A stretch of DNA of 64,000 nt from positions 443,474 through 507,473 of the forward strand of contig CAVZOE010000018.1 in NCBI GenBank assembly GCA_963776725.1, in the 5' to 3' direction. The stretch comes from an uncultured Candidatus Rokubacteria bacterium. Its GTDB lineage: Bacteria; Methylomirabilota; Methylomirabilia; Rokubacteriales; CSP1-6. The notes below the pieces were generated by a model. The model worked only from the letters and a program-made list of their open reading frames with translations. It ran no database searches and had not been told where the DNA came from. The number at the start of each line of letters is the position of its first letter. The stretch's first letter is position 1. The position numbers and the translations under genes were made by a program. Shown here one piece after another: positions 1 through 64,000 of this stretch.

Positions 1-315
1 AAGGTCGCGGTGCGGATGTTCGCGGAGTGCACCGAGAAGATCCTCACGCGCCACGGCTTCACCGCGGACGACGTGACGCTGTTCATCCCGCACCAGGCGA
101 ACCTCCGCATCATCGAGGCCGCCTGCAAGCGCGTGAACCTGCCCATGGATCGCGTCTTCGTCAACGTGGACCGCTACGGCAACACCGGCGCCGCCTCGGT
201 CTACGTCGCCATGGAAGAAGCCAACGCCGCCGGCCGCCTCAAGAAGGGCGACCTGGTCCTCCTCGCCGCCTTCGGCGGCGGCTTCGCCTGGGGCACGATT
301 CTCCTGCGATGGTAG
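1..315 (+). CDS. fabH: 3-oxoacyl-ACP synthase III (FabH), C-terminal part; 5' end outside window
   Basis: The frame is open from base 1. The C-terminal 101 aa carry HQANLRII, NVDRYGNTGAASV and GGGFAWG, typical of KAS III. It heads a fabD-fabG-acpP-fabF cluster. Confidence 0.9.
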   Translation, partial: KVAVRMFAECTEKILTRHGFTADDVTLFIPHQANLRIIEAACKRVNLPMDRVFVNVDRYGNTGAASVYVAMEEANAAGRLKKGDLVLLAAFGGGFAWGTILLRW

Positions 316-319
316 AAAC

Positions 320-1252
320 ATGATCGCGTTCGTGTTCCCGGGGCAGGGTTCCCAGGCCGTCGGCATGGGACGCGCGTTCTACGAGACCTCGGGCGCGGCC
401 AAGCGCGTGTTCGAGGAAGCGAGCGACACGCTGGGAATCGACTTCACGCGCCTGATCTTCGAGGGTCCGGAGGCCGATCTGGCGCTCACCGCCAACACGC
501 AGCCGGCAGTGCTGACCGCCAGCGTGGCCGCGGCGGCGGCCTGCGCCGAGCGCGGCCTCGCCCCGGCGCTGGTGGCCGGACACAGTCTCGGCGAGTACTC
601 CGCCCTGGTGATCGCCGGCGCGCTCCGACTGGGCGACGCCCTCCGCGTCGTGCGCCGGCGGGGCGAGCTCATGCAGCAAGCCGTGCCGGTGGGGACCGGG
701 GCGATGGCGGCCCTCATGGGCGTGAAGCCGGACGTCGTGGAGGGCATCTGCACGGACGCCGCCCAGGGCGAGGTCGTCGGCATCGCGAACCTGAACTCCG
801 AGATGCAGATCGTGATCGCCGGCCATCGATCGGCCGTGGAGCGCGCGGTGGCGCTGGCCAAGGAGCGGGGTGGCCGCAAGAGCGTGCTGTTGCCGGTGAG
901 CGCGCCGTTTCATTGCGCCCTCATGGCGCCGGCCGGCGAGCGCCTCGAGCCCGACCTCGCGGCCCTCAAGATCGCCGATCCCGCGATCCCGGTGGTGCGC
1001 AACGTCGACGCCGGCGTCACCCGGACGGCGGCCGACGTCGTGCCGTTCCTGCTGCGCCAGATCGCCAATCCCGTCCGGTGGACCGCGTGTGTCGAGCGGC
1101 TGGCCGCCGAGGGCGCCGACCGCTTCGTGGAGGTCGGGCCCGGCCGCGTGCTGACCGGCCTCGTCAAGCGCATCGTCCCCGACGCGCGCGCGGTCTCGGT
1201 GGAGGATCCGGCGGGTCTGGACCGCGCCCTCGAGGCTCTCGCGGCGGCATGA
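320..1252 (+). CDS. fabD: malonyl-CoA:ACP transacylase
   Basis: 310 aa with FPGQGSQ and GHSLGEYSAL (active-site Ser) motifs, in fab cluster context. Confidence 0.95.
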   Translation: MIAFVFPGQGSQAVGMGRAFYETSGAAKRVFEEASDTLGIDFTRLIFEGPEADLALTANTQPAVLTASVAAAAACAERGLAPALVAGHSLGEYSALVIAGALRLGDALRVVRRRGELMQQAVPVGTGAMAALMGVKPDVVEGICTDAAQGEVVGIANLNSEMQIVIAGHRSAVERAVALAKERGGRKSVLLPVSAPFHCALMAPAGERLEPDLAALKIADPAIPVVRNVDAGVTRTAADVVPFLLRQIANPVRWTACVERLAAEGADRFVEVGPGRVLTGLVKRIVPDARAVSVEDPAGLDRALEALAAA

Positions 1253-2001
1253 CGCCGCCCACCCTCGACGGCAAGGTGGCCATCGTCACCGGGGGCAGCC
1301 GTGGTATCGGCGCCGCCGTGGCCGCCTGGCTGAGCGAGCACGGAGCGAGCGTGGTAGTCTCTGGGCGCGACGCCGACCGGCTCAAGCTGGCGGTGCAGGA
1401 GCTGGAGTCGCGTGGGGCCGCGATTCACGGCGTGGTGGCCGACGCGGCGAAGCGGGAAGACGCCGATCGGCTCGTCGATGCGGCCAAGGAGCGGTTCGGC
1501 CGGCTCGACATCCTGGTCAACAATGCGGGCATCACGCGCGACGGCCTGCTGATCCGCATGAAGGACGACGACTGGGACCGCGTGATGGAGACCAACCTCC
1601 GCGGGGCGTTTCTGATGACCCGGGCGGCGTCCAAGCTGATGGTCCGGCAGAAGAGCGGCGGGCGGATCGTGAACGTCGCGTCCACCGCGGGCGCCATGGG
1701 CAACGCCGGACAGGTCAACTATTCGGCGGCCAAGGCCGGACTCATCGGGCTGACCAAGGCCTGCGCGCGCGAGCTGGCGCACTGGGACATCCTGGTCAAC
1801 GCGGTGGCGCCGGGGCTCATCGAGACCGACATGGCGGCGGCCATCTCGCCCGAGGCCCGCGAAGCGTTGCTGGCGCAGGTGCCGCTCAAGCGTATCGGAA
1901 CTGCCCGCGAGGTGGCCGAGATGATAGGATTCCTGGCCGGCGGCGCCGCGGCGTACGTGACGGGTCAGGTCTTCCACGTCAACGGCGGCCTCTACATGTA
2001 G
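1249..2001 (+). CDS. fabG: 3-oxoacyl-ACP reductase (SDR)
   Basis: ATG at 1249 overlaps the fabD stop (ATGA). Motifs TGGSRGIG, NNAG and YSAAK are present. The tracked ORF 913..2001 is over-extended upstream. Confidence 0.93.
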   Translation: MTPPTLDGKVAIVTGGSRGIGAAVAAWLSEHGASVVVSGRDADRLKLAVQELESRGAAIHGVVADAAKREDADRLVDAAKERFGRLDILVNNAGITRDGLLIRMKDDDWDRVMETNLRGAFLMTRAASKLMVRQKSGGRIVNVASTAGAMGNAGQVNYSAAKAGLIGLTKACARELAHWDILVNAVAPGLIETDMAAAISPEAREALLAQVPLKRIGTAREVAEMIGFLAGGAAAYVTGQVFHVNGGLYM

Positions 2002-2049
2002 TGAGGGCCGCATGCAGGTGGCGAATCTTCTGCCGGAGGTGACGGGTTC

Positions 2050-2286
2050 ATGGCGAAGTCAGTCGAGGACAAGGTGAAGGAGATCATCGTCGAGCAGCTC
2101 GGGGTTGAAGAGGAGGACGTCAACCCCAACGCGAAGTTCATCGAGGACCTGGGCGCCGACTCCCTCGACACGGTCGAGCTCGTCATGGCCCTGGAAGAGC
2201 ACTTCGATATCCAGATCCCGGACGAGGACGCCGAGAAGATCGTGACGGTCGGCGACGCCATCCAGTACATCAAGGACAACTCCTGA
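2050..2286 (+). CDS. acpP: acyl carrier protein
   Basis: 78 aa with the [12 protein letters not shown] phosphopantetheine-attachment motif. Confidence 0.97.
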
Positions 2287-2296
2287 GAGGCGTGGC

Positions 2297-3550
<1,254 letters not shown>

Positions 3551-3553
3551 CCT

Positions 3554-3681
3554 CGCCGACGGCTGAAAACCGGCCATCTGCGTCGTTGGCTCAGTCGCCC
3601 CTCCCTGCGACGTGGCCGGGCCACGTCTCAGTCGGGGCTTCCTTCGCCGCCTAGCATCTGGCCGGTTTTGAGCCGTCGGCG
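3554..3681. repeat. 128-nt element closed by a 23-nt inverted repeat (22 of 23 positions pair)
   Basis: 3554-3576 CGCCGACGGCTGAAAACCGGCCA pairs with 3659-3681 TGGCCGGTTTTGAGCCGTCGGCG. An inner palindrome GACGTGGCC-G-GGCCACGTC is present. The element sits between the fabF stop and the RNase III-like start codon. Confidence 0.7.
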
Positions 3682-3684
3682 CGC

Positions 3685-4131
3685 GTGATGAGCGTGGATC
3701 CGGTCGAAAAGCTCGAGCGGCGGATCGGGTATCGTTTCGCGGATCGCGCTCGCTTGGAGCGGGCGCTCACTCATGCTTCGTACGCGGCGGAGCATCCTCC
3801 CTGTGAGCATCAGCTGGCGCTGGCGTTTCTTGGCGACGCGGTGCTGGCGTTGGTCGTGGGGGAGTATCTGGTGCGGGCGGAGTCGGATGCGGCGGTTGGG
3901 CGGCTGACGACGAGGCGCGCGGAGCTGGTGGCGGACGAGACGCTGGCGCGCTGGGCGAGCGCGCTCGAGCTGGGGCCGCTGTTGCGGCTGGGGCGGGGGG
4001 CGGAGCAGACGGGGGGACGCGAGACGGCGTCGATGCTGGCCACGGCGCTGGAGGCGTTGCTCGGCGCGCTCTACGAGGAAGCGGGCCTTATCGCGGTGCG
4101 TCGGGTCGTCGGCGACCTGGCCGGCTGGTAG
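3685..4131 (+). CDS. RNase III catalytic-domain-only protein (no dsRNA-binding domain), degenerate active site
   Basis: 148 aa aligning to the RNase III N-terminal domain (LTHAS..., FLGDAVL, LEALLGALY). The protein ends before any dsRBD. It occupies the rnc-like position after the fab cluster. Confidence 0.75.
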   Translation: MMSVDPVEKLERRIGYRFADRARLERALTHASYAAEHPPCEHQLALAFLGDAVLALVVGEYLVRAESDAAVGRLTTRRAELVADETLARWASALELGPLLRLGRGAEQTGGRETASMLATALEALLGALYEEAGLIAVRRVVGDLAGW

Positions 4132-4168
4132 TGCCGGATGCGGGAGCACCCCGTGCTAGGCTGAATTC

Positions 4169-5359
4169 ATGCGCGTGTGGCCGTTGCGCCTGTCGCCGTT
4201 GCGTCTGTGGCCGTTGCCTCGGTGGCCGTTCCGCCGCCGCCCCGCCCTCTCGCCGCTGCATTCGGACGACTTGCTCCTCAGCGAGGAGCGCCTGCGCCAT
4301 CTCGCCGAGGAGGTGATGGTCGTCCAGGAGCGGCAGATCCGGGGCGGCGTGATCCTGTTCCGCGGCGATCTGCGCACGGAGCCGGCCCGGGCGCTCGACA
4401 CGCTGCTGACGCGTTTCGCGCCGCTCGGCTACACGCCGTTCCTGAAGGCCGAGGGCGACCGCGTCATGCTGCAGGCGTGGCCGCTCGTGCAGGTGCGGGA
4501 GCGCGCGCGGCCGGCGCTGAACCTGACGCTCTTCGTCCTCACCGCGCTGTCCACGCTGGCCGCCGGGGCGATCCTGACCGGTATTCTCGACGGGGTCGGC
4601 GACTGGACCTCGCCGGCGGCGTGGCTGTCGTCGGGGGGACCGTTCGCGCTGACCCTGCTGTCGATCCTCGGCGTCCACGAGTTCGGCCACTACTTCACGG
4701 CGCGCTATTACAAGGCCTCGGTCAGCCTGCCGTACTTCATCCCGGCGCCGCCGCCGATCTTCCTGTTCGGCACGCTGGGCGCCATCATCCGGATGCGCTC
4801 GCCGGCGCGCGATCGCAACTCGCTCTTCGACATCGCGGCGGCCGGTCCGCTGGCCGGCCTGATGATCGCGGTGCCGGCGGTGATCCTCGGACTCGGCTGG
4901 TCCGAAGTCCACCGGATCCTTCCCGGCGCGGGCCTGCAGTTCGGCGATTCGCTGCTGATGCGCTGGCTGGTCTATCTCAAGTTCGGCTCGCTGGGCGACG
5001 GCGTGGACGTCATCATCCACCCGGTGGCCCTGGCCGGCTGGGTGGGGTTCTTCGTGACGGCGCTGAACCTCGTCCCGGTGGGCCAGCTCGACGGCGGGCG
5101 CATCGCCTATGCGCTCCTCGGCCGTCATCATCGGGTGCTCGGCATCATCACGTTCGTCCTGCTCCTGGCCCTGGGCGGCATCACCGGCTCCGGCAACTGG
5201 TTCTTCTGGGCGGGGCTGCTGTTCTTCCTGGTCGGCTTTCACCACAGCCCGCCGCTCGACGACCTGACGCCGCTGAGCCCCGCCCGCCGTCTGATCGGAA
5301 TCGCCTGCCTGATCCTGCTGGTGCTGCTGATCCCGCCCGTTCCGATCAAGATCACCTAG
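4169..5359 (+). CDS. M50 family (site-2 protease-like) membrane metalloprotease; start uncertain
   Basis: HEFGH (HExxH) and NLVPVGQLDGG (NxxPxxxLDG) motifs with multiple hydrophobic segments. The N-terminal 22 codons coincide with the 15-bp tandem repeat, so the true start may be downstream. Confidence 0.85.
   Translation: MRVWPLRLSPLRLWPLPRWPFRRRPALSPLHSDDLLLSEERLRHLAEEVMVVQERQIRGGVILFRGDLRTEPARALDTLLTRFAPLGYTPFLKAEGDRVMLQAWPLVQVRERARPALNLTLFVLTALSTLAAGAILTGILDGVGDWTSPAAWLSSGGPFALTLLSILGVHEFGHYFTARYYKASVSLPYFIPAPPPIFLFGTLGAIIRMRSPARDRNSLFDIAAAGPLAGLMIAVPAVILGLGWSEVHRILPGAGLQFGDSLLMRWLVYLKFGSLGDGVDVIIHPVALAGWVGFFVTALNLVPVGQLDGGRIAYALLGRHHRVLGIITFVLLLALGGITGSGNWFFWAGLLFFLVGFHHSPPLDDLTPLSPARRLIGIACLILLVLLIPPVPIKIT
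4176..4235. repeat. 4 x 15-bp tandem repeat (TGTGGCCGTTGCGCC-like)
   Basis: Units at 4176, 4191, 4206 and 4221: TGTGGCCGTTGCGCC / TGTCGCCGTTGCGTC / TGTGGCCGTTGCCTC / GGTGGCCGTTCCGCC. Confidence 0.85.
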
Positions 5360-5463
5360 GCGCCTCGCGGTCCGCGTCGCGTCCACGCCGCGCGCGTGCG
5401 GCGCGACGACCTGGGCCCGGCCGTGGGTGACACGTGCGGCGCGCTTGAGCTACTATCCGCCCC

Positions 5464-6832
5464 ATGCCCGGTCGCCTCGACCGCCGTTCCCTCGAAGCGC
5501 TGGTCCGCAAGGGCGAGATCGACACGGTCCTGACGGTGTTTCCCGACGGCTATGCCCGACTCATGGGCAAGCGTCTGACCGCCCGCCACTTCCTCGAGCA
5601 CGCCCTCGAGGACGGCGTCCACGCGTGCATCTATCTCTTCACGGTCGATATGGAGATGGAGCCGCTGCCCGGCTTCACCCTGACATCGTGGGAGCGCGGC
5701 TACGGCGACATGAAGATGGTGCCCGACCTCGCCACGCTCCGGCTGATTCCCTGGCTGCCGAAGACCGCGCTGGTCTTCTGCGACGTGTACACCGAAGAGG
5801 GCGAGCCGGTCGAGGAGGCGCCGCGCTGGGTGCTGAAGCGGCAGATCGCCCGGGCGCTGGCCCAGGGCTACCTCGTCAAGACTGCGGCCGAGCTCGAGCT
5901 CTACTGCTTCCGGGAGACGTTCGAGGAGGCGCGGGCCAAGCGTTACCAGAATTTAACGCCGTTCTCGACGTACCTCGAGGACTATCACATCTTGCAGACG
6001 ACCAAGGAAGAGCCGCTCGTCCGCGCCATCCGCAACGGCATGGAGGCTGCCGACGTTCCGGTGGAGACGTCCAAGGGTGAGTGGGGGCGCGGCCAGGAAG
6101 AGATCAACCTCGTCTACGCCGAGGCCCTGGAGATGGCCGATCGCACCGTGCTCTACAAGCACGGCGCCAAGGAGATCGCTCACCTGCAGGGCTGCTCGCT
6201 GACGTTCATGGCGAAATACGACATGGGTGCGGCCGGCTCGTCCTTCCACCTGCACTCCTCGCTGTGGGACCGCAGCGGACGCAAGCCGCTCTTCGCCGGC
6301 GGCAAGAGCCACCGCCAGGCCCCGCCGGTATTCGGCCACTGGCTGGCCGGACAGATGGCCATGGCCCGCGAGCTGGCGTACTTCTACGCGCCCGGCGTGA
6401 ACTCCTACAAGCGCTACCAGTCCGGCTCGTTCGCGCCGACCCGCGTGGCCGCCGGCTGGGACAACCGCACCTGCGGCTTCCGCCTCTGCGGCGAGGGCTC
6501 CGCGTTCCGCGTGGAGAACCGTATCCCCGGCGCCGACGCCAACCCGTATCTGGCCTTCGCGGCGACCATCGCGGCGGGCCTGCACGGCGTCGCGCACAAG
6601 CTCAAGGCGCCGCAAGCTCTACGAGGGCAACGCGTACGAGGACGCCCGGCTGCCCCAGGTTCCCAAGACGCTGCGCGAGGCCATCGGCGAGCTCGAGCGG
6701 TCCAAGGTCGCGCGCGCGGCGCTCGGCGATCGCGTGGTCGATCACTATCTGCACGCGGCTCGTCTCGAGCAACAGGCCTTCGACCAGTCCGTGACCGATT
6801 GGGAGCTGATGCGTAACTTCGAGCGGATCTGA
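5464..6832 (+). CDS. glutamine synthetase-family ligase (GlnA/PuuA-like), reading frame interrupted near 6612
   Basis: GS motifs GSSFHLHSSLW and NRTCGFRL...RVENRIPGADANPYLAFAA are present. The conserved C-terminus LYEGNAYEDARLPQVPKTLREAIGELERS...VTDWELMRNFERI continues in the +1 frame to TGA 6830-6832. Confidence 0.85.
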
Positions 6833-6869
6833 GAACAGCCCGCAGCCGACACGACAGAGAGGAGACGCG

Positions 6870-7635
<766 letters not shown>

Positions 7636-7639
7636 GCGG

Positions 7640-9241
7640 ATGGCGCGTCCGCTGGCGGCACCGAGATCCCGCACGGCCCCGACCGACGTCGTGAGCATCG
7701 CCGGCGCGCTGCTGGTCGTGGTGCTGGCGGCGTTCATCCTCTATCCGGTCGCCGCGGTGACCGTGTGGGGGCTGCGCGCGTGGGGGCTGCTCGGGGCCGC
7801 CGTACCCTCGCACCTGGCCCTGATCCTCCTGAGCCTCGCGGTGGCCGTCGCCTCCACGCTGGCGGCGCTCCTGCCGGCCGTGCCGATCGCCTACGCACTG
7901 GCGCGGGTGAACGTGCCGGGACGCGCACGGCTCTGGGCGGTGTGTCGACTGGGCGTGCTGCTGCCGCCGTTCGTCACGCCGCTCGCCCTGCTCGTCCTCG
8001 CGGGACCGCGAGGCCCGGTGGCCGGCGTGTTCGGTCCGGGCGGCTCGTTGCCCGGCGTGGTGGCGATCGTGATCGGTCAGGCGATCGGCTTCTTTCCCTG
8101 GGCCGTGGCGCTGGTTGTTCGCGCGCTGGCTGCGGTGCCCGTCGAGATGGAACACGCGGCCGAGACGCTTGGCGCCAGCCGGCTGACCGTCGTACGACGG
8201 GTAACGCTCGGACTGGCCGGTCCGCGCGTGGGCGCAGCGGCGCTGGTTTTGGTCGTGCTCTGCCTGAGCGACGTGGCCACACCGCTGCTGCTCGGCGGTG
8301 ACGCCACTGTCCTGGCCACGGCGGTCGCCGCCGCGGCGACCACGAATGCGGAGTCGGCGAGCAGCCTGGCGCTAGCCCTGGCGCTGCTCGTGGGACTGAT
8401 CGGCGGCACGTGGCGTCACGGTGCGTTCATGGCCGGCACCTGGCCGGCTCTGCCCGCCGTGCACCGCCCGGCGTCGGCCGGGCTGCACGCGTTGCTCACC
8501 GCCCTGGTCGGGATCCTCGGGCTCGCGCTCCCCGTGCTGTGGGCGCTCGTCCCGATCGGCTCCGTGCTGCAAGCGGGCGGCGTGTCGTTCGGTGCGTGGG
8601 CTGCGTTCGCCTCACCGGTTGGCCTCCGACCGCTCGGCCTCAGCCTCGCGCTGGGTCTCGGCGCCGCCCTGATCGGCGCGACGGTGACGCTGATCGCCGC
8701 GTGGGTCGTCGGGCGGCGACAGATCGTGCTGGGACGCGGGATCGACATGCTCGCTCAGGCACCGCTCGCGGTGCCCGGCGTCGCCGCCGGGACTGGCTAC
8801 CTGCTCGCGTTCGGCACGCCGTCACCGCCGTTCGGCACGCTGCCGCTCGCGATGCTGCTGGTCGCATGCTGGCAGCTGCCGGCGACCTTGCGGGTGGCCC
8901 GCGAGGTGCTCGCCCGTACCGAGCGGGCGACCGAGCAGGCTGCTATCAGTCTCGGCGCCGGACGCGCCACCGTCGCGAAGCTCATCGTCCTTCCCACGCT
9001 GCGGCCGATCGCCGGCTGGATCGTCTGCGATCTGTTCGCCGCCGCCGTCCTGGCCGTGGGTGCCGTCATCGTGTTCGCCGGCTCCGGACTCGAGCTCGGC
9101 GCCGTCACCATGGTCACTCGCGCTGCCGCCGGCGCCACCGGTGCCGCATGTGCGGTGGCCACCGTCCTGCTCGCACTCGCGGGCGGTGCCGTTGTACTCG
9201 GCCGCGCAATCGCCGGTCCTTTGATTCCGAGCCTGCAATAG
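7640..9241 (+). CDS. ABC transporter permease, two fused transmembrane domains (Fe3+/thiamine-type)
   Basis: 533 aa, very hydrophobic, with duplicated permease-like halves. No cognate ATPase or binding protein is adjacent. Confidence 0.75.
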   Translation: MARPLAAPRSRTAPTDVVSIAGALLVVVLAAFILYPVAAVTVWGLRAWGLLGAAVPSHLALILLSLAVAVASTLAALLPAVPIAYALARVNVPGRARLWAVCRLGVLLPPFVTPLALLVLAGPRGPVAGVFGPGGSLPGVVAIVIGQAIGFFPWAVALVVRALAAVPVEMEHAAETLGASRLTVVRRVTLGLAGPRVGAAALVLVVLCLSDVATPLLLGGDATVLATAVAAAATTNAESASSLALALALLVGLIGGTWRHGAFMAGTWPALPAVHRPASAGLHALLTALVGILGLALPVLWALVPIGSVLQAGGVSFGAWAAFASPVGLRPLGLSLALGLGAALIGATVTLIAAWVVGRRQIVLGRGIDMLAQAPLAVPGVAAGTGYLLAFGTPSPPFGTLPLAMLLVACWQLPATLRVAREVLARTERATEQAAISLGAGRATVAKLIVLPTLRPIAGWIVCDLFAAAVLAVGAVIVFAGSGLELGAVTMVTRAAAGATGAACAVATVLLALAGGAVVLGRAIAGPLIPSLQ

Positions 9242-9380
9242 TCACCCTCCGCGTCCTTCGCGACGTAGCGCCTGCACGGGCGGCCGGATTGGAGGTCCGC
9301 CGTCGATGTTCGGGTAGGTAAGGTTCCGAGGGGAGCCCGGTCAACTCGATGGTAGCGCGATTGCCACGACGCCGGGACCG

Positions 9381-9806
9381 ATGCTATCGATGCTGATGCG
9401 CGCAAGCGACGACCCGGGCTGCTGGCCAGGACGCCGCGTGCTCATTGCTGACGACTCGCTTGATGCCCGCGAGGTCTACGCCGCCTATCTCTCGTACGCC
9501 GGCTTCGGCGTCTACACGGCGCCCGACGGTGAAGCCGCCGTGAACATCGCGATCCAGGTACGGCCAGACATCGTCGTCATGGACCGCTCCATGCCGAAGC
9601 TCGACGGCATCGCCGCCACCTGGCGCCTCAAGGAACACCCGCACACGCGGCACATCCCAGTGATCATGCTCACCGGGTTCGCGCTGGGGACCGTCGAGCA
9701 AGACGCACGGCAAGCCGGTGTGGACGTGTTCCTGACGAAGCCGTGCTTGCCCGAGGTGCTGGAGGAGCATGTGCGGCGGCGCTTGAACGCGCCGGGGACT
9801 CCGTAA
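9381..9806 (+). CDS. single-domain response regulator (receiver only)
   Basis: VLIADD, IVVMDRSMPKLDG and FLTKP receiver motifs, 141 aa. Confidence 0.85.
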   Translation: MLSMLMRASDDPGCWPGRRVLIADDSLDAREVYAAYLSYAGFGVYTAPDGEAAVNIAIQVRPDIVVMDRSMPKLDGIAATWRLKEHPHTRHIPVIMLTGFALGTVEQDARQAGVDVFLTKPCLPEVLEEHVRRRLNAPGTP

Positions 9807-9817
9807 CCGCGCCCGAT

Positions 9818-10123
9818 TCAGCAGTTCCCGTTCCGCACTTCTTCGGCCCACAGTTCCAGGCACCGTCGATGAACCAGCGGCATCGGCGCCTCCCCAACGT
9901 CGACCTCGTACTCGATGTCCCCCAGCCGGAAGTGAGCATCGCAGGCTACGCATGGGGCACGACCCTCGCTGGGGCCGGCGACCATCTTTCGGGGGACTTG
10001 GCGCGGAAGCACGCCGGCATCGAACAACGCACGCAGGCGCATTCGGACGGTATCTTCTGCAAACTGGACATCGCTTCCGCCGGGTTGAGCGCTGACGTCG
10101 CAGCATCGCCCATCGTTATGCAC
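9818..10123 (-). CDS. hypothetical small protein with CxxC...HxxC pattern
   Basis: 101 aa. Its start overlaps the stop of the upstream receiver gene by 8 nt. It contains PCVACDAHF and HRRCLELW. I recognise no family. Confidence 0.45.
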   Translation of the reverse strand: MHNDGRCCDVSAQPGGSDVQFAEDTVRMRLRALFDAGVLPRQVPRKMVAGPSEGRAPCVACDAHFRLGDIEYEVDVGEAPMPLVHRRCLELWAEEVRNGNC

Positions 10124-10487
10124 CCTCGGTCCTCCCGTGATCCATGGCCGCTATCACGACCTCGGCCAGCGTCCCTAGATTGAAGGGCTTGCGGAGGAGC
10201 CCAAAGAACCCGTCGGCCATTGGGATCGGCGTCCCCGACATCAGAATCACCGGCACGCTGACGCCAGCACCGCGCAGTGCGTCCAGAAGATCCGCCCCAG
10301 ACATACCGGGCATAGTCATGTCGGTCAGAATGACGTCCGGCTTGAGCTTCGGCACAATCTCAAGCGCCTCCTCGCCGCTTGCTGCCGTGGCCACCTCGTT
10401 GCACACAGTGCTGAGGAAGTCGCGCAGCAACGCACGGACGTGAGGCTCATCGTCGACGATCAGGACCCGGCCTGGATAGTCCTTCAT
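10116..10487 (-). CDS. single-domain response regulator (receiver only)
   Basis: VLIVDDE, VILTDMTMPGMSG and LLRKPF motifs, 123 aa. Confidence 0.88.
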   Translation of the reverse strand: MKDYPGRVLIVDDEPHVRALLRDFLSTVCNEVATAASGEEALEIVPKLKPDVILTDMTMPGMSGADLLDALRGAGVSVPVILMSGTPIPMADGFFGLLRKPFNLGTLAEVVIAAMDHGRTEGA

Positions 10488-11020
10488 CCCATGCCCGGAC
10501 CGAGAGGCGCCAGCGTGTATTGGTCCTGATCAATTCCCCCAGCCCTCCCGCGCGAGCCGGGTCCGCATCTCAGCGTTCAGCCTCGTCTGTCTTCGCGCTG
10601 CTTCTTGGGCTGAACGTCTGCTTGGCGGCCTATAAGTCTCATAGGCGGGCTGCCCGGCGCCATCGGACCTTGGTCCAACCTGGGCATGCCGTGACTACCC
10701 AAGGAACCAGAATCGACGCACGTTCCCCCGCGGGCGCAAGTCCTTCCATTCGATGTGGTCGGGGTGAAGCGTCGCTCGTCGAGTCCCGCGCTCATGAGCG
10801 GCGTCCGCTATCGCGCATCGAGCAAGCGGCCCGCGATGACCGACAGCCGAAACGAGGTCCTTCACCCGCTGGTGGTAAAAGTCGGGCAGGTGGTGTCAGG
10901 GTGGGAACGTCATGCATCCCCTCGGCGGGGTGTGCGAGACTACGCGGCAATGCTCACTTCCATACAGAACGTCAGTCCGTCCACAGTCGGCACATTCGGG
11001 ATCTGAAAGGAGAGCACGAC

Positions 11021-12013
11021 ATGCTTCGCTGGGGGCTCCTCGCACTCGCGGTACTGATGCTGGCCAGTCCGGCCCAGGCCAAGGACACCATCGTGGTGTA
11101 CACGGCGCTCGAGCCGGAGCAGATCACCGACTACATGAAGGCCGTCAACAAGACCCTGCCCAACATCGAGGTCAAGATGCTGCGGTTGTCGACCGGCGAC
11201 ATCTCGGCGCGGTTCATGGCCGAGAAGGACAACATGCAGGCCGACGTCATCTGGGGCGTGGCGGCTACCAACGTGATGGTGTTCAAGAACGCCGGGCTGC
11301 TGGAGCCGTACGCGCCCAAGGGGCTGGAGCGCGTGCAGCCGCTGTTCCGTGACAAGGACGCCACGCCGTCGTGGGTCGGCATCGACATCTACATGTCGGC
11401 GTTCTGCTTCAACACCGAGGTGGCCAAGAAGAAGAACCTGCCCAAGCCGGAATCGTGGGCCGACCTCACCAAGCCCGTCTACAAGGGCGAGATCGTGATG
11501 CCGAACCCGGCCAGCTCGGGGACGGGCTATCTCTCGGTCGCCTCGATCCTGCAGCGCATGAAGGAGCCCGAGGGCTGGAAGTATCTCGACGCGCTCGACA
11601 AGAACATGGCGGAGTACACGAAGTCCGGCTCCAAGCCCTGCAAGGACGCGGCGGCCGGCGAGCGGGCCATCGGCGTGTCGTTCGAGTACGTCGCGGCCAA
11701 GATGAAGAAGGACGGCGCGCCGGTCGAGATGGTCCTGCCCAAGGAGGGCTCGGGCTACGAGATCGAGGCCAACGGCCTCACCAAGCGGGGCAAGGGCAAC
11801 GCGGCCGCCAAGCAGTTCCTGGACTGGGCGATCACCGACGAGGCCATGGGGCTGTACTCGAAGTACTTCGCGGCGGTGGCGGTGCCCGGCTTCCCGGTGC
11901 CCGAGGGGCTACCCAAGGACGTGAGCAAGGTCGTGTATCCCAACGACTTCGACTGGTCGGCGAAGAACCGTGACCGGATCCTCGCCGAATGGGCCAAGCG
12001 ATACCAGAAGTGA
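11021..12013 (+). CDS. ABC transporter periplasmic binding protein, Fe3+/2-aminoethylphosphonate (PhnS-like) type
   Basis: ATG 11021 is preceded by GAAAGGAGAG. Signal peptide MLRWGLLALAVLMLASPAQA is present, and the body resembles PhnS/FbpA-type binding proteins (VYTALEPEQ, PNPASSGTGYL). The tracked ORF 10520.. is over-extended. Confidence 0.8.
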   Translation: MLRWGLLALAVLMLASPAQAKDTIVVYTALEPEQITDYMKAVNKTLPNIEVKMLRLSTGDISARFMAEKDNMQADVIWGVAATNVMVFKNAGLLEPYAPKGLERVQPLFRDKDATPSWVGIDIYMSAFCFNTEVAKKKNLPKPESWADLTKPVYKGEIVMPNPASSGTGYLSVASILQRMKEPEGWKYLDALDKNMAEYTKSGSKPCKDAAAGERAIGVSFEYVAAKMKKDGAPVEMVLPKEGSGYEIEANGLTKRGKGNAAAKQFLDWAITDEAMGLYSKYFAAVAVPGFPVPEGLPKDVSKVVYPNDFDWSAKNRDRILAEWAKRYQK

Positions 12014-13119
12014 CGGCGGAGACCGCCGGCGGCCGCCCGCCGGCGGTCGCGCTGGAGGGCGTCGCCAAGAAGTTCGGCGCGATGGTCGCCCTGCGCGACA
12101 TCTCGTTCACCGTGGCGGAGGGTGAGTTCGTCTGCTTCCTCGGCCCCAGCGGCTGCGGCAAGACGACGCTGCTGCGGATCGTGGCCGGACTGGAGCGCCA
12201 GAACGTGGGTGTTGTCCGGATGCGGGGGCGCGACGTCTCGGCGTTGCCGCCCAGCCGGCGGAACTACGGCATCGTCTTTCAGTCGTACGCGCTGTTCCCC
12301 AACCTCACGGTCGCCCGGAACGTCGCCTACGGCCTGCAGACCCGGCGGACCGCGCGGCCCCAGCTCGAGGCGCGCGTGGACGAGCTGCTCGAGCTCGTCG
12401 ATCTGCGCAGCCACAAGCTGCACTACCCGGCGCAGCTCTCGGGTGGGCAGCAGCAGCGCGTGGCGCTGGCCCGCGCCCTGGCGCCTTCACCATCCCTCTT
12501 GCTGCTGGATGAACCGCTCTCCGCCCTCGACGCGCGAGTGCGCCTGGCCCTCCGGCACGAGATGAAGGCGCTGCAGCGCCGGCTGGGCATCACCACGATC
12601 ATGGTCACGCACGACCAGGAAGAAGCGCTCACGATGGCCGATCGCATCGTGGTGATGAACCACGGCGCCGTGGAGCAGATCGGCACACCGGCCGAGATCT
12701 ACCGCGAGCCCGCCACGATGTTCGTGGCCCGCTTCGTGGGGCACATGAATCTGCTGGAGGCTCTCGCCGACGACCGGCCCGGCTGGGCGCGTGTGGGATC
12801 GCTCACGCTCCGCTATCGCGCGCCGGTGACGGCCCGGCCCGGCTCGCCGCTGACGCTCGGCATCCGCCCCGAGGCGGTCCGGGTCGATTCGGTCGTGCGC
12901 GGCGATACGGACAACCGCCTGGCGGCCCGGGTCACCAGCGTGCAGTTCCAGGGCGCGTCCACGCGGCTGGGTCTTCAAGTCATCGGCGAGTCCGCGGCGA
13001 GGCTGGAGTGCGACCTGGCTGCCACCGCGCTGGCCGAGCTCGACGTGAAGGAGGGTGCCGAGGTGCCGGTGGTCCTGCCGCCGGACGCGCTGCGCGTGTT
13101 CGGGACGCCGGCCGCCTGA
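11989..13119 (+). CDS. ABC transporter ATP-binding protein (PhnT/PotA-like)
   Basis: GPSGCGKTT Walker A, LSGGQQQRVALARAL, LLLDEP and VTHDQEEA motifs. The start is ATG 11989 or GTG 12010 (GTGA overlap with the upstream stop). Confidence 0.9.
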   Translation: MGQAIPEVTAETAGGRPPAVALEGVAKKFGAMVALRDISFTVAEGEFVCFLGPSGCGKTTLLRIVAGLERQNVGVVRMRGRDVSALPPSRRNYGIVFQSYALFPNLTVARNVAYGLQTRRTARPQLEARVDELLELVDLRSHKLHYPAQLSGGQQQRVALARALAPSPSLLLLDEPLSALDARVRLALRHEMKALQRRLGITTIMVTHDQEEALTMADRIVVMNHGAVEQIGTPAEIYREPATMFVARFVGHMNLLEALADDRPGWARVGSLTLRYRAPVTARPGSPLTLGIRPEAVRVDSVVRGDTDNRLAARVTSVQFQGASTRLGLQVIGESAARLECDLAATALAELDVKEGAEVPVVLPPDALRVFGTPAA

Positions 13120-13121
13120 CG

Positions 13122-14852
13122 ATGGCGATCGGCCGCACCGAGAGCGTCGCCGCCATACCCGACCGCCTGGTCCGCCAGCGGCTCGACGCCGAGCGTGTCG
13201 TGCGCTATCTCCTGCTGGCCCTCTTCGGCCTGTTCCTCTGGGTCTTCCTGGCCTGGCCGATGACGCAGATGTTCTGGCGGAGCCTGCAGGACAACAGCGG
13301 CCGGTTCGTCGGACTCGCCAACTACGTGCGGTACTTCGCCACCCCGGCGATCGGGGTGTCGATCACCAACAGCCTGTCGGTCTCGCTGATCGCCATGGTG
13401 CTCACCGTGGCCCTGGCCTTCGTCTACGCCTACGCGCTGACGCGCACGCGGATTCCGGGTCGCGGCGTCTTCCGTCTGGTGGCCATGCTGCCGATCTTCG
13501 CGCCCTCCCTGGTGTCGGCGATCGCCTTCGTCTACGCCTTCGGCAACAACGGGATGTTCACCCGCCAGACCGGCATCAACGTGGGCATCTACGGCGCCAA
13601 GGGCATCGTGCTGGCCGAGATCTTCTACTGCTTCCCCCACGCCATGCTGATCCTCATGGCCGCCTTCGCCGCCGCCGACGCGCGCCTCTACGATGCAGCC
13701 GCGGCGCTCGGCGCCTCCCGGCGAAAGACCTTCCTGACCGTCACGCTGCCGGGAGTGAAGTACGGGCTCATGAGCGCCTGCTTCGTCGTCTTCACGCTGG
13801 TGCTCACGGACTTCGGCGTGCCCAAGGTGGTCGGCGGCAAGTTCTCGGTGATGGCCACCGAGATCTACAACCAGGTGATCGGCCAGCAGAACTTCACGAT
13901 GGGCGCCACCGTGTCGGTGGTGCTGCTCATCCCGGCGTTGCTGGCCTGCGTGGTGGATCGGCTGGTGCAGCGGCGACAGTATGCGCTGGTCAGCTCCTCG
14001 GCCCGCCCGCTGGTGCCCGGGGGCACGACACTGGCCCGGAGCCTGCTCTTCGGCTACTGCGCGCTGATCGCGGTCTGCATCCTCGCCATCTACTTCGTCA
14101 TCTTCGCGTCGTCCGTCGTCACCCGGTGGCCGTACAACCTCACGCTCACGCTCAAGCACTATCGCTTCGACAGCCTCGGCGGCTACACCGCGCTGCTGAA
14201 CAGCGTGTGGGTGGCGGCGCTGACGGCGGTGATCGGCACGGTCATCACCTTCGCCGGCGCCTACCTGGTGGAGAAGTGCCGCACCGCGCTCAACGGCGTC
14301 CTGTACCTGTTCGCGCTGCTGCCGGTGGCGGTGCCGGGTATGGTGCTGGGCCTGGCCTACATCTTCGCGTTCAACGCCTCGGGCAGCATGCTCAACCGGA
14401 TCTACGGCACGCTGGCGATCCTGGTCGTCTCCAACCTGATCCACTACTTCACGGTCCCGTTCCTGACGGCGACCACCACGCTCAAGCAGATGGACGCCGA
14501 GTTCGAGAGCGTCTCGGCCTCCATGGGCGTGGCGTTCTACCGGACCTTCTGGCGCGTGACGGTCCCCATCGCGCTGCCGTCGATCGTCGGCGTCAGCATG
14601 TACTTCTTCCTCAACGCGATGGTGACGCTGTCGGCGGTCGTGTTCCTGGTCGCGCCGGGCACCGAGCTGGCCGCGGTGGCGGTGCTGCTGCTCGACGACG
14701 CCGGCGAGACGGCCCAGGCCACCGGCATGTCGGTGCTGATCATCGGCATCGGCTTGCTGGCGCGGCTCACGTACTGGGCGCTGCTCCGCGGCGTCACCCG
14801 GCGCACCCAGGCCTGGACGACCGCGACCCACGAGCCGGGCCGCCGGGCATGA
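13122..14852 (+). CDS. ABC transporter permease, two fused domains (PhnU/V-like)
   Basis: ATG 13122 lies 2 nt after the ATPase stop. About 577 aa, hydrophobic, with duplicated permease halves. Confidence 0.85.
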   Translation: MAIGRTESVAAIPDRLVRQRLDAERVVRYLLLALFGLFLWVFLAWPMTQMFWRSLQDNSGRFVGLANYVRYFATPAIGVSITNSLSVSLIAMVLTVALAFVYAYALTRTRIPGRGVFRLVAMLPIFAPSLVSAIAFVYAFGNNGMFTRQTGINVGIYGAKGIVLAEIFYCFPHAMLILMAAFAAADARLYDAAAALGASRRKTFLTVTLPGVKYGLMSACFVVFTLVLTDFGVPKVVGGKFSVMATEIYNQVIGQQNFTMGATVSVVLLIPALLACVVDRLVQRRQYALVSSSARPLVPGGTTLARSLLFGYCALIAVCILAIYFVIFASSVVTRWPYNLTLTLKHYRFDSLGGYTALLNSVWVAALTAVIGTVITFAGAYLVEKCRTALNGVLYLFALLPVAVPGMVLGLAYIFAFNASGSMLNRIYGTLAILVVSNLIHYFTVPFLTATTTLKQMDAEFESVSASMGVAFYRTFWRVTVPIALPSIVGVSMYFFLNAMVTLSAVVFLVAPGTELAAVAVLLLDDAGETAQATGMSVLIIGIGLLARLTYWALLRGVTRRTQAWTTATHEPGRRA

Positions 14853-17270
14853 CCGAGCACGCCCGCGTCGTCGTCATCGGCGGCGGCGTCATCGGCGCCA
14901 GCGTCGCCTACCACCTGACCCGGCTCGGCTGGCGCGACGTCCGGCTGCTCGAGCGACGCACGCTCACGTGCGGCACGACCTGGCACGCGGCCGGTCTCGT
15001 CGGGCGCCTGCGCGGCTCGCGCACCGCCAGCCGCCTGGTGAAGTACAGCGCGGAGCTCTACGCGCGCCTGCCGGCGGAGACCGGATTCGAGACCGGCTGG
15101 CGGCGCTGCGGCAGCCTGATCGTCGCCCGCACGCCCGAGCGCCTCACCCAGCTCCGCCGCAGCGTGGCGCTGTCGCGCGCGGTCGACATCGAGGCGCACA
15201 CGATCGGGGCGGGCGAGGTGACGCGGCACTGGCCGCTCTGCCGCACCGACGATCTGGCCGGCGCCATGCTGATCCCCGACGACGGACGCGTCATTCCCGC
15301 CGACGTCACCCAGGCGCTCGCGGCCGGCGCCCGCGCCGGTGGCGCCGTCATCCGGGAGGATGTCGCGGTGCGCGCGGTCGTCGTGCGCGACGGCGTGGTG
15401 ACGGGCGTGGAGACCGCCGAGGGCCCGATCGCGTGCGAGGCGGTCGTCAACTGCGCCGGCATGTGGGCGCGCGCGCTCGCCCAGGACAACGGCGTGGCCG
15501 TGCCCCTGTGGCCGGTCGAGCACTTCTACGCGGTGACCCGCCCGATGGCCGGCGTGACGCCGGAGCTGTCCGTGCTGCGCGACCTCGACGGCTGCGTCTA
15601 CATCCGCGAGGAGGTCGGCGGTCTCCTCTTCGGCGGCTTCGAGCCCCACGCCAATCCCTGGAAGTCGGACGCGATCCCCGAGGACTTCGCGTTCTCGCTC
15701 TCCAAGGAAGACGGAGACCAGTTCGAGGTGCTCATGCGCGGCGCGGTGGAGCGCATTCCGGCGCTCGACTCGGCCGAGATCCAGCTGCTGCTGAACGGCC
15801 CCGAGAGCTTCACGCCCGACGGCAACTTCATCCTGGGCGAGGCGCCGGGGCTGCGCGGCTACTTCGTGGCGGCCGGCTTCAACTCTGGCGGGATCGCGAG
15901 CGCCGGCGGGGCGGGCCGGGCGCTGGCCGAGTGGATCGTGAACGGCGCGCCGACCATGGACCTGACCGCCTACGATCCCCGGCGGATGTTGCCGCGCCAC
16001 GCCGAGGCCGACTTTCTCACCGCGCGGATGCGCGAGGTGCCGGGCAACCACTACGCGATGGCGTGGCCGAACAAGGAGCCGGAGACGGCCCGCGGGCTGC
16101 TGCGCTCGCCGGTGCACGGGCGGCTGGCCGCGCGCCGGGCGTGCTTCGGGACCAAGATGGGCTGGGAGCGCGCCAACTGGTTCGCGCCCGAGGGGATCGC
16201 GCCGCGGACGGTGTACGCCTTCGGGCGGCAGAACTGGTTCGCGCACAGCGCGCGCGAGCACCGCGCCGCGCGCGAGACGGCGGCGCTCTTCGACCAGACG
16301 TCCTTCGCCAAGCTCCTGGTCGAGGGCCCGGATGCCGGCGCGCTGCTCGACCGCCTCGCCGCCAACGACGTGGCCGTGCCGATCGGACGGACCGTGTACA
16401 CGCCCTTGCTCAACGAGCGCGGCGGCTACGAGAGCGACCTGACCATTTCGCATGTCGGCCCGGACGCCTGGTTCGTCGTCACGGGCAGTGCCCAGCGCGT
16501 CCGCGACGCGGACTGGATCCGCCGTCACGCGAGAGGCCTGCGGGTCACCGTCACCGATCAGACCGAAGCCTGGGCGACGCTCGGTCTCATGGGGCCGCGC
16601 GCCCGCGACATCCTCGCGCGCGCGACCGACGCGGATCTGGGCAATGCCGCGTTCCCGTACGGAAGCGTGCGCCAGATCACCGTGGCCGGCGCCGCCGTGC
16701 GCGCGATCCGCGTCAGCTACGCCGGCGAGCTGGGCTGGGAGCTGTACGTGCCGGCGGCGGACGCGACGGGAGTCTGGGACGCGCTGATGGCTGGCGACGA
16801 CGTGACGCCGGCCGGCTACTACGCGCTCGACTCGCTGCGGATCGAGAAGGGCTACCGGGCGTGGGGGCGCGAGCTCACGCCGGACGACACGCCGCTTCAG
16901 GCCGGCCTGGGCTTCACGGTCTGGCTCGACAAGCCGGGCTTCATCGGACGCGACGCGCTCCTCGCGCAGCGGGCCCAGGGCGTGAGCCGTCGGCTGCTGC
17001 TCTTCGCGCTGGACGATCCGGAGGCCGTCGCGTGGGGCGACGAGCCGATCTACCGGGACGGCCGAGGTCGTGGGCACGCTGACCTCCGCCGCCCATGGCC
17101 ACACGCTGGGTCGCGCGGTGGCGATGGGCTACGTCAGCTGCACGCCGGGCGAATCCGGTGAAGCGCTGGTGAGCGCACGCTACGAGATCGACGTGGCCGG
17201 CACGCGCCTGACCGCGGCGGCCTCGCTGCGCGCCTGGCACGATCCGGCCGGCGCGCGACTGCGCGCGTGA
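14849..17270 (+). CDS. FAD-dependent oxidoreductase fused to GcvT-like aminomethyltransferase domain (dimethylglycine/sarcosine dehydrogenase-like), frame interrupted near 17062
   Basis: ATGA overlap with the permease stop. [17 protein letters not shown] dinucleotide fold and a C-terminal GcvT-like region are present. After EPIYRDG the tail [24 protein letters not shown]... continues in the +1 frame (extra C in GGCCGAG). Confidence 0.85.
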
Positions 17271-17329
17271 AAGAATCGACCGGCGCCCGACTGCGCGCCG
17301 GAACGAATCGCAGACAACAGGAGCCGGGA

Positions 17330-18446
17330 ATGAGAATCGAGACGCTGGCGGTGCACGCAGGCATCCGGGTGGACCCGGCCACGGGCGCCGTCGTTCCGCC
17401 CCTGCACACCGCGACGACGTTCGAGCACGAGCCGGACAGCACCTATCCGCGGGGATACCTCTACAGCCGGACCGCCAACCCCAATCGCAACGCGCTGGAA
17501 GAGTGCCTGGCCGAGCTGGACAACGGTGCGGGCGCCGTCGCGTTCGCCTCCGCCTCGGCGGCGACGGCCGCCGTCTTCCAGGCCCTGGCTCCCGGCGATC
17601 ACGTGGTGGCGCCGCTCGACGCCTACTTCGGGACGGGCAAGCTGCTGCGCGACACGTTCATCCCCTGGGGCCTGGCCGTGGACTTCGTCGACATGACCGA
17701 TGCCGCCGCGATCAAGGCGGCGCTCCGGCCGCGGACGAAGATCGTGTGGGTGGAGACACCGTCCAATCCGCTGTGGCGGGTCACCGACGTGGCGGCGGTC
17801 GCGGCGCTGGCCCACGGCGCCGGCGCGGTCTGCGTGTGCGACAACACGTCGGCCCCGATCATCCAGCGGCCGCTGGCGCTGGGCGCTGACCTGGTCGTGT
17901 ACGCGACGACCAAGTATCTCGGCGGCCACGGCGACGTGCTGGGCGGCGCGGTGGTGGCGCGCACGCGCGATGCGCTCTTCGACCGCGTGCGCGCCATCCA
18001 GGGCTCGGGTGGCGCCGTGCCGTCGCCGTTCGACTGCTGGCTGGTGCGCCGCGGCATCCGCACGCTGCCGTGGCGCATGCGCGCGCACTCCGACAACGCC
18101 CTGAAGGTGGCGACGTTCCTGGCCACGCATCCCCGCGTCGAGGCCGTGCACTACCCCGGCCTCGCGAGCCATCCGCAGCACGACGTCGCCTGCCGCCAGA
18201 TGACCGGCTTCGGCGGCATGCTCTCGATGCAGGTGAGGGGTGGGCGCGTCGGCGGCCTTCGCGGTCGAGCGCCAGGTGCGGATCTTCACGTGCGCCACCA
18301 GCTTCGGCGGCACCGAGAGCCTGCTCGAGCACCGCGCCTCGGTGGAGGGCGCGGCCACCCGCTCGCCCGACAATCTCCTGCGGCTGTCGATCGGGCTCGA
18401 GCACGCCGACGATCTGATCGAGGATCTCGGCCAGGCGCTGGGATAG
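17330..18446 (+). CDS. Cys/Met-metabolism PLP-dependent enzyme (cystathionine gamma-synthase/lyase family), frame interrupted near 18242
   Basis: The ATG is preceded by [16 protein letters not shown] (PLP Lys) is present. After MLSMQVRGG the conserved tail ...[19 protein letters not shown]...[10 protein letters not shown] continues in the +1 frame. Confidence 0.85.
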
Positions 18447-18451
18447 CGGCG

Positions 18452-19739
18452 ATGGCCGAGCTCGTCATCGAGGGCGGAACGCCGCTGCGCGGGACGTTGA
18501 CCCCCAGCGGCAACAAGAACGCCGCGTTCCCGCTGATCGCCGCGGCGCTGCTGACGGACCAGCCGGTGACGCTGCGCAATCTCCCGGACATCTCCGACGT
18601 CCGGACGATGCTGGAGGCGATGGAAGGTCTCGGCGTCGAGGTCGGGCGCCACGATCGGCACACGGTCACGCTGCGCGCGGCCGCCCTGCGCTCGACGGCG
18701 CCCGATCCCGTCCTGCTGCGGCGCATCCGGGGTGCGCTGGTGCTGCTGGGCCCGCTGCTGGCGCGCGAGCGGCAGGTCCGGTTCGGGACGAGCGGCGGCG
18801 ATCAGATCGGGCGGCGCCGCATCGACAGCCACGTGCTCGGCCTGCAGGCCCTCGGCGCGGTCGTCGAGCAGACGCCGGACCTCGTGCTGCGGGCGGAGCG
18901 GCTGCGGGGCGCGGACATCCTGCTCGACGAGGCCAGCGTGACGGCCACCGAGAACGTCCTGGCGGCGGCGGTGCTGGCGGAAGGCACGACGATCATCCGC
19001 AACGCCGCGTCCGAGCCGCACGTCCAGGACCAGTGCCGGCTGCTCGTGCAGATGGGCGCGCGCATCGACGGCATCGGCTCCAACGTGCTCGTCGTGCACG
19101 GCGGGCGGCCGTCTGGGCGGCGCCGACTTCACGCTGGGCGCCGACTTCATGGAGGTGGGCAGCTTCATCGCGCTCGCCGCGGCGACCGGCGGCGAGATCG
19201 AGATCCGGGCCGCCGGCGTCGAGCACATGCGGATGTCGTTGCTGGTGTTCCGCCGGCTGGGCATCGAGGTCCGCGTCCGGGGCGACGACCTCGTGGTCCC
19301 GGGCGGCCAGACGCTGGCGATCGCGCCCGATTTCGGCAACGCCATCCCGCGCATCGACGACGGGCCGTGGCCCGCGTTCCCCGCCGACCTGATGAGCGTG
19401 GCGCTGGTGACCGCGACCCAGGCCGCCGGCACCGTGCTGTTCCACGAGAAGATGTACGAGAGCCGGCTCTTCTTCGTGGACCGGCTGATCGGGATGGGGG
19501 CGCGCGTGGTGCTGTGCGATCCGCATCGCGTGCTGGTGCACGGACCCGCGCGCCTGCGCGGCGAGCCGCAGGGCTTGCCGAGCCCCGACATCCGCGCCGG
19601 CATCGCGCTGGTCATCGCCGCGCTGTGCGCCGAGGGCACCACGGTCATCCGCAGTGTCGAGCAGATCGACCGCGGCTACGAGGACATCGACGCCAAGCTC
19701 CTGGCGCTCGGCGCTCGCGTCACGCGCATCCCGACCTAG
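18452..19739 (+). CDS. MurA-like enolpyruvyl transferase (UDP-GlcNAc 1-carboxyvinyltransferase family), frame interrupted near 19109
   Basis: [10 protein letters not shown] (Lys22 region) is present. The loop [16 protein letters not shown] has Asp where E. coli MurA has Cys115. The C-terminal half (FMEVGSF... FPADLM... [15 protein letters not shown]) is in the +1 frame. Confidence 0.85.
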
Positions 19740-19750
19740 GAGGACGAGCC

Positions 19751-20485
<735 letters not shown>

Positions 20486-20514
20486 TAGCGCCGAGGAGAC
20501 TCGCTGGGCGCGAG

Positions 20515-20778
20515 CTAGCGCGCGCCCCGGTGATCTTTCAGGAGCAGCAGCAGCCAGGCAAACGTCTTCTGACGCTCAGCCTGACTCGGCTCAGCCGCGG
20601 ACTGCTCAGGATCCGGCCACGGGGGGAATAGCGGAGCGGCGGCGGTGACGGAGGTCTCGCGGGCCGCAACCGATGCGGCGGAGGCGTTGAGCGCGATCGC
20701 GCGCTCTCCGGCGGCCAGTGCCGCCGCCGCGATGATGACCGTCAGAGCGATGATGGAAAGTCTGCCGACGGTACGCAT
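20515..20778 (-). CDS. hypothetical secreted protein
   Basis: 87 aa with an N-terminal signal-like segment MRTVGRLSIIALTVIIAAAALA. No recognisable family. Confidence 0.4.
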   Translation of the reverse strand: MRTVGRLSIIALTVIIAAAALAAGERAIALNASAASVAARETSVTAAAPLFPPWPDPEQSAAEPSQAERQKTFAWLLLLLKDHRGAR

Positions 20779-20968
20779 GTCCGAAACCTCGCGAGACTCC
20801 GCGGCAGAGGTGCTGCGGGGAAATTGGTAAGACCGTTCGGCGTCGGGCTCAGTGTCCTCCCGACTACCAAGCGCGTCAAGGTGTCCTACGGGTCTAGATG
20901 CGTAGGACCTTGGTCGCCCCCCACCGGCTGTGCATCGTCCGATCCGTTGCCGCTAGACGGCCCCCCGG

Positions 20969-21118
20969 CTAGATGGGTCGTCGGCCCTGGATGATCCGGA
21001 TCAGCACCACGACCACCGCGATGACCAGCAAGATGTGGATGAAGCCGCCGAGGGTGTACGAGCTGACCATCCCCAGCGCCCAGAGAATCAGTAGCACCAC
21101 GAACAGGGTCCAGAGCAT
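20969..21118 (-). CDS. small (49 aa) two-helix membrane protein, lmo0937-like
   Basis: Not in the ORF track (<60 aa). AGGAGG lies 7 nt upstream. MLWTLFVVLLILWALGMVSSYTLGGFIHILLVIAVVVVLIRIIQGRRPI resembles the widespread lmo0937-type small membrane protein family. Confidence 0.7.
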   Translation of the reverse strand: MLWTLFVVLLILWALGMVSSYTLGGFIHILLVIAVVVVLIRIIQGRRPI

Positions 21119-21221
21119 TGTGTGTCCTCCTGGTGGGTCTCGCCCAGCGGTCCCAGCCGTACACCACTGCGGTTTCCGTGCCAGGGCCGGATTCCGCGCC
21201 CGCCGCCAGTGGCGGCGGCTG

Positions 21222-21755
21222 TCAGCGGCCGGCGGTCACCGCGTACCGGAGGATGGCGACCTTCGAGAACGACTCCGTGATCTCGTCGGAGAGCACCATC
21301 CGGAGGGCCTCGGCGAACGGCACGATCCGACGCTCGAAGAACTCGTCGTCGTCGGCGGGCAGGGGGTCGGGGGTGAGATCCCGCGCGACATAACAATAGC
21401 CGGCCTCGTCCAGGTACGCGGGCGACGGGTCGAAGCGGGTGAGAAACTCCAGGCGACCGGCCCGGTGGCCGCCTTCCTCGCGCAGCTCGCGCTGCGCGGC
21501 GGCCACCGGATCTTCTCCGGGTAGCACGCCACCGCCCGGCAACTCCCATGACATGGCGCGCAGCAGGTGTCGATACTGGCGGACGAGCAGGACGCGCTCG
21601 TCGTCCACGAAGGCCAGCACGCCGACCGCCGCGCCCGCGATGAGGACCGGATAGACGCGCTCGGTCCCGTCGGGCAAGCGCCAGCTGTCCTCGCGCAGCG
21701 CGAGCTTGCCGCGCGTGTAGCGGACCGACGAGGACAGTGGCGTCCACGAAGCCAT
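21222..21755 (-). CDS. NUDIX hydrolase (ADP-ribose pyrophosphatase-like)
   Basis: Nudix box GGGVLPGEDPVAAAQRELREEGG. The start is taken at MASWTPL (21755); the tracked ORF is over-extended. Confidence 0.88.
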   Translation of the reverse strand: MASWTPLSSSVRYTRGKLALREDSWRLPDGTERVYPVLIAGAAVGVLAFVDDERVLLVRQYRHLLRAMSWELPGGGVLPGEDPVAAAQRELREEGGHRAGRLEFLTRFDPSPAYLDEAGYCYVARDLTPDPLPADDDEFFERRIVPFAEALRMVLSDEITESFSKVAILRYAVTAGR

Positions 21756-21774
21756 GCGGAGCGTATGGTATCGT

Positions 21775-22014
21775 ATGTTCCCGATGGCGAAGGAGCGTCC
21801 GGTCGACGCGCTCATGAAGAAGCTGGTGCAGGCGGTCGAGGCCTCGCTGGCCGCCACCGAGGCGGCGCGCGACGCGGTGCAGGAGATCCTCAAGCGGGGC
21901 GCCGACACGGGCATCTTCTTCGCCGGCTCCAAGAGCCGCGGATCGTTCTCCGCCGAGCTGACCCCACAAGACAAAGAGTTCCTCCGGGCGGTATCCATCA
22001 AGCCGGAGCGCTGA
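21775..22014 (+). CDS. hypothetical protein
   Basis: 79-86 aa ORF divergent from the NUDIX gene. Its codon bias matches neighbouring genes. I recognise no family. Confidence 0.4.
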   Translation: MFPMAKERPVDALMKKLVQAVEASLAATEAARDAVQEILKRGADTGIFFAGSKSRGSFSAELTPQDKEFLRAVSIKPER

Positions 22015-22018
22015 GCCC

Positions 22019-22251
22019 GTGCGGCTGGTGATGCTGGCCGCGTGGGTCCTGCTGCTGGCCGTCGCGCTGATTCCGCTGCTGCGGCGATACCGCCTGCTCG
22101 GCCCGCCGACGCGCGTCGGGCAGCGATGAGCTGGTGAAGGACCCCGTGTGTCAGACCTACGTCGTCCGCTCCCGTGCCGTCAGCCGCGAGACCGCCTCCG
22201 GCGCTTCGTCACTTCTGCAGCGCCGAGTGCGCAGGCCGCTTCCGCGGCTGA
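22019..22251 (+). CDS. small membrane-anchored YHS/TRASH-domain protein, reconstructed across two 1-nt frame breaks (~22127, ~22197)
   Basis: Three consecutive frames read MLAAWVLLLAVALIPLLRRYRLLGPPTRVGQ / ELVKDPVCQTYVVRSRAVSRETAS / ALRHFCSAECAGRFRG*. This is a TM helix plus the DPVC...FCSxxC metal-binding pattern. Confidence 0.55.
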
Positions 22252-22261
22252 TCCGGCTTCC

Positions 22262-23077
22262 GTGCTCCGACCCGATCCCTGGCGCACCCTCGACGCGCAG
22301 CCCAATGTCGTCAAGCTCATCGAGGGGCTCGAAGCCCGCGGCCGCGCGCGTGGCCAGGTGCGACTGCGGCGCCGATTTCTTCGCTTCGTCCCGGTGCCGC
22401 GTGGCGGCCGCGTGCTCGAGGTGGGCTGCGGCAGCGGCGTCGTGCTCCGCGACCTCGCGGCGATGGTGGGACGCCGCGGCGAGGCCGTCGGCGTGGATCC
22501 CAGTCGGACGATTCTCGACGCGGCGCGGCGACTGTCCCGGCGGGCGCCGGGCGGGCGCATCACGCTGCGCCACGCCGACGGCGCGCACCTGCCGTGGTCG
22601 TCCGACCGCTTCGACGCCGCGCTGGCCATCACCGTCATCCTGCACGTGGCCGAGCCGCTGTCGGTCGTCCGTGAGATGGCGCGCGTGACCCGGCCGGGCG
22701 GACGCGTCGGCCTGCAAGACCAGGACTTCGGCATGCTGGCGGTGACCCATCCCGACCGCGCCCTGACCGATCGGATCATGCAGGGCGTCGCCGCCGCGGT
22801 CTATCCCGAGCCGTACAGTGGCCGCCGGCTGCCGCGCCTGCTCGTCGCCGCCGGGCTGCAGCGCGTGCGGGTCCTGACCGATTTCTTTCAGGACACCACG
22901 CTCGAGCCCTGGACCAAGACCTTCCTGGAGCGGCGCGCCGAGAACGCCGTGCGCTACGAGGTGGTGGACGAACCCACCGCCCAGCGCTGGCTCGACGGCT
23001 TCACCGCCGAGGTGGCGGCCGGTACGTTCGTGCTCACGATGGTCTACTACGGTGCCGTCGGCGTGAAGCCCGCGTGA
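22262..23077 (+). CDS. class I SAM-dependent methyltransferase
   Basis: VLEVGCGSG motif I, followed by DAALAITVILHV and PGGRVGL. The GTG 22262 start is chosen to avoid overlap with the YHS gene; the tracked ORF begins at 22148. Confidence 0.85.
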   Translation: MLRPDPWRTLDAQPNVVKLIEGLEARGRARGQVRLRRRFLRFVPVPRGGRVLEVGCGSGVVLRDLAAMVGRRGEAVGVDPSRTILDAARRLSRRAPGGRITLRHADGAHLPWSSDRFDAALAITVILHVAEPLSVVREMARVTRPGGRVGLQDQDFGMLAVTHPDRALTDRIMQGVAAAVYPEPYSGRRLPRLLVAAGLQRVRVLTDFFQDTTLEPWTKTFLERRAENAVRYEVVDEPTAQRWLDGFTAEVAAGTFVLTMVYYGAVGVKPA

Positions 23078-23979
23078 CGATCGCCACGCGCCGGATCGCC
23101 CTCGCGGTCCTGGCGCTCGCGCTCCTGGCCGGTGTGGCGACCGGCGCCTCGCCGAAGTTCGACGGCGCCGCCGCGCTCAAGCACGTCGAGCGGCTGGTGG
23201 CCATCGGCCCGCGCGTGGCCGGCTCGCCCGGCGGCGTGCGGGCGCGCGAGTACATCGTGACGGAGGCGCGCAAGATCAGCGGCGCGCAGGTCCAGGTGCG
23301 CCCGTTCGAGGCGGACACGCCGGACGGCCTGATGAGCATGGCCAACGTGGTCGCGGTGCTGCCCGGCGCCCGCCCCGACGTCATCATGCTGGCCGGCCAC
23401 TACGACACCAAGCTGTTCCGCGAGTTTCGCTTCGTCGGGGCCAACGACGGTGGCTCCAGCGCCGCGCTGCTCCTCGAGCTCGGCCGCGTCCTCGCCGCGG
23501 CGCCGCGACGCTACACGTACTGGCTGGTGTGGTTCGACGGCGAGGAGGCGCGCGGGGCGTGGACCGCGACCGACAGCCTCTACGGCTCCCGCCAGCTCGC
23601 CGGCGAGCTGGCCAAGACCGGGCACTTGCCGCGGGCGATGATCCTGGCGGACATGATCGGTGACCGCGACCTGTCCATCAATCGCGAGGCGTACTCGGCG
23701 CCCTGGCTCACCGACATCATCTGGGACTCCGCCGCACGCCTGGGCTATGGCCGCCACTTCCGGCGCGAGCTGATGCCGGTCGAGGACGACCACGTGCCGT
23801 TCATGAAGCAAGGCGTCCCGGCCGCACTCCTGATCGACTTCAACTATCCTCCGTGGCACACCGCCGAGGACACGGTGGACAAGGTCTCGGCCCAGAGCCT
23901 GACCGTGGTGGGCGAGGTCCTGGTGGAGTCGCTGCCCTCGGTCGAGCTGCATCTCTCGAAGCTGAGCGGCCCTCGGTGA
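23074..23979 (+). CDS. M28 family peptidase (glutaminyl cyclase/aminopeptidase-like), secreted
   Basis: Signal peptide present. HYDT, NDGGSSAA, FDGEE and EDDHVPF metal-ligand pattern. Confidence 0.85.
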   Translation: MTIATRRIALAVLALALLAGVATGASPKFDGAAALKHVERLVAIGPRVAGSPGGVRAREYIVTEARKISGAQVQVRPFEADTPDGLMSMANVVAVLPGARPDVIMLAGHYDTKLFREFRFVGANDGGSSAALLLELGRVLAAAPRRYTYWLVWFDGEEARGAWTATDSLYGSRQLAGELAKTGHLPRAMILADMIGDRDLSINREAYSAPWLTDIIWDSAARLGYGRHFRRELMPVEDDHVPFMKQGVPAALLIDFNYPPWHTAEDTVDKVSAQSLTVVGEVLVESLPSVELHLSKLSGPR

Positions 23980-24006
23980 GGGGGCCGGAGGAGCTACAAT
24001 TCCGCC

Positions 24007-24549
24007 ATGCCACGCATCCGCGAAGTCGAGGATCCCGGCGACGACCCCATCCTGAAGGACATCTGGTCGAAGGAGCAGGATCGCTTCGGCTTCACCCTGA
24101 ACACGACGAAGATCCAGGCCCACACGCCGGGCATTCTCAGGGCGGCCAAGCAGCTCTCGGTCGCCGTCGACAAATCCGGTCTGCTGCCGCCGCTCCTGCT
24201 CTCGCTCGTCTATCTACGCGTCGCCCTCATCAACGGCTGCCCCTTCTGAATTGACATGAACGCATCCCGTGGGATGCAGGCCGGCGCGACGGAGGACAAG
24301 CTGCGCGCCGTCGCCGAGTCGGCCACCAGCCCGTTGTTCACCGAGCTCGAGCGCACCGCGCTCGCCTACGCCGAGGCCATGACGATCACCGGCCACAAGG
24401 TGACCGACGCGCTCTTCGCCAAGCTCCACGCCCACCTGAGCGAGGCGCAGATGGTGGAGCTCACCGCCGCCGTCGCGCTGGAGAACTTCCGCAGCAAGTT
24501 CAACACCGCGCTGGGCATCGAGGCGCAGGGGTTCTGCGTCCTCAAGTAG
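24007..24549 (+). CDS. carboxymuconolactone decarboxylase/AhpD-like protein with in-frame TGA (24247-24249) at the second position of the CxxC motif; candidate selenoprotein
   Basis: ORFs 24007..24249 and 24256..24549 share one frame. Read-through gives ...LINGCPF[TGA]IDMNASRGMQAG..., matching the NGCxxCxDM core of the family. Confidence 0.65.
24262..24277 (+). promoter_or_regulatory. SECIS-like hairpin GCAUCC-CGUG-GGAUGC
   Basis: Perfect 6-bp GC-rich stem with a 4-nt loop containing GU. It starts 13 nt after the in-frame UGA. Confidence 0.45.
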
Positions 24550-24562
24550 GCGGCGGGCGTGC

Positions 24563-25579
24563 TTACTCGATGATCTGATCCGCTCGCGCCAGCAGCGACG
24601 GCGGGATCGTGAGGCCGAGGGCCTTGGCGGTCTTGAGGTTGATGACCAGCTCGAACTTCGTCGGTTGCTCGACGGGCAGGTCGCCGGGCTTGGTGCCTTT
24701 CAGAATCTTGTCCACGTAGGTCGCGGCGCGCCGAAACAAATCAGCCAGGTTCGCTCCATAGGCCATGAGGCCCCCACCATCGACAAAATCCCTCGACGGG
24801 TACACCGTCGGCAGCCGGTGCTTTGCCGACAAGTCCACCAGGCGCCGTCGCTCGCTGTTGAAGATGGCGCCTCCCCACACCGCCAGCGCGCCTGCGCGCG
24901 CCCGGGTCACATCCAGGAAGGCCCGGTCGAAATCGGCAGAACCGTGCGCCTTGACGAATTGAAGCCGCACCCCCAGCGCCCGCGCTGCGGCTTCTGCTCC
25001 CTGCAGCATGTCCTGGTCCGTGTGCTCTCCGGCGGCATCTGGCTGCCACAGGACCGCGACCTGACTGACTCCCGGAACAGCCTGCTTGAGCTGCTCCAGA
25101 CACTTGCCGATGAGCTCCGGGGCGAGGTTGGACAGTCCCGTGACATTGCCGCCCGGGCGCGCAAGGCTGGTGACGAGCCCGTCCGTGACCGGATCGGTCG
25201 CAGAAGTGAAGACGATGGGGAGGGTCCTCGTCGCTTGCTTGGCGGCCAGGGCGGTGGGTGTGCCTCCTCCCGTCACGATGACATCAACCTTGAGCGCAAT
25301 CAGCTCGGCCGCCAGAGCCGGGAGCCGCTCGATCTTCCCCTCGGCAGATCGGTATTCGATCACGACGTTGCGGCCCTCGACATACCCGAGGTCACGCAGT
25401 CCTTGGAGGAAGGCCGCTCGCAGGTGGAGGTTCGCGCCCGGGTTGAGCCCCAGGAAGCCTACTCGCGGGACGACCTTGGCCGCCGGCTGTGCATCGACGG
25501 CGAGCGGCGCGGCCAGCGCCCCGGCCAGCGAGGTCAGCAGAAAGCGGCGGCGGTCCATGCCGGGACGGTGAGGCATCAC
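24563..25579 (-). CDS. ABC transporter substrate-binding protein (ABC_sub_bind/PF04392-like), Tat signal
   Basis: RRRFLLTSLAGALAAPLAVDA signal, followed by IVFTSATDPV, ARPGGNVTG and PTKFELVINLKTAKALGLTIPPSLLARADQIIE. Confidence 0.85.
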   Translation of the reverse strand: MMPHRPGMDRRRFLLTSLAGALAAPLAVDAQPAAKVVPRVGFLGLNPGANLHLRAAFLQGLRDLGYVEGRNVVIEYRSAEGKIERLPALAAELIALKVDVIVTGGGTPTALAAKQATRTLPIVFTSATDPVTDGLVTSLARPGGNVTGLSNLAPELIGKCLEQLKQAVPGVSQVAVLWQPDAAGEHTDQDMLQGAEAAARALGVRLQFVKAHGSADFDRAFLDVTRARAGALAVWGGAIFNSERRRLVDLSAKHRLPTVYPSRDFVDGGGLMAYGANLADLFRRAATYVDKILKGTKPGDLPVEQPTKFELVINLKTAKALGLTIPPSLLARADQIIE

Positions 25580-25587
25580 CTGTTCTG

Positions 25588-26592
25588 CTACTCGATCACC
25601 TGATCCGCCCGCAGCAGCAACGAGGGTGGAACCGTGAGCCCGAGGGCCTTGGCGGCTTTGACGTTGACGACCAGCTCGAACTTCGTGGGCTGCTCGATCG
25701 GGAGATCGGCCGGCTTCGCCCCTTTCAGGATCTTGTCGACGTAGGCCGCCGCACGACGGAACTGCTCGGTGAAGCTCGGACCGTACGACATGAACCCCCC
25801 GGCGACGGCGGCCTCCCTCAGGCCGTACATGACGGGCAGGCGCTGCTCGGCCGCGAGCTGGATGATGCTGCTCGCCTCCCGGACGAACAGGGGGTCGGCC
25901 AGCACCAGGGCCGCGCCGGTGCCGCGCTTGCCGATCGCCCGCAAGGCCTCACTGATCTCGTCACGAGTGCTGACCTCGGCGACATCGACGCGCAGCTTCA
26001 AGGTTCGGGCGGTCGCCAGAACCGTTTTCACGCGGGGCGGGTGGGAGGGGTTCATGGGGTTGGCCAGCACCGCGATCGACGCCAGCCCTTTCACCGCCTC
26101 TCGCAGCAGATCGACCTGTTTGCCCGCCACCTCGGTCCCGACGAAGCTCAATCCCGTCACGTTCCCGCCGGGACGCGCCAGGCTCGCGACCAGGCCGACG
26201 GCGACGGGGTCGGACGGAATCGTCATCACGATCGGCAGCGTGCGCGTCGCCTGCTTGGCGGCCAGGGCGACCTGCGTGGACGACACGACGATCACCTCGA
26301 CCCCGATCCGGCTCAGCTCCTCGACGGCGGCGATGGCGGGCTCCATGCCCAGCTCCAGGTATCGCCGCTCGATGACGATGCTTCGAGGCTGGACCCAGCC
26401 ATGCTCTTGCAGGCCCGCCACGAACGCGTCCCAGAACGAGTCGGTCACCGGTGTGGTCGGCGCGTTGCCCAGATAGGCGATCCGTCGTACGCCGCCTGCC
26501 CGTTGCGCCGCCACGACGCGCGGGGCGGCGATAGCGCCGGTGAGCGAGGTCAGCAGGAAGTGGCGGCGATTCACACCGGGACAATAGAGCAT
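25588..26592 (-). CDS. ABC transporter substrate-binding protein (PF04392-like), tandem paralogue
   Basis: Start at MLYCPGVNRRHFLL (26592). Same motif set as its neighbour (ARPGGNVTG, PTKFELVVNVKAAKALGLTVPPSLLLRADQVIE). Confidence 0.85.
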   Translation of the reverse strand: MLYCPGVNRRHFLLTSLTGAIAAPRVVAAQRAGGVRRIAYLGNAPTTPVTDSFWDAFVAGLQEHGWVQPRSIVIERRYLELGMEPAIAAVEELSRIGVEVIVVSSTQVALAAKQATRTLPIVMTIPSDPVAVGLVASLARPGGNVTGLSFVGTEVAGKQVDLLREAVKGLASIAVLANPMNPSHPPRVKTVLATARTLKLRVDVAEVSTRDEISEALRAIGKRGTGAALVLADPLFVREASSIIQLAAEQRLPVMYGLREAAVAGGFMSYGPSFTEQFRRAAAYVDKILKGAKPADLPIEQPTKFELVVNVKAAKALGLTVPPSLLLRADQVIE

Positions 26593-26663
26593 CCCCCGTC
26601 CGCTCGCGTGAGGATCCGCGCGCCACGCGCCACGTCCGGCCGCGACCCGGTGGTCGATCGGCG

Positions 26664-27071
26664 CTAGGACGCCCCGTACACGGTGAGCTCGACGAGGTTG
26701 TCGTCCGGATCGCGAACGTACACGCTGGTCGACGGGCCGCGCGCGCAGGTGCGCAGACCGGGGCCGGCTTCCGGCACGATGCCATTGCGCTTCAACAGGG
26801 CGACGATCTCTTCTACGGTTCCGTCCCACTCCAGGCAGAAGTCGGCGCCGCCCACCGCGGGCTTTCGCGCGCCAAGGTAGCCCGGGCGCGCCGGCGCCTC
26901 GGGACCGTGCACGTTGATCTTCTGCGCGGCATTGATGCGGATCGTCGCCATGTCCGGACGACCCGGCCGTTGCTCCCACGCGATCGCAAGGCCGAGCTTC
27001 TCGTAGAAGCTCAGCGTGCGCTGCAGATCGCCGGCGACGATGACCCAGTGATCGATGGCCCTGATTGCCAT
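26664..27071 (-). CDS. VOC (glyoxalase/bleomycin-resistance/dioxygenase) family protein
   Basis: 135 aa with IDHWVIVAGDL...FYEKLG at the N-terminus and YVRDPDDNLVEL at the C-terminus. Confidence 0.8.
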   Translation of the reverse strand: MAIRAIDHWVIVAGDLQRTLSFYEKLGLAIAWEQRPGRPDMATIRINAAQKINVHGPEAPARPGYLGARKPAVGGADFCLEWDGTVEEIVALLKRNGIVPEAGPGLRTCARGPSTSVYVRDPDDNLVELTVYGAS

Positions 27072-27200
27072 GGCTGACGCCTCCGCGTGAGCTCCAGGGT
27101 ACCGCGGTTGAACGGCGCGAACTGATCGCGAGCTATCTTCGGCCAGAGCTGGGCTGAGCGCGCGTCAGGATCACTCGCGGGATCGGGGGCGAGATCGTCG

Positions 27201-28367
27201 TCACGCGAGGTGGGAGCGTCGCCGCGCGATGAGATGCACGGTGAGCGCCGTCGCGATCGCGGCGGCGAGCGCCTGGTAGAGCGCCGGGGTTCCCAGCCGG
27301 GCGGTGGCGACCCCGGCGACGAGCGGGCCGACGGCCAGCCCCGAGTCCACCCACGTCGCGAAGGCCGCCAGCCGCTCCACGATGCTGCCGGAGCGCTCCT
27401 GGGTGGCCAGGACCGGGCCCACGCTCGACAGGAACGCGCGCGCCACCACGACCACGATCGCGCCGGCGTAGAGCGCGCCGTGCGCGATGCCGAGCAGGCC
27501 GGCCACCACGACCACGACGCACGGCACCAGGAGCCGCCGGGCGCCGAGCCGATCGATCAGGGGACCGGCCACCAGCGACAGCACGACGACGACCACCCGC
27601 TGCAGGGCCAGGAGCAGGCCGGCGGTGAGCAGGGCCGAGGTGGCGCTCAGCGTGCCGGCGAAGAGCAGCGAGAGCGTCGTGGCGAACGCCCCGTCCACGA
27701 CGGCGGTCGTGAAGAACAGCACGTTGAGCGACGACGGTCGCCAGCGCGTGTGCACGAGCCCGGGCGCGTCGCCATGCGCGGCGGCGCTTCCGCGGGGCAG
27801 CGTGAGCGCCAGGGGCACCGCCAGCAGCCCGGCCGCGCCGAGAAGGACGAACACACCGCGAGGCCCCACGCTCAGCGCGAGCCAGGCGCCGACGCTCAGC
27901 GCGAACGCGGCGCCGCTCGTGCTCACCGCGCGGTTGAGGCCCACGCGGCGGCCGGTGGCCTGGCCGTCGCCGATGGCGTACGCGGTCGTCGTCACGTTGA
28001 GGATGCCGTAGGCCAGACCCCACACCAACCGGGCGAGCAGCAGTGGGATCAGACCGAACGTCAGGCCGTAGGCCAGCGTGGAGAGCGCGGCCCCCAGCGC
28101 AGCGGCGGCCGTGACCGTGCGCATGCCGAGCCGGTGGCTGAGCGCGGTCACCCAGCCGTAGCCGAGGATGCGGACGATGCGATTGAGCGAGAGCACGACG
28201 CCGACCGCGCCGAGGCCGATGCCGAACGCGGGCGCGTGCAGGGGCATGACGACGTAGATCAAGGCGTCGCCGAACCACACCAGGCCCAGTACGGCGGCGG
28301 CGCGGATGACGACCGCGTTGCCTCCATCGCTGGACGTGCGACGGCCCCCGTTTCCGGGGGCCGTCAT
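27201..28367 (-). CDS. MFS transporter
   Basis: 388 aa, about 12 hydrophobic segments, with an MFS-like loop LSHRLGMRT. Confidence 0.8.
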   Translation of the reverse strand: MTAPGNGGRRTSSDGGNAVVIRAAAVLGLVWFGDALIYVVMPLHAPAFGIGLGAVGVVLSLNRIVRILGYGWVTALSHRLGMRTVTAAAALGAALSTLAYGLTFGLIPLLLARLVWGLAYGILNVTTTAYAIGDGQATGRRVGLNRAVSTSGAAFALSVGAWLALSVGPRGVFVLLGAAGLLAVPLALTLPRGSAAAHGDAPGLVHTRWRPSSLNVLFFTTAVVDGAFATTLSLLFAGTLSATSALLTAGLLLALQRVVVVVLSLVAGPLIDRLGARRLLVPCVVVVVAGLLGIAHGALYAGAIVVVVARAFLSSVGPVLATQERSGSIVERLAAFATWVDSGLAVGPLVAGVATARLGTPALYQALAAAIATALTVHLIARRRSHLA

Positions 28368-28394
28368 CGTGAGCGCGCCGTCAGGCCGATGGCC

Positions 28395-28784
28395 CTAGCG
28401 CATGATGCTGGGCAGCTCGAGACGCTCGTAGTCGAAGACTCGGACGCGATAGGTCGGTGCGGGGTCGACCGGCACCTCGAAGAACAGGCGAGTGGCGCCG
28501 TTCATCGTTCCCGGGACCCAGGCCACACGCTGCGACGTCGTCTCACCGGCAGCGTTGAGCATGTCCACGAGGATCCGGACACTGTGCACGTCATAGGACG
28601 ACGTGTTGACGACGTATCCCTGCAGCACCGGCTTGCCCCTGCTCTGGACAGGCTCCCAGGTGACGGTGAAGTACTGCTCCCACCCCGCCATGTGAGGCTT
28701 CAGCTCCGCCTCGGCACCGGGAATCGCGATCGTCAGGGCGAGCAGGATGAATGAGGCGAGCGCCGTGACCGTCCATCTGTTCAT
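28395..28784 (-). CDS. hypothetical secreted protein
   Basis: ATG 28784 is preceded by GGAGG. Signal peptide MNRWTVTALASFILLALTIAIPGAEA, 129 aa. Confidence 0.6.
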   Translation of the reverse strand: MNRWTVTALASFILLALTIAIPGAEAELKPHMAGWEQYFTVTWEPVQSRGKPVLQGYVVNTSSYDVHSVRILVDMLNAAGETTSQRVAWVPGTMNGATRLFFEVPVDPAPTYRVRVFDYERLELPSIMR

Positions 28785-28892
28785 GGGAGCCTCCGTCTCA
28801 AACGATAGCGCGGTGAACCCCAGTCGGCAACGTGATGGGGGGTGGCCTTTCCCAACGCTTGGGACAGGGGTACAGTGCGGACGGAGGGTCCC

Positions 28893-29582
28893 ATGATTCG
28901 AAGCCGCATCCCGGTGGGCATAGGGTTGGCGCTCGTCGCGGCTGCGTGCTTGCTGCCCGTGGCGGCTTCGGCTCAGGGGCGCGGGGGCGGAGGCTCCCGG
29001 GGGGGAGGCTCCACCGGTGGGGCCGCGGTGGGGCGTTCCGGTGGGTTCGCCGGGGGGCGGGGTTTCAACGGCGGCTTCAACGGCGGCCACGGGTTCAACC
29101 ACTTCAACAACGGCTTCAACCACCACCGCTTCAACTCGAACTCGGTCATCTTCGTCGGCCCGAGCCCGTTCTGGTACTCGAGTCCGCCGGTCGTGTACTC
29201 GCCGCCGTCGGTCTATTTCGCGCCTCAGGTCGTCTACCAGACCCCACCGCCGATGTCGTACTACCCGGCCGCACCGACGGCTCCGCCCGGACCGCGTGTC
29301 GTCGAGTTCCCGACCGGCCACTACGAGCTGCGGGGCGACGGAATGGGCACGCCGTACACCTGGGTCTGGATCCCGAATCCGCCGTCGGCCCCGCCGGGCC
29401 CGCCACCCGCGCCGACCGCTCCGCCGGCGCCGACCAGCGGTCCGGTCGCCAAGCCCGCGCCCACGCCGAACGGCGCGATCTATCGCTGGACCGATGACAA
29501 CGGGGTGACCACCATCACCGACGACATCAACAAGGTCCCCGATCGGTATCGGATTCACCTGGTCAACCGCACTCACCTCTGA
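28893..29582 (+). CDS. secreted Gly-rich/Pro-rich protein with DUF4124-like C-terminus
   Basis: ATG 28893 is preceded by GGAGGG. It has a signal peptide, a GGF/NGGF low-complexity region, PPxP tracts and a C-terminal IYRWTDDNGVTTITDD motif. Confidence 0.65.
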   Translation: MIRSRIPVGIGLALVAAACLLPVAASAQGRGGGGSRGGGSTGGAAVGRSGGFAGGRGFNGGFNGGHGFNHFNNGFNHHRFNSNSVIFVGPSPFWYSSPPVVYSPPSVYFAPQVVYQTPPPMSYYPAAPTAPPGPRVVEFPTGHYELRGDGMGTPYTWVWIPNPPSAPPGPPPAPTAPPAPTSGPVAKPAPTPNGAIYRWTDDNGVTTITDDINKVPDRYRIHLVNRTHL

Positions 29583-29796
29583 GCCGCCGGCACGGCGGGC
29601 GGTGCGCCGCGGTGCCACGAAGTGGTCTCCCGCGTGACTTTGTGGGAAGTCCACTTCCCTCGTCTTCGACCCACGGCCGCCGGCCAGAAAAGCGTTGTGT
29701 CCTGCCTACATCTTTGGCGATGATCGGAGGACGCGCCTGGTGGCCGGTCCGTACCCCGACGATCATCGCGTGCTTGAGTCATGGAGGGCTGAGCCG

Positions 29797-30861
29797 ATGA
29801 ACTTCGAATCTCCACTCGCGCTGGCGTACCGGACGCCGCTCGAGGATTCGTTCATCGGCATCTCGGCGGCGCTCAGCACCGAGCTGAGCGTGGAGGCCGT
29901 GCTCGACCACATCCTGGAGCAGGCGCGCCTGTTCACCCGGGCCGAGGCGGGCACCATCTTCCTGGTGGACAACGACCACCTGCGATTCGCGGTGGTGCAG
30001 AACGAGCCCCTGACCGCGCGCTTCGGACCTCGCGAGCTGCGCCGGCGGCTTCAGTCCTGGCCGCTGCCGCTGAGCCAGCCGAGCCTGGCGACGCACGTCG
30101 CGCTGACCGGCGCCACGCTGAACGTCGAGGACGCCTACGCCAACCACCTGCTGCGGCCGCTCTTCGATCGCGAGGTGGATGCGCGCAACGAGTATCAGAC
30201 CCGGTCGCTGCTGGCGGTGCCGCTGTGCACGCCGGCGGGCAACGTCATCGGCGTCATGGAGCTGATCAACGCCCAGCGGTCCGCCAACGTCGTCGTGCCC
30301 TTCGCGCCCGAGTGCGAGCCGCTGGCGCGGGCCTTCGCCTCGCTGGCGGCGGTGGCCGTGCACCGCTCGATCCTCGACGAGACCACGTTCAAGGACACGC
30401 TGACCGACCTGTACAACCGCCGGTACCTGGGGCTGCGGCTCGAGGAGGAGGCCGGCCGCCACAAGCGCTTCGGGCATCCGGTGTCGGTGGTCTCGGTGGA
30501 TCTCGACGATTTCGATCGCGTGAACCGCCGGGCGGGGCAGCCGGGCGGCGACGCGGTGCTGCGCGAGATCGGCGTCCTGCTGCGGAAGAACACGCGGAAG
30601 TTCACGGTGGTGGCCCGCGATCGCGGCGACGATTTCACGATCGTCCTGTCGAACACCACGCGCGCTGGCGCCACGGTCTACGCCGAGCGCATTCGACAGA
30701 TCATCGCTCGCCATCGCTTCGAGCACGGCACGCTCACGGCCAGCCTCGGCGTGGCGTCGCTGCCCGAGAGCGTCGGCGCCTCCGAGGAGCTCATCACCGG
30801 CGCCTACCAGTCGGTGGCGGAAGCCAAGCGGGACGGTGGTAACCGCGTCGGCGTCCTTTGA
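29797..30861 (+). CDS. GAF domain - GGDEF domain protein with degenerate active site (RGDDF)
   Basis: N-terminal GAF-like region. DTLTDLYNRRYL begins the GGDEF domain, and the signature reads ARDRGDDF instead of GG(D/E)EF. Confidence 0.85.
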   Translation: MNFESPLALAYRTPLEDSFIGISAALSTELSVEAVLDHILEQARLFTRAEAGTIFLVDNDHLRFAVVQNEPLTARFGPRELRRRLQSWPLPLSQPSLATHVALTGATLNVEDAYANHLLRPLFDREVDARNEYQTRSLLAVPLCTPAGNVIGVMELINAQRSANVVVPFAPECEPLARAFASLAAVAVHRSILDETTFKDTLTDLYNRRYLGLRLEEEAGRHKRFGHPVSVVSVDLDDFDRVNRRAGQPGGDAVLREIGVLLRKNTRKFTVVARDRGDDFTIVLSNTTRAGATVYAERIRQIIARHRFEHGTLTASLGVASLPESVGASEELITGAYQSVAEAKRDGGNRVGVL

Positions 30862-30891
30862 TCCCCGGTCTCACGCCCTGACCCAGCGCGG

Positions 30892-32059
30892 TTGAGCGCC
30901 CTTCGGCCGCTGCGCGGCGAATACATCCTGCCGCTGGCCATGTTCTTCGGCTCGTTCTCCTGGTCGTTCGTCTACGTGAGCCTGCCCTTCCACATCCAGA
31001 AGATCTCCACGCTGGACGAGGTGTCGACCCTGCGCTGGACCGGCTGGATCCTGGGCATCTCGCCGCTGGCCACCGTGGTCACCGCGCCGCTGGCTGGGAC
31101 GGATCGGCGGGCGCAGAAATCCCAAGACGGCGTTCGAGATCATCCAGTATCTACAGGGGGCGGCGTTCTTCGCCATGGCGATGGCGCGCACGCTGCCCGA
31201 GATCTTCGTCTCCCGACTCCTGGTCGGACTGATGGGGGCGGCTTCCACGTTCGCCTTCATCAGCGCGGGTCGGTCCGACGATCCAGGTGAGGTGCGCCGT
31301 CAGGTGGCGACCATGCAGTCGGCCATGACCGTCGGCGGGGTGATCGGCCCCCTGTGCGGCGCCATCGCGGCCGCCCGGCTGGGCTTCCGCTGGTCGTTCG
31401 TGGCCGGCGGCCTGGTGCTGCTCGGCTGCGGCGCGCTGGTGCACTGGGGCGTGCCGGGCGGTGAGGCCACGGCACCGCGTGCGGTGCCGGCGCATGCTCG
31501 ACAGTGGCGGGAGGTGATCCTCGTGTCGCTCCTGGTGCTGGGTGGCTCCACGCAGATCTTCTTCCTGACCTCGATCCTGCCGCAGGTGATGGCCGCCCTC
31601 GGCGTGGTCGCCGAGCAGACCCTGGAGATCGGCGGCATCATCATCTTCGCCTCGGGCGCCGCCGCCGCCCTCGGCTCGCTGGTCGCTCCGCGCCTGGCCG
31701 AGGTCCTGCCGGAGCGTCGGCTGGTCGCCGCGCTGTTCGTCGGCTCCTCGCTGAGCGTCGCCGCGCTGGCGGTGGCCCCCGGCGTGTGGAGCTACGGGGC
31801 CCTGCGCTTTCTGCAGGTGCTCTTCATCGCGCCCGTGTTTCCCATCGTCGTCGCGCGAATCGCGCAGACCGCGGGCGGCGAGGCGATCGGTGTGATCAAC
31901 GCGGCGCGGATCGGCGCCTCGTTCATCGGACCCGTGATGGCGACCTCGCTGCTGGCGGCCGGCTCGCCGGTGGCGCTCTACGTGCTCCTGGGCGCCATCG
32001 GCCTCGCCTGCCTGCCCGTGTCGGGGATGCGGGCCCACGTCCCGGCGGCCCGGCGATGA
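30892..32059 (+). CDS. MFS transporter, frame interrupted near 31097
   Basis: The N-terminal ORF (TTG 30892) reads ...VVTAPLAG. The continuation RIGGRRNPKTAFEIIQYLQGAAFFAMAMA... is in the +1 frame (extra G in GGG). Hydrophobic throughout. Confidence 0.75.
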
Positions 32060-33138
32060 GCCGCCCGCTCGTCGACATCCGTCTGGAGGCGCTGAGTACG
32101 CGGGGCGGCAAGCCGCCCGGACTCGACAGCATCTCGGTCCACGTCCGCTACGGTGAGTTCTTCACCTTCCTGGGCCCACCGCACTCGGGCAAGACCGACG
32201 TGCTCCAGGCGGTGGCGGGCTTCATGCCCCCGAGCCAGGGCCGGATTCTCGTGGACGGTCAGGACATCGGCGGCCTGCCGCCCGGCCGGCGATCGGTGGG
32301 CTACGTGTTCCAGGAGGGCGCGCTCTGGCCGCACATGACCGCCGTGCAGCACGTGGCCTTCGGTCTGGAGCAGCAGGGGATGTCGGCCGAAGACATCGCC
32401 CAGCGAGTGGCCGTGGTGGGCCAGCGCCTGGAGCTGACCGATCGCGCCGCGCGCCCGCCGGCGATGAGCCTCACCGAGCGGCGTCGACTGGCGCTCGCCC
32501 GCGCGCTGGCGGTGGAGCCGCGCATCCTGCTGCTCGACGAGCCGCTGGCCCATCTCGATCCGCTCGCCCGCAAGACGCTGCGGCTCGAGCTGGCCCGACT
32601 GCACCGCGACCTCGCGGTGACGACCATCCACGTGACGCGTGATGCTGCCGACGCGCTGGCGCTGTCGGACCGTCTCGCGGTGCTGCACGGTGGACGCGTG
32701 CAGCAGATCGGCGAGCCGGCCGACGTCTACCAGCATCCGGTGAGTCGCGCGGTGGCCGAGGCGCTCGGCCCCGCCAACTTCCTGCCGGTCCGCGTCGTCG
32801 AGGTCCGCGACCTCGGCGTCGTCGTCGAGACCGAGGGCGGCCACCGGGTGCCGGTGGCCGGCATCGGTACCTGGCGCATGGGGAGCCGAGGGCTGCTGGT
32901 TCTCCGCCCCGAGCTGCTCGTGCTCACGGACGCCGGCACGGCCCGCGGCCCCGGGATCCCGGGCACGGTGACCCTGCGAGTCTTCGAGGGCGCACGCCAC
33001 GTCTACGAGGTCGACATCGGAGCCGGGCACCTGGTCCGGGTCGAAGCGCCCGGCGCGCTCGGCGACCGCCTCTTCCGCCTCGGCGACCGCGTCCGCATCT
33101 CCACCAGCAGCGACACCGTCGTCATCGTGCCTCAATGA
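32056..33138 (+). CDS. ABC-type ATPase with degenerate signature and H-loop motifs
   Basis: ATGA overlap with the MFS stop. Walker A GPPHSGKT, Q-loop and Walker B LLLDEP are present. The LSGGQ position reads MSLTE, and the H-loop reads HVTRD (Arg where His is expected). Confidence 0.8.
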   Translation: MSRPLVDIRLEALSTRGGKPPGLDSISVHVRYGEFFTFLGPPHSGKTDVLQAVAGFMPPSQGRILVDGQDIGGLPPGRRSVGYVFQEGALWPHMTAVQHVAFGLEQQGMSAEDIAQRVAVVGQRLELTDRAARPPAMSLTERRRLALARALAVEPRILLLDEPLAHLDPLARKTLRLELARLHRDLAVTTIHVTRDAADALALSDRLAVLHGGRVQQIGEPADVYQHPVSRAVAEALGPANFLPVRVVEVRDLGVVVETEGGHRVPVAGIGTWRMGSRGLLVLRPELLVLTDAGTARGPGIPGTVTLRVFEGARHVYEVDIGAGHLVRVEAPGALGDRLFRLGDRVRISTSSDTVVIVPQ

Positions 33139-33140
33139 AA

Positions 33141-33166
33141 ATGGGGGGCCTCGAAGGGCCCCCCAT
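33141..33166 (+). terminator. GC-rich hairpin ATGGGGGGCC-loop-GGCCCCCCAT directly after stop codon
   Basis: 10-bp perfect stem 3 nt after TGA 33136-33138. No U-tract. Confidence 0.5.
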
Positions 33167-33388
33167 GCCCCCCACGCTGCGCGCCCCGGCGGAGCCGTGG
33201 CGCTTCGCGAGCGAGTCCCATGCGGGGCCACAAAAGCGCTATGCAGAGTCCGGGACGCTCGGAGCGAAGAGCGATGCTGAAGGCCGGGACGTCCCGAGCG
33301 CTGGGGTAGGTGGAGTCACAGCACGCCAACCTCGCCTGAACCAGAAGGGCGCCTCGGCTCTGCCGGGGCGCCCTGAATGGCCGGGGGG

Positions 33389-33415
33389 ATGGGGGGCCAT
33401 TTCGTGGCCCTCCAT
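33389..33415 (-). terminator. GC-rich hairpin ATGGGGGGCCA-TTTCG-TGGCCCTCCAT next to the phosphodiesterase stop
   Basis: 11-bp stem with one mismatch, 3 nt from the stop of the minus-strand gene. It shares the ATGGGGGGCC core with 33141-33166. Confidence 0.45.
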
Positions 33416-33417
33416 CC

Positions 33418-34182
33418 TCACAACACGTAGGTCTTGTCTTGCTCCAGCATGGTGATGCGGCTGCCGCTGACCTCGGCGAGCTCCTCACCGATCTCATCGT
33501 AGAACTGCGGCTTCACGTGGAAAATCAGCACCGGCACGTCGGGCGGTAGCTTGGGGAGCTCGCGCCGGATCAGCTCGGGCGTCATGTGCCGGGCGATCTT
33601 GGCCAGGCCCTCGAGCCGGTTGGGGAACGCGCACTCGAGGATGATCGCGCCCAGCCCGTGCACGCCGCGGGCTGCCTGCCACAGCGCCTCCGTGGGCCCG
33701 GTGTCGCCGGAGTAGACCATGCCGCTCACGCCGTCCTGAACGATGAAGCCGCTGGTGGGCACGGTATGAGTGACCGCGACTGGCGTCACCATCAGGTTGC
33801 CGATCGGCTGCTCGACGTCCTCCGCCAGCTCGCGAAACCTCAGGACCGGAGCGTCGACGGTGGGCAGCTTGGTGAAATCGGGCCAGACCGTGTCGTTGAA
33901 GATCGAGCTGCGCAGCGCCTTGACCACCGGCTCGAGGCTGGCGATGGTCAGCGGCTTGTTCACCTCCATCAGCGCCAGGGTCTCGGTGAGGTACGCCAGG
34001 CCGGCCACGTGATCGAGGTGCGAGTGGGAGACCAGCGCGTGGTCGATCTGGACTTGCTCGGTGCTCGAGAGCGCGGCCCCGACGGTGCCGCCGTCGATCA
34101 GGAGGGAATCGTTGATCAGGAAGGCGGACGGCCTTTGAGCGAGTCCCTCGGCTCCGTAGGCGCCGAGCACTCGAATCTTCAT
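33418..34182 (-). CDS. class II 3',5'-cyclic-nucleotide phosphodiesterase (MBL fold)
   Basis: 254 aa with an HSHLDHVAGL signature (HxHLDH), typical of class II cAMP phosphodiesterases. Confidence 0.8.
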   Translation of the reverse strand: MKIRVLGAYGAEGLAQRPSAFLINDSLLIDGGTVGAALSSTEQVQIDHALVSHSHLDHVAGLAYLTETLALMEVNKPLTIASLEPVVKALRSSIFNDTVWPDFTKLPTVDAPVLRFRELAEDVEQPIGNLMVTPVAVTHTVPTSGFIVQDGVSGMVYSGDTGPTEALWQAARGVHGLGAIILECAFPNRLEGLAKIARHMTPELIRRELPKLPPDVPVLIFHVKPQFYDEIGEELAEVSGSRITMLEQDKTYVL

Positions 34183-34204
34183 TGTGAGGCGATACTAGCA
34201 TACA

Positions 34205-36286
34205 TTGGACGGGATGACCGGCGGCCGCGGGCTCGCCCTCGTCACCCGGTACGTCGGTGGCCTGGTTTCGGCCATCGTCGTGGTGGCCCTGGTCTTTCTC
34301 GGCGTGCTGGAGCCCCTCGAGCACTGGTCGCTGTCCCGCTTCTTCGAGGTCCGCGGCGCCCGCATCCCCGTCGCGCCGGTGGTGATCGTCAGCATCGACC
34401 AGCCTTCGATCATCGAGCTCAACGAGCAGTGGCCCTTCCCGCGAGCGATGCACGCCCGGTTGCTGCGCAAACTGGCGGAGGCCAAGCCGCTGGCCATCGG
34501 GGTCGACCTCATCTTCGACACGCCCTCCTCGCGAGGTCCCGCGGACGACGCGGCGCTGGGTGAGGCGATCGCCCGGGCCGGCAACGTCGTCCTCGCCGCC
34601 GCGCCGGTGATCTACGTCAGCCCTGGCCTCACCCGGGTGGACCCGAACCTGCCGATCCCCGTCATTCGCCGCGGCGCGGCCGGAATCGGCGCGATCAACG
34701 TGATCGCCGACACCGACAGCCAGATCCGGCGGGCGCCGCTGCGCGTCGCCGCCGGCGACGAGACACTGCCGTCCATCGACGCGGTCCTGCTGCGGGTGGC
34801 CGCCCGGCGCGGGCCCATCTCGGCCACGCTCCCGACCGTCGACGAGGTACTCATCAACTTCAACGGGCCGCCGCGCACCTTCCCGTGGATCGCCTACGAC
34901 AAGGTGCTCAGCGGCGACTTCACCCCGGAAGTGTTCCGCGACAAGATCGTCCTGATCGGCCCGACCAGCGAGGTGATGCACGACGTCTTCCCCACCGTCT
35001 ACGCGACGGGCGGGACCATGCCCGGCGTGGAGATCCACGCCAACATCCTGGACACCTTCGTCCGCAACGGCCGGCTCCGCGAGATTCCCCGCGGTATCTC
35101 CACCGCGGTGGCGGTGGCGGCCGCGCTGGTCGGCGCCGCGCTGGTGCTGAAGCTGCACCCGATGCGGGGGCTGGCCACCGGCCTGCTGCTGTGGTTCGTC
35201 TTCACGATCATCGCCTACCTCGGCTTCCTGTATTTCAACGCCTGGATGCGCGGGATGGCCGGCACCCTGGCCCTGGCGCTGGGCTACGGCGTGACCGCGC
35301 TGCAGAGCTTCGTGCGGGCGCAGCAGGAGCGACGGCGGCTGTCGCAGTTCTTCTCGCCGGAAGTGCTGCGCGAGGTCGTACGCCATCAGGACGACGGCAG
35401 CCTGGCCTCGAGCCGACGCCTGGTGACGGTCCTGTTCTCCGACATCCGCGGCTTCACGGCGCTCTCGGAGAAGCTGCCGCCGGAGGACGTGGCGGAGATG
35501 CTGCGCGACTACCTCACCGCCATGACCGAGATCGTGTTCGATCACGGGGGCACGGTGGACAAGTACATCGGCGACTGCGTGATGGCGCTCTACAACGTGC
35601 CGTTCGAGGATCCCGACCACGCGCTCAAGGCCGTGCGCACCGCGCTCGATCTGCAGGAGCGCACGCTGGAGGTATCGGATCGCTGGGAGGCGCGGCTGGG
35701 CGCGCCGCTGCGCAACGGCGTCGGGATCAACACCGGCGAAGCGGTCGTCGGCACCATGGGCTCGCGGCAGCGTCTGGAGTACACCGCCATCGGCGACACC
35801 GTGAATCTGGCCTCGCGGCTGGAAGCCCTCACCAAGGAGTACAACGTCCCCATCCTCATCAGCGAGTACACACACCAGCTCGTCGAGCATGAGCTGCACG
35901 GTCGCGAGCTGGGCGAGGTCACCGTCAAGGGCAAGACCCAGGCGGTGAAGATCTTTGCGCTGATGCCGGCCGATCTGCGCAAGCACCCGCGCGCGGTGGT
36001 GGAGGCCACGCCCACCGTGCACGTCACCGCCGGCGGACAGACGGTCACCGTGCGAGCCGTGGACGTCAGCGAGGGCGGCATGCAGATCTCCGGCGTGCCG
36101 GCCGAGTGGCGCCCGGGCACGCGCGTGCAGATCCGCTGCGAGGGCGGTCTGCTGGCGGTGCCGCTCTTCGCCGAGGCGGCGGTGGCCTGGCGGCGCGGCG
36201 ATCGCGCCGGCCTGGCCTTCACCGGACTGGCCGCCGACGTGGCGCCCGCAGTGGCCGACTACGTCTCACGCCGTGGTGGTCGCTGA
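34205..36286 (+). CDS. CHASE2 sensor - class III adenylate cyclase - PilZ domain fusion protein
   Basis: N-terminal CHASE2-like periplasmic region plus TM segments. The cyclase core has VLFSDIRGFT, KYIGDCVMA, EYTAIGDTVNLASRLE. The C-terminal approx. 106 aa (35966-36283) carry RKHPR and DVSEGG, the RxxxR / DxSxxG PilZ motifs. Confidence 0.85.
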   Translation: MDGMTGGRGLALVTRYVGGLVSAIVVVALVFLGVLEPLEHWSLSRFFEVRGARIPVAPVVIVSIDQPSIIELNEQWPFPRAMHARLLRKLAEAKPLAIGVDLIFDTPSSRGPADDAALGEAIARAGNVVLAAAPVIYVSPGLTRVDPNLPIPVIRRGAAGIGAINVIADTDSQIRRAPLRVAAGDETLPSIDAVLLRVAARRGPISATLPTVDEVLINFNGPPRTFPWIAYDKVLSGDFTPEVFRDKIVLIGPTSEVMHDVFPTVYATGGTMPGVEIHANILDTFVRNGRLREIPRGISTAVAVAAALVGAALVLKLHPMRGLATGLLLWFVFTIIAYLGFLYFNAWMRGMAGTLALALGYGVTALQSFVRAQQERRRLSQFFSPEVLREVVRHQDDGSLASSRRLVTVLFSDIRGFTALSEKLPPEDVAEMLRDYLTAMTEIVFDHGGTVDKYIGDCVMALYNVPFEDPDHALKAVRTALDLQERTLEVSDRWEARLGAPLRNGVGINTGEAVVGTMGSRQRLEYTAIGDTVNLASRLEALTKEYNVPILISEYTHQLVEHELHGRELGEVTVKGKTQAVKIFALMPADLRKHPRAVVEATPTVHVTAGGQTVTVRAVDVSEGGMQISGVPAEWRPGTRVQIRCEGGLLAVPLFAEAAVAWRRGDRAGLAFTGLAADVAPAVADYVSRRGGR

Positions 36287-36349
36287 GTTGCCGGCCCCCG
36301 TGGGTTGTGCTAGAACTCGCTTGATCGAACGACGCGAGCACGGAGGCGC

Positions 36350-37018
36350 ATGAGCGCGGATCCCTTCGACTATCCAATCATGGCGCGGGCGCTGATCATC
36401 GGCGACAAGGACACCGTCGCGCGCAAGACGCGCGAAGGGTTGGACCTGGCCATGGACCCCAAGGACCTCATCTTCAAGGGGTTGATTCCGGGGATGGACG
36501 TGGTGGGCGAGAAGTTCCGGCGCAACGAGTACTACGTGCCGCAGGTGCTGCTGTCCGCCCGGGCCATGTACGCCGGCCTGGACCTGCTCAAGCCACTCAT
36601 CACCGCCGCCGCCAACGCCTCCGACTATTTCGGCACCGTCGTGATCGGTACCGCCCAGGGTGACCTGCACGACATCGGCAAGAACCTGGTGGCGATGATG
36701 CTGGAGGGCGCCGGCTTCAAGGTCTTCAACCTGGGCCGCGACGTGGCGCCGGAGAAGTTCGTGGCGGCGGTGGAGGAGCACTCGGCCAACATCGTCGGCA
36801 TCTCGGCGCTGATGACGACCACCATGCCCGCCATGAAGCGGACCATCGACGCCCTGACCAAGGCCGGCCTGCGCGAGCGCGTGAAGGTCATGATCGGCGG
36901 CGCGCCGGTGAGCCAGGCGTTCGCCGACGAGATCGGCGCCGACGGCTATGCCAAGGACTCGACGCTGGCGGTGGTGAAGGCCAAGCAGCTGGTGGGCGTT
37001 GCCGTGGTGGCCACGTGA
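36350..37018 (+). CDS. corrinoid (B12)-binding protein
   Basis: B12-binding cap region plus GDLHDIGKN (DxHxxG), SALMTTT and GGAP motifs. Confidence 0.88.
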   Translation: MSADPFDYPIMARALIIGDKDTVARKTREGLDLAMDPKDLIFKGLIPGMDVVGEKFRRNEYYVPQVLLSARAMYAGLDLLKPLITAAANASDYFGTVVIGTAQGDLHDIGKNLVAMMLEGAGFKVFNLGRDVAPEKFVAAVEEHSANIVGISALMTTTMPAMKRTIDALTKAGLRERVKVMIGGAPVSQAFADEIGADGYAKDSTLAVVKAKQLVGVAVVAT

Positions 37019-37932
37019 AAGCGCGCGGCTGGGAGGTCGTCGAGCGGGTCCGCGCCGGCCAGACGCTGGTCTTCGACGGTGGCTACGGCACGATGCTCTT
37101 CGCCGCCGGTCTCCTCAACGGCGCCTGCCCCGAGGTGTGGAACGACACGCACGCCGAGGTGGTGGCCGGGATCCATCGTGGCTACTTCGAGGCCGGCAGC
37201 GACATCGTCGAGACCAACACCTTCGGCGGCACCCGGCTGAAGCTGGACGAGTACGCGATCGGCGATCGCACCCGCGAGCTCAACGTCAAGGGCGCGCGAC
37301 TGGCCAGAGCGGTGGCCCCGGCGGGCGGCTGGGTCGCCGGCTCCATCGGTCCGACGAGCCGCCTGCCACTCGACTACGCGCTCGACAACGGGGTGACCGA
37401 CGAGCAGTACGAGGAAACGTTTCGCGAGCAGGCCGAGGCGCTGGCCGAGGGCGGCGTGGACCTGTTCGCGGTCGAGACCATGATGTTCCCGCAGGAGGCG
37501 AACGCCGCCATCCGGGCGTGCAAGGCGGTGGCCGACCTGCCGGTGATGGCGACGATGTTCTTCCAGTACGAGGAAGGCAACGACCGCGACCGAACCATGT
37601 GGGGAGAGAGCGCGGGCGAGGTCGCCAAGAGCCTGCTGGCGGCCGGCGCCGACGTGGTGGGCATGAACTGCGGGCGCGGCCCCGACCGCGCGATCGTGAT
37701 CATCCGCGAGATGCGCGCGGTCACCGACGCGCCACTGGTGGCCTATCCGAATGCCGGCCTGCCCATCACCACCGGCGACAACGTACGGTACGAGCTGGAC
37801 CCCGAGCCGATGGCGCGCGAGTACCCGGCGCTGCTGGAGGCGGGCTGCAACATCGTGGGCGCCTGCTGCGGCTCCAACCCCGAGCACATCCGTCTGATCG
37901 CCGAGGTCGTTCGCCGCCGACGCAGCACGTGA
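37015..37932 (+). CDS. homocysteine S-methyltransferase-domain protein (MetH N-terminal module-like)
   Basis: 4-nt overlap with the upstream stop. FDGGYGT, ETNTFG, VGMNCG and GACCGSNPEHI (Zn/Hcy-binding Cys pattern) are present. Confidence 0.85.
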   Translation: MKARGWEVVERVRAGQTLVFDGGYGTMLFAAGLLNGACPEVWNDTHAEVVAGIHRGYFEAGSDIVETNTFGGTRLKLDEYAIGDRTRELNVKGARLARAVAPAGGWVAGSIGPTSRLPLDYALDNGVTDEQYEETFREQAEALAEGGVDLFAVETMMFPQEANAAIRACKAVADLPVMATMFFQYEEGNDRDRTMWGESAGEVAKSLLAAGADVVGMNCGRGPDRAIVIIREMRAVTDAPLVAYPNAGLPITTGDNVRYELDPEPMAREYPALLEAGCNIVGACCGSNPEHIRLIAEVVRRRRST

Positions 37933-38645
37933 GCCTGCCCCGGGCGCTGCAGGTCCTCACCGACCTGCCGCTGGCGATCGATCCCGACGAGGTCCTGCGC
38001 TTTCAGGGCTACAAGAAGGGGCGTGACGTCGCGACCCCCGACGTGCGCGCGCTCCTGGAGGAGGCGCTGGCGGAGGGCCGACGACTCATGGCGCCGCGTG
38101 CCGTGGCCCGCTGGGCGCCGGTGGCGCGCGTGGATGCCCACACGCTGCAGATCGAGGGTGAGACGCTGACGATCCCGCGGATCGGCGCCTTGTGGGGACC
38201 CGTCAGCGACGTGGCCGCCGTGGTGTGCACGATCGGTGAGGCGCTGGAGCAGCGGGTCGCCGAGCTGTGGGACGCGCGAGAATTGCCGCTGGCCTCGATG
38301 CTGGACAGCGTGGGCTCCGGGGCGGTGGAGAGCCTGGCCGAGCACGTGAACGATCTGCTGTGCCAGCAAGGACTTCCTGGCCTTCGCGTGACGAACCGCA
38401 TCAGCCCCGGCTACGCTGACTGGGACGTGGCCGAGCAGCCGAAGCTCTTCCGCCTTGGGCCCGCCGACGCGATCGGCGTGTCGCTGAACACGGCCTGCGT
38501 CATGACGCCGGGCAAGTCGATCTCGCTCCTGGTCGGCGCCGGACGGCAGGCCCGGGTGGACCACTACTTCACCCAGTGCGCCCGGTGCTGGATGCGGGAT
38601 TGCGCGTACCGCCGCGCCCCCGCCCGCGCCACGGTTCATCGCTGA
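37929..38645 (+). CDS. methionine synthase activation-domain-like protein
   Basis: GTGA overlap with the upstream stop. RISPGYADWDVAEQPKLF...GVSLNTACVMTPGKSIS resembles stand-alone proteins annotated as B12-dependent methionine synthase activation domain. Confidence 0.7.
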   Translation: MSLPRALQVLTDLPLAIDPDEVLRFQGYKKGRDVATPDVRALLEEALAEGRRLMAPRAVARWAPVARVDAHTLQIEGETLTIPRIGALWGPVSDVAAVVCTIGEALEQRVAELWDARELPLASMLDSVGSGAVESLAEHVNDLLCQQGLPGLRVTNRISPGYADWDVAEQPKLFRLGPADAIGVSLNTACVMTPGKSISLLVGAGRQARVDHYFTQCARCWMRDCAYRRAPARATVHR

Positions 38646-38739
38646 GCGTTCCGTTCTCCGTAAGGTTCTGTGCTAGTCTCGCCGCGCACATTCCACCCTC
38701 ACCGGCGAGGCGCGTGTGCCTCGCCATGCTGGAGGCCCC

Positions 38740-39192
38740 ATGGCGACACTGCTGATCAACGGCAAGTCCCACACGGTCGACGCGGATCCGGGCACTCCCT
38801 TGCTCTGGGTGATCCGTGAGCGGTTACAGCTGACCGGCACGAAGTTCGGCTGCGGGGTCGCGCAGTGTGGCGCCTGCACGGTGCACCTCGACGGCCAGGC
38901 CGTGCGCTCGTGCCAGACCACCGTGGCCCAGGCGGCGGGCAAGAAGATCACGACGATCGAGGGCCTGGACCCCAACGGGCGGCATCCGCTGCAGGTGGCG
39001 TGGATCGCTGAGCAGGTCCCGCAGTGCGGCTATTGCCAGTCCGGCCAGCTCATGCAGGCGGCCGCGCTGCTGGCCAAGAACCCCAACCCGAGCGACGCCG
39101 ACATCGTGACGGCGATGTCCGGCAACATCTGCCGGTGCGCGACGTATCCGCGGATCAAGCGCGCCATCAAGCGCGCGGCGCAGGGGGTGTGA
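38740..39192 (+). CDS. (2Fe-2S)-binding small subunit of a molybdopterin oxidoreductase (IorA/aldehyde oxidase type)
   Basis: GGAGG lies before ATG 38740. [18 protein letters not shown] and NICRCATY cluster motifs. Confidence 0.9.
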
Positions 39193-39194
39193 TC

Positions 39195-41369
39195 ATGGCC
39201 ACCAAGCTCACTCGCCGCGCCTTCCTGACCACGACCGCCGTCGCCGGTGTCGGCCTCACCATCCGCTTCCCGCTCACCGGCGGGCCCACCGACGCCTCCG
39301 CCGCGGCCGCGTGGGACCCCAACACCGCGCTGACGATGACGCCGGACGGCATTGTCACCGTGCACATCACCAAGGCCGAGATGGGACAGGGCGTGGGCAC
39401 GGCGCTGGCCCAGATCGTGGCCGAAGAGCTCGAGGTGGAGTGGAAGGACGTCCGCATCGACTACCCGATCGCCGACCCGAAGTTCGGCCTCATGCTCACC
39501 GGTGGCAGCTGGTCGGTGAACTGGACCTTCGACACGCTGTCGCGGGCGGGTGCCGCCGCGCGCCTGGCGCTGATCGACGCGGCCGCTCAATACTGGAAGG
39601 TCAACGCCGCCGACTGCGTGGCCGAGCGCGGGATCGTGCGTCATCTGCCGACCGGCCGCTCGATCCGCTACGGCGACCTGGTCGCGAAGGTGCCGATCAC
39701 CAAGACCTTCAGCGAGGACGATCTCAAGAAGATCACGCTGAAGAAGCCGACCGACTACAAGGTCGTGGGGCAGTGGATCCCGCGCCTGGACATCCCCGAG
39801 AAGACGAACGGCAAGGCCAAGTTCGGGATCGACACGTTCATGCCGAACATGGTCTACGCCAAGGTGGCGTACCCGCCGACCCGCGAGGGCGGCAAGGCCA
39901 CGGCCGTCGACGACAGCGCGGCGAAGAAGGTGAAGGGCTACGTGGCCACCGTCAACCTGCCGCAGCTCGTCGCGGTGGTCGCGACCTCCTATGAGGCGGC
40001 GGTGAAGGCACGCGATGCGCTCAAGGTCACGTGGGACCCGGGTCCCAACGCCAACGTCAGCACCGAGTCGATCTTCGCCAGCTTCGACAAGGCCAAGGAC
40101 GATCCCGGCGTGGCGGCGTGGCACGAACAGGGCGACGTCAAGGGCGCGATGGGCGGCTCGGCCAAGCAGCACGACGCGACCTTCACGACCGACTACGTCG
40201 CGCACATGCAGATGGAGCCGATGAACTGCGTGGCCCATCTCGACAACGGCGTCTATCACCTCTATACCGGCAGCCAGTTCCAGACCTTCGCGGTCGGCGC
40301 GCTGGCGGCCAACCTCGGGACCGACGCCAAGAACATCCGGCTGCATCAGACCTACCTGGGCGGCGGGTTCGGCCGCCGGCTCGAGCCCGACATCATGGTG
40401 GAGACCGCGCTGATTGCCCGCGAGACCAAGCGACCGGTCAAGCTGATCCGCTCGCGCGAGGAGGACATCCGGCGCGACTTCTATCGCTCGGCCACGCTGC
40501 AGGAGATGAAGGCCGGTCTGGGCAGCGACGGCAAGATCGTGGCCTGGGAGAACACGCTGATCGCCTCGCATCCCGGCAAGCGGTGGGGGCCCGACTTCGT
40601 CGACAAGAAGGGCCTCGACCAGTTCGCGCTCAACGGCGCCGACCACGTGTACGACATTCCCAACCAGATGGTGCGGGCGGTGCCGGTGGAGACCGGCATC
40701 TCGGTCGGCTATGTCCGGGCGGTCGCGCCCAACTACACGTTCTTCGCGGTCGAGACGTTCATGGACGAGCTGGCGAAGATGGCCGGCAAGGATCCGCTGG
40801 AGTTCCGGCTGTCGATGCTGGGCAGCGCGCCGCGGCTGGCCACCGTCCTCAAGCTGGTGACCCAGAAGGCCAACTGGGGCTCGCCGTTGCCAGCCAACAC
40901 GGGCCGCGGCCTGGCCTGCGTCAGTGCGCAGGAGAAGAAGACGCCGACCTGGACCGCCTCGGTGGTGCAGGCCAACGTCGACCCGGCCACCGGCGTCGTC
41001 AAGATCGAGAAGATCGTGTGCGCGGTCGACTGCGGCATCGTCGTCAATCCGGACGGAGCGCGGGCCCAGATCGAGGGCTCCATCCTCTTCGGCATCAGCA
41101 ACGCGCTCAAGGAGCGCGGCACCATCGCCAACGGCGCCCTGGTCCAGTCGAACTTCCACGACTACCAGGTGCTCCGGATGAACGAGGTGCCCGACATCGA
41201 GGTCTATCTGGTCCCGTCCACCGAGTACCCCACGGGCCTCGGCGAGCCGGGCACGACCACGATCGCCCCGGCGCTCAGCAACGCCATCTTCGCGGCCACG
41301 GGGGCCCGGGTGCGCCACGTCCCGCTCATGCCCGACAAGGTCCTCGCCGCCATCCGCGCCAAGGCCTGA
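39195..41369 (+). CDS. molybdopterin-binding large subunit (IorB/xanthine dehydrogenase family), Tat signal
   Basis: TRRAFLTTTAVAGVGL twin-arginine signal. 724 aa with aldehyde oxidase/XDH-like regions (MGQGVGTALAQIVAEEL, GGGFGRR). Confidence 0.88.
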   Translation: MATKLTRRAFLTTTAVAGVGLTIRFPLTGGPTDASAAAAWDPNTALTMTPDGIVTVHITKAEMGQGVGTALAQIVAEELEVEWKDVRIDYPIADPKFGLMLTGGSWSVNWTFDTLSRAGAAARLALIDAAAQYWKVNAADCVAERGIVRHLPTGRSIRYGDLVAKVPITKTFSEDDLKKITLKKPTDYKVVGQWIPRLDIPEKTNGKAKFGIDTFMPNMVYAKVAYPPTREGGKATAVDDSAAKKVKGYVATVNLPQLVAVVATSYEAAVKARDALKVTWDPGPNANVSTESIFASFDKAKDDPGVAAWHEQGDVKGAMGGSAKQHDATFTTDYVAHMQMEPMNCVAHLDNGVYHLYTGSQFQTFAVGALAANLGTDAKNIRLHQTYLGGGFGRRLEPDIMVETALIARETKRPVKLIRSREEDIRRDFYRSATLQEMKAGLGSDGKIVAWENTLIASHPGKRWGPDFVDKKGLDQFALNGADHVYDIPNQMVRAVPVETGISVGYVRAVAPNYTFFAVETFMDELAKMAGKDPLEFRLSMLGSAPRLATVLKLVTQKANWGSPLPANTGRGLACVSAQEKKTPTWTASVVQANVDPATGVVKIEKIVCAVDCGIVVNPDGARAQIEGSILFGISNALKERGTIANGALVQSNFHDYQVLRMNEVPDIEVYLVPSTEYPTGLGEPGTTTIAPALSNAIFAATGARVRHVPLMPDKVLAAIRAKA

Positions 41370-41381
41370 TCTGACGGTCCG

Positions 41382-41405
41382 CCGGGGGGCACCGATGCCC
41401 CCCGG
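41382..41405 (+). terminator. hairpin CCGGGGGGCA-CCGA-TGCCCCCCGG
   Basis: 10-bp perfect stem 13 nt after the stop of the large subunit. No U-tract. Confidence 0.5.
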
Positions 41406-41441
41406 CCCAGCCCCGTCGCCGGGCCGCGCCACGATGGTAGG

Positions 41442-41975
41442 ATGCGGTTTGTGCCGGCAGGCAACGTCGTGCTCGTCGGGTTCATGGGGGCAGGCAAGTC
41501 GGTCTGCGGGCGCCTGCTCGCGCGCCGGCTGGGCCGCTGCTTCGTCGAGACCGACGACGTCATCGTGGCCCGCGACGGCCGGAGTATCCCCGAGATCTTC
41601 CGGCAGGACGGCGAGCCGACCTTTCGCCGCCTGGAGGTCGAGGCGCTCGAGGCCCTGCGCCTCAAGGCCGACGACGTCATCGCGACCGGTGGCGGACTGC
41701 CGTGCCACGAGGGACGCATGGACGTGCTGCGCGAGCTGGGCACGGTGGTGTGGCTCCGCGGCGAGCTCGACGAGGTGCTGGCCCGCGCCCGGCGCAGCGG
41801 GAACCGGCCGATGCTCGACGGGCGGAGCCCGGAGGAGATCGCCGCGCTCTACCGTGGCCGCGAGGCGTTCTATGCGCAGGCCCACGTCACCGTGGACACG
41901 GCGGGGCTCGGCATCGACCAGGTCGTGGCGCGGATCCTGGCCGCATTGCGAGAGCGGCATGCCGCGCGCGTGTAG
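41442..41975 (+). CDS. aroK: shikimate kinase
   Basis: GFMGAGKS P-loop and ATGGG, 177 aa. Confidence 0.88.
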   Translation: MRFVPAGNVVLVGFMGAGKSVCGRLLARRLGRCFVETDDVIVARDGRSIPEIFRQDGEPTFRRLEVEALEALRLKADDVIATGGGLPCHEGRMDVLRELGTVVWLRGELDEVLARARRSGNRPMLDGRSPEEIAALYRGREAFYAQAHVTVDTAGLGIDQVVARILAALRERHAARV

Positions 41976-42090
41976 CTGCGGGTCGACCCGGGCCGATCGC
42001 GCGGTTGCTCATCCACGAGGTATGCCGGCCGCACGCCGGGTCATACCTCCTGCCTTTCTTCCCCCTTCGACGTCGTCGCCGAGGTGCCCG

Positions 42091-43401
42091 ATGCCGCCCA
42101 CTGAGTCGCTGACCGATCTGGGAGTTCGTGACGCCGCCGATGCCCTCCGCCGCCGCGCCATCACGAGTGTCGCGCTGGTCGAGGCGTGCCTGGCCCGCGT
42201 GCGTGAGCTCGACCCGAAGATCCAGGCGTGGGCCCACCTCGATGCCGAGGGCGCGCTGGCCACCGCCCGCGAGCGCGACGCCGAGTCCGCCGCCGGACGC
42301 TTCCGCGGATCTCTTCACGGTGTGCCGGTGGGGATCAAGGACATCATCGACGTCGCCGGCATGCCGACGACGGCGGGCGCGCGGGCGTTCGCTCACACGC
42401 GGCCCACGCGCGATGCCGCCGTCGTCGCGCGCCTGCGGGCGGCGGGCGCCGTGATCGTCGGCAAGGCGCACACCACGCAGTTTGCCTATCGCGATCCGGC
42501 GCCGACGCGGAACCCGTGGAACCACGAGCACACGCCGGGCGGCTCTTCGTCCGGCTCGGCGGCGGCCGTCGCCATCCGCATGGTGCCGTGCGCGCTCGGA
42601 TCGCAGACGGTCGGCTCGATTCTGCGCCCGGCCGCGTACTGCGGCGTGGTCGGCCTCAAGGGCCCTCACGGTCTGGTGCCGGTCGACGGCATCGTGCCGC
42701 TGGGCTGGTCGCTCGACCACATCGGTCCGTTCGCCCGCTCGGTGGCCGACACCGCGGTCGTCCTCGGCGTCATGGCGGGACGCGAGATCGTCCCGGCCTC
42801 CGTGTCGGCGCCGCGACTGGCCGTGGCCCGCCAGCTCTTCGACCGCGCCGACGCCGGCCTGCGGCAGCATCTCGACGCCGTGGTGAAGCGACTGGCCGGC
42901 GCGGGGGCCCAGGTCAGCGAGGTGACGCTGCCGCCCGAGTTCGCCGAGATCCACGCGGCCGGGCAGGTCATCCTGGAATCGGAGGCCGCGGCCTATCACC
43001 AGAACATGTTCGCCAAGCACGCCGCCGACTACGGGCCCGGCTTCGCCGCCATGATGCCGATCGGATTGAAACGCGCGGCGGTGGAATACGTCGTCGCCAA
43101 TCGCGCTCGCCACGCGTTCCGCGACGCCGTGATCCCGCTGCTCGAGGCCCACGATGCGCTCCTGTCGCCGACGGCCCCGGGTCCGGCGCCGGCCGGCCTG
43201 GGCTGGACGGGCGACGCGTCGCTGTGCGCGCCCTGGAGCTCGGCGGGCGTGCCCTCGATCACGATCCCCACCGGCCTCGACCCGACCGGGCTGCCCCTGG
43301 CGTTGCAGCTCATCCAGGCGCCGTCGGGCCTCGAGCGCCTTCTCGGCGTGGCGGCGTGGTGCGAGGGTGTGGTCGCCTTCGGGGCGAAGCCGGGAGCCTG
43401 A
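42091..43401 (+). CDS. amidase (amidase-signature family, GatA-like)
   Basis: GAGGTG lies before ATG 42091. GVPVGIKD and GGSSSGSAAAVA signature. Confidence 0.88.
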   Translation: MPPTESLTDLGVRDAADALRRRAITSVALVEACLARVRELDPKIQAWAHLDAEGALATARERDAESAAGRFRGSLHGVPVGIKDIIDVAGMPTTAGARAFAHTRPTRDAAVVARLRAAGAVIVGKAHTTQFAYRDPAPTRNPWNHEHTPGGSSSGSAAAVAIRMVPCALGSQTVGSILRPAAYCGVVGLKGPHGLVPVDGIVPLGWSLDHIGPFARSVADTAVVLGVMAGREIVPASVSAPRLAVARQLFDRADAGLRQHLDAVVKRLAGAGAQVSEVTLPPEFAEIHAAGQVILESEAAAYHQNMFAKHAADYGPGFAAMMPIGLKRAAVEYVVANRARHAFRDAVIPLLEAHDALLSPTAPGPAPAGLGWTGDASLCAPWSSAGVPSITIPTGLDPTGLPLALQLIQAPSGLERLLGVAAWCEGVVAFGAKPGA

Positions 43402-43403
43402 CG

Positions 43404-44999
43404 ATGCTCGACATCAAGATCGATGGCGCCACGGTGATCGACGGCACCGGGCGGGGGGGCAGCCGCACCGACATCGGCATCAGCGACGACACGATCGTCG
43501 CGGTCGGCGACCTCTCGCGCGAGACGGCCGGCAAGGTGCTCAACGCCACCGGCCGCACGGTGACGCCTGGCTTCATCGACATGCACTCGCACTCCGACTG
43601 GCGGCTGTGGGGCAACCGCCGCGCGGAGTCGAAGATCCGCCAGGGCGTGACCACCGAGGTCGTCGGCAACTGTGGGTTCTCACCGGCGCCGGTGGCCACC
43701 GAGTTCGTGGACGATCTGCGAGCGTTCGCGCTCTACATCCCGACGGGCATGGATTTCGCGTGGCGCTCGGTCGGCGAATACCTGCAGGCCTTCGACCGGG
43801 ACGGCACCTCGCTGAACGTCGTCCAGCTCGTGGGCCACGGCACGCTCCGCATCGCCGCCATGGGCTTCGCGCGCCGACCGCCCACCGGCGCCGAGCTGAC
43901 AGCTCATGCAGCGGATCTGGGCGACGCCATGAACGAGGGCGCGTGGGGCCTGTCCACCGGGCTCATCTACGCGCCGGGCTCGTGGGCGACGACGGACGAG
44001 ATCATCGCGGTGGCCAAGGCGGCGGCGCGCTACCGGGGCTTCTACGCCAGCCACATCCGCGGAGAAGGCGCCACACTGCTCGATGCGGTTCGCGAGGCGA
44101 TCCGCGTCGGTCGCGAGGGATCGCTGCCGGTGCAGGTGAGCCACATCAAGGCGGCCGGTCGCCCCAACTGGGGCAAGGTCGCCGACGCGCTGGCGCTGAT
44201 CGACGCGGCGCGCGCCGAGGGGCTCGACGTCATGGCCGACGTCTATCCCTACACGGCCTCCAGCACGTCGCTCCGCACCGCGCTGCCCGACTGGGCGCTG
44301 GAGGGCGGCGTGGCGGGGATGCTCAAGCGCCTGGCCGATCCCGGCGTGCGCGCGGAGATCCGCGCCGAGCTCGAGGACCCCGCGAACACCCAGAGCCTGA
44401 CCAGTCGGATGGGCTGGGAGCACGTGATGATCTCCTGGTGCCCGAAGCGCAAGGACGCCGAGGGCCACCGGGTCTCCGAGATCGCCGCGGCGCGGCGCCT
44501 CGATCCGCTCGACGCGGTGTTCGAGCTGCTGCGCGACGCCGACGGCGTGGCGTCGATGATTCTCTTCCAGCTCGACGAGGCCGACCTCAAGCGCGCGCTG
44601 GCGCATCCCGCCGTCATGATCGGCTCCGACGGCTCGGCGCTGGCCCCCTACGGGGAAAACGCCGCCGGCAAGCCGCACCCGCGCAGCTACGGCACCTTCC
44701 CGCGCGTGCTGGGCCACTACGCGCGCGAGCAGCGCGTGCTCACGCTCGCCGAGGCGGTGCACAAGATGACCGGACTGCCGGCGCGCCGCCTGGGGCTGCG
44801 CGACCGCGGCGAGATCCGCCAGGGGGCGCGGGCCGACCTGGTGGTGCTCGATCCCCGCAAGGTCGCCGATCAGGCGACGTTCGACGACCCGCATCGCTAT
44901 CCCCTCGGCATCGAGCACGTGATGGTCAACGGACGGTTCGTGATCAAGGACGGTGAGCACACCGGCAGCCTGCCGGGGAAAGTGCTCTCGCCGCCATGA
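43404..44999 (+). CDS. N-acyl-D-amino-acid deacylase (D-aminoacylase family amidohydrolase)
   Basis: PGFIDMHSHSD metal-binding motif and VSHIKA. 531 aa, starting 2 nt after the amidase stop. Confidence 0.85.
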   Translation: MLDIKIDGATVIDGTGRGGSRTDIGISDDTIVAVGDLSRETAGKVLNATGRTVTPGFIDMHSHSDWRLWGNRRAESKIRQGVTTEVVGNCGFSPAPVATEFVDDLRAFALYIPTGMDFAWRSVGEYLQAFDRDGTSLNVVQLVGHGTLRIAAMGFARRPPTGAELTAHAADLGDAMNEGAWGLSTGLIYAPGSWATTDEIIAVAKAAARYRGFYASHIRGEGATLLDAVREAIRVGREGSLPVQVSHIKAAGRPNWGKVADALALIDAARAEGLDVMADVYPYTASSTSLRTALPDWALEGGVAGMLKRLADPGVRAEIRAELEDPANTQSLTSRMGWEHVMISWCPKRKDAEGHRVSEIAAARRLDPLDAVFELLRDADGVASMILFQLDEADLKRALAHPAVMIGSDGSALAPYGENAAGKPHPRSYGTFPRVLGHYAREQRVLTLAEAVHKMTGLPARRLGLRDRGEIRQGARADLVVLDPRKVADQATFDDPHRYPLGIEHVMVNGRFVIKDGEHTGSLPGKVLSPP

Positions 45000-45009
45000 C
45001 GGCTGGGCC

Positions 45010-48000
45010 ATGAAGATCGCGCACGTCGTCGCCGACCTCCTCACCTCGCTGAGCACGGCGACCTCCGTGCAATCGGGGCTCGACCTGGCGCTGCGGCGCC
45101 TGCTGCGCCTGAGTGGCGCCGACGCGGGCGCGCTTCAGTTCGACCCTCCCCGCGGCGAGCCGATCGTGGTGGTGGCGGGCGGCCCGCGCGGCCTGTCCGA
45201 CGAGCTCGAGGCAGCCCTGCTCAGCGCCATGTCGCCCCGGGGCGACGCCACGGGTCGACGCGCGCGCGGGGCCGCTGCCTCGGCCCGCGGCGCGCGATCC
45301 CCGGCCGGCGCGATGGTTCGCCGCATCGCCCTGGGTCCGACGCGCCGGCCGGTGGGCCGGCTCGTGCTGATCGGGCCCGCGCGGCGCCTCGGCCGCCTCG
45401 CGGTCCCGCCGGAGTTCGGCCGCGAGCTGGGAGCGGCGATCGAGCCCGTGTGGCGGCTGCAGCAGCGGACACTGCGCATGACCGTCCTCAACGAAATTAC
45501 CCGGCTGCTCGTCTCCAGCGATTCGCTCGACGACGTGCTCGGCCGGTTTGCCGACGGACTCGCCCGCCTGGTCCGCTTCGACGCACTGGCGGTGGCGCTG
45601 CTCGACCGCGAGCGCGGCGAGTTCGAGGTGCTCGACGTCCTGGGTCGGTCGGCGCCGCGTGTGGCGCCCCGGGACGTCCGCATGGCGCTGGACCACACGC
45701 TCCTGGCCCAGCTCGTCGCCGGCGCCGAGCCGATCCGGGTGGACGACGTCAGCGCCGCCGCGGTGCCCGAGGTGAGCCGGCGCCTGCTCGCCGAGCGCGG
45801 GTATGGCTCCGCACTCCTGGTGCCGCTGGTCAACCGCGACGGCGTCTTCGGCTCCGTCACGCTGGCCGCGCGGCAGCGTAGCGCCTTCGACGACACCGAC
45901 GTCGAGGTCGCCGCCGAGCTGGCGCGTCCGCTGGCCTCGGCCATCGAGCAGCGCCGCCTGCTCGACGAGAGCCGCCGCCGCGCCGAGGAGCTGGCCGCGC
46001 TGTTCACGACCAGCCAGCTCATCACCGCCCGCCTCGACGTCGCCTCCGTGCTCGACCGCATCAGCCGCGCGGTGACCGCGCTGATCGGCTCGACCGGGTG
46101 TGGGATCGGGCTGCTGGACGCGGCGCGCACCCGGCTGGTGCACGCCGCCGCCCACGGCTTCAAGAGCGAGGAGTGGCGGGGGCTGGCGCTGCCGGTCGGC
46201 GAGGGCATCATCGGCCGCTGTGCCGAGAACGGCATCGCCATCCGGGTCGACGACGTCCGCAGCGATCCGCGCTCTGCCCGACGCGACGTGGACGAGCGGG
46301 AGGGTATCCGCTCGATGCTGTGCGTGCCGCTGCGGGTGGGCGGAAACCTGCGCGGCGTCATCTCGGCGTTCTCCACGCGCGCGGCCTCGTTCACCTCCCA
46401 TCACCAGCGGGTGCTGGAGGCGTTCGCCGAGCAGGCCGGCATCGCCATCCACAATGCCCAGCTCTTCGAGCAGAGTCTCAAGCGCGCGCAGGAGACGCGC
46501 GCGCTCTTCGAGGCGGGGCGCGCCGTCACGCAGAGCCTCGATGTGAGCCGGACGATCCGCGTCATCATGGAGCAGGCCCGCGCGGTCCTCGGCGTCGCCT
46601 CCTGCGGCATCCTGACGCTGGATCCGGTGACCCGCGAGCTGGCGCTGTCGGCCAGCCTCGACCTCCCTGACGCGATCGTCGATCAGGTGCGTATCCCCGA
46701 GGGCGAGGGCATCGCCGGGCGGGCCGTGCGCGACCTCCGTCCCCGCCAGAGCGCCGACCTCCTGAACGACCCGCGGGTGCGCCATCGCGAGCTGCCGCTG
46801 GCCAGCGGGCTGCGGGCGACGCTGGCCGCGCCGCTGCGGGTGGGCGATCGGGCCATCGGTGCGATCGAGGTGTTCCACAAGGAGGTCCACCAGTTCACCG
46901 CCGCCGAGGAGGAGATGCTGGTCGCGCTCGCCGACCAGGCCGCCATCGCGCTCGAGCACGCCCGGCTCTACGAGGGGCTGGAGGCGATGGTGGCCGAGCG
47001 GACGCGCGAGCTCGATCGCCAGAAGCGCTTCGTCGAGGTCGTGCTGGAGACGCTGCCGCTGGGCGTCTTCGTCATCGATGCCGGCCTCGGCATCGTGCGG
47101 GCCAACCGCGAGGGCGCGCGCACGCTGGGCTGCGACCCGGACACGCGAGCGGCCTTCGCTCAGGTCGTCCCCGATGCGCGAGCCGCCTCGGTGCAGGCGT
47201 TCCTGCGCGCGGCGTTCGCGGCGCAGACGGTGACCCGCTGCGAGGAGGAGTTCACGGTGGCCGGCGACCTCAAGCAGTTCCAGCTCACGACCGCGCCCCT
47301 GCCGGGTGGCGACGAGGGGCCGCTGCTGGTGCTGCTGGTGGAGGACATCACGATGGCCAAGCAGCTCGAGCGCCAGATGCTGCTCACGGAGCGGCTGACG
47401 ACGGCGGGGCGCCTGGCCGCCGGCGTGGCTCACGAGCTGAACAACCCGCTGGCCACCATCGCCGGCTGCGCGGAGTCGCTGCAGTCCCGGCTCAAGGAGG
47501 CCGCGCTGGCCGGCCGCGACGAGCTGGCCGACTTCCCGACCTACCTCGGGCTCATCGAGGAGGAAGCCTACCGCTGCAAGGAGATCACCGGCAGCCTGCT
47601 GCAGTTCGTGCGCGAGCCCGGAAGCCGCCGGACGTCGACCGACCTCAACGGGCTGGTCGAAAAGACCATTGAGCTGCTCTCGCGTCAGGCGCGGTACACT
47701 GCCGGGCGGTTCGCCACCGAGCTGGATGGCTCGCTGTCCGAGGTGACGGTGAACGAGGGTCAGCTCCGCCAGGTGTTCCTGGGGCTGGGCTCGAACGCGC
47801 TGGATGCCATGGACGGCCGCGGCTGTCTGACCATCCGCACCCGGCGGGCTCGCCACGAGATCGAGGTCGAATTCGAGGACGAGGGGCCGGGAATCCCCGA
47901 GGAGGTCGCGGTGCGCATCTGGGACCCGTTCTTCACCACCAAGCCGCCCGGGCAGGGAACGGGCCTGGGCCTGGCGATCGCGCAGGGCATCGTGGCCGAT

Positions 48001-48068
48001 CACGGAGGACGCATCGAGATGCACTCGCACGTAGGCAAGGGGAGTATCTTCCGCGTGGTGTTGCCGGC

Positions 48069-48072
<4 letters not shown>
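45010..48072 (+). CDS. sensor histidine kinase with multiple GAF domains
   Basis: About 1020 aa with repeated GAF-like segments. H-box [15 protein letters not shown], then [16 protein letters not shown] and GTGLGLAI ATPase boxes. Confidence 0.88.
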
Positions 48073-49437
<1,365 letters not shown>

Positions 49438-49544
49438 GCGCGTACTGACCGAATGCCTGACACGGCCCGGGCGTTCTGCCCGATCGCCGTGGTCGTCGCG
49501 TTCCCGCCCTCGTGCGTTTCCGCATACTTGCAATCGGCCGAGCG

Positions 49545-49560
49545 TGGCACTGTGGTTGCT
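49545..49560 (+). promoter_or_regulatory. sigma-54 (-24/-12) promoter TGGCAC-N5-TTGCT
   Basis: TGGCACTGTGGTTGCT matches the consensus TGGCAC-N5-TTGCW exactly. It lies about 55 nt upstream of ATG 49615 and just downstream of the NtrC-family gene. Confidence 0.75.
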
Positions 49561-49614
49561 CTGTTCTTCGTGGTTCCGCGAGGAACGACATCCGTTGAGA
49601 ACAAGGAGAGGTTG

Positions 49615-49971
49615 ATGAACCGTGTGCTCGTGATCGATCAGGACCGCGCGACCCGCGAGGGGCTGGGGCTGGCGTGCCTCGGCCGCAACGTGGCGGTCGC
49701 GTTTGCCGAGAACGTCTGCGAGGGCGTGCGGACGCTGCTGACGCTGCCCGTGTCACTCATCGTGGTCGACGCCGCTGCCCTGCGCATGACCGTCCGCGAG
49801 CACGTCGTGCTCTTCGAGCGTGTGGCGCCCGGCATCCCGGTGGTGGTCACCGTGCCGGCCGAAACGCCGCTGGAGCTCCGCGTCCGCTTCGAGATCGCCG
49901 GCTTCCGCGTGCTGACCCAGCCGGTGACCGTCGAGGATCTCCTCGAGAAGACGATGGAGCCCCGCGGGTGA
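49615..49971 (+). CDS. receiver-like single-domain protein (atypical: conserved Lys replaced by Gln)
   Basis: AAGGAGAG lies before the ATG. VLVIDQD, LIVVDAAAL and VVVTVP follow the receiver pattern, but the KP position reads LTQP. Confidence 0.65.
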   Translation: MNRVLVIDQDRATREGLGLACLGRNVAVAFAENVCEGVRTLLTLPVSLIVVDAAALRMTVREHVVLFERVAPGIPVVVTVPAETPLELRVRFEIAGFRVLTQPVTVEDLLEKTMEPRG

Positions 49972-50189
49972 GAGGTCTGCTCATCCGCTGGCTCGCGGGA
50001 GCCTTTCTGGCCCTGCTGGTGAGCGTAGCCGGGCTCGAGCTATCGGTTTGCCTCGCCGGCGAGCATGCGCGCGCGTTCGCGCACACGCGAGCCGGCCTCC
50101 ACTCCGCGGCGATCGACGACGAGCTGTTGCCGGTCGGCGAGGACGTCGAGGACGTCGATGCGTCGCCGACGACCTGGCTCACGCGCTGA
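49968..50189 (+). CDS. hypothetical small membrane-anchored protein
   Basis: GTGA overlap with the upstream stop. 73 aa with one hydrophobic helix LAGAFLALLVSVAGL and an acidic C-terminus. Confidence 0.35.
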   Translation: MRGLLIRWLAGAFLALLVSVAGLELSVCLAGEHARAFAHTRAGLHSAAIDDELLPVGEDVEDVDASPTTWLTR

Positions 50190-50342
50190 TCGGTCCCCTC
50201 CTGCTTCCTGCGCTTGCGCGATAACGAGAGGCGTGTACACTGTCTCTGTCCGTCCACACGAACGGCCGGACCTCGCTTCCGACGTAACGTCTCTTCCGGT
50301 TCGCGGGGCGTGACCGATTAGCGGAAGAGATCGGGGGTTTCT

Positions 50343-50752
50343 ATGGCGTCCAAGCTCTACATCGGCGGCCTTTCCTACTCCACCACCAGCGACGGCCTCA
50401 AGGAGTTCTTCAGCCAGAGCGGTAACGTCCTCTCTGCCACGGTGATCACGGATCGCTTCTCGGGCCAGTCGCGGGGCTTCGGCTTCGTCGAGATGGCAGC
50501 GGCCGAAGAGGCGCAGAACGCGATCTCCCAGCTGAACGGCCGTGAGCTGGACGGCCGGCGCATCACGGTAGAAATCTCCAACCCGCAGGCGCCCCGCAGC
50601 GGCGGTCGGTGGCGGCGGCGGCGGTCGTCCCGGCGGCGGTGGCGGACGGTCGGCCGGGCGGTGGTCGCCCGGGCGGTGGTCGTCCCGGTGGCGGTGGCGG
50701 CGGCCGCGAAAGCGGCTACGCCCATCGCCCCAGCAAACCCGTCAAGTGGTAG
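50343..50752 (+). CDS. RNA-binding protein (RRM) with Gly/Arg-rich tail; tail frame broken twice (~50607, ~50650)
   Basis: RNP2 LYIGGL and RNP1 RGFGFVEM are present. The natural tail GGGGGGRPGGGGGR...RPGGGRPGGGRPGGGGGGRESGYAHRPSKPVKW* is spread over three frames within GGC/GGT repeats. Confidence 0.8.
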
Positions 50753-50777
50753 CCCGCTAAGCCACCACTCAGCGAGC

Positions 50778-50819
50778 AAAAGAAAACGGGCCAGCCCCAA
50801 GGCTGGCCCGTTTTCTTTT
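50778..50819. terminator. bidirectional rho-independent terminator
   Basis: 19-bp perfect stem AAAAGAAAACGGGCCAGCC / GGCTGGCCCGTTTTCTTTT with loop CCAA. The arms themselves contain an A-rich run on the left and a T-rich run on the right. Confidence 0.85.
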
Positions 50820-50998
50820 GGAGCGACCGGTTCGTCCGGAGCGACTGGTTCTACGTCCCGTCACCACCGACGACAGGGCTGATCAAAAGGGTCCAGATGC
50901 GAGGCGGCGCGAGCAGGCCCGCGCGAGGCGTACTCTCCGTACGTTGAGCGCGAGGCCGCGAGCGCCAACGAAGCAGCTGGGCCCTTTCATCAGCCCGC

Positions 50999-52854
50999 TT
51001 ACTGAAAGATCCGGTCGTAGCGGCCGTACTCGTGCGCCGCATCCATGAACCACTTCACGATCTCGGGATCCGACTTCGGCGGAATCTCGCAGGACGTCGA
51101 CAGGATGAACCCCGACTGGCGGGCCGCGGCGTCGACGCAGCGCTTGACGTCGTCGTACATCGCCGCGCGGCTGACGTCTTCTCGAACTTGGTCGCGTCCA
51201 CGTTGCCGATGGCCACCGCCCGTCCCTTGGCGACCTCCACGAACCGCGCCAGCTGGTCCACGTAGAGCTTGGGATCGGACTGCTGGTCGAGGTCGAAGGA
51301 CACGCGTCGTGAAGCCGCAGTTGATCAGGTCCTCGAAGATCGGATAGGTGGTGCCGCAGATGTGGGTGGTGACCCCGACCTTCTTGGCCTTGAAGTACTC
51401 GACGAGCTCCTTGTGGTACGGGCGCGATGAACTCGCGATAGTTGTCGGGCGAGATCAGGCTGATCGAGGCCGTCGGCTCGGAGAAGCTGAGCCCGATGCC
51501 CGGTCTTGACGATGGCGTCGCCCCAGATCTTGGAGAAGTCGGTGGCCACCCGCATGACGTCGTGGATGAACTGCGGGTCCTCGAAGGTGTCGAGCAGCAT
51601 CGTCTCGGGATTGCGCAGGAGCATGGCGATCGTCCACGGCCCCACCGCGACCGCGCCGATGGCCGTCGGCGGCTTGGCCTTCACCAGCGCCTCGCACTGC
51701 TCGAGGAAGCCGGGCAGGCGTCCGGTCTTGTACGGGATCGGGCATGGGCAGCCGGGCCAGAAGCGACTTGTCCTCGTGCAGCACGTGCGCGTCGATCGAG
51801 GGGACGACGTAGTCGGAGTACTTCACGCGGCAGCCGAAGGCCTCCGCCTCCTTGGCCAGGTCGTTGTAGGCGAGCACCACGTCGGGCTGGTAGCGCTCGT
51901 AGTAGTTCATCATCGCGGTGATGGCGCGCGTCGGGTTCGTGCAGTACTCCTCGATCGACAGCCCGTCGAGCGTGCCGGCGAAGGAGGCCACGATCGGATA
52001 GACCGGCACCCGGTCGGCGAACGAGCGCTTGTAGGCCGCCACCACCCGGTCGCGGTTGCTGTAGCTGGCCTTGCCCTTCTCGGTGTCCCAGAGGCGATTG
52101 GCCTCCATGTACTTCGGCGGCATCTTGGCCTCGTACTCCATGAACTGGGTGATGGGATAGCGGATGCCGCCGTTGTGGGTGCCGCGCAGCCCCTCGATGA
52201 TCTCGTCCATCTGGCCCCACGGGAATGGTGAAGGCCATCTCGTGGTCCTGGGTCTGGCCGAAGATGCGGTCGCCCGAGCAGGGGAGGATCACCTGGGGCT
52301 GATCGGTGCGCATGGTGGTCACGATGATCTCGGAGCAGTCGATGCGACCGCCGAACGACGAGGCCAGCTTGCCGCCCCGCTTCCACAGCGCCGCCTGCGT
52401 GAGGCGCATCACCTGGGCCGGATTGGCATAGATGCACACCAGGTGCGGGCTCGAAGGTGGTGCGGTCCAGCGGCGCTACCAGCAGCGCGTGATACTCGCC
52501 CGGCGCGAATCGGTCGACCGCGGCCTCGGAGCGCTGGCCGGCCTCCTTGGTCTCCGTGTACATCCCCTCGCACAGGGTGCCGGAGGCGTGCAGGTGCGTC
52601 GGCTTCTCGAAGCCGAGGGCCGCGATGCCGAGCGAGCAGATGTGGTCCTCGCGGGTGAGCGCGATCATCCAGCCGTAGCGCCGGGCCATGTCGATGACCT
52701 GACAGTTCATCGAGAGCTTCTTGAAGTCGCGCGCCGGGCGCTTGGCCCGCTCGGGGATGGGCTCACCGGGCCGGAGCATCCGGATGGCGACCGGGAAGGT
52801 CTGAGGGCGAATGTACGTCTGAAGTTCCCGATCGGCCGTCTTCACATCCACCAT
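50999..52854 (-). pseudogene. DUF169-like region continuous with a URO-D/MtaA-family methyltransferase-like region, disrupted by about 7 indels
   Basis: GGAGGG lies before ATG 52854 (MVDVKTADRELQTYIRPQTFPVAI...). The homologous reading runs through frames 0,2,1,0,2,1,0,1 with breaks near 52447, 52226, 51747, 51497, 51422, 51307 and 51180. It ends ...ILSTSCEIPPKSDPEIVKWFMDAAHEYGRYDRIFQ*. Confidence 0.7.
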
Positions 52855-53088
52855 GCGTCGTCCCTCCAGGGATGCGCGATCGAGCCGTAGTCTACCAGGG
52901 TGATAGGTACGCGGAGTACCACACCCTCGCACGGCAGGTACCACTGTGAGGTACGCGGGTTCCGCCTTGCCGCCGTCGTGCCGAACCGTCGTTGCGCCTC
53001 GAATCGGTCGAGAGATGAACGCTCTGGCGCGATTGCAGCGAAAGCCGGTGTGTGCGGACAGGCGGAAGACTATCGCTTGACGAAAGGT

Positions 53089-53845
53089 ATGACGTTTGCG
53101 ATAGAGCATGCCATGCGGCGCTGGCTGATCTTCGTGCTCGGCATCATCGTCGGCCAGTGGCTCGCCTTCGGGGCGATGGAGTCACCCGCCGGCTACCACG
53201 TCCGCGCCCAGCAGGCCTGGGAGCATCGTGACTACCTGGGGGCCATGCGGCTGTGGAGCCACGCGGTCTCGCTTCAGCCGGGTGACCCGACCTTCCAGTA
53301 CTTCCGGGGCACCGCGCTGGCCCGCCTGGGGCTCAGGCTGTCGGCCATCGACGCCTTCCAGGTGGCCCTGCTGCTCGACCCTTCCCCGGCGCTGACCCGC
53401 CAGGTCTTCGACGAGCTCAGCCGACTCAACCGGCCGGCCGGGATGACCGCTCAGGAGACCAGCGTGCCACTCGAGCACGGGTTGGGGGTCTGGATCGCCC
53501 CGGTCACGGTCAACGAGACCCACACGGGACGCTTCCTGGTCGATACGGGGTCGAGCGTCACGGTGCTGTCGCCGGGGCTGGCCGCCCTGGTCGGGCATCA
53601 TCGGCGGACGGGACGGCAGCTCGCCCGTGGAGCTCATGACCCTGGGCGGCAAGACGGCCGGGCCCTCGGCGACGGCGGCCTCGCTGCGGGTCGGGGACCA
53701 GGAGATGCGCGACGCGCCGGTGATCCTCCACGAGCCTGGCTCGGGACTGGATGGCATCCTCGGCAACACGTTCTTGAGCCGGTACCGCGTGACGGTCGAC
53801 GCCGATCGCCGCCTGCTGGTTCTCCGCCAACTCGTCGGCGAATAA
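53089..53845 (+). CDS. membrane-anchored TPR + retropepsin-like aspartic protease, frame interrupted near 53594
   Basis: TM helix WLIFVLGIIVGQWLAFGA and a TPR-like segment, followed by FLVDTGSSVTVL (DTG). The continuation IIGGRDGSSPVELMTLGG...GILGNTFLSRYRVTVD is in the +1 frame. Confidence 0.7.
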
Positions 53846-53911
53846 CCCCGACCTCCCCGGCCGCCGGGGGTAGAATACCGCCCACTTTCGGTCGCCCACG
53901 GGGGAGGCTCC

Positions 53912-55338
<1,427 letters not shown>

Positions 55339-55355
55339 CCGGGAGCCGAGACACC

Positions 55356-57306
55356 ATGGCCCAGTCCAAGAGCGCCACCACCGCGCCGATCGAGGCGCTC
55401 CTGCGGGAGAAGCGGAAGTTTCCGCCGCCCAAGAATTTCGTCAAGCGCGCGCTGGTCAGCAAGGCCTCGGTGTACACGGAGGCCGCTCGCAACCCCGTGC
55501 GCTTCTGGGAAGCGCGGGCGCGCGAGCTCACGTGGTTCAAGCCGTGGAAGAAGGCCCTCCAGTGGAAGCCGCCGTACGCGAAGTGGTTCGTCGGCGGCAA
55601 GCTGAACGTCTCCTACAACTGCCTCGACCGCCACGTCGCCACCTCCCGCCGCACCAAGGCCGCGCTGATCTGGGAGGGCGAGCCCGGCGACACCCGCACG
55701 CTGACGTACTGGGATCTCTATCGCGAGGTGCAGCGCTTCGCCGCTGCACTGAAGCGTCACGGCGTTCGCAAGGGCGACCGCATCACGATCTACATGCCGA
55801 TGGTCCCCGAGGTCGCCATCGCCATGCTGGCCTGCACGCGGATCGGCGCCGCCCACAGCGTGATCTTCGGCGGCTTCTCGCCGGAGTCCGTGCGCGACCG
55901 GATTCACGACGCGGACTCCAAGCTGGTCATCACCGCCGACGGCGGCTGGCGGCGCGGGACGATCGTGCCGCTCAAGAAGAACACCGACGAGGCGCTCAAG
56001 GAGTGTCCCGACGTCGCGACCGTCATCGTGCTCAAGCGCACCGGCCAGGCGATCGACATGCAAGCCGGTCGCGACATCTGGTGGGACGAGTTCGTGAAGG
56101 GCGCCGAGGCCAAGTGCCCGGCCGAGCCGATGGACTCCGAGGACCTGCTGTACCTGCTCTACACCTCCGGCTCCACCGGCAAGCCCAAGGGCATCATCCA
56201 CACGACGGGCGGCTATCTCACCGGCATCGCCGCGACGCACAAGTGGGTCTTCGACCTCCACGAGGACGACGTCTACTGGTGCACCGCCGACGTCGGCTGG
56301 GTGACCGGTCACTCCTATGTCGTCTACGGTCCGCTGGCCAACGGCGCCACGACCGTGATGTACGAGGGCACGCCGGACTTCCCCGACAAGGACCGGTTCT
56401 GGCGGATCGATCGAGAAGCACGGCATCACCATCTGCTACACCGCGCCGACCGCGATCCGCACCTTCATGCGCTGGGGCGATCAGTACCCCAACCGCTGCG
56501 ACCTCTCGAGCCTGCGGCTGCTCGGCTCCGTCGGCGAGCCGATCAACCCGGAGGCGTGGGTCTGGTACTGGAAGGTGATCGGCGGCGGCCGCTGCCCGGT
56601 CGTCGACACGTGGTGGCAGACCGAGACCGGCAACATCCTCATCACGCCGCTGCCCGGCGTCACCGTGCTCAAGCCGGGCTCGGCGACCAGGCCGTTTCCC
56701 GGGATCGACGCCGAGGTGCTCGACGAGGCGGGCAAGCCCGCCAAGTCCGGCTACCTGGTCCTCCGCAAGCCGTGGCCGGGCATGCTGCGCGGCATCTGGG
56801 GCGATCCCGATCGCTTCGTGAAGCAGTACTGGTCGAAGTACGACAACATCTACTTCACCGGCGACGGCGCCAAGCGCGACGAGGACGGCTACTTCTGGCT
56901 GCTCGGCCGGGTCGATGACGTCATGAACGTCTCCGGCCATCGGGTCTCCACGATGGAAGTCGAATCGGCGCTGGTCGACCACAAGTCGGTCGCCGAGGCG
57001 GCCGTCATCGGCAAGCCGCACGAGATCAAGGGACAGGCGATCGCGGCCTTCGTCACCATCAAGACCGGCGTGGACGGCACACCCGCCCTGATGGACGAGC
57101 TCAAGCAGCACGTGTCCAAGAAGATCGGCGCGCTGGCCCGGCCCGACGACATCATCTTCTCGGCCGAGCTGCCCAAGACCCGCTCCGGCAAGATCATGCG
57201 CCGGCTGCTTCGTGACATCGCCGAAGGACGCGCGCTGGGCGATACGACCACGCTGGCCGACCCCGCGGTCGTCTCGGCCCTGAAGAAGCAGTACGAAGAG
57301 GAGTAG
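55356..57306 (+). CDS. acs: acetyl-CoA synthetase, frame interrupted near 56409
   Basis: [14 protein letters not shown]-binding motif. After DKDRFWRI the sequence [23 protein letters not shown]... continues in the +1 frame to TAG 57304-57306. Confidence 0.92.
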
Positions 57307-57341
57307 CCCGACCACACTGCCACTCGCCCCGTGAGCTCGCT

Positions 57342-57370
57342 CCCCGGGCGCCGGTCGCCGGCGCCCGGGG
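57342..57370 (+). terminator. 13-bp perfect GC hairpin CCCCGGGCGCCGG-TCG-CCGGCGCCCGGGG after acs
   Basis: Starts 36 nt after the acs stop. No U-tract. Confidence 0.5.
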
Positions 57371-57747
57371 CAACCGCCGCCCTCTCAGCCCCTCAGGATC
57401 CGCCCCACCGCGGACGGACCAGCTGACCCAGCCGGAAGCCCAGGACCCAGCAGGCCTCTGCCGGCATCTCAACCGGCGCTGAACAGGACGGTCGGCAGTT
57501 CCGTCTGTGAAGAGGACGATGGTGAGCGAGGAACGAAGCCAGGAGGCGGTGGGTTTGACGAAAAATGTCATTCGTCGGCTCGTTTGTGACCATTTGCCGG
57601 GCAATGTGCCCGGGCAGAATGAGGCCGGTAGCCGCCTGTACAGGCGAGAGCCCCTTTATTTTCCAGTGAATTAAGAGATCCCTCGGGCCGTCACAGGCTC
57701 GGCACACCCGTTGCACTCGGTGGGCGGCCCGAGACCAGGAGGACACC

Positions 57748-58150
57748 ATGGACGCGATTCGGAATCGGCTGGAGCAGGATCTGAAAGTGGCGGTGAGCCG
57801 GCTGCGCCAGCTGGGTGGAGTGAAGGCGCTCGAGGACTTGCTCGGTCCCAGCGGAGAGCACTGGTCGTACGCCGACGAGGTGGACGAGATCCAGGCCAAC
57901 GAGCGGCGTGAGATCGGCTTCGCGACCCGCGAGCTCCTCGTCGAGCGCGTGAACCGTCTCGCGGCGGCCATCGAGCGGCTGGACGACGGTGACTACGGCG
58001 TCGTGCGTGGAGTGCAACGAGGCCATCGCGCCGGCGCGTCTGCGGGTCATGCCGGAAGTCCAGACCTGCGTGCGGTGCCAGGATCGCCTCGAGCGGGCCG
58101 AGCGTCACCTCGAAGCCGTCGAGGTGGGCGCCGAGACCGAGGACGACTGA
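57748..58150 (+). CDS. DksA/TraR-family C4 zinc-finger protein, frame interrupted near 58002
   Basis: AGGAGG lies before the ATG and the N-terminus is coiled-coil-like. After LDDGDYGV the zinc finger CVECNEAIAPARLRVMPEVQTCVRCQ continues in the +1 frame to TGA 58148-58150. Confidence 0.8.
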
Positions 58151-58168
58151 GCCGATTCCGAAGCGGTG

Positions 58169-58200
58169 CAGGGCCGGGCAGCAGCCCGGCCCTGTTTTTT
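58169..58200 (+). terminator. rho-independent terminator
   Basis: CAGGGCCGGGC-AGCA-GCCCGGCCCTG followed by TTTTTT. Confidence 0.85.
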
Positions 58201-58214
58201 GTAGTCTAGGGGGC

Positions 58215-58889
58215 GTGCCGCGCTCCCGGACTCCCGTCATCGACCTGCTTCGCCCCGGCATCCACGCCCTGTCCCGGGCGTACTTCGGGCTCGTCCTTCA
58301 CGGTCGCGAGCACATCCCCCGCAAGGGACCGCTGCTCATCACGCCGAACCACCAGACCTTCGCCGATCCGCCGCTGGTCTCGATCCCGTTCCGGCGGCCC
58401 ATCTACTACATGGCCTGGAACCGGCTCTTCAGCGTGCCGGTCTTCGGCGGCATCATCCGACGCCTGCGCGCGTTTCCGGTCGACATCTATGGACGCGACG
58501 CCCGGGCCACGCGCGAAGCCGTCCGCCTGCTCAAGGCCGAGGCCGCGCTGATGATCTTTCCGGAGGGCGAACGCTCGACCGACGGCCGCGTGCAGCGCTT
58601 CAAGCTGGGTGCTTTCCGGCTGGCCGTGTCGCTGGGCGTCCCGGTGCTGCCGGTCACGATCGCGGGCGGCGATCGCGCCTGGCCGCCGGGTCGCGCCTTT
58701 CCGCGTCCGGGCCGCATCACGATCACCTATCACCCGGCGCTGCTCGCCGACTCGACGCTCGACGAGCGCACCGCCGCGCGTGACCTCGCCCGGCGCGCCC
58801 GCACCAGCATCCTCAGCGCCATGCCGCACCCGCACAATCACGACCGGCCTCGACACGACGAGGCCGCGACGGGTCACGACGACGTCTGA
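58215..58889 (+). CDS. plsC: 1-acyl-sn-glycerol-3-phosphate acyltransferase
   Basis: NHQTFAD (HX4D) and FPEGERS motifs. Confidence 0.85.
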
Positions 58890-58910
58890 TCGGAACCGAG
58901 GGCCGCGGCG

Positions 58911-60106
58911 CTAGCCTCCGCGCTCCTCGACGACGTAGCCTGCCGACTCGAGACGAGTCTTGAGGTCGTCGATCTGCTGGCGTCCGGAGGTCTCGAGCGT
59001 CAGCGCGACCTCGCTGGACCCGATGGACTGACGTGAGAACGCCCGGTCGTGCTCGATCTGCAGGATGTTCACGCGCTCCTCGCCGATGAGGGCGGTGAGG
59101 CGCGCCAGGGCGCCGGGCCGATCCTGAAGGACGACGCCGAGCCGCACGAGCCGGCCGTCCTTGACCAGGCCACGCGTCGATGATGCGCGCGACCATCGTC
59201 ACGTCGATGTTGCCGCCGGACAGCACCAGCGCCACGCGGCGGCCGGCGAGCCCCAGCGAGCGGTTCAGGAGCGCGGCGAGCGGGGCCGCGCCCGCGCCCT
59301 CGACCACCGTCTTCTCGATCTCGAGCAGGAGCAGGATCGCGTTCGCCAGCTCCTCCTCGGTCACCGTGACGACCTCGTCGACGTACTTCAGCGCGAGGTC
59401 GAAGGTGACCTCGCCGACCCGGCGCACGGCGATGCCGTCGGCGATCGTCGGCGCCGGCTGGAACGCGGACGCGCTCCCGCGCCTGCAGCGAGCGCTGCAT
59501 CGCCGGCATCGCGGCGGCCTCGACGCCGATCACGCGGACCGCCGGCCGGCGGGCCTTGATCGCCAGCGCGACGCCGGCGATCAGTCCGCCGCCGCCCACC
59601 GGGACCACCACGGCCTCGAGATCGTCCACCTGGGCGAGCAGCTCGAGCCCCAGCGTGCCCTGGCCGGCCACCACGCGGGCGTCGTCGAACGGGTGGACGA
59701 AGACGGCGCCGGAGGCCTGCTCGACCGCGCGGGCGCGCTCGTACGCCTCGTCGTAGTTCGCGCCGTGGAGAATGACCTCGGCGCCGTAGCGGCGGGCGGA
59801 GGTGACCTTGATGAGCGGGGCGTAGGTGGGCATGACGATCGTGGCCGGGATGCCGAGGCGCGCGGCGTGGAAGGCCACCGCGAGGCCGTGGTTGCCGGCG
59901 CTCGCCGCCACCACGCCGCGGCGACGCTCGGCGTCGTCGAGCTGGAGCAGGAGGTTGGCGGCGCCGCGCTCCTTGAACGAGCCGGTCATCTGGAGGTTCT
60001 CGAGCTTGAGGTGACACGCGCTGCCGCTCAGCTCGGAGAGCGTGTGCGAGTACGGGCAGGGGGTCTCGTAGATCGCGCCGCGGAGCCGTTGGCGCGCGGC
60101 CTCCAC
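58911..60106 (-). CDS. threonine ammonia-lyase (threonine dehydratase) with C-terminal ACT-like domain; two frame breaks (~59479, ~59175); start uncertain
   Basis: SFKERGA (PLP Lys) and GGGGLIAG are present. The segments ...MQRSLQA / [26 protein letters not shown]...[12 protein letters not shown] / [23 protein letters not shown]... lie in three successive frames. Confidence 0.85.
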
Positions 60107-60142
60107 GGCGGCGACGTCGAGGGGCGGCGGCGAGCGTCACGC

Positions 60143-61045
60143 CTAGAACGGCACCCGGGGCTCGTCGAGGGCCGGCGACATCCAGCCGACGGGCATCAGC
60201 ACCGTCGAGGACGCGAAGCCGACACGGCCGCGCCAGTCGACGAGGATCAATCCGCCCTCGCCGCGGCCCTCCTCGACGAGCAGATCGACGGCGACCTTGG
60301 CCGCGTAGTCGGGGTCGTCCGCCTCCTTGAGGAAGTCCAGCGTGCGCCGGGCCAGCACGACGCGGATGATGGCCTCGCCGCTGCCCGTGCACGAGACCGC
60401 GCCCAGCGTGCTGTCCGCGTAGGTGCCACACCCGATGAGGGCGCTGTCGCCCACGCGGCCCGGCCGCTTGCCGACCATGCCGCCGGTGGACGTGCCCGCC
60501 GCCACCGTGCCGTGACGATCGAGCGCGACGGCGCCGACCGTGCCGCGACTGCCGGCGCTGGCCGTGCCCAGGCGGGCCCGCTGCCGCTCGGTGACGAGCG
60601 AGGCCGGCTCGCACTGGGGCACGCCGGTGTCCCGCGCGAACGCGTGCGCGCCTTCGCCGACCATGAGCACGTGCCGCCCGTCGTCGAGCACGCGGCGCGC
60701 CAGCGTGATCGGATTCGGCGTGCGACTGATCGACGCGACGGCGCCGCAGGCCAGGCGATCGCCTTCCATGATCGAGGCGTCCATCTCGACCGTGCCGGCC
60801 TCGGTGAGCACCGAGCCGCGGCCGGCGTTGAAGCGGGGATGGTCCTCGAGCACGCGGACGGCGGCCTCGACGGCATCGAGGGCCCGTCCGTCCGCCGCCA
60901 GCACGCGCCAGCCCGCGCGAACCGCCGCCCGCACGCCGTCGCGGAGCTCCTCGAGCCCCTCGTCCGGGTTGGCGCCCGCCCCGCCGTGGACGATCAGCGT
61001 CGGGACACGGGCGACGCGATCGCGCGTTGGAGTCATGGGCACCAC
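60143..61045 (-). CDS. isoaspartyl peptidase / L-asparaginase (Ntn hydrolase)
   Basis: HGGAG, FNAGRGS, GTVGAVALD (Thr nucleophile) and TSTGG motifs. The start is GTG 61045 or ATG 61036. Confidence 0.88.
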   Translation of the reverse strand: MVPMTPTRDRVARVPTLIVHGGAGANPDEGLEELRDGVRAAVRAGWRVLAADGRALDAVEAAVRVLEDHPRFNAGRGSVLTEAGTVEMDASIMEGDRLACGAVASISRTPNPITLARRVLDDGRHVLMVGEGAHAFARDTGVPQCEPASLVTERQRARLGTASAGSRGTVGAVALDRHGTVAAGTSTGGMVGKRPGRVGDSALIGCGTYADSTLGAVSCTGSGEAIIRVVLARRTLDFLKEADDPDYAAKVAVDLLVEEGRGEGGLILVDWRGRVGFASSTVLMPVGWMSPALDEPRVPF

Positions 61046-61777
61046 CGTGTCACAATCTCCATGGATTGCAAGAACGAAGCGCGCTGGACCGGCTGGCCAC
61101 CCGCATCGTCCGTTGCCGCGCGTGCCCGCGGCTCGTCGCTCACCGCGAAGCGGTCGCGGTCAAGCCGCCGCCGCGCTACGCCGGCCAGCGCTACTGGGCG
61201 CGCCCGCTGCCGGGATTCGGCGATCCCCGGGCGCGGCTGCTGCTGGTCGGGCTCGCGCCCGCCGCGCACGGAGGCAATCGCACCGGCCGGATGTTCACGG
61301 GTGACCGCAGCGGCGACTGGCTCTTCGACGCGCTCCATCACGCGGGCTTCGCGAGCCAGCCGACGTCCGTGCACCGCGACGACGGCCTGCGCCTGCGCGA
61401 CGCCTACATCACGGCCACCATCCGGTGCGCGCCGCCGGCCAACAAGCCGTTGCCCTCCGAGACCGAGCGCTGCGAGCCCTATCTGCTGGAAGAGCTGCGG
61501 CGCCTGGATCGCACGCGGGTCGTCGTGGCCCTCGGCCAGATCGGCTGGCGCGGATATCTACGAGCGCGCAAGCGCCTGACGCTGCCGCCGCCGAGCACGA
61601 CGCCGCGCTTCGGACATGGTGTCGATGACCGCGTTTGCCGACGGGGTGACGCTCCTGGCCTCCTACCATCCGAGCCAGCAGAACACCTTCACCGGCAAGC
61701 TCACACAGTCCATGCTGCGCGGGATCTTCGAGCGCGCCCGCGACCTGCTGAGCGCGCCGATCGGTGCGGCACGATGA
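61027..61777 (+). CDS. uracil-DNA glycosylase, family 4/5 type, frame interrupted near 61622; start uncertain (TTG 61027 or 61066)
   Basis: CRACPRL and [19 protein letters not shown] are present. After RFGHG the tail [27 protein letters not shown]... continues in the +1 frame to TGA 61775-61777. Confidence 0.8.
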
Positions 61778-62373
61778 CCGACCATCCGCCGGCGACCGAG
61801 GTCAGCCGCCTGGTGGCCTGCCGCGCCTGCGGCAACCGGGTGGCGCGCACGGCCCGCCGCTGCCCGGCCTGTGGCTCGCCGGATCCCACCGCCGACAGCC
61901 CGGCCGAGCCGCGACCGCGCCAGCGACGGCCTCGCGGCGCGCCCGCGGATCGCGCCCGCCTTCTGGCGCGGCTCGTCGTCGTCGCCGCCGCGCTGGCCAT
62001 CGGTGTCCTGGTGGTGCTGATCGTCGTGCGCGTCTCGGGACGACGGGCGGAGCGGCCGCCCGCGGCGGAGGTGTCGCCGCCGGTGGTCGAGACGCCCGCG
62101 GTCGTCGAGACGCCGGCCGTCGTGCTGGCCGAGCCGCCAACGCCCGAGCCGTCCCGCTCACGCGGTCGGCGCGACTGGCCGTTCTTCTTCAAGCCCGGCG
62201 ACCGGCTGGCCCGGATGGGCGACGCCAAGCAACTGGGCTACATCATCAGCATGGTGAAGGACCACAAGTTCGGCGATGGGACGGTCGGGCCCGCCTACAT
62301 GCTGTGGACGCCCGCCGGCAAGGAGGAAGCCTTCGACGCCGACGAGCTGGAGCGCACCGCGAAGATGGAGTGA
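61774..62373 (+). CDS. hypothetical membrane protein with N-terminal zinc-ribbon
   Basis: ATGA overlap with the UDG stop. [19 protein letters not shown] is followed by one TM helix, a Pro-rich linker with a VVETPA x2 repeat, and a conserved-looking C-terminal domain. Confidence 0.6.
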
Positions 62374-62377
62374 TCGT

Positions 62378-62608
62378 CTAGTCTGGCGGTCGCTGGCGCA
62401 GCCGCTGGCGGAGCCGCTCGGCCACCTGCTCGGTCAGGCGATCGAGCACCCGATCGCCCCTGGCGAGTGGGACCACTCGCCGCGGCAATTCAGGGGACTG
62501 CCGGATCCTCGCGCAGCACGTCTCGCACGCCGACGGCCCCTGGACTGCGCAGTCCTCGTGGCAGAACCAGAGCGTTCGACAGTACACGCAGCGGTGCTGA
62601 TGTTCCAC
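62378..62608 (-). CDS. hypothetical Cys-rich small protein (weak call)
   Basis: GTG 62608. HRCVYCRTLWFCHEDCAVQGPSACETCCARI carries 7 Cys. The upstream part of the tracked ORF 62378..62872 merely reads through the inverted repeat. Confidence 0.3.
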   Translation of the reverse strand: MEHQHRCVYCRTLWFCHEDCAVQGPSACETCCARIRQSPELPRRVVPLARGDRVLDRLTEQVAERLRQRLRQRPPD

Positions 62609-62684
62609 GCGAGCGAGCCTAACACAACCCCGCTCATCGGCTGCCGAAACGCTCGCTCTCTGGCCTACGCGTTTGTCCGCTCGC

Positions 62685-62844
62685 CGGAGTTGGCGGGGTG
62701 GGCACCCAATGCTGTCTGGGGACCACGAGGTTGGGGGCCGATTCGAGCCGGCCTTGGCTGGGCTCCGCCTCGAGCGGGGCGTGCGGTGATGGGCGGCGGG
62801 AACGAGTCCCCAGACAGCATTGGGTGCCCACCCCGCCGACTCCG
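62685..62844. repeat. 160-nt element bounded by 38-nt near-perfect inverted repeats
   Basis: 62685-62722 CGGAGTTGGCGGGGTGGGCACCCAATGCTGTCTGGGGA versus the reverse complement of 62807-62844: 37 of 38 positions match. The interior is 84 nt. Confidence 0.9.
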
Positions 62845-62982
62845 GGGACCCGTACGGCGAGCGACCGCGCACACGCTAGGCGATGGCACCCCGGCCTTGA
62901 GCGGGTGCTCGCGGAGCAACCAGAGCTTGGGGCATCGGGCTCGGGCGGCTTGGGTCGGCGAGAGCTTCAGTGGGCGTGATTT

Positions 62983-64000
62983 CTAGTCGGCGAGGTCGGA
63001 GGGGAGGCGGGGGCGTTCGGCGACGGTGAGGGTGACGTCGCGGCTTTGGCCGTCGCGGACGAGGGTGATCTTCACGCGCTGGCCGGTCTTCAGGGTTTTT
63101 ACCTTGGCGATGTAGTCCTGGTGGTTGCGGATCGGGGAGCCCTGGATGGCGGTGACGATGTCGCCGCCGAGCAGGTACTCCTCGCCCTGGATGACGACCG
63201 AGAGGCTGCCGCCGCGGATCCCGGCCAGCTCGGCGGGGCTGCCGTCGAAGACGATCTCGACCAGATAGCCCGGCGTGACCGGCACGCGCACGACCGCGCC
63301 GAGCTTGCCATCGATCGCGCGGCCCTGCATGCCCAGCCAGGGCCGCACGATCCGTCCGTTCTCGCGAAGCTCGCGCAGGACGGACTTGGCGGCGTTGATC
63401 GGCACCGCGAAGCCGATCGACTGGGCGTCCTCGGAGATGAGCGTGTTGAGGCCGATCACCTGACCGCAACGATCCACCAGGGGACCGCCGGAGTTGCCTG
63501 GATTGATGGGCGCGTCGGTCTGGATCATCGGCTCGTCGGAGATCCCGGGCAGCGTGCGGTTGAGGCCGCTCACGATCCCGCGCGTCATCGTCTGGTCGAG
63601 GCCGATGGGATTGCCGATGGCGACGACCTCGTCGCCGACCTTGATGCCCGACGAGTCGCCGAGCTTGGCGATGGGCATCGGGCCGGACGACTCCACCCGC
63701 AGCAGCGCGAGATCGAGTACCGGGTCGAGGCCCATCACCCGCGCCGTGACCTTGGCGCCGCTGTCGAGCGTTACCGACAGGGACGCCGCGCCGTCCACGA
63801 CGTGGGCGTTGGTGAGGATCTGCCCGTCCTTGTCGATGATGACGCCGGAGCCCACGATCGTCTCGAATCGCCGCTGGGGCTTGGCCTTGTTGATCTTGGT
63901 GGCCTGGATCGAGACGACGGCCGGCGACACCCGCTCGAACAGCACGGCCAGCGGCTCGGTGCATGGCTGGGCTAACGCCGTGGCCGGCAGCAACGACAGG
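62983..64000 (-). CDS. htrA: HtrA/DegP-family serine protease with PDZ domain; 5' end outside window
   Basis: TNAHVV (His), DLALL (Asp) and GNSGGPL (Ser) catalytic triad with a C-terminal PDZ-like region. The frame is still open at base 64000. Confidence 0.9.
   Translation of the reverse strand, partial: LSLLPATALAQPCTEPLAVLFERVSPAVVSIQATKINKAKPQRRFETIVGSGVIIDKDGQILTNAHVVDGAASLSVTLDSGAKVTARVMGLDPVLDLALLRVESSGPMPIAKLGDSSGIKVGDEVVAIGNPIGLDQTMTRGIVSGLNRTLPGISDEPMIQTDAPINPGNSGGPLVDRCGQVIGLNTLISEDAQSIGFAVPINAAKSVLRELRENGRIVRPWLGMQGRAIDGKLGAVVRVPVTPGYLVEIVFDGSPAELAGIRGGSLSVVIQGEEYLLGGDIVTAIQGSPIRNHQDYIAKVKTLKTGQRVKITLVRDGQSRDVTLTVAERPRLPSDLAD

What the first reader, a model, noticed from the sequence alone, without database searches (positions are those of the whole stretch)
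24007..24549. In-frame UGA on the second Cys of the CxxC motif of an AhpD/CMD-family gene, with a hairpin 13 nt downstream: candidate selenoprotein
ORFs 24007-24249 and 24256-24549 are in the same frame, separated only by TGA (24247-24249) and two sense codons. Read through, the peptide is ...RVALINGCPF[TGA]IDMNASRGMQAGATEDKL.... This matches the conserved ...NGCxxC(I/L)DM... redox core of carboxymuconolactone decarboxylase/AhpD-like proteins, so the stop falls exactly on a redox Cys. A hairpin GCAUCC-CGUG-GGAUGC (24262-24277, GU in the loop) starts 13 nt after the UGA, where a bacterial SECIS is expected. AhpD-like proteins are among the families reported to have Sec-containing members. Every other gene lesion I see in this window is an indel, so a random nonsense substitution on this particular codon is the less economical explanation.
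Basis: partly seen in the sequence, partly recalled or inferred. Interest (0 to 1): 0.78.

Follow-up and report, generated by a model that had tools for sequence, protein, structure and literature searches.

The report
Selenocysteine-coding UGA in AhpD-like gene
The apparent stop codon that splits this small redox gene is almost certainly read as selenocysteine: every relative examined keeps it, with a matching RNA hairpin downstream, which makes it a mis-annotated member of a selenoprotein family known since 2005.

Summary

- **The gene.** Window 24007-24549 (+) is one 180-codon gene of the AhpD/CMD superfamily (Pfam PF02627). It comes from a Rokubacteria/Methylomirabilota genome.
- **The codon.** The in-frame TGA (24247-24249) replaces the second Cys of the CxxC motif. 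It is TGA in all 80 GTDB species-level relatives, in six metagenome loci and in six loci from more divergent lineages. At the same column, 109 of 114 distant full-length homologues have Cys.
- **Selection.** Both halves are under purifying selection (median dN/dS 0.29 and 0.35).
- **The hairpin.** The hairpin at 24262-24277 meets the four criteria of the published bacterial SECIS model.
  - Its stem codons have the three lowest synonymous entropies of 48 conserved codons.
  - Other lineages have different stems (4 of 6 pairs doubly compensated) but keep the 18-nt spacing and a CGUG-type loop.
- **Rivals.** A pseudogene, two separate genes and codon reassignment are each contradicted by the data.
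- **What I could not test.** No selA, selB, selD or tRNA-Sec lies in the window or in 1.13 Mb of related loci. Evidence for the Sec machinery is therefore only phylum-level and from the literature.
- **Novelty.** AhpD-like CxxU selenoproteins have been known since 2005, so this is a new member of a known kind. Public gene calls split it into 80-aa and 99-aa fragments.

The parts
24007..24549 (+). Complete selenoprotein coding sequence: 180 codons plus a TAG stop. AhpD/CMD-superfamily protein with a C78-P-F-U81 redox motif.
   Evidence: PF02627, E 3.5e-15. PDB relatives PA0269 (2ijc/2o4d), E 4.5e-20; median dN/dS 0.29 upstream and 0.35 downstream of the TGA, against 79 orthologues.
24238..24249 (+). 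CxxU redox motif: TGC CCC TTC TGA = Cys78-Pro-Phe-Sec81.
   Evidence: C78, P79, F80 and TGA81 are each 80/80 in the orthologues; distant homologues have Cys at position 78 in 105/114 and at position 81 in 109/114.
24247..24249 (+). In-frame UGA, inferred to be decoded as selenocysteine.
   Evidence: TGA in 85/85 motif matches, in L067 and L086, and in L089-L094. Neighbouring codons vary synonymously: TGT 45 / TGC 35; CCC 40 / CCG 34 / CCA 5 / CCT 1.
24262..24277 (+). Bacterial SECIS-type hairpin inside the coding sequence: 6-bp stem GCAUCC/GGAUGC and apical loop CGUG (24268-24271). There are 18 nt between the UGA and the loop. dG is -7.7 kcal/mol.
   Evidence: all four bSECIS criteria are met in 80/80 orthologues; stem codons 86, 87 and 89 have the three lowest synonymous entropies of 48 conserved codons; other lineages have different stems in the same register, with 4 of 6 pairs doubly compensated; the Arg88 codon CGN (loop nt 1-3) is invariant only in Sec forms.
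24535..24537 (+). Codon for Cys177 (in QGFC), a third conserved cysteine. It is a candidate resolving or partner thiol; this is an inference.
   Evidence: Cys in 79/80 orthologues and in 93/114 distant homologues.
23987..23993 (+). GGAGGAG, a possible Shine-Dalgarno sequence 13 nt upstream of the ATG at 24007. This is an inference from the sequence only.
   Evidence: direct reading of the sequence.
22148..23979 (+). Upstream same-strand neighbours, probably co-transcribed: a class I methyltransferase (22148-23077) overlapping an M28 peptidase (23074-23979), which ends 27 nt before the selenoprotein start.
   Evidence: Pfam; the same gene order in L001 and L004-L006 (NUDIX, two small ORFs, methyltransferase, M28, 80-aa + 99-aa). 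L091 has different neighbours, so the link is specific to this lineage.

Best explanation
Window 24007-24549 is a single intact gene for a 180-residue selenoprotein of the AhpD/CMD superfamily.

During translation, the UGA at 24247-24249 is not read as stop. The hairpin that starts 13 nt downstream (24262-24277) acts as a bacterial SECIS. Its apical loop CGUG lies 18 nt from the UGA. The hairpin recruits SelB carrying Sec-tRNA(Sec), and selenocysteine is inserted in place of the second Cys of the CxxC motif.

The product carries a C78-P-F-U81 redox centre at the start of the second active-site helix of the AhpD fold. It most likely acts as a thiol/selenol oxidoreductase, that is, a peroxide or disulfide reductase. 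Sec81 would be the attacking nucleophile and would form a selenenylsulfide with Cys78. The conserved Cys177 may be a further partner.

Shown here: conservation of the UGA, the Cys/Sec pairing, purifying selection on both halves, RNA-level constraint and compensatory change in the hairpin, and family membership. Inferred: dependence on SelB and tRNA-Sec, actual selenium incorporation, the catalytic roles of U81, C78 and C177, and the substrate.
For: - TGA is at this codon in all 80 GTDB species representatives at 61-80% identity, in 6 metagenome loci, and in the divergent lineages L089-L094. Adjacent codons change synonymously.
- 109 of 114 distant full-length homologues have Cys at the aligned column.
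- Median dN/dS is 0.29 for the N-terminal half and 0.35 for the C-terminal half.
- Hairpin versus published bSECIS criteria (PMC13188914, Fig. [quoted passage not shown] This holds in 80/80 orthologues.
- Synonymous suppression is confined to the stem codons. Ala86 is GCA in 74/74 (1.7% of Ala codons elsewhere) and Ser87 is TCC in 80/80. The loop codon Arg88 varies freely: CGT 36, CGG 32, AGG 6, CGC 6.
- Five different stem sequences occur in different lineages. Four are in the same register, with double compensatory changes at 4 of 6 pairs. One subclade has a replacement hairpin shifted 3 nt, with a GGUCU loop.
- Arg88 is invariant in Sec forms but is L/I/T/E/V in Cys forms.
- TGA is otherwise an ordinary stop in this window, ending 24 of 34 well-supported ORFs.
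- The AhpD-like CxxU selenoprotein family is documented (PMC1088965, PMC2398784). The phylum is reported as Sec-using (PMC13188914, citing Deng et al. 2026; PMC13582414).
Against: - No selA, selB, selD or tRNA-Sec was found in the window or in 1.13 Mb of related loci. The machinery is therefore not shown for this genome.
- No Rfam SECIS family matches.
- On the single sequence, the hairpin's stability is unremarkable for 70% GC DNA (z = -0.10). At -7.7 kcal/mol the window's own hairpin only just passes the -7.5 threshold, and it lacks the optional seventh pair that 45 of 74 class-1 orthologues have.
- There is no experimental evidence of selenium incorporation.
Confidence: 0.9

Rival explanations
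1. SECIS-dependent recoding of the UGA as cysteine rather than selenocysteine. This would use a tRNA-ReC (SelC*)-type tRNA delivered by SelB, giving a CxxC protein from a UGA codon.
For: PMC13582414 reports tRNA-ReC-like tRNAs in several phyla. It notes that they decode UGA as Cys in the presence of a downstream SECIS. Nothing in the sequence data distinguishes Sec from Cys insertion.
Against: In that study tRNA-ReC was associated with UXXU-type genomes in other phyla (Armatimonadota, Desulfobacterota, JAPLJL01), not with Methylomirabilota. A plain TGC/TGT codon would give the same product at no cost, yet no TGC/TGT variant occurs among more than 85 orthologues. That argues for a benefit specific to Sec.
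Confidence: 0.04
2. Low-level or programmed stop-codon read-through by a near-cognate tRNA (Trp or Cys) without SelB. The conserved hairpin would act only as a read-through stimulator or a ribosome pause.
For: Sec machinery is not shown for this genome. Hairpins downstream of stop codons can stimulate read-through in other systems (general knowledge).
Against: The aligned residue in homologues is the redox Cys (109/114). Trp at that position would destroy the motif. The loop motif G[G/U] and the 18-21 nt spacing match the SelB-type bSECIS model. The loop nucleotides are conserved enough to fix Arg88 in Sec forms only. The phylum is reported to use Sec (PMC13188914, PMC13582414).
Confidence: 0.04
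3. Two genuine separate genes of 80 aa and 97-99 aa, as current gene callers annotate them. That would be a split CMD domain whose halves associate after translation.
For: Public gene calls list hundreds of 99-aa and 80-aa products. Ten of 80 orthologues have ATG immediately after the TGA.
Against: In 70 of 80 orthologues codon 82 is ATC, ATT or ATA, which is not a start. In 63 of 80 the first ATG/GTG/TTG is codon 90, inside the hairpin. Yet D83, N85, S87, R88 and G89 are 100% conserved as amino acids, so they are translated. The split would cut the CxxC motif before its second Cys. Cys-form homologues are single 180-190-aa proteins.
Confidence: 0.01
4. A pseudogene or a sequencing error: a chance TGC/TGT-to-TGA substitution in this genome.
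For: TGA is one substitution away from TGC or TGT.
Against: The same TGA is present in more than 85 independent assemblies from different samples and technologies. Both halves are under purifying selection.
Confidence: 0.005

Closest known systems
AhpD-like CxxU selenoproteins of Zhang, Fomenko & Gladyshev: 'AhpD-like protein' (COG2128) and 'CMD domain-containing protein' (PF02627) from the Sargasso Sea (PMC1088965), and 'AhpD-like 1/2' from GOS (PMC2398784)
   Same: - Same superfamily, and the same CxxU motif with Sec replacing the second Cys.
- Cys-containing homologues are widespread.
- A small SECIS hairpin with a G in the apical loop lies just downstream of the UGA.
- JGI names the C-terminal fragments 'alkylhydroperoxidase family enzyme'. 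From my own knowledge, that is the COG2128 product name.
   Different: - Those members were described from marine metagenomes. This is a soil and groundwater Rokubacteria/Methylomirabilota clade.
- In this clade the Sec form is fixed: no Cys variant among 80 species representatives.
- I did not align the window protein against the original Sargasso or GOS sequences, so which of the two subfamilies it belongs to is not settled.
NCBIfam NF053654 'GroundWater_YciW', YciW-related (seleno)protein
   Same: Best NCBIfam match, end to end (residues 1-175 on profile positions 1-175 of 179, E 3e-44). It is a curated family that includes selenoprotein members.
   Different: The score of 150.9 bits is far below the curated cutoff of 310, so the window protein is a relative and not a member of that equivalog family. 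TIGR01926 (53.8 against 81.8) and NF041047 (16.8 against 110) also fail their cutoffs.
PA0269 of Pseudomonas aeruginosa (PDB 2o4d/2ijc) and M. tuberculosis AhpD
   Same: - All-helical AhpD fold by sequence (E 4.5e-20, residues 40-172).
- The Cys-X-X-Cys at the start of the second helix of the conserved helix pair aligns on C78 and U81.
- PA0269 has weak thiol-dependent H2O2-reducing activity (PMC3141380).
   Different: - PA0269 has Cys, not Sec.
- The proton relay described as essential (Glu36, Tyr50, His55, with His55 called invariant; PMC3141380) is not conserved. Here the equivalents are S/A/P66, F80 and N85.
- This branch instead has an invariant Asp83 and a conserved C-terminal Cys177.
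- No ahpC neighbour is present.
E. coli fdhF-type bacterial SECIS and the bSECIS consensus model of Zhang & Gladyshev 2005 (as summarised in PMC13188914)
   Same: - It lies within the coding sequence immediately 3' of the UGA, with a small apical loop containing G followed by U or G.
- Spacing of 18-21 nt is within the 16-37 nt range.
- The class-2 loop GGUCU resembles the fdhF GGUC loop; that resemblance is from my own memory and was not tested.
   Different: - The stem is very short (6-7 bp), and no bulged U is evident.
- No Rfam SECIS model matches.
- Binding to SelB is untested.

Membership tests
Bacterial selenoprotein gene (general criteria) | In-frame UGA conserved among orthologues, with coding conservation on both sides | tested here: met
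   TGA in all 80 GTDB loci, 6 metagenome loci and L089-L094. Median dN/dS 0.29 and 0.35 on the two sides.
Bacterial selenoprotein gene (general criteria) | Cys-containing homologues align Cys with the UGA | tested here: met
   109 of 114 distant full-length homologues have Cys at the column.
Bacterial selenoprotein gene (general criteria) | bSECIS stem-loop: 3-9 nt loop, 4-16 bp stem, G in the first two loop positions, 16-37 nt from the UGA, MFE <= -7.5 kcal/mol (PMC13188914) | tested here: met
   Window: 4-nt loop CGUG, 6 bp, 18 nt, -7.7 kcal/mol. All 80 orthologues pass. Compensatory changes occur across lineages, and synonymous sites in the stem are suppressed.
Bacterial selenoprotein gene (general criteria) | selA, selB, selC (tRNA-Sec) and selD present in the same genome | not testable with these tools
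   None found in the 64-kb window or in 1.13 Mb of related loci, but only a small part of any genome was available. There is phylum-level support only: a Methylomirabilota MAG predicted to have 63 selenoprotein genes (PMC13188914, citing Deng et al. 2026) and Sec-type hydrogenases in Methylomirabilota (PMC13582414).
Bacterial selenoprotein gene (general criteria) | Selenium actually incorporated at the UGA position | not testable with these tools
   Needs 75Se labelling or mass spectrometry.
AhpD/CMD superfamily (Pfam PF02627) | Score above the Pfam gathering threshold | tested here: met
   56.2 bits against 23, residues 43-124 on profile positions 3-84 of 84. TIGR00778 ahpD_dom scores 28.8 against 27.8.
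AhpD-like structural family sensu PA0269 / M. tuberculosis AhpD (PMC3141380) | Cys-X-X-Cys at the start of the second helix of the conserved helix pair | tested here: met
   C78-P-F-U81 aligns on C48-A-Y-C51 of PA0269, with Sec in place of the second Cys.
AhpD-like structural family sensu PA0269 / M. tuberculosis AhpD (PMC3141380) | Proton relay residues Glu36 and the 'invariant' His55 (four residues after the second Cys) | tested here: not met
   The His55 equivalent is Asn85 in 80/80 orthologues and His in only 8/114 distant homologues. The Glu36 equivalent is A/P/S66. The protein therefore has the fold and the motif, but is not a canonical AhpD with that relay.
NCBIfam NF053654 GroundWater_YciW (seleno)protein | Score at or above the curated cutoff of 310 bits | tested here: not met
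   150.9 bits. It is a relative, not a member.
NCBIfam TIGR01926 peroxidase-related enzyme (listed as the 'AhpD-like protein' CxxU family in PMC13188914) | Score at or above the curated cutoff of 81.8 bits | tested here: not met
   53.8 bits.

The most novel reading that the evidence does not exclude
The Rokubacteria-type proteins may form a distinct selenoprotein subfamily that no curated model captures.

- It has its own active-site signature: C-P-F-U-x-D-x-N plus a C-terminal Cys. It lacks the AhpD proton relay.
- The Sec form is fixed across the whole clade, with no Cys reversion in 80 species. That would make it a marker of obligate selenium use in this uncultured phylum.
- It is an unusually clear case of a SECIS loop dictating an amino acid: Arg88 is conserved only in Sec forms.
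- Its chemistry could differ from AhpD-type peroxide reduction. For example, the CMD-fold debrominase Bmp8 is among the PDB relatives.
Probability: 0.2. Interest if true: 0.45.

Novelty: new member of a known kind. Interest (0 to 1): 0.3.

Why it matters
**Annotation.** The gene is split into an 80-aa and a 99-aa ORF in the JGI and ENA gene calls examined. At least 543 tblastn-confirmed stretches in GTDB species representatives encode a relative of it. Recognising it as one selenoprotein corrects those records. It also gives a simple marker for Sec use in Rokubacteria/Methylomirabilota, an uncultured soil and groundwater phylum recently reported to hold very large selenoproteomes (PMC13188914).

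**Biology.** It is a clean natural example of a coding-region SECIS under dual constraint. Synonymous sites in the stem are frozen. Stems are swapped by compensatory change between lineages. The loop fixes an Arg codon only in Sec forms.

It does not change what is known about Sec decoding or about the AhpD-like selenoprotein family.

Tried and rejected
- **Rfam.** Gathering thresholds on the whole window gave nothing. E <= 10 on 24150-24400 gave only three weak, irrelevant hits, none a SECIS family.
- **tRNA-Sec.** ARAGORN on the window and on all loci found none: 0 tRNAs in the window and 2 tRNA-Thr in the loci.
- **Sec machinery genes.** tblastn with E. coli SelA, SelB and SelD against the window plus 1.13 Mb of Rokubacteria loci gave no hit at E <= 1e-3. 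This says nothing about whole genomes.
- **Single-sequence folding.** It does not distinguish the hairpin from shuffles, so the single-sequence thermodynamic argument was dropped in favour of comparative evidence.
- **Other Sec codons.**
  - The scan of the window found none. The hits at 23977 and 30859 look like ordinary stops with a same-frame ORF downstream, and 28693 has no SECIS or redox motif.
  - The scan of the loci gave seven TGAs with a nearby Cys, none convincing.
- **The count of structure pairs.** I wanted to run it on a cross-lineage alignment. MAFFT returned an ungapped alignment (A4) in which the lineages with a 5-nt loop are offset by one column. One structure string cannot describe both, so I used my own register-aware pair table instead.
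- **Literature gaps.** The supplement of PMC13582414 is not held. PMC12013261 (Haft & Tolstoy 2025) is not held. Searches for Rokubacteria or Methylomirabilis with selenocysteine gave nothing specific.
- **'Full-length' entries with G, S, L or W at the Sec column.** P0004 and P0006 have TGA in their DNA, so their W is probably a product of gene calling under another genetic code. The DNA of P0001-P0003 was not checked.
- **Structure prediction.** Not run. The tool returns no coordinates, so it could not test the C78/U81/C177 geometry.

Full report
**1. The observation**

- ORF 24007-24249 and ORF 24256-24549 share a frame. They are separated by TGA (24247-24249) and the codons ATT GAC.
- The read-through product is 180 aa and contains ...RVALINGCPF[TGA]IDMNASRGMQAG....
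- The hairpin is GCAUCC (24262-24267), CGUG (24268-24271), GGAUGC (24272-24277), and it starts at the 13th nt after the UGA.

Taken alone, the hairpin is not statistically remarkable. The 57-nt region folds at -13.8 kcal/mol against a shuffle mean of -13.55 (z = -0.10). No Rfam family matches, either at gathering scores for the whole window or at E <= 10 for the region. The case therefore rests on comparative evidence.

**2. Family and organism**

With Cys substituted for the stop, the protein matches Pfam CMD (PF02627; 56.2 bits against a cutoff of 23). Its best NCBIfam hit is NF053654, 'YciW-related (seleno)protein'. The match is end to end (E 3e-44) but scores 150.9 bits against a cutoff of 310. 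TIGR01926 also falls below its cutoff.

The nearest solved structures are AhpD-fold proteins. PA0269 (2ijc/2o4d) scores E 4.5e-20, and its C-A-Y-C aligns on C78-P-F-[TGA].

A scan of GTDB species representatives found 543 confirmed relatives. The best 80 are almost all labelled Rokubacteria / Rokuibacteriota / Methylomirabilota. The window is 70% GC.

**3. The UGA is conserved, not accidental**

The public protein search returned mostly 99-aa products covering only the C-terminal 55% of the query. In the contigs these directly abut 80-aa ORFs.

At the DNA level, the codon is TGA in 85 of 85 motif matches. It is also TGA in the two loci my regex missed (L067 and L086). The more divergent lineages carry it too: L089 (a TARA Oceans contig, 45% GC, 49% identity), L090, L091/L092, L093 and L094.

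The flanking codons vary synonymously: Cys78 is TGT 45 / TGC 35, Pro79 is CCC 40 / CCG 34 / CCA 5 / CCT 1, and Gly77 is GGC 58 / GGG 20. The window compared with 79 orthologues gives a median dN/dS of 0.29 upstream and 0.35 downstream of the TGA. Both halves therefore encode protein under selection.

**4. Cys/Sec pairing**

A profile search of 1.84 billion cluster representatives found 7,210 relatives. I aligned 114 full-length ones at about 21-49% identity. The column under the TGA is Cys in 109 of them, and the first motif Cys is present in 105.

Two database 'full-length' entries with W at this column (P0004 and P0006) have TGA in their DNA.

**5. The hairpin behaves as a functional RNA element**

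The published bSECIS model (PMC13188914, Fig. 2 legend) sets four requirements:
- an apical loop of 3-9 nt;
- a stem of 4-16 bp;
- G in the first two loop positions, usually followed by G or U;
- 16-37 nt between the UGA and the loop, and an MFE of -7.5 kcal/mol or lower.

All 80 distinct orthologue sequences pass.
- Class 1 (74 sequences, including the window) has a GCAUCC/GGAUGC stem. Its loops are CGUG (36), CGGG (32) or AGGG (6), the spacing is 18 nt, and the MFE is -7.7 to -10.5 kcal/mol.
- Class 2 (6 sequences) has a UCCCGC/GCGGGA stem, a GGUCU loop, 21-nt spacing and an MFE of -10.1 kcal/mol.

Among 48 conserved residues with four or more codons, the three lowest synonymous entropies belong to the three stem codons.
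- Ala86 is GCA in 74/74, while GCA makes up 1.7% of Ala codons elsewhere in these genes.
- Ser87 is TCC in 80/80.
- Gly89 is GGG in 74/80.
- The loop codon Arg88, by contrast, has an entropy of 1.61 bits.

An optional seventh pair shows association: U-A 32, C-G 13, C.A 28 and U.G 0.

Across lineages the stem sequence changes but the structure persists. L089 has UUCGUUC/GAACGAA, L091 has UUCCGUC/GACGGAG and L093 has UCGUUC/GAACGA. All three have 18-nt spacing. L089 and L091 have loops CGUGC and CGUGU, and the longer L093 loop also begins with CGUG. Four of the six pairs change on both sides.

Arg88, whose CGN codon supplies loop nucleotides 1-3, is invariant in Sec forms but is L/I/T/E/V in Cys forms. 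I infer that the RNA element is constraining the protein sequence.

**6. Rival explanations**

- **Pseudogene or sequencing error.** Excluded by the conservation and the selection data in section 3.
- **Two separate genes.** In 70 of 80 orthologues codon 82 is ATC, ATT or ATA. In 63 of 80 the first possible start is ATG at codon 90, inside the hairpin. Yet D83, N85, S87, R88 and G89 are invariant as amino acids.
- **Codon reassignment.** TGA ends 24 of 34 well-supported ORFs in the window, including the M28 peptidase gene immediately upstream.
- **Not excluded by sequence.** Two rivals remain: SECIS-dependent Cys insertion by a tRNA-ReC-type tRNA (PMC13582414), and SelB-independent read-through. 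Both are unlikely. The first because no TGC/TGT variant exists among more than 85 orthologues. The second because the loop motif and spacing match the SelB-type model.

**7. What could not be shown**

No selA, selB, selD or tRNA-Sec lies in the window or in the 1.13 Mb of related loci. Only about 20 kb per genome was accessible, so this does not bear on whether the machinery exists.

Support is at the phylum level and comes from the literature.
- A review reports a Methylomirabilota MAG predicted to encode 63 selenoprotein genes (PMC13188914, citing Deng et al. 2026, Cell Rep).
- Sec-type group 4 hydrogenases are reported in Methylomirabilota. In that study about 90% of Sec-type genomes had at least three of the four selABCD genes, counted across all phyla (PMC13582414).

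No second Sec candidate was found in the window.

**8. Mechanism and function**

Shown here:
- The protein has an AhpD-fold helix pair.
- C78-x-x-U81 lies where PA0269 and M. tuberculosis AhpD carry their catalytic Cys-X-X-Cys (PMC3141380).

Inferred:
- Sec81 is the nucleophile and forms a selenenylsulfide with Cys78.
- The enzyme is a peroxide or disulfide reductase.

The canonical AhpD proton relay is not conserved. The position of His55, called invariant in PMC3141380, is Asn85 in 80/80 orthologues, and the position of Glu36 is A/P/S. This branch instead has C-x-[F/W]-[C/U]-x-D with Asp83 (105/114 in distant homologues), plus a C-terminal Cys177 (79/80 orthologues and 93/114 distant homologues). 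The low pKa of a selenol could make a deprotonating relay less necessary. That is my inference from general chemistry. In any case the Asn is a feature of the whole subfamily, Cys forms included.

Gene context in Rokubacteria is NUDIX (opposite strand), two small ORFs, a methyltransferase, an M28 peptidase, and then this gene 27 nt downstream. Another lineage has different neighbours, so no functional partner can be inferred. There is no ahpC neighbour.

**9. Comparison with what is known, and verdict**

AhpD-like and CMD-domain CxxU selenoproteins were described in 2005 (27 and 4 Sargasso Sea sequences; PMC1088965). They are among the most abundant marine selenoprotein families: AhpD-like 1 (COG2128) had 299 members and AhpD-like 2 (PF02627) had 70 (PMC2398784). 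The 2026 review lists them.

This is therefore a new member of a known kind, perhaps a distinct subfamily. It is fixed as the Sec form across a soil and groundwater phylum, and public gene calls systematically split it.

The result is sound but not surprising, so I score interest at 0.3.

Noticed in passing
L034, L036, L066, L068, L072, L077, L085, L086: Several GTDB species-representative MAGs that carry this Rokubacteria-type gene at 61-72% identity are labelled as unrelated taxa. The labels are Binatia, Dormiibacterota, Verrucomicrobiia, Acidoferrum, Limnocylindria, the archaeon Nitrosocosmicus, and Stellaceae. Most come from one soil MAG catalogue (SMAG). This could be binning contamination or horizontal transfer.
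   Followed up: no
window 24563-25579 (-) and 25588-26979 (-): Two tandem paralogous ABC transporter substrate-binding protein genes (PF04392) lie convergent to the selenoprotein gene. The first starts only 13 nt after the selenoprotein stop codon. The second ORF has a long Arg/Gly-rich N-terminal extension as listed, so its true start is probably further downstream.
   Followed up: partly
window 30859 (+): A TGA ends a 407-codon ORF (...AKRDGGNRVGVL*). It is followed in the same frame by 142 open codons with coding-like GC3, and a 9-bp hairpin lies about 35 nt downstream. There is no Cys or redox motif. It looks like an ordinary stop plus a same-frame downstream ORF, possibly with a terminator-like hairpin.
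   Followed up: partly
P0125 and P0183: Two distant homologues have Arg at the Sec/Cys column (CPFRID and CPCRID). CGA is one substitution from TGA. These could be Sec-to-Arg mutants, translation artefacts or inactive paralogues.
   Followed up: no
P0127, P0138, P0153, P0167, P0171, P0205, P0223, P0233, P0234, P0259: Many distant Cys-form homologues are 330-370 aa, with this domain occupying only the C-terminal half (for example residues 164-323 of 339). The family therefore also occurs fused to an unidentified N-terminal domain.
   Followed up: no
window 21567-22031 (+) and L001 529-998, L004 509-974: In the related loci, two conserved small ORFs of about 76 aa with no Pfam hit lie between the NUDIX gene and the methyltransferase gene. 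I did not characterise the corresponding window region.
   Followed up: no
L081 2853-3314: This orthologue has an internal deletion of about 26 residues in the C-terminal half (...TSPLF/ARVRKHF...) but keeps the TGA and the class-1 hairpin. It may be a degenerating copy or an assembly artefact.
   Followed up: no

What the first reader, a model, noticed from the sequence alone, without database searches (positions are those of the whole stretch)
33418..36286. CHASE2-adenylate cyclase-PilZ fusion divergently paired with a class II cNMP phosphodiesterase
The 693-aa protein joins an extracytoplasmic CHASE2 sensor and a class III cyclase. The cyclase has all catalytic positions in place: metal Asp in FSDIRGF and IGDCVMA, the Lys/Asp purine-selecting pair of adenylate cyclases, and Asn/Arg in TVNLASR. 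A C-terminal PilZ domain (35966-36283) carries intact RKHPR and DVSEGG c-di-GMP-binding motifs. This architecture implies direct c-di-GMP control of cAMP synthesis. The divergently transcribed neighbour, 22 nt away, is a class II cyclic-nucleotide phosphodiesterase (HSHLDH). Synthesis and degradation of the nucleotide are therefore encoded as one locus. A GAF-GGDEF-like protein lies 3.3 kb upstream.
Basis: partly seen in the sequence, partly recalled or inferred. Interest (0 to 1): 0.7.

Follow-up and report, generated by a model that had tools for sequence, protein, structure and literature searches.

The report
Adenylate cyclase with c-di-GMP-sensing tail
A membrane adenylate cyclase from an uncultured soil/groundwater bacterium (Methylomirabilota/"Rokubacteria") carries a built-in receptor domain for the messenger c-di-GMP and sits back-to-back with a cyclic-nucleotide-degrading enzyme, which suggests (untested) that c-di-GMP directly tunes cAMP production.

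Summary
33418-34182(-) encodes a 254-aa metallo-beta-lactamase-fold cyclic-nucleotide phosphodiesterase (PDE). 34205/34214-36286(+) encodes a CHASE2 + class III cyclase + PilZ protein, with all three domains above Pfam gathering scores.

Three corrections:
- The purine-selecting pair is Lys/Thr (class IIIb, like P. aeruginosa CyaB), not Lys/Asp.
- The conserved start is the ATG at 34214, giving 690 aa and a 31-nt gap rather than 22.
- The upstream GAF-GGDEF has a conserved degenerate RGDDF motif and is not consistently linked.

The fusion is a populated family: 119 of the 120 best homologues have all three domains, nearly all from Methylomirabilota. Catalytic residues and the PilZ RxxxR and DxSxxG motifs are invariant, or nearly so, in 121 sequences. 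They persist in a distant clade whose tail is only about 22% identical.

PDE pairing recurs in 10 other loci, around an invariant 11-12-nt intergenic core. Other copies pair with TPR/FecR genes instead. Two syntenic orthologues lack PilZ, so the tail is a separable module.

I found no paper describing a cyclase-PilZ fusion. A 2024 review lists only transcriptional and effector-level c-di-GMP/cAMP cross-talk.

Direct c-di-GMP control of the cyclase is a well-founded inference, but its sign and reality are untested. Verdict: new variant of a known kind, moderately high interest.

The parts
33418..34182 (-). 254-aa MBL-fold cyclic-nucleotide phosphodiesterase (class II / atypical class II), signature SHSHLDH
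   Evidence: ORF. Pfam Lactamase_B_2 52.5 bits and PDEase_II 48 bits. The only significant PDB sequence hit is yeast PDE1, 4ojv. Foldseek best matches are YhfI and Apyc1. Metal ligands H53, H55, D57, H58, H139, D160 and H222 are invariant in 35 homologues. NCBI names relatives 3',5'-cyclic-nucleotide phosphodiesterase.
34183..34213 (.). 31-nt divergent intergenic region with an invariant core ATACTAGCATA(C) at 34192-34203. It contains back-to-back -10-like hexamers: TAGCAT on the + strand, and TGC-TAGTAT on the - strand.
   Evidence: Alignment of 11 syntenic loci: the core columns are invariant or at least 90% conserved, while the flanking intergenic bases vary. The motif is unique in the window. 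No canonical -35/-10 pair was found. The promoter reading is my inference.
34214..36286 (+). CHASE2-class IIIb adenylate cyclase-PilZ gene (690 aa from the conserved ATG; the mechanical ORF starts at TTG 34205, 693 aa)
34271..35131 (+). CHASE2 extracytoplasmic sensor domain (aa 23-309 in 693-aa numbering), preceded by an N-terminal helix and followed by three long helices (about aa 296-380 in 693-aa numbering; AF2 helices 293-313, 316-341 and 348-377 in 690-aa numbering)
   Evidence: Pfam CHASE2 184 bits. AF2 model has pLDDT 85-97 over this region, with helices at 2-29, 293-313, 316-341 and 348-377 in 690-aa numbering.
35132..35419 (+). Membrane helices and the juxtamembrane linker to the cyclase, including the invariant FFSP-V---V segment (a cyclase-transducer-like element)
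   Evidence: Invariant columns F379, F380, S381, P382, V384 and V388 in alignment A1. The transducer-element assignment is from my own knowledge, not tested.
35420..35956 (+). Class III nucleotidyl cyclase catalytic domain (aa 406-584): metal Asp413 and Asp457, Lys453 and Thr527 for adenine selection, Asn534 and Arg538
   Evidence: Pfam 93 bits. Best PDB match is CyaB 3r5g, E = 1.7e-37. All six residues are invariant in 121 sequences.
35975..36238 (+). PilZ domain (aa 591-678): RxxxR = RKHPR (nt 35978-35992), DxSxxG = DVSEGG (nt 36062-36079)
   Evidence: Pfam PilZ 41.5 bits, E = 1.8e-10. R592, R596, D620 and G625 are invariant in 121 sequences. The same positions are invariant across a distant clade about 22% identical in the tail. 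AF2 beta-barrel plus C-terminal helix at pLDDT 82-88. The junction with the cyclase has no gaps in 121 sequences.
32056..33138 (+). ABC-transporter ATPase (ABC_tran + TOBE_2), convergent with the PDE; a conserved neighbour in the type A locus
   Evidence: Pfam. 71-86% identical orthologues lie in the same position in L001, L004, L005, L006, L008, L014, L015 and L056.
33141..33166 (-). G+C-rich hairpin with a T-run, between the convergent ABC ATPase and PDE genes (terminator-like)
   Evidence: This is a consensus match only.
29695..30861 (+). GAF-GGDEF protein with a degenerate active-site motif RGDDF; context only, link to the locus is weak
   Evidence: Pfam and NCBIfam hits. Absent from the other syntenic loci.
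36350..38645 (+). Downstream conserved block: B12-binding protein, homocysteine S-methyltransferase and a Met_synt_B12-like activation domain (split MetH-like). Syntenic with the pair but not obviously related in function.
   Evidence: Pfam. 82-92% identical in 9 loci and the same order in L056.

Best explanation
The 690-aa protein is a membrane-anchored, homodimeric class IIIb adenylate cyclase with two regulatory inputs. An N-terminal extracytoplasmic CHASE2 sensor signals through the membrane helices and juxtamembrane linker. A C-terminal canonical PilZ domain binds c-di-GMP.

The RxxxR 'arginine switch' starts only 8 residues after the last catalytic beta-strand, through a fixed-length linker containing an invariant proline. 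I therefore propose that c-di-GMP binding orders this linker, clamps the PilZ barrel against the catalytic domain, and changes the geometry of the cyclase dimer. That would change cAMP output. The sign of the effect, activation or inhibition, cannot be read from sequence.

The divergently transcribed neighbour is a binuclear-metal MBL-fold cyclic-nucleotide phosphodiesterase that removes the product. The two genes share a 31-nt control region with an invariant core, so synthesis and degradation of cAMP are expressed as one unit.

Shown here: the domain calls, the residue conservation, the synteny, the modularity of PilZ, and the taxonomic spread.

Inferred: c-di-GMP binding, the allosteric effect, cAMP as the product and as the PDE substrate, and the promoter role of the core.
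For: - All three domains score above Pfam gathering cut-offs.
- The catalytic domain is closest to CyaB (3r5g), with Lys/Thr specificity residues.
- D413, K453, D457, T527, N534 and R538 are invariant in 121 sequences, so this is an active enzyme rather than a pseudo-cyclase.
- PilZ R592, R596, D620 and G625 are invariant in the same set, although the PilZ domain is the least conserved domain overall (53% mean identity against 75% for the cyclase).
- The same four positions, plus a few core residues, are the only invariant columns when a distant clade (22-23% identical tails) is added.
- The junction has a fixed length with no indels in 121 sequences.
- AF2 predicts a confident beta-barrel plus C-terminal helix for the tail.
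- Two syntenic orthologues (L012, L014) end just after the cyclase domain. The tail is thus a separable add-on, as expected for a regulatory module.
- PDE: Pfam PDEase_II and Lactamase_B_2 hits, all seven MBL metal ligands invariant, a sequence hit to yeast PDE1, and fold hits to YhfI and Apyc1, which are cNMP phosphodiesterases.
- The motif SHSHLDH fits both the typical and the atypical class II signatures defined in PMC9293780.
- The divergent PDE/cyclase arrangement recurs in 10 further loci at 57-65% cyclase identity, around an invariant intergenic core.
Against: - There is no biochemical evidence of any kind.
- The AF2 model is a monomer with pTM 0.54, so it says nothing reliable about PilZ-cyclase contacts.
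- The PilZ tail has only a borderline match to any solved PilZ (8u0i, E = 0.052).
- In 27 of 121 homologues the Ser of DxSxxG is Gly.
- A large share of family members (type B: L002/L054, L003/L053, L007, L010, L011, L013, L016) have no PDE nearby.
- PilZ-less orthologues keep the PDE. The PDE link therefore says nothing about c-di-GMP.
- The PDE model is mediocre (pLDDT 68). Its fold matches also include RNase Z and PhnP, so substrate specificity is open.
- The only nearby GGDEF is degenerate.
Confidence: 0.6

Rival explanations
1. The PilZ tail binds c-di-GMP but does not alter catalysis. Instead it controls where the cyclase sits or which partners it binds, for example the TPR and FecR proteins encoded next to the type B copies. 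In that case c-di-GMP would shape local rather than total cAMP signalling.
For: The ligand motifs are conserved. Many copies are encoded directly upstream of a TPR protein, with touching or overlapping reading frames, and next to a FecR-domain protein. This suggests protein complexes. Other invariant PilZ positions lie outside the two ligand motifs (RCEGG, WR), which could form a protein interface.
Against: The very short, fixed-length, indel-free tether between the last catalytic strand and RxxxR fits an in-cis allosteric coupling better than a freely swinging adaptor. The window's own copy has no TPR or FecR partner.
Confidence: 0.2
2. The PilZ tail is a ligand-blind structural or adaptor domain, like the non-binding PilZ proteins of Xanthomonas. 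c-di-GMP would then play no part.
For: PilZ domains that do not bind c-di-GMP exist (discussed in 10.1101/814665). Ser is replaced by Gly in DxSxxG in 27 of 121 homologues. Two orthologues do without the tail.
Against: Non-binding PilZ domains have lost the RxxxR loop. Here both Arg residues, the Asp and the Gly are invariant in 121 sequences and in a clade whose tail is only about 22% identical, where little else is conserved.
Confidence: 0.07
3. The neighbouring MBL-fold hydrolase is not a dedicated cAMP phosphodiesterase. It might be an RNase Z/BN-like nuclease, a 2',3'-cNMP or broad cNMP hydrolase, or another phosphodiesterase. Its adjacency to the cyclase would then be inherited gene order without functional coupling.
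For: JGI annotates most relatives as ribonuclease BN. NCBIfam's best hits are RNase Z models, all far below their cut-offs. Foldseek lists RNase Z, PhnP and an arylsulfatase close behind YhfI and Apyc1. The flanking ABC ATPase and MetH-like genes are just as syntenic without any obvious link. Rv1339-type enzymes are broad in specificity.
Against: PDEase_II scores twice its gathering cut-off, and the HxHLDH signature is exact. The only significant PDB sequence match is a class II cAMP PDE. NCBI's pipeline names relatives 3',5'-cyclic-nucleotide phosphodiesterase. At 254 aa the protein appears too short to carry the tRNA-binding exosite of RNase Z (my own knowledge, not tested here). The head-to-head arrangement, with an invariant shared 11-12-nt core, persists across 57-65% cyclase identity.
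Confidence: 0.2

Closest known systems
P. aeruginosa CyaB (class IIIb adenylate cyclase, PDB 3r5g) and other class IIIb cyclases
   Same: Closest solved catalytic domain (E = 1.7e-37). It has the same metal Asp pair, Lys/Thr specificity pair and Asn/Arg pair. It is also membrane-anchored with an N-terminal sensor.
   Different: CyaB has a different membrane sensor (MASE2, from my own knowledge) and no C-terminal PilZ. c-di-GMP lowers cAMP signalling in P. aeruginosa, as cited in PMC11139211; my recollection is that the route was left unresolved. In the window protein the receptor is built into the enzyme.
CHASE2-linked cyclases without PilZ
   Same: Same CHASE2 + membrane helices + class III cyclase layout. 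22 of 54 close cyclase representatives carry CHASE2. Actinomycete and other relatives match residues 8-593 only.
   Different: They end after the cyclase domain. The PilZ tail occurs only in the Methylomirabilota-centred branch and in a related clade with a reduced CHASE2-like module.
Enzymes and motors regulated in cis by a PilZ domain (BcsA cellulose synthase, Alg44, YcgR/PlzD)
   Same: Canonical PilZ with RxxxR on a flexible linker next to the partner domain, and DxSxxG on the barrel. The residue before RxxxR is I/L/V, as in the monomer-binding PlzD type (my own knowledge; residue counts).
   Different: The regulated domain here is a nucleotide cyclase that makes a different second messenger. 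I found no such case in the papers searched.
Atypical class II PDEs (M. tuberculosis Rv1339, B. subtilis YhfI, C. glutamicum CpdA) and the phage/host Apyc1 enzymes
   Same: Short MBL-fold proteins. The signature [T/S]HxHxDH is present as SHSHLDH. There is a PF12706 hit, and the best fold matches are YhfI and Apyc1. Precomputed Pfam PF23023 (Anti-Pycsar_Apyc1) hits relatives.
   Different: The window protein also carries the exact typical class II signature HxHLDH and passes PF02112, so it sits between the two groups. Activity and specificity are untested.
Typical class II PDEs (yeast PDE1 4ojv, PF02112)
   Same: HxHLDH signature. PF02112 scores 48 bits against a cut-off of 23.7. It is the only significant PDB sequence hit.
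   Different: The match covers profile positions 82-282 of 340 only. The protein is about 100 residues shorter. By fold, the predicted model ranks YhfI and Apyc1 above PDE1, which is not in the top 50.
Known c-di-GMP/cAMP cross-regulation (FleQ repressing cyaA, cAMP-CRP repressing DGC genes, CRP-BpfD interaction; cAMP-activated GAF-GGDEF Lcd1 of Leptospira)
   Same: It links the same two messenger systems.
   Different: The known links act on transcription or between effectors (PMC11139211), or run from cAMP to c-di-GMP synthesis (title of reference 68 in PMC7288161). Here the predicted link is post-translational and runs from c-di-GMP to cAMP synthesis.

Membership tests
Class III nucleotidyl cyclase, subclass IIIb adenylate cyclase | Match to the class III catalytic domain model | tested here: met
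   PF00211 93.4 bits against a cut-off of 21.9. 56 PDB cyclases matched; the best is CyaB at E = 1.7e-37.
Class III nucleotidyl cyclase, subclass IIIb adenylate cyclase | Two metal-binding Asp residues | tested here: met
   D413 (FSDIRGF) and D457 (IGDCVMA), invariant in 121 sequences.
Class III nucleotidyl cyclase, subclass IIIb adenylate cyclase | Adenine-selecting Lys, plus Thr (IIIb) rather than Asp (IIIa/c/d) at the second position | tested here: met
K453 and T527 are invariant. T527 aligns with the Thr of CyaB.
Class III nucleotidyl cyclase, subclass IIIb adenylate cyclase | Transition-state Asn and Arg | tested here: met
   N534 and R538 in TVNLASR, invariant.
Class III nucleotidyl cyclase, subclass IIIb adenylate cyclase | Homodimer that converts ATP to cAMP | not testable with these tools
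   Needs an enzyme assay.
CHASE2 sensor proteins | Match to the CHASE2 model, flanked by membrane helices | tested here: met
   PF05226 184 bits. AF2 predicts helices at 2-29 and three long helices at 293-377. Membrane topology is inferred.
Canonical (c-di-GMP-binding) PilZ domain | Match to the PilZ model above the gathering score | tested here: met
   PF07238 41.5 bits against 22.5, E = 1.8e-10. 119 of 120 homologues carry a precomputed PilZ hit.
Canonical (c-di-GMP-binding) PilZ domain | RxxxR motif on the N-terminal loop | tested here: met
   RKHPR at aa 592-596. Both Arg residues are invariant in 121 sequences and in the distant clade.
Canonical (c-di-GMP-binding) PilZ domain | [D/N]xSxxG motif | tested here: met
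   DVSEGG at aa 620-625. D and the last G are invariant. Ser is present in 94 of 121 and Gly in 27 of 121.
Canonical (c-di-GMP-binding) PilZ domain | [quoted passage not shown] | tested here: met
   AF2 predicts strands between 601 and 669 and a helix at 677-687, pLDDT 82-88. This is a prediction, not a structure.
Canonical (c-di-GMP-binding) PilZ domain | Measured c-di-GMP binding | not testable with these tools
   Needs a binding assay.
Typical class II cNMP phosphodiesterase (PF02112) | Match to PDEase_II above the gathering score, and the HxHLDH signature | tested here: met
   48 bits against 23.7, covering profile positions 82-282 of 340. HSHLDH at aa 53-58. Sequence hit to yeast PDE1, E = 8.3e-07.
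Typical class II cNMP phosphodiesterase (PF02112) | Full-length similarity and closest fold to PDE1-type enzymes | tested here: not met
   Only part of the profile matches. PDE1 (4ojv) is absent from the top 50 Foldseek hits, although the model is only moderate at pLDDT 68.
Atypical class II PDE (Rv1339/YhfI/CpdA, PF12706) | [T/S]HxHxDH metal motif, a PF12706 match, and an MBL fold close to YhfI | tested here: met
   SHSHLDH. PF12706 52.5 bits against 27. YhfI 6kns is the top Foldseek hit at E = 8.5e-11. The motif definition comes from PMC9293780.
Atypical class II PDE (Rv1339/YhfI/CpdA, PF12706) | Complete binuclear metal ligand set | tested here: met
   H53, H55, D57, H58, H139, D160 and H222 are invariant in 35 sequences. 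Assigning these as ligands follows the general MBL pattern (my own knowledge).
Atypical class II PDE (Rv1339/YhfI/CpdA, PF12706) | Hydrolysis of 3',5'-cAMP | not testable with these tools
   Needs an enzyme assay.
Active GGDEF diguanylate cyclase (for the upstream GAF-GGDEF gene) | GG(D/E)EF active-site motif | tested here: not met
   The motif reads RGDDF in the window and in the L056 orthologue. The I-site RxxD reads RKFT. The domain model itself matches at 111 bits.

The most novel reading that the evidence does not exclude
c-di-GMP binds the C-terminal PilZ of this cyclase and directly switches cAMP synthesis. That would be the first enzyme-level wire from the c-di-GMP network into the cAMP network. 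The protein would act as a two-input gate, combining an extracytoplasmic CHASE2 signal with intracellular c-di-GMP, and its output would be cleared by a co-expressed dedicated phosphodiesterase. As a 'Rosetta stone' fusion, it would also predict that free-standing PilZ proteins regulate CyaB-type cyclases in other bacteria. That could explain the c-di-GMP inhibition of cAMP-Vfr signalling in P. aeruginosa.
Probability: 0.5. Interest if true: 0.72.

Novelty: new variant of a known kind. Interest (0 to 1): 0.55.

Why it matters
cAMP and c-di-GMP are the two most studied bacterial second messengers. According to a 2024 review (PMC11139211), their known cross-regulation is almost entirely transcriptional or effector-level and is 'extremely limited' in what is understood.

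An adenylate cyclase with a built-in, strongly conserved c-di-GMP receptor is a ready-made and simple test system for direct cross-talk. It consists of one soluble fragment, one ligand and one assay. Natural PilZ-less orthologues serve as controls.

If the effect is real, it adds a new regulatory class of cyclase. It also gives a design principle for two-input signalling enzymes, and a hypothesis for how c-di-GMP suppresses cAMP signalling in pathogens such as P. aeruginosa.

The finding also shows that Methylomirabilota/Rokubacteria, abundant uncultured soil and groundwater bacteria, have expanded this family, with more than 2,000 database clusters at E <= 1e-10.

If the effect is not real, the locus is still a clean example of a cyclase/PDE gene pair with a shared control region.

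Tried and rejected
- CRP-type operator. The window's intergenic TGTGA looked like half a CRP site, but it is not conserved in the other 10 loci. Rejected.
- Canonical sigma-70 promoter. The scan found none in 33100-36500. The conserved core can only be read as -10-like hexamers, and that reading is an inference.
- Riboswitches and RNA elements. Rfam at gathering thresholds found nothing in the whole window.
- The nearby GGDEF as the c-di-GMP source. Its motif is degenerate (RGDDF), and the gene is missing from most syntenic loci. Not used as evidence.
- Separating PDE-paired (type A) from TPR/FecR-paired (type B) copies as two old paralogue clades. A neighbour-joining tree did not separate them cleanly. 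Their relationship is unresolved.
- Matching the PilZ tail to solved PilZ structures by sequence profile. The only hit was borderline (8u0i, E = 0.052).
- Using the AF2 monomer to read PilZ-cyclase contacts.
- Looking for independent cyclase-PilZ fusions among multi-stretch hits of the representative search. The batch scan found 11 PilZ carriers among the 54 scanned. That equals the 11 cyclase+PilZ-spanning hits picked, six of which were confirmed individually. The scan does not list its members.
- Literature searches for any description of a cyclase-PilZ fusion found none. The library lacks many subscription papers.

Full report
**What is there**

One is a 254-aa ORF on the minus strand (33418-34182). 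The other is a 693-aa ORF on the plus strand (34205-36286, TTG start). Third-position G+C of 0.91 and 0.93 marks both as real genes.

Pfam places three domains in the long protein, all well above their gathering scores:
- CHASE2 at residues 23-309 (184 bits)
- the class III cyclase domain at 406-584 (93 bits)
- PilZ at 591-678 (41.5 bits against a cut-off of 22.5)

The short protein hits Lactamase_B_2 (52.5 bits), PDEase_II (48 bits, cut-off 23.7) and Lactamase_B.

**Corrections to the observation**

1. Purine selection. The best solved relative of the catalytic domain is P. aeruginosa CyaB (3r5g, E = 1.7e-37). In that alignment the second purine-selecting position is Thr ('EYTAIGD' against 'DYTIIG'). 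Thr527 is invariant in 121 family members. The enzyme is therefore a class IIIb Lys/Thr adenylate cyclase, not Lys/Asp.

2. Start codon. The 99%-identical database protein is 690 aa. In 11 aligned syntenic loci the ATG equivalent to 34214 is conserved, while the TTG is not. The intergenic gap is 31 nt.

3. The upstream GAF-GGDEF gene (29695-30861). It matches the GGDEF model strongly. However, its active-site motif reads RGDDF and its I-site reads RKFT. The 66-68%-identical orthologue on contig L056 has the same RGDDF. It is a conserved but non-canonical GGDEF. It is missing from the upstream flank of L001, L005 and L015. I do not count it as part of the system.

**Is the cyclase intact, and is the PilZ a real ligand-binding PilZ?**

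I aligned the query with its 120 best homologues (58-99% identical).
- The metal-binding D413 and D457, the specificity residues K453 and T527, and the transition-state N534 and R538 are all invariant. This argues against a pseudo-enzyme.
- In the PilZ tail, both arginines of RxxxR (R592, R596) and the Asp and last Gly of DxSxxG (D620, G625) are also invariant. The Ser is Ser in 94 sequences and Gly in 27.
- This holds even though PilZ is the least conserved domain overall: 53% mean identity to the query, against 75% for the cyclase and 58% for CHASE2.

An exhaustive search of 1.84 billion cluster representatives with the cyclase+PilZ half found a second, more distant group (P0138, P0143, P0150; 40-45% identical). 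These proteins have a shortened CHASE2-like membrane module with no Pfam hit, followed by cyclase and PilZ. Their tails are only 22-23% identical to the window's. When they are aligned together, the invariant columns are the two Arg residues, the Asp and the Gly of the ligand motifs, plus five others: an Ile in the last cyclase strand and four presumably structural tail residues (G58, W82, G89, F92 of the tail alignment). That is the pattern expected if c-di-GMP binding is the selected function.

AlphaFold2 predicts a confident beta-barrel plus C-terminal helix for the tail (pLDDT 82-88). A profile of the tails finds only a borderline PDB match, to a PilZ protein (8u0i, E = 0.052). That match aligns RQYPR with RKHPR and DLSDTG with DVSEGG.

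**How the two domains are joined**

The stretch from the last catalytic strand to the arginine switch reads VK[I/V][Y/F]-[A/G]-V-L-P-x-x-[I/L/V]-R-K-H-P-R. It contains no insertion or deletion in any of the 121 sequences, and the proline is invariant. The distant clade has the same spacing.

The residue just before RxxxR is always I, L or V. From my own knowledge of PlzD versus PP4397, this goes with binding of a single c-di-GMP rather than an intercalated dimer.

In known PilZ proteins the RxxxR loop wraps around the ligand and pulls the neighbouring domain against the barrel (my own knowledge of YcgR/PlzD and BcsA). Here the neighbouring element is the beta-hairpin that carries the [K/R]-G-[K/R] motif. 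In mammalian cyclases that motif contacts the ATP phosphates (my own knowledge). A direct allosteric path is therefore plausible, but it is an inference. The sign of the effect cannot be predicted.

**Modularity**

In two syntenic loci (L012, L014) the orthologous gene ends 20-30 residues after the cyclase domain, and the usual downstream gene follows directly. No PilZ-like sequence appears in any frame. In a neighbour-joining tree these two are nested among PilZ-bearing orthologues, which suggests secondary loss. The tree has no support values. The tail is thus dispensable for a functional-looking cyclase, which fits a regulatory add-on.

**How common is the fusion?**

- The word-indexed search returned 2,099 clusters at E <= 1e-10. 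Of the 120 best, 119 carry precomputed CHASE2, cyclase and PilZ hits.
- The named sources are Methylomirabilota/Rokubacteria, with one 'Binatia'.
- In one-genome-per-species contigs, all full-length matches that include the tail are Methylomirabilota MAGs. Actinomycete, proteobacterial and other relatives stop near residue 590.
- Of 54 close cyclase representatives scanned with Pfam, 22 have CHASE2 and 11 have PilZ. The scan does not list its members. The number equals the 11 cyclase+PilZ-spanning hits picked out, six of which were confirmed individually.

The fusion therefore looks like a derived feature of one branch of CHASE2 cyclases. It is abundant within one phylum and rare elsewhere. 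This census covers only the 150 best representatives and is not exhaustive.

**The neighbour gene**

- All seven canonical MBL metal ligands (H53, H55, D57, H58, H139, D160, H222) are invariant in 35 homologues.
- The only significant PDB sequence hit is yeast PDE1, a class II cAMP phosphodiesterase.
- The AlphaFold2 model is moderate (pLDDT 68). Its best Foldseek matches are B. subtilis YhfI and the Apyc1 cyclic-nucleotide nucleases, followed by RNase Z and PhnP.
- Precomputed Pfam also tags relatives with PF23023 (Anti-Pycsar_Apyc1).
- Thomson et al. (PMC9293780) define typical class II PDEs by HxHLDH (PF02112). They define a bacterial 'atypical class II' group (Rv1339, YhfI, C. glutamicum CpdA; PF12706) by [T/S]HxHxDH, with broad cNMP specificity. 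The window protein's SHSHLDH satisfies both, and it passes both Pfam models.
- NCBI's pipeline names relatives '3',5'-cyclic-nucleotide phosphodiesterase', whereas JGI mostly says 'ribonuclease BN'.

I file it as an MBL-fold class II-type cNMP phosphodiesterase, intermediate between the two groups, with substrate untested.

**Gene context**

The arrangement ABC-ATPase(+) then PDE(-) | cyclase(+) then B12-binding, homocysteine S-methyltransferase and Met_synt_B12-like recurs in L001, L004, L005, L006, L008, L009, L012, L014, L015 and L056 (where the flanks are long enough). Cyclase identity across these loci is 57-65%. Ten further cyclase/PDE pairs in the two homologue lists share identical longest-contig lengths. 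One of these was verified directly.

Within the 31-nt gap, the core ATACTAGCATA(C) (34192-34203) is invariant or at least 90% conserved, while the bases on both sides vary. It occurs only once in the window. It can be read as two back-to-back -10-like hexamers: TAGCAT for the cyclase, and TGC-TAGTAT (an extended -10) for the PDE. That would put both transcription starts within a few bases of the start codons. This is my reading only. The consensus scan found no canonical promoter, and Rfam found nothing.

Not all family members are PDE-paired. In L002/L054, L003/L053, L007, L010, L011, L013 and L016 the gene is associated with a TPR protein and/or a FecR-domain protein instead. In L053 and L054 the TPR reading frame touches or overlaps the cyclase gene. 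The distant clade lies among glycogen-metabolism genes. The PilZ-less orthologues keep the PDE. PDE pairing and the PilZ tail are therefore independent features.

**Literature**

Searches combining PilZ with adenylate/adenylyl cyclase, CHASE2, Guanylate_cyc, CyaB or Rokubacteria found no description of a cyclase-PilZ fusion.
- The PilZ-domain survey by Galperin and Chou does not mention cyclases.
- A 2020 review lists GAF, Cache, PAS, GGDEF, EAL and a peptidase as PilZ partners, and notes 221 Pfam architectures.
- A 2024 review says c-di-GMP/cAMP cross-regulation is 'extremely limited' in what is known. [quoted passage not shown] The review cites c-di-GMP inhibition of cAMP-Vfr signalling in P. 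aeruginosa as needing further experiments.

The library lacks many subscription papers, so absence of a report is not proof.

**Verdict**

The sequence-level finding is real and reproducible across hundreds of genomes. The mechanistic reading, direct c-di-GMP control of a class IIIb adenylate cyclase with a co-encoded PDE, is the best-supported explanation. I put my confidence in it at about 0.6, and it rests entirely on architecture and conservation.

It is a new variant of known kinds: known domains in an undescribed combination that implies a new wire between two messenger systems. It is not a new kind of system. I rate the interest at 0.55. The hypothesis is easily testable and would matter to the second-messenger field. 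However, it is a domain-fusion inference in uncultured organisms, and the proteins themselves are already in databases under generic names.

Noticed in passing
window 30892-32059: The MFS transporter gene upstream appears frameshifted. Its N-terminal part (30892-31290) and C-terminal part (31175-32059) are in different frames in the window but in a single frame in L001, L005 and L015. This is either a pseudogene or a sequencing/assembly indel near 31100-31175.
   Followed up: partly
window 29695-30861; L056 3775-4854: The GAF-GGDEF protein has RGDDF in place of GG(D/E)EF and RKFT in place of the RxxD I-site. The same degenerate motif is conserved in a 66-68%-identical orthologue. It may be a non-catalytic GGDEF or one with altered function.
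   Followed up: partly
window 34192-34203: A 12-nt motif, ATACTAGCATAC, is invariant or nearly so in 11 loci whose surrounding intergenic bases vary. It is unique in the window and can be read as two overlapping divergent -10-like hexamers, implying near-leaderless transcripts for both genes. It could equally be an operator for an unknown regulator.
   Followed up: partly
L053 8001-12975; L054 8001-11689; also L007, L010, L011, L013, L016: A second conserved context for CHASE2-cyclase-PilZ genes has a TPR protein of about 525 aa immediately downstream (reading frames touching or overlapping), and often a FecR-domain protein nearby. No PDE is present. This may be a CHASE2-associated periplasmic or membrane complex.
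   Followed up: partly
L012 1031-2807; L014 2010-3825: Syntenic orthologues of the cyclase end shortly after the catalytic domain, so they lack PilZ but keep the divergent PDE. They are natural deletion controls for testing the role of the tail.
   Followed up: yes
window 36350-38645: A split methionine-synthase-like cluster (B12-binding protein, homocysteine S-methyltransferase, Met_synt_B12-like activation domain) lies directly downstream, 63 nt after the cyclase stop. It is very highly conserved (82-92%) and always syntenic. It is unclear whether it is co-transcribed with the cyclase.
   Followed up: no
window 33141-33166: A 10-bp G+C-rich hairpin with a T-run lies between the convergent ABC ATPase and PDE genes. 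It is probably a terminator. The 280-nt gap (33139-33417) is otherwise unexplained.
   Followed up: no
L057 6001-7659: The distant cyclase-PilZ clade, with a reduced CHASE2-like N-terminus, is encoded among glycogen-metabolism genes (GT5 glycogen synthase, alpha-amylase, GlgC-like). This may hint at a different physiological output.
   Followed up: no
window 38716-41369: A [2Fe-2S] subunit and a molybdopterin-binding subunit of a xanthine-dehydrogenase/aldehyde-oxidase-type enzyme, followed by shikimate kinase (41442-41975). These are ordinary metabolic genes unrelated to the finding.
   Followed up: no
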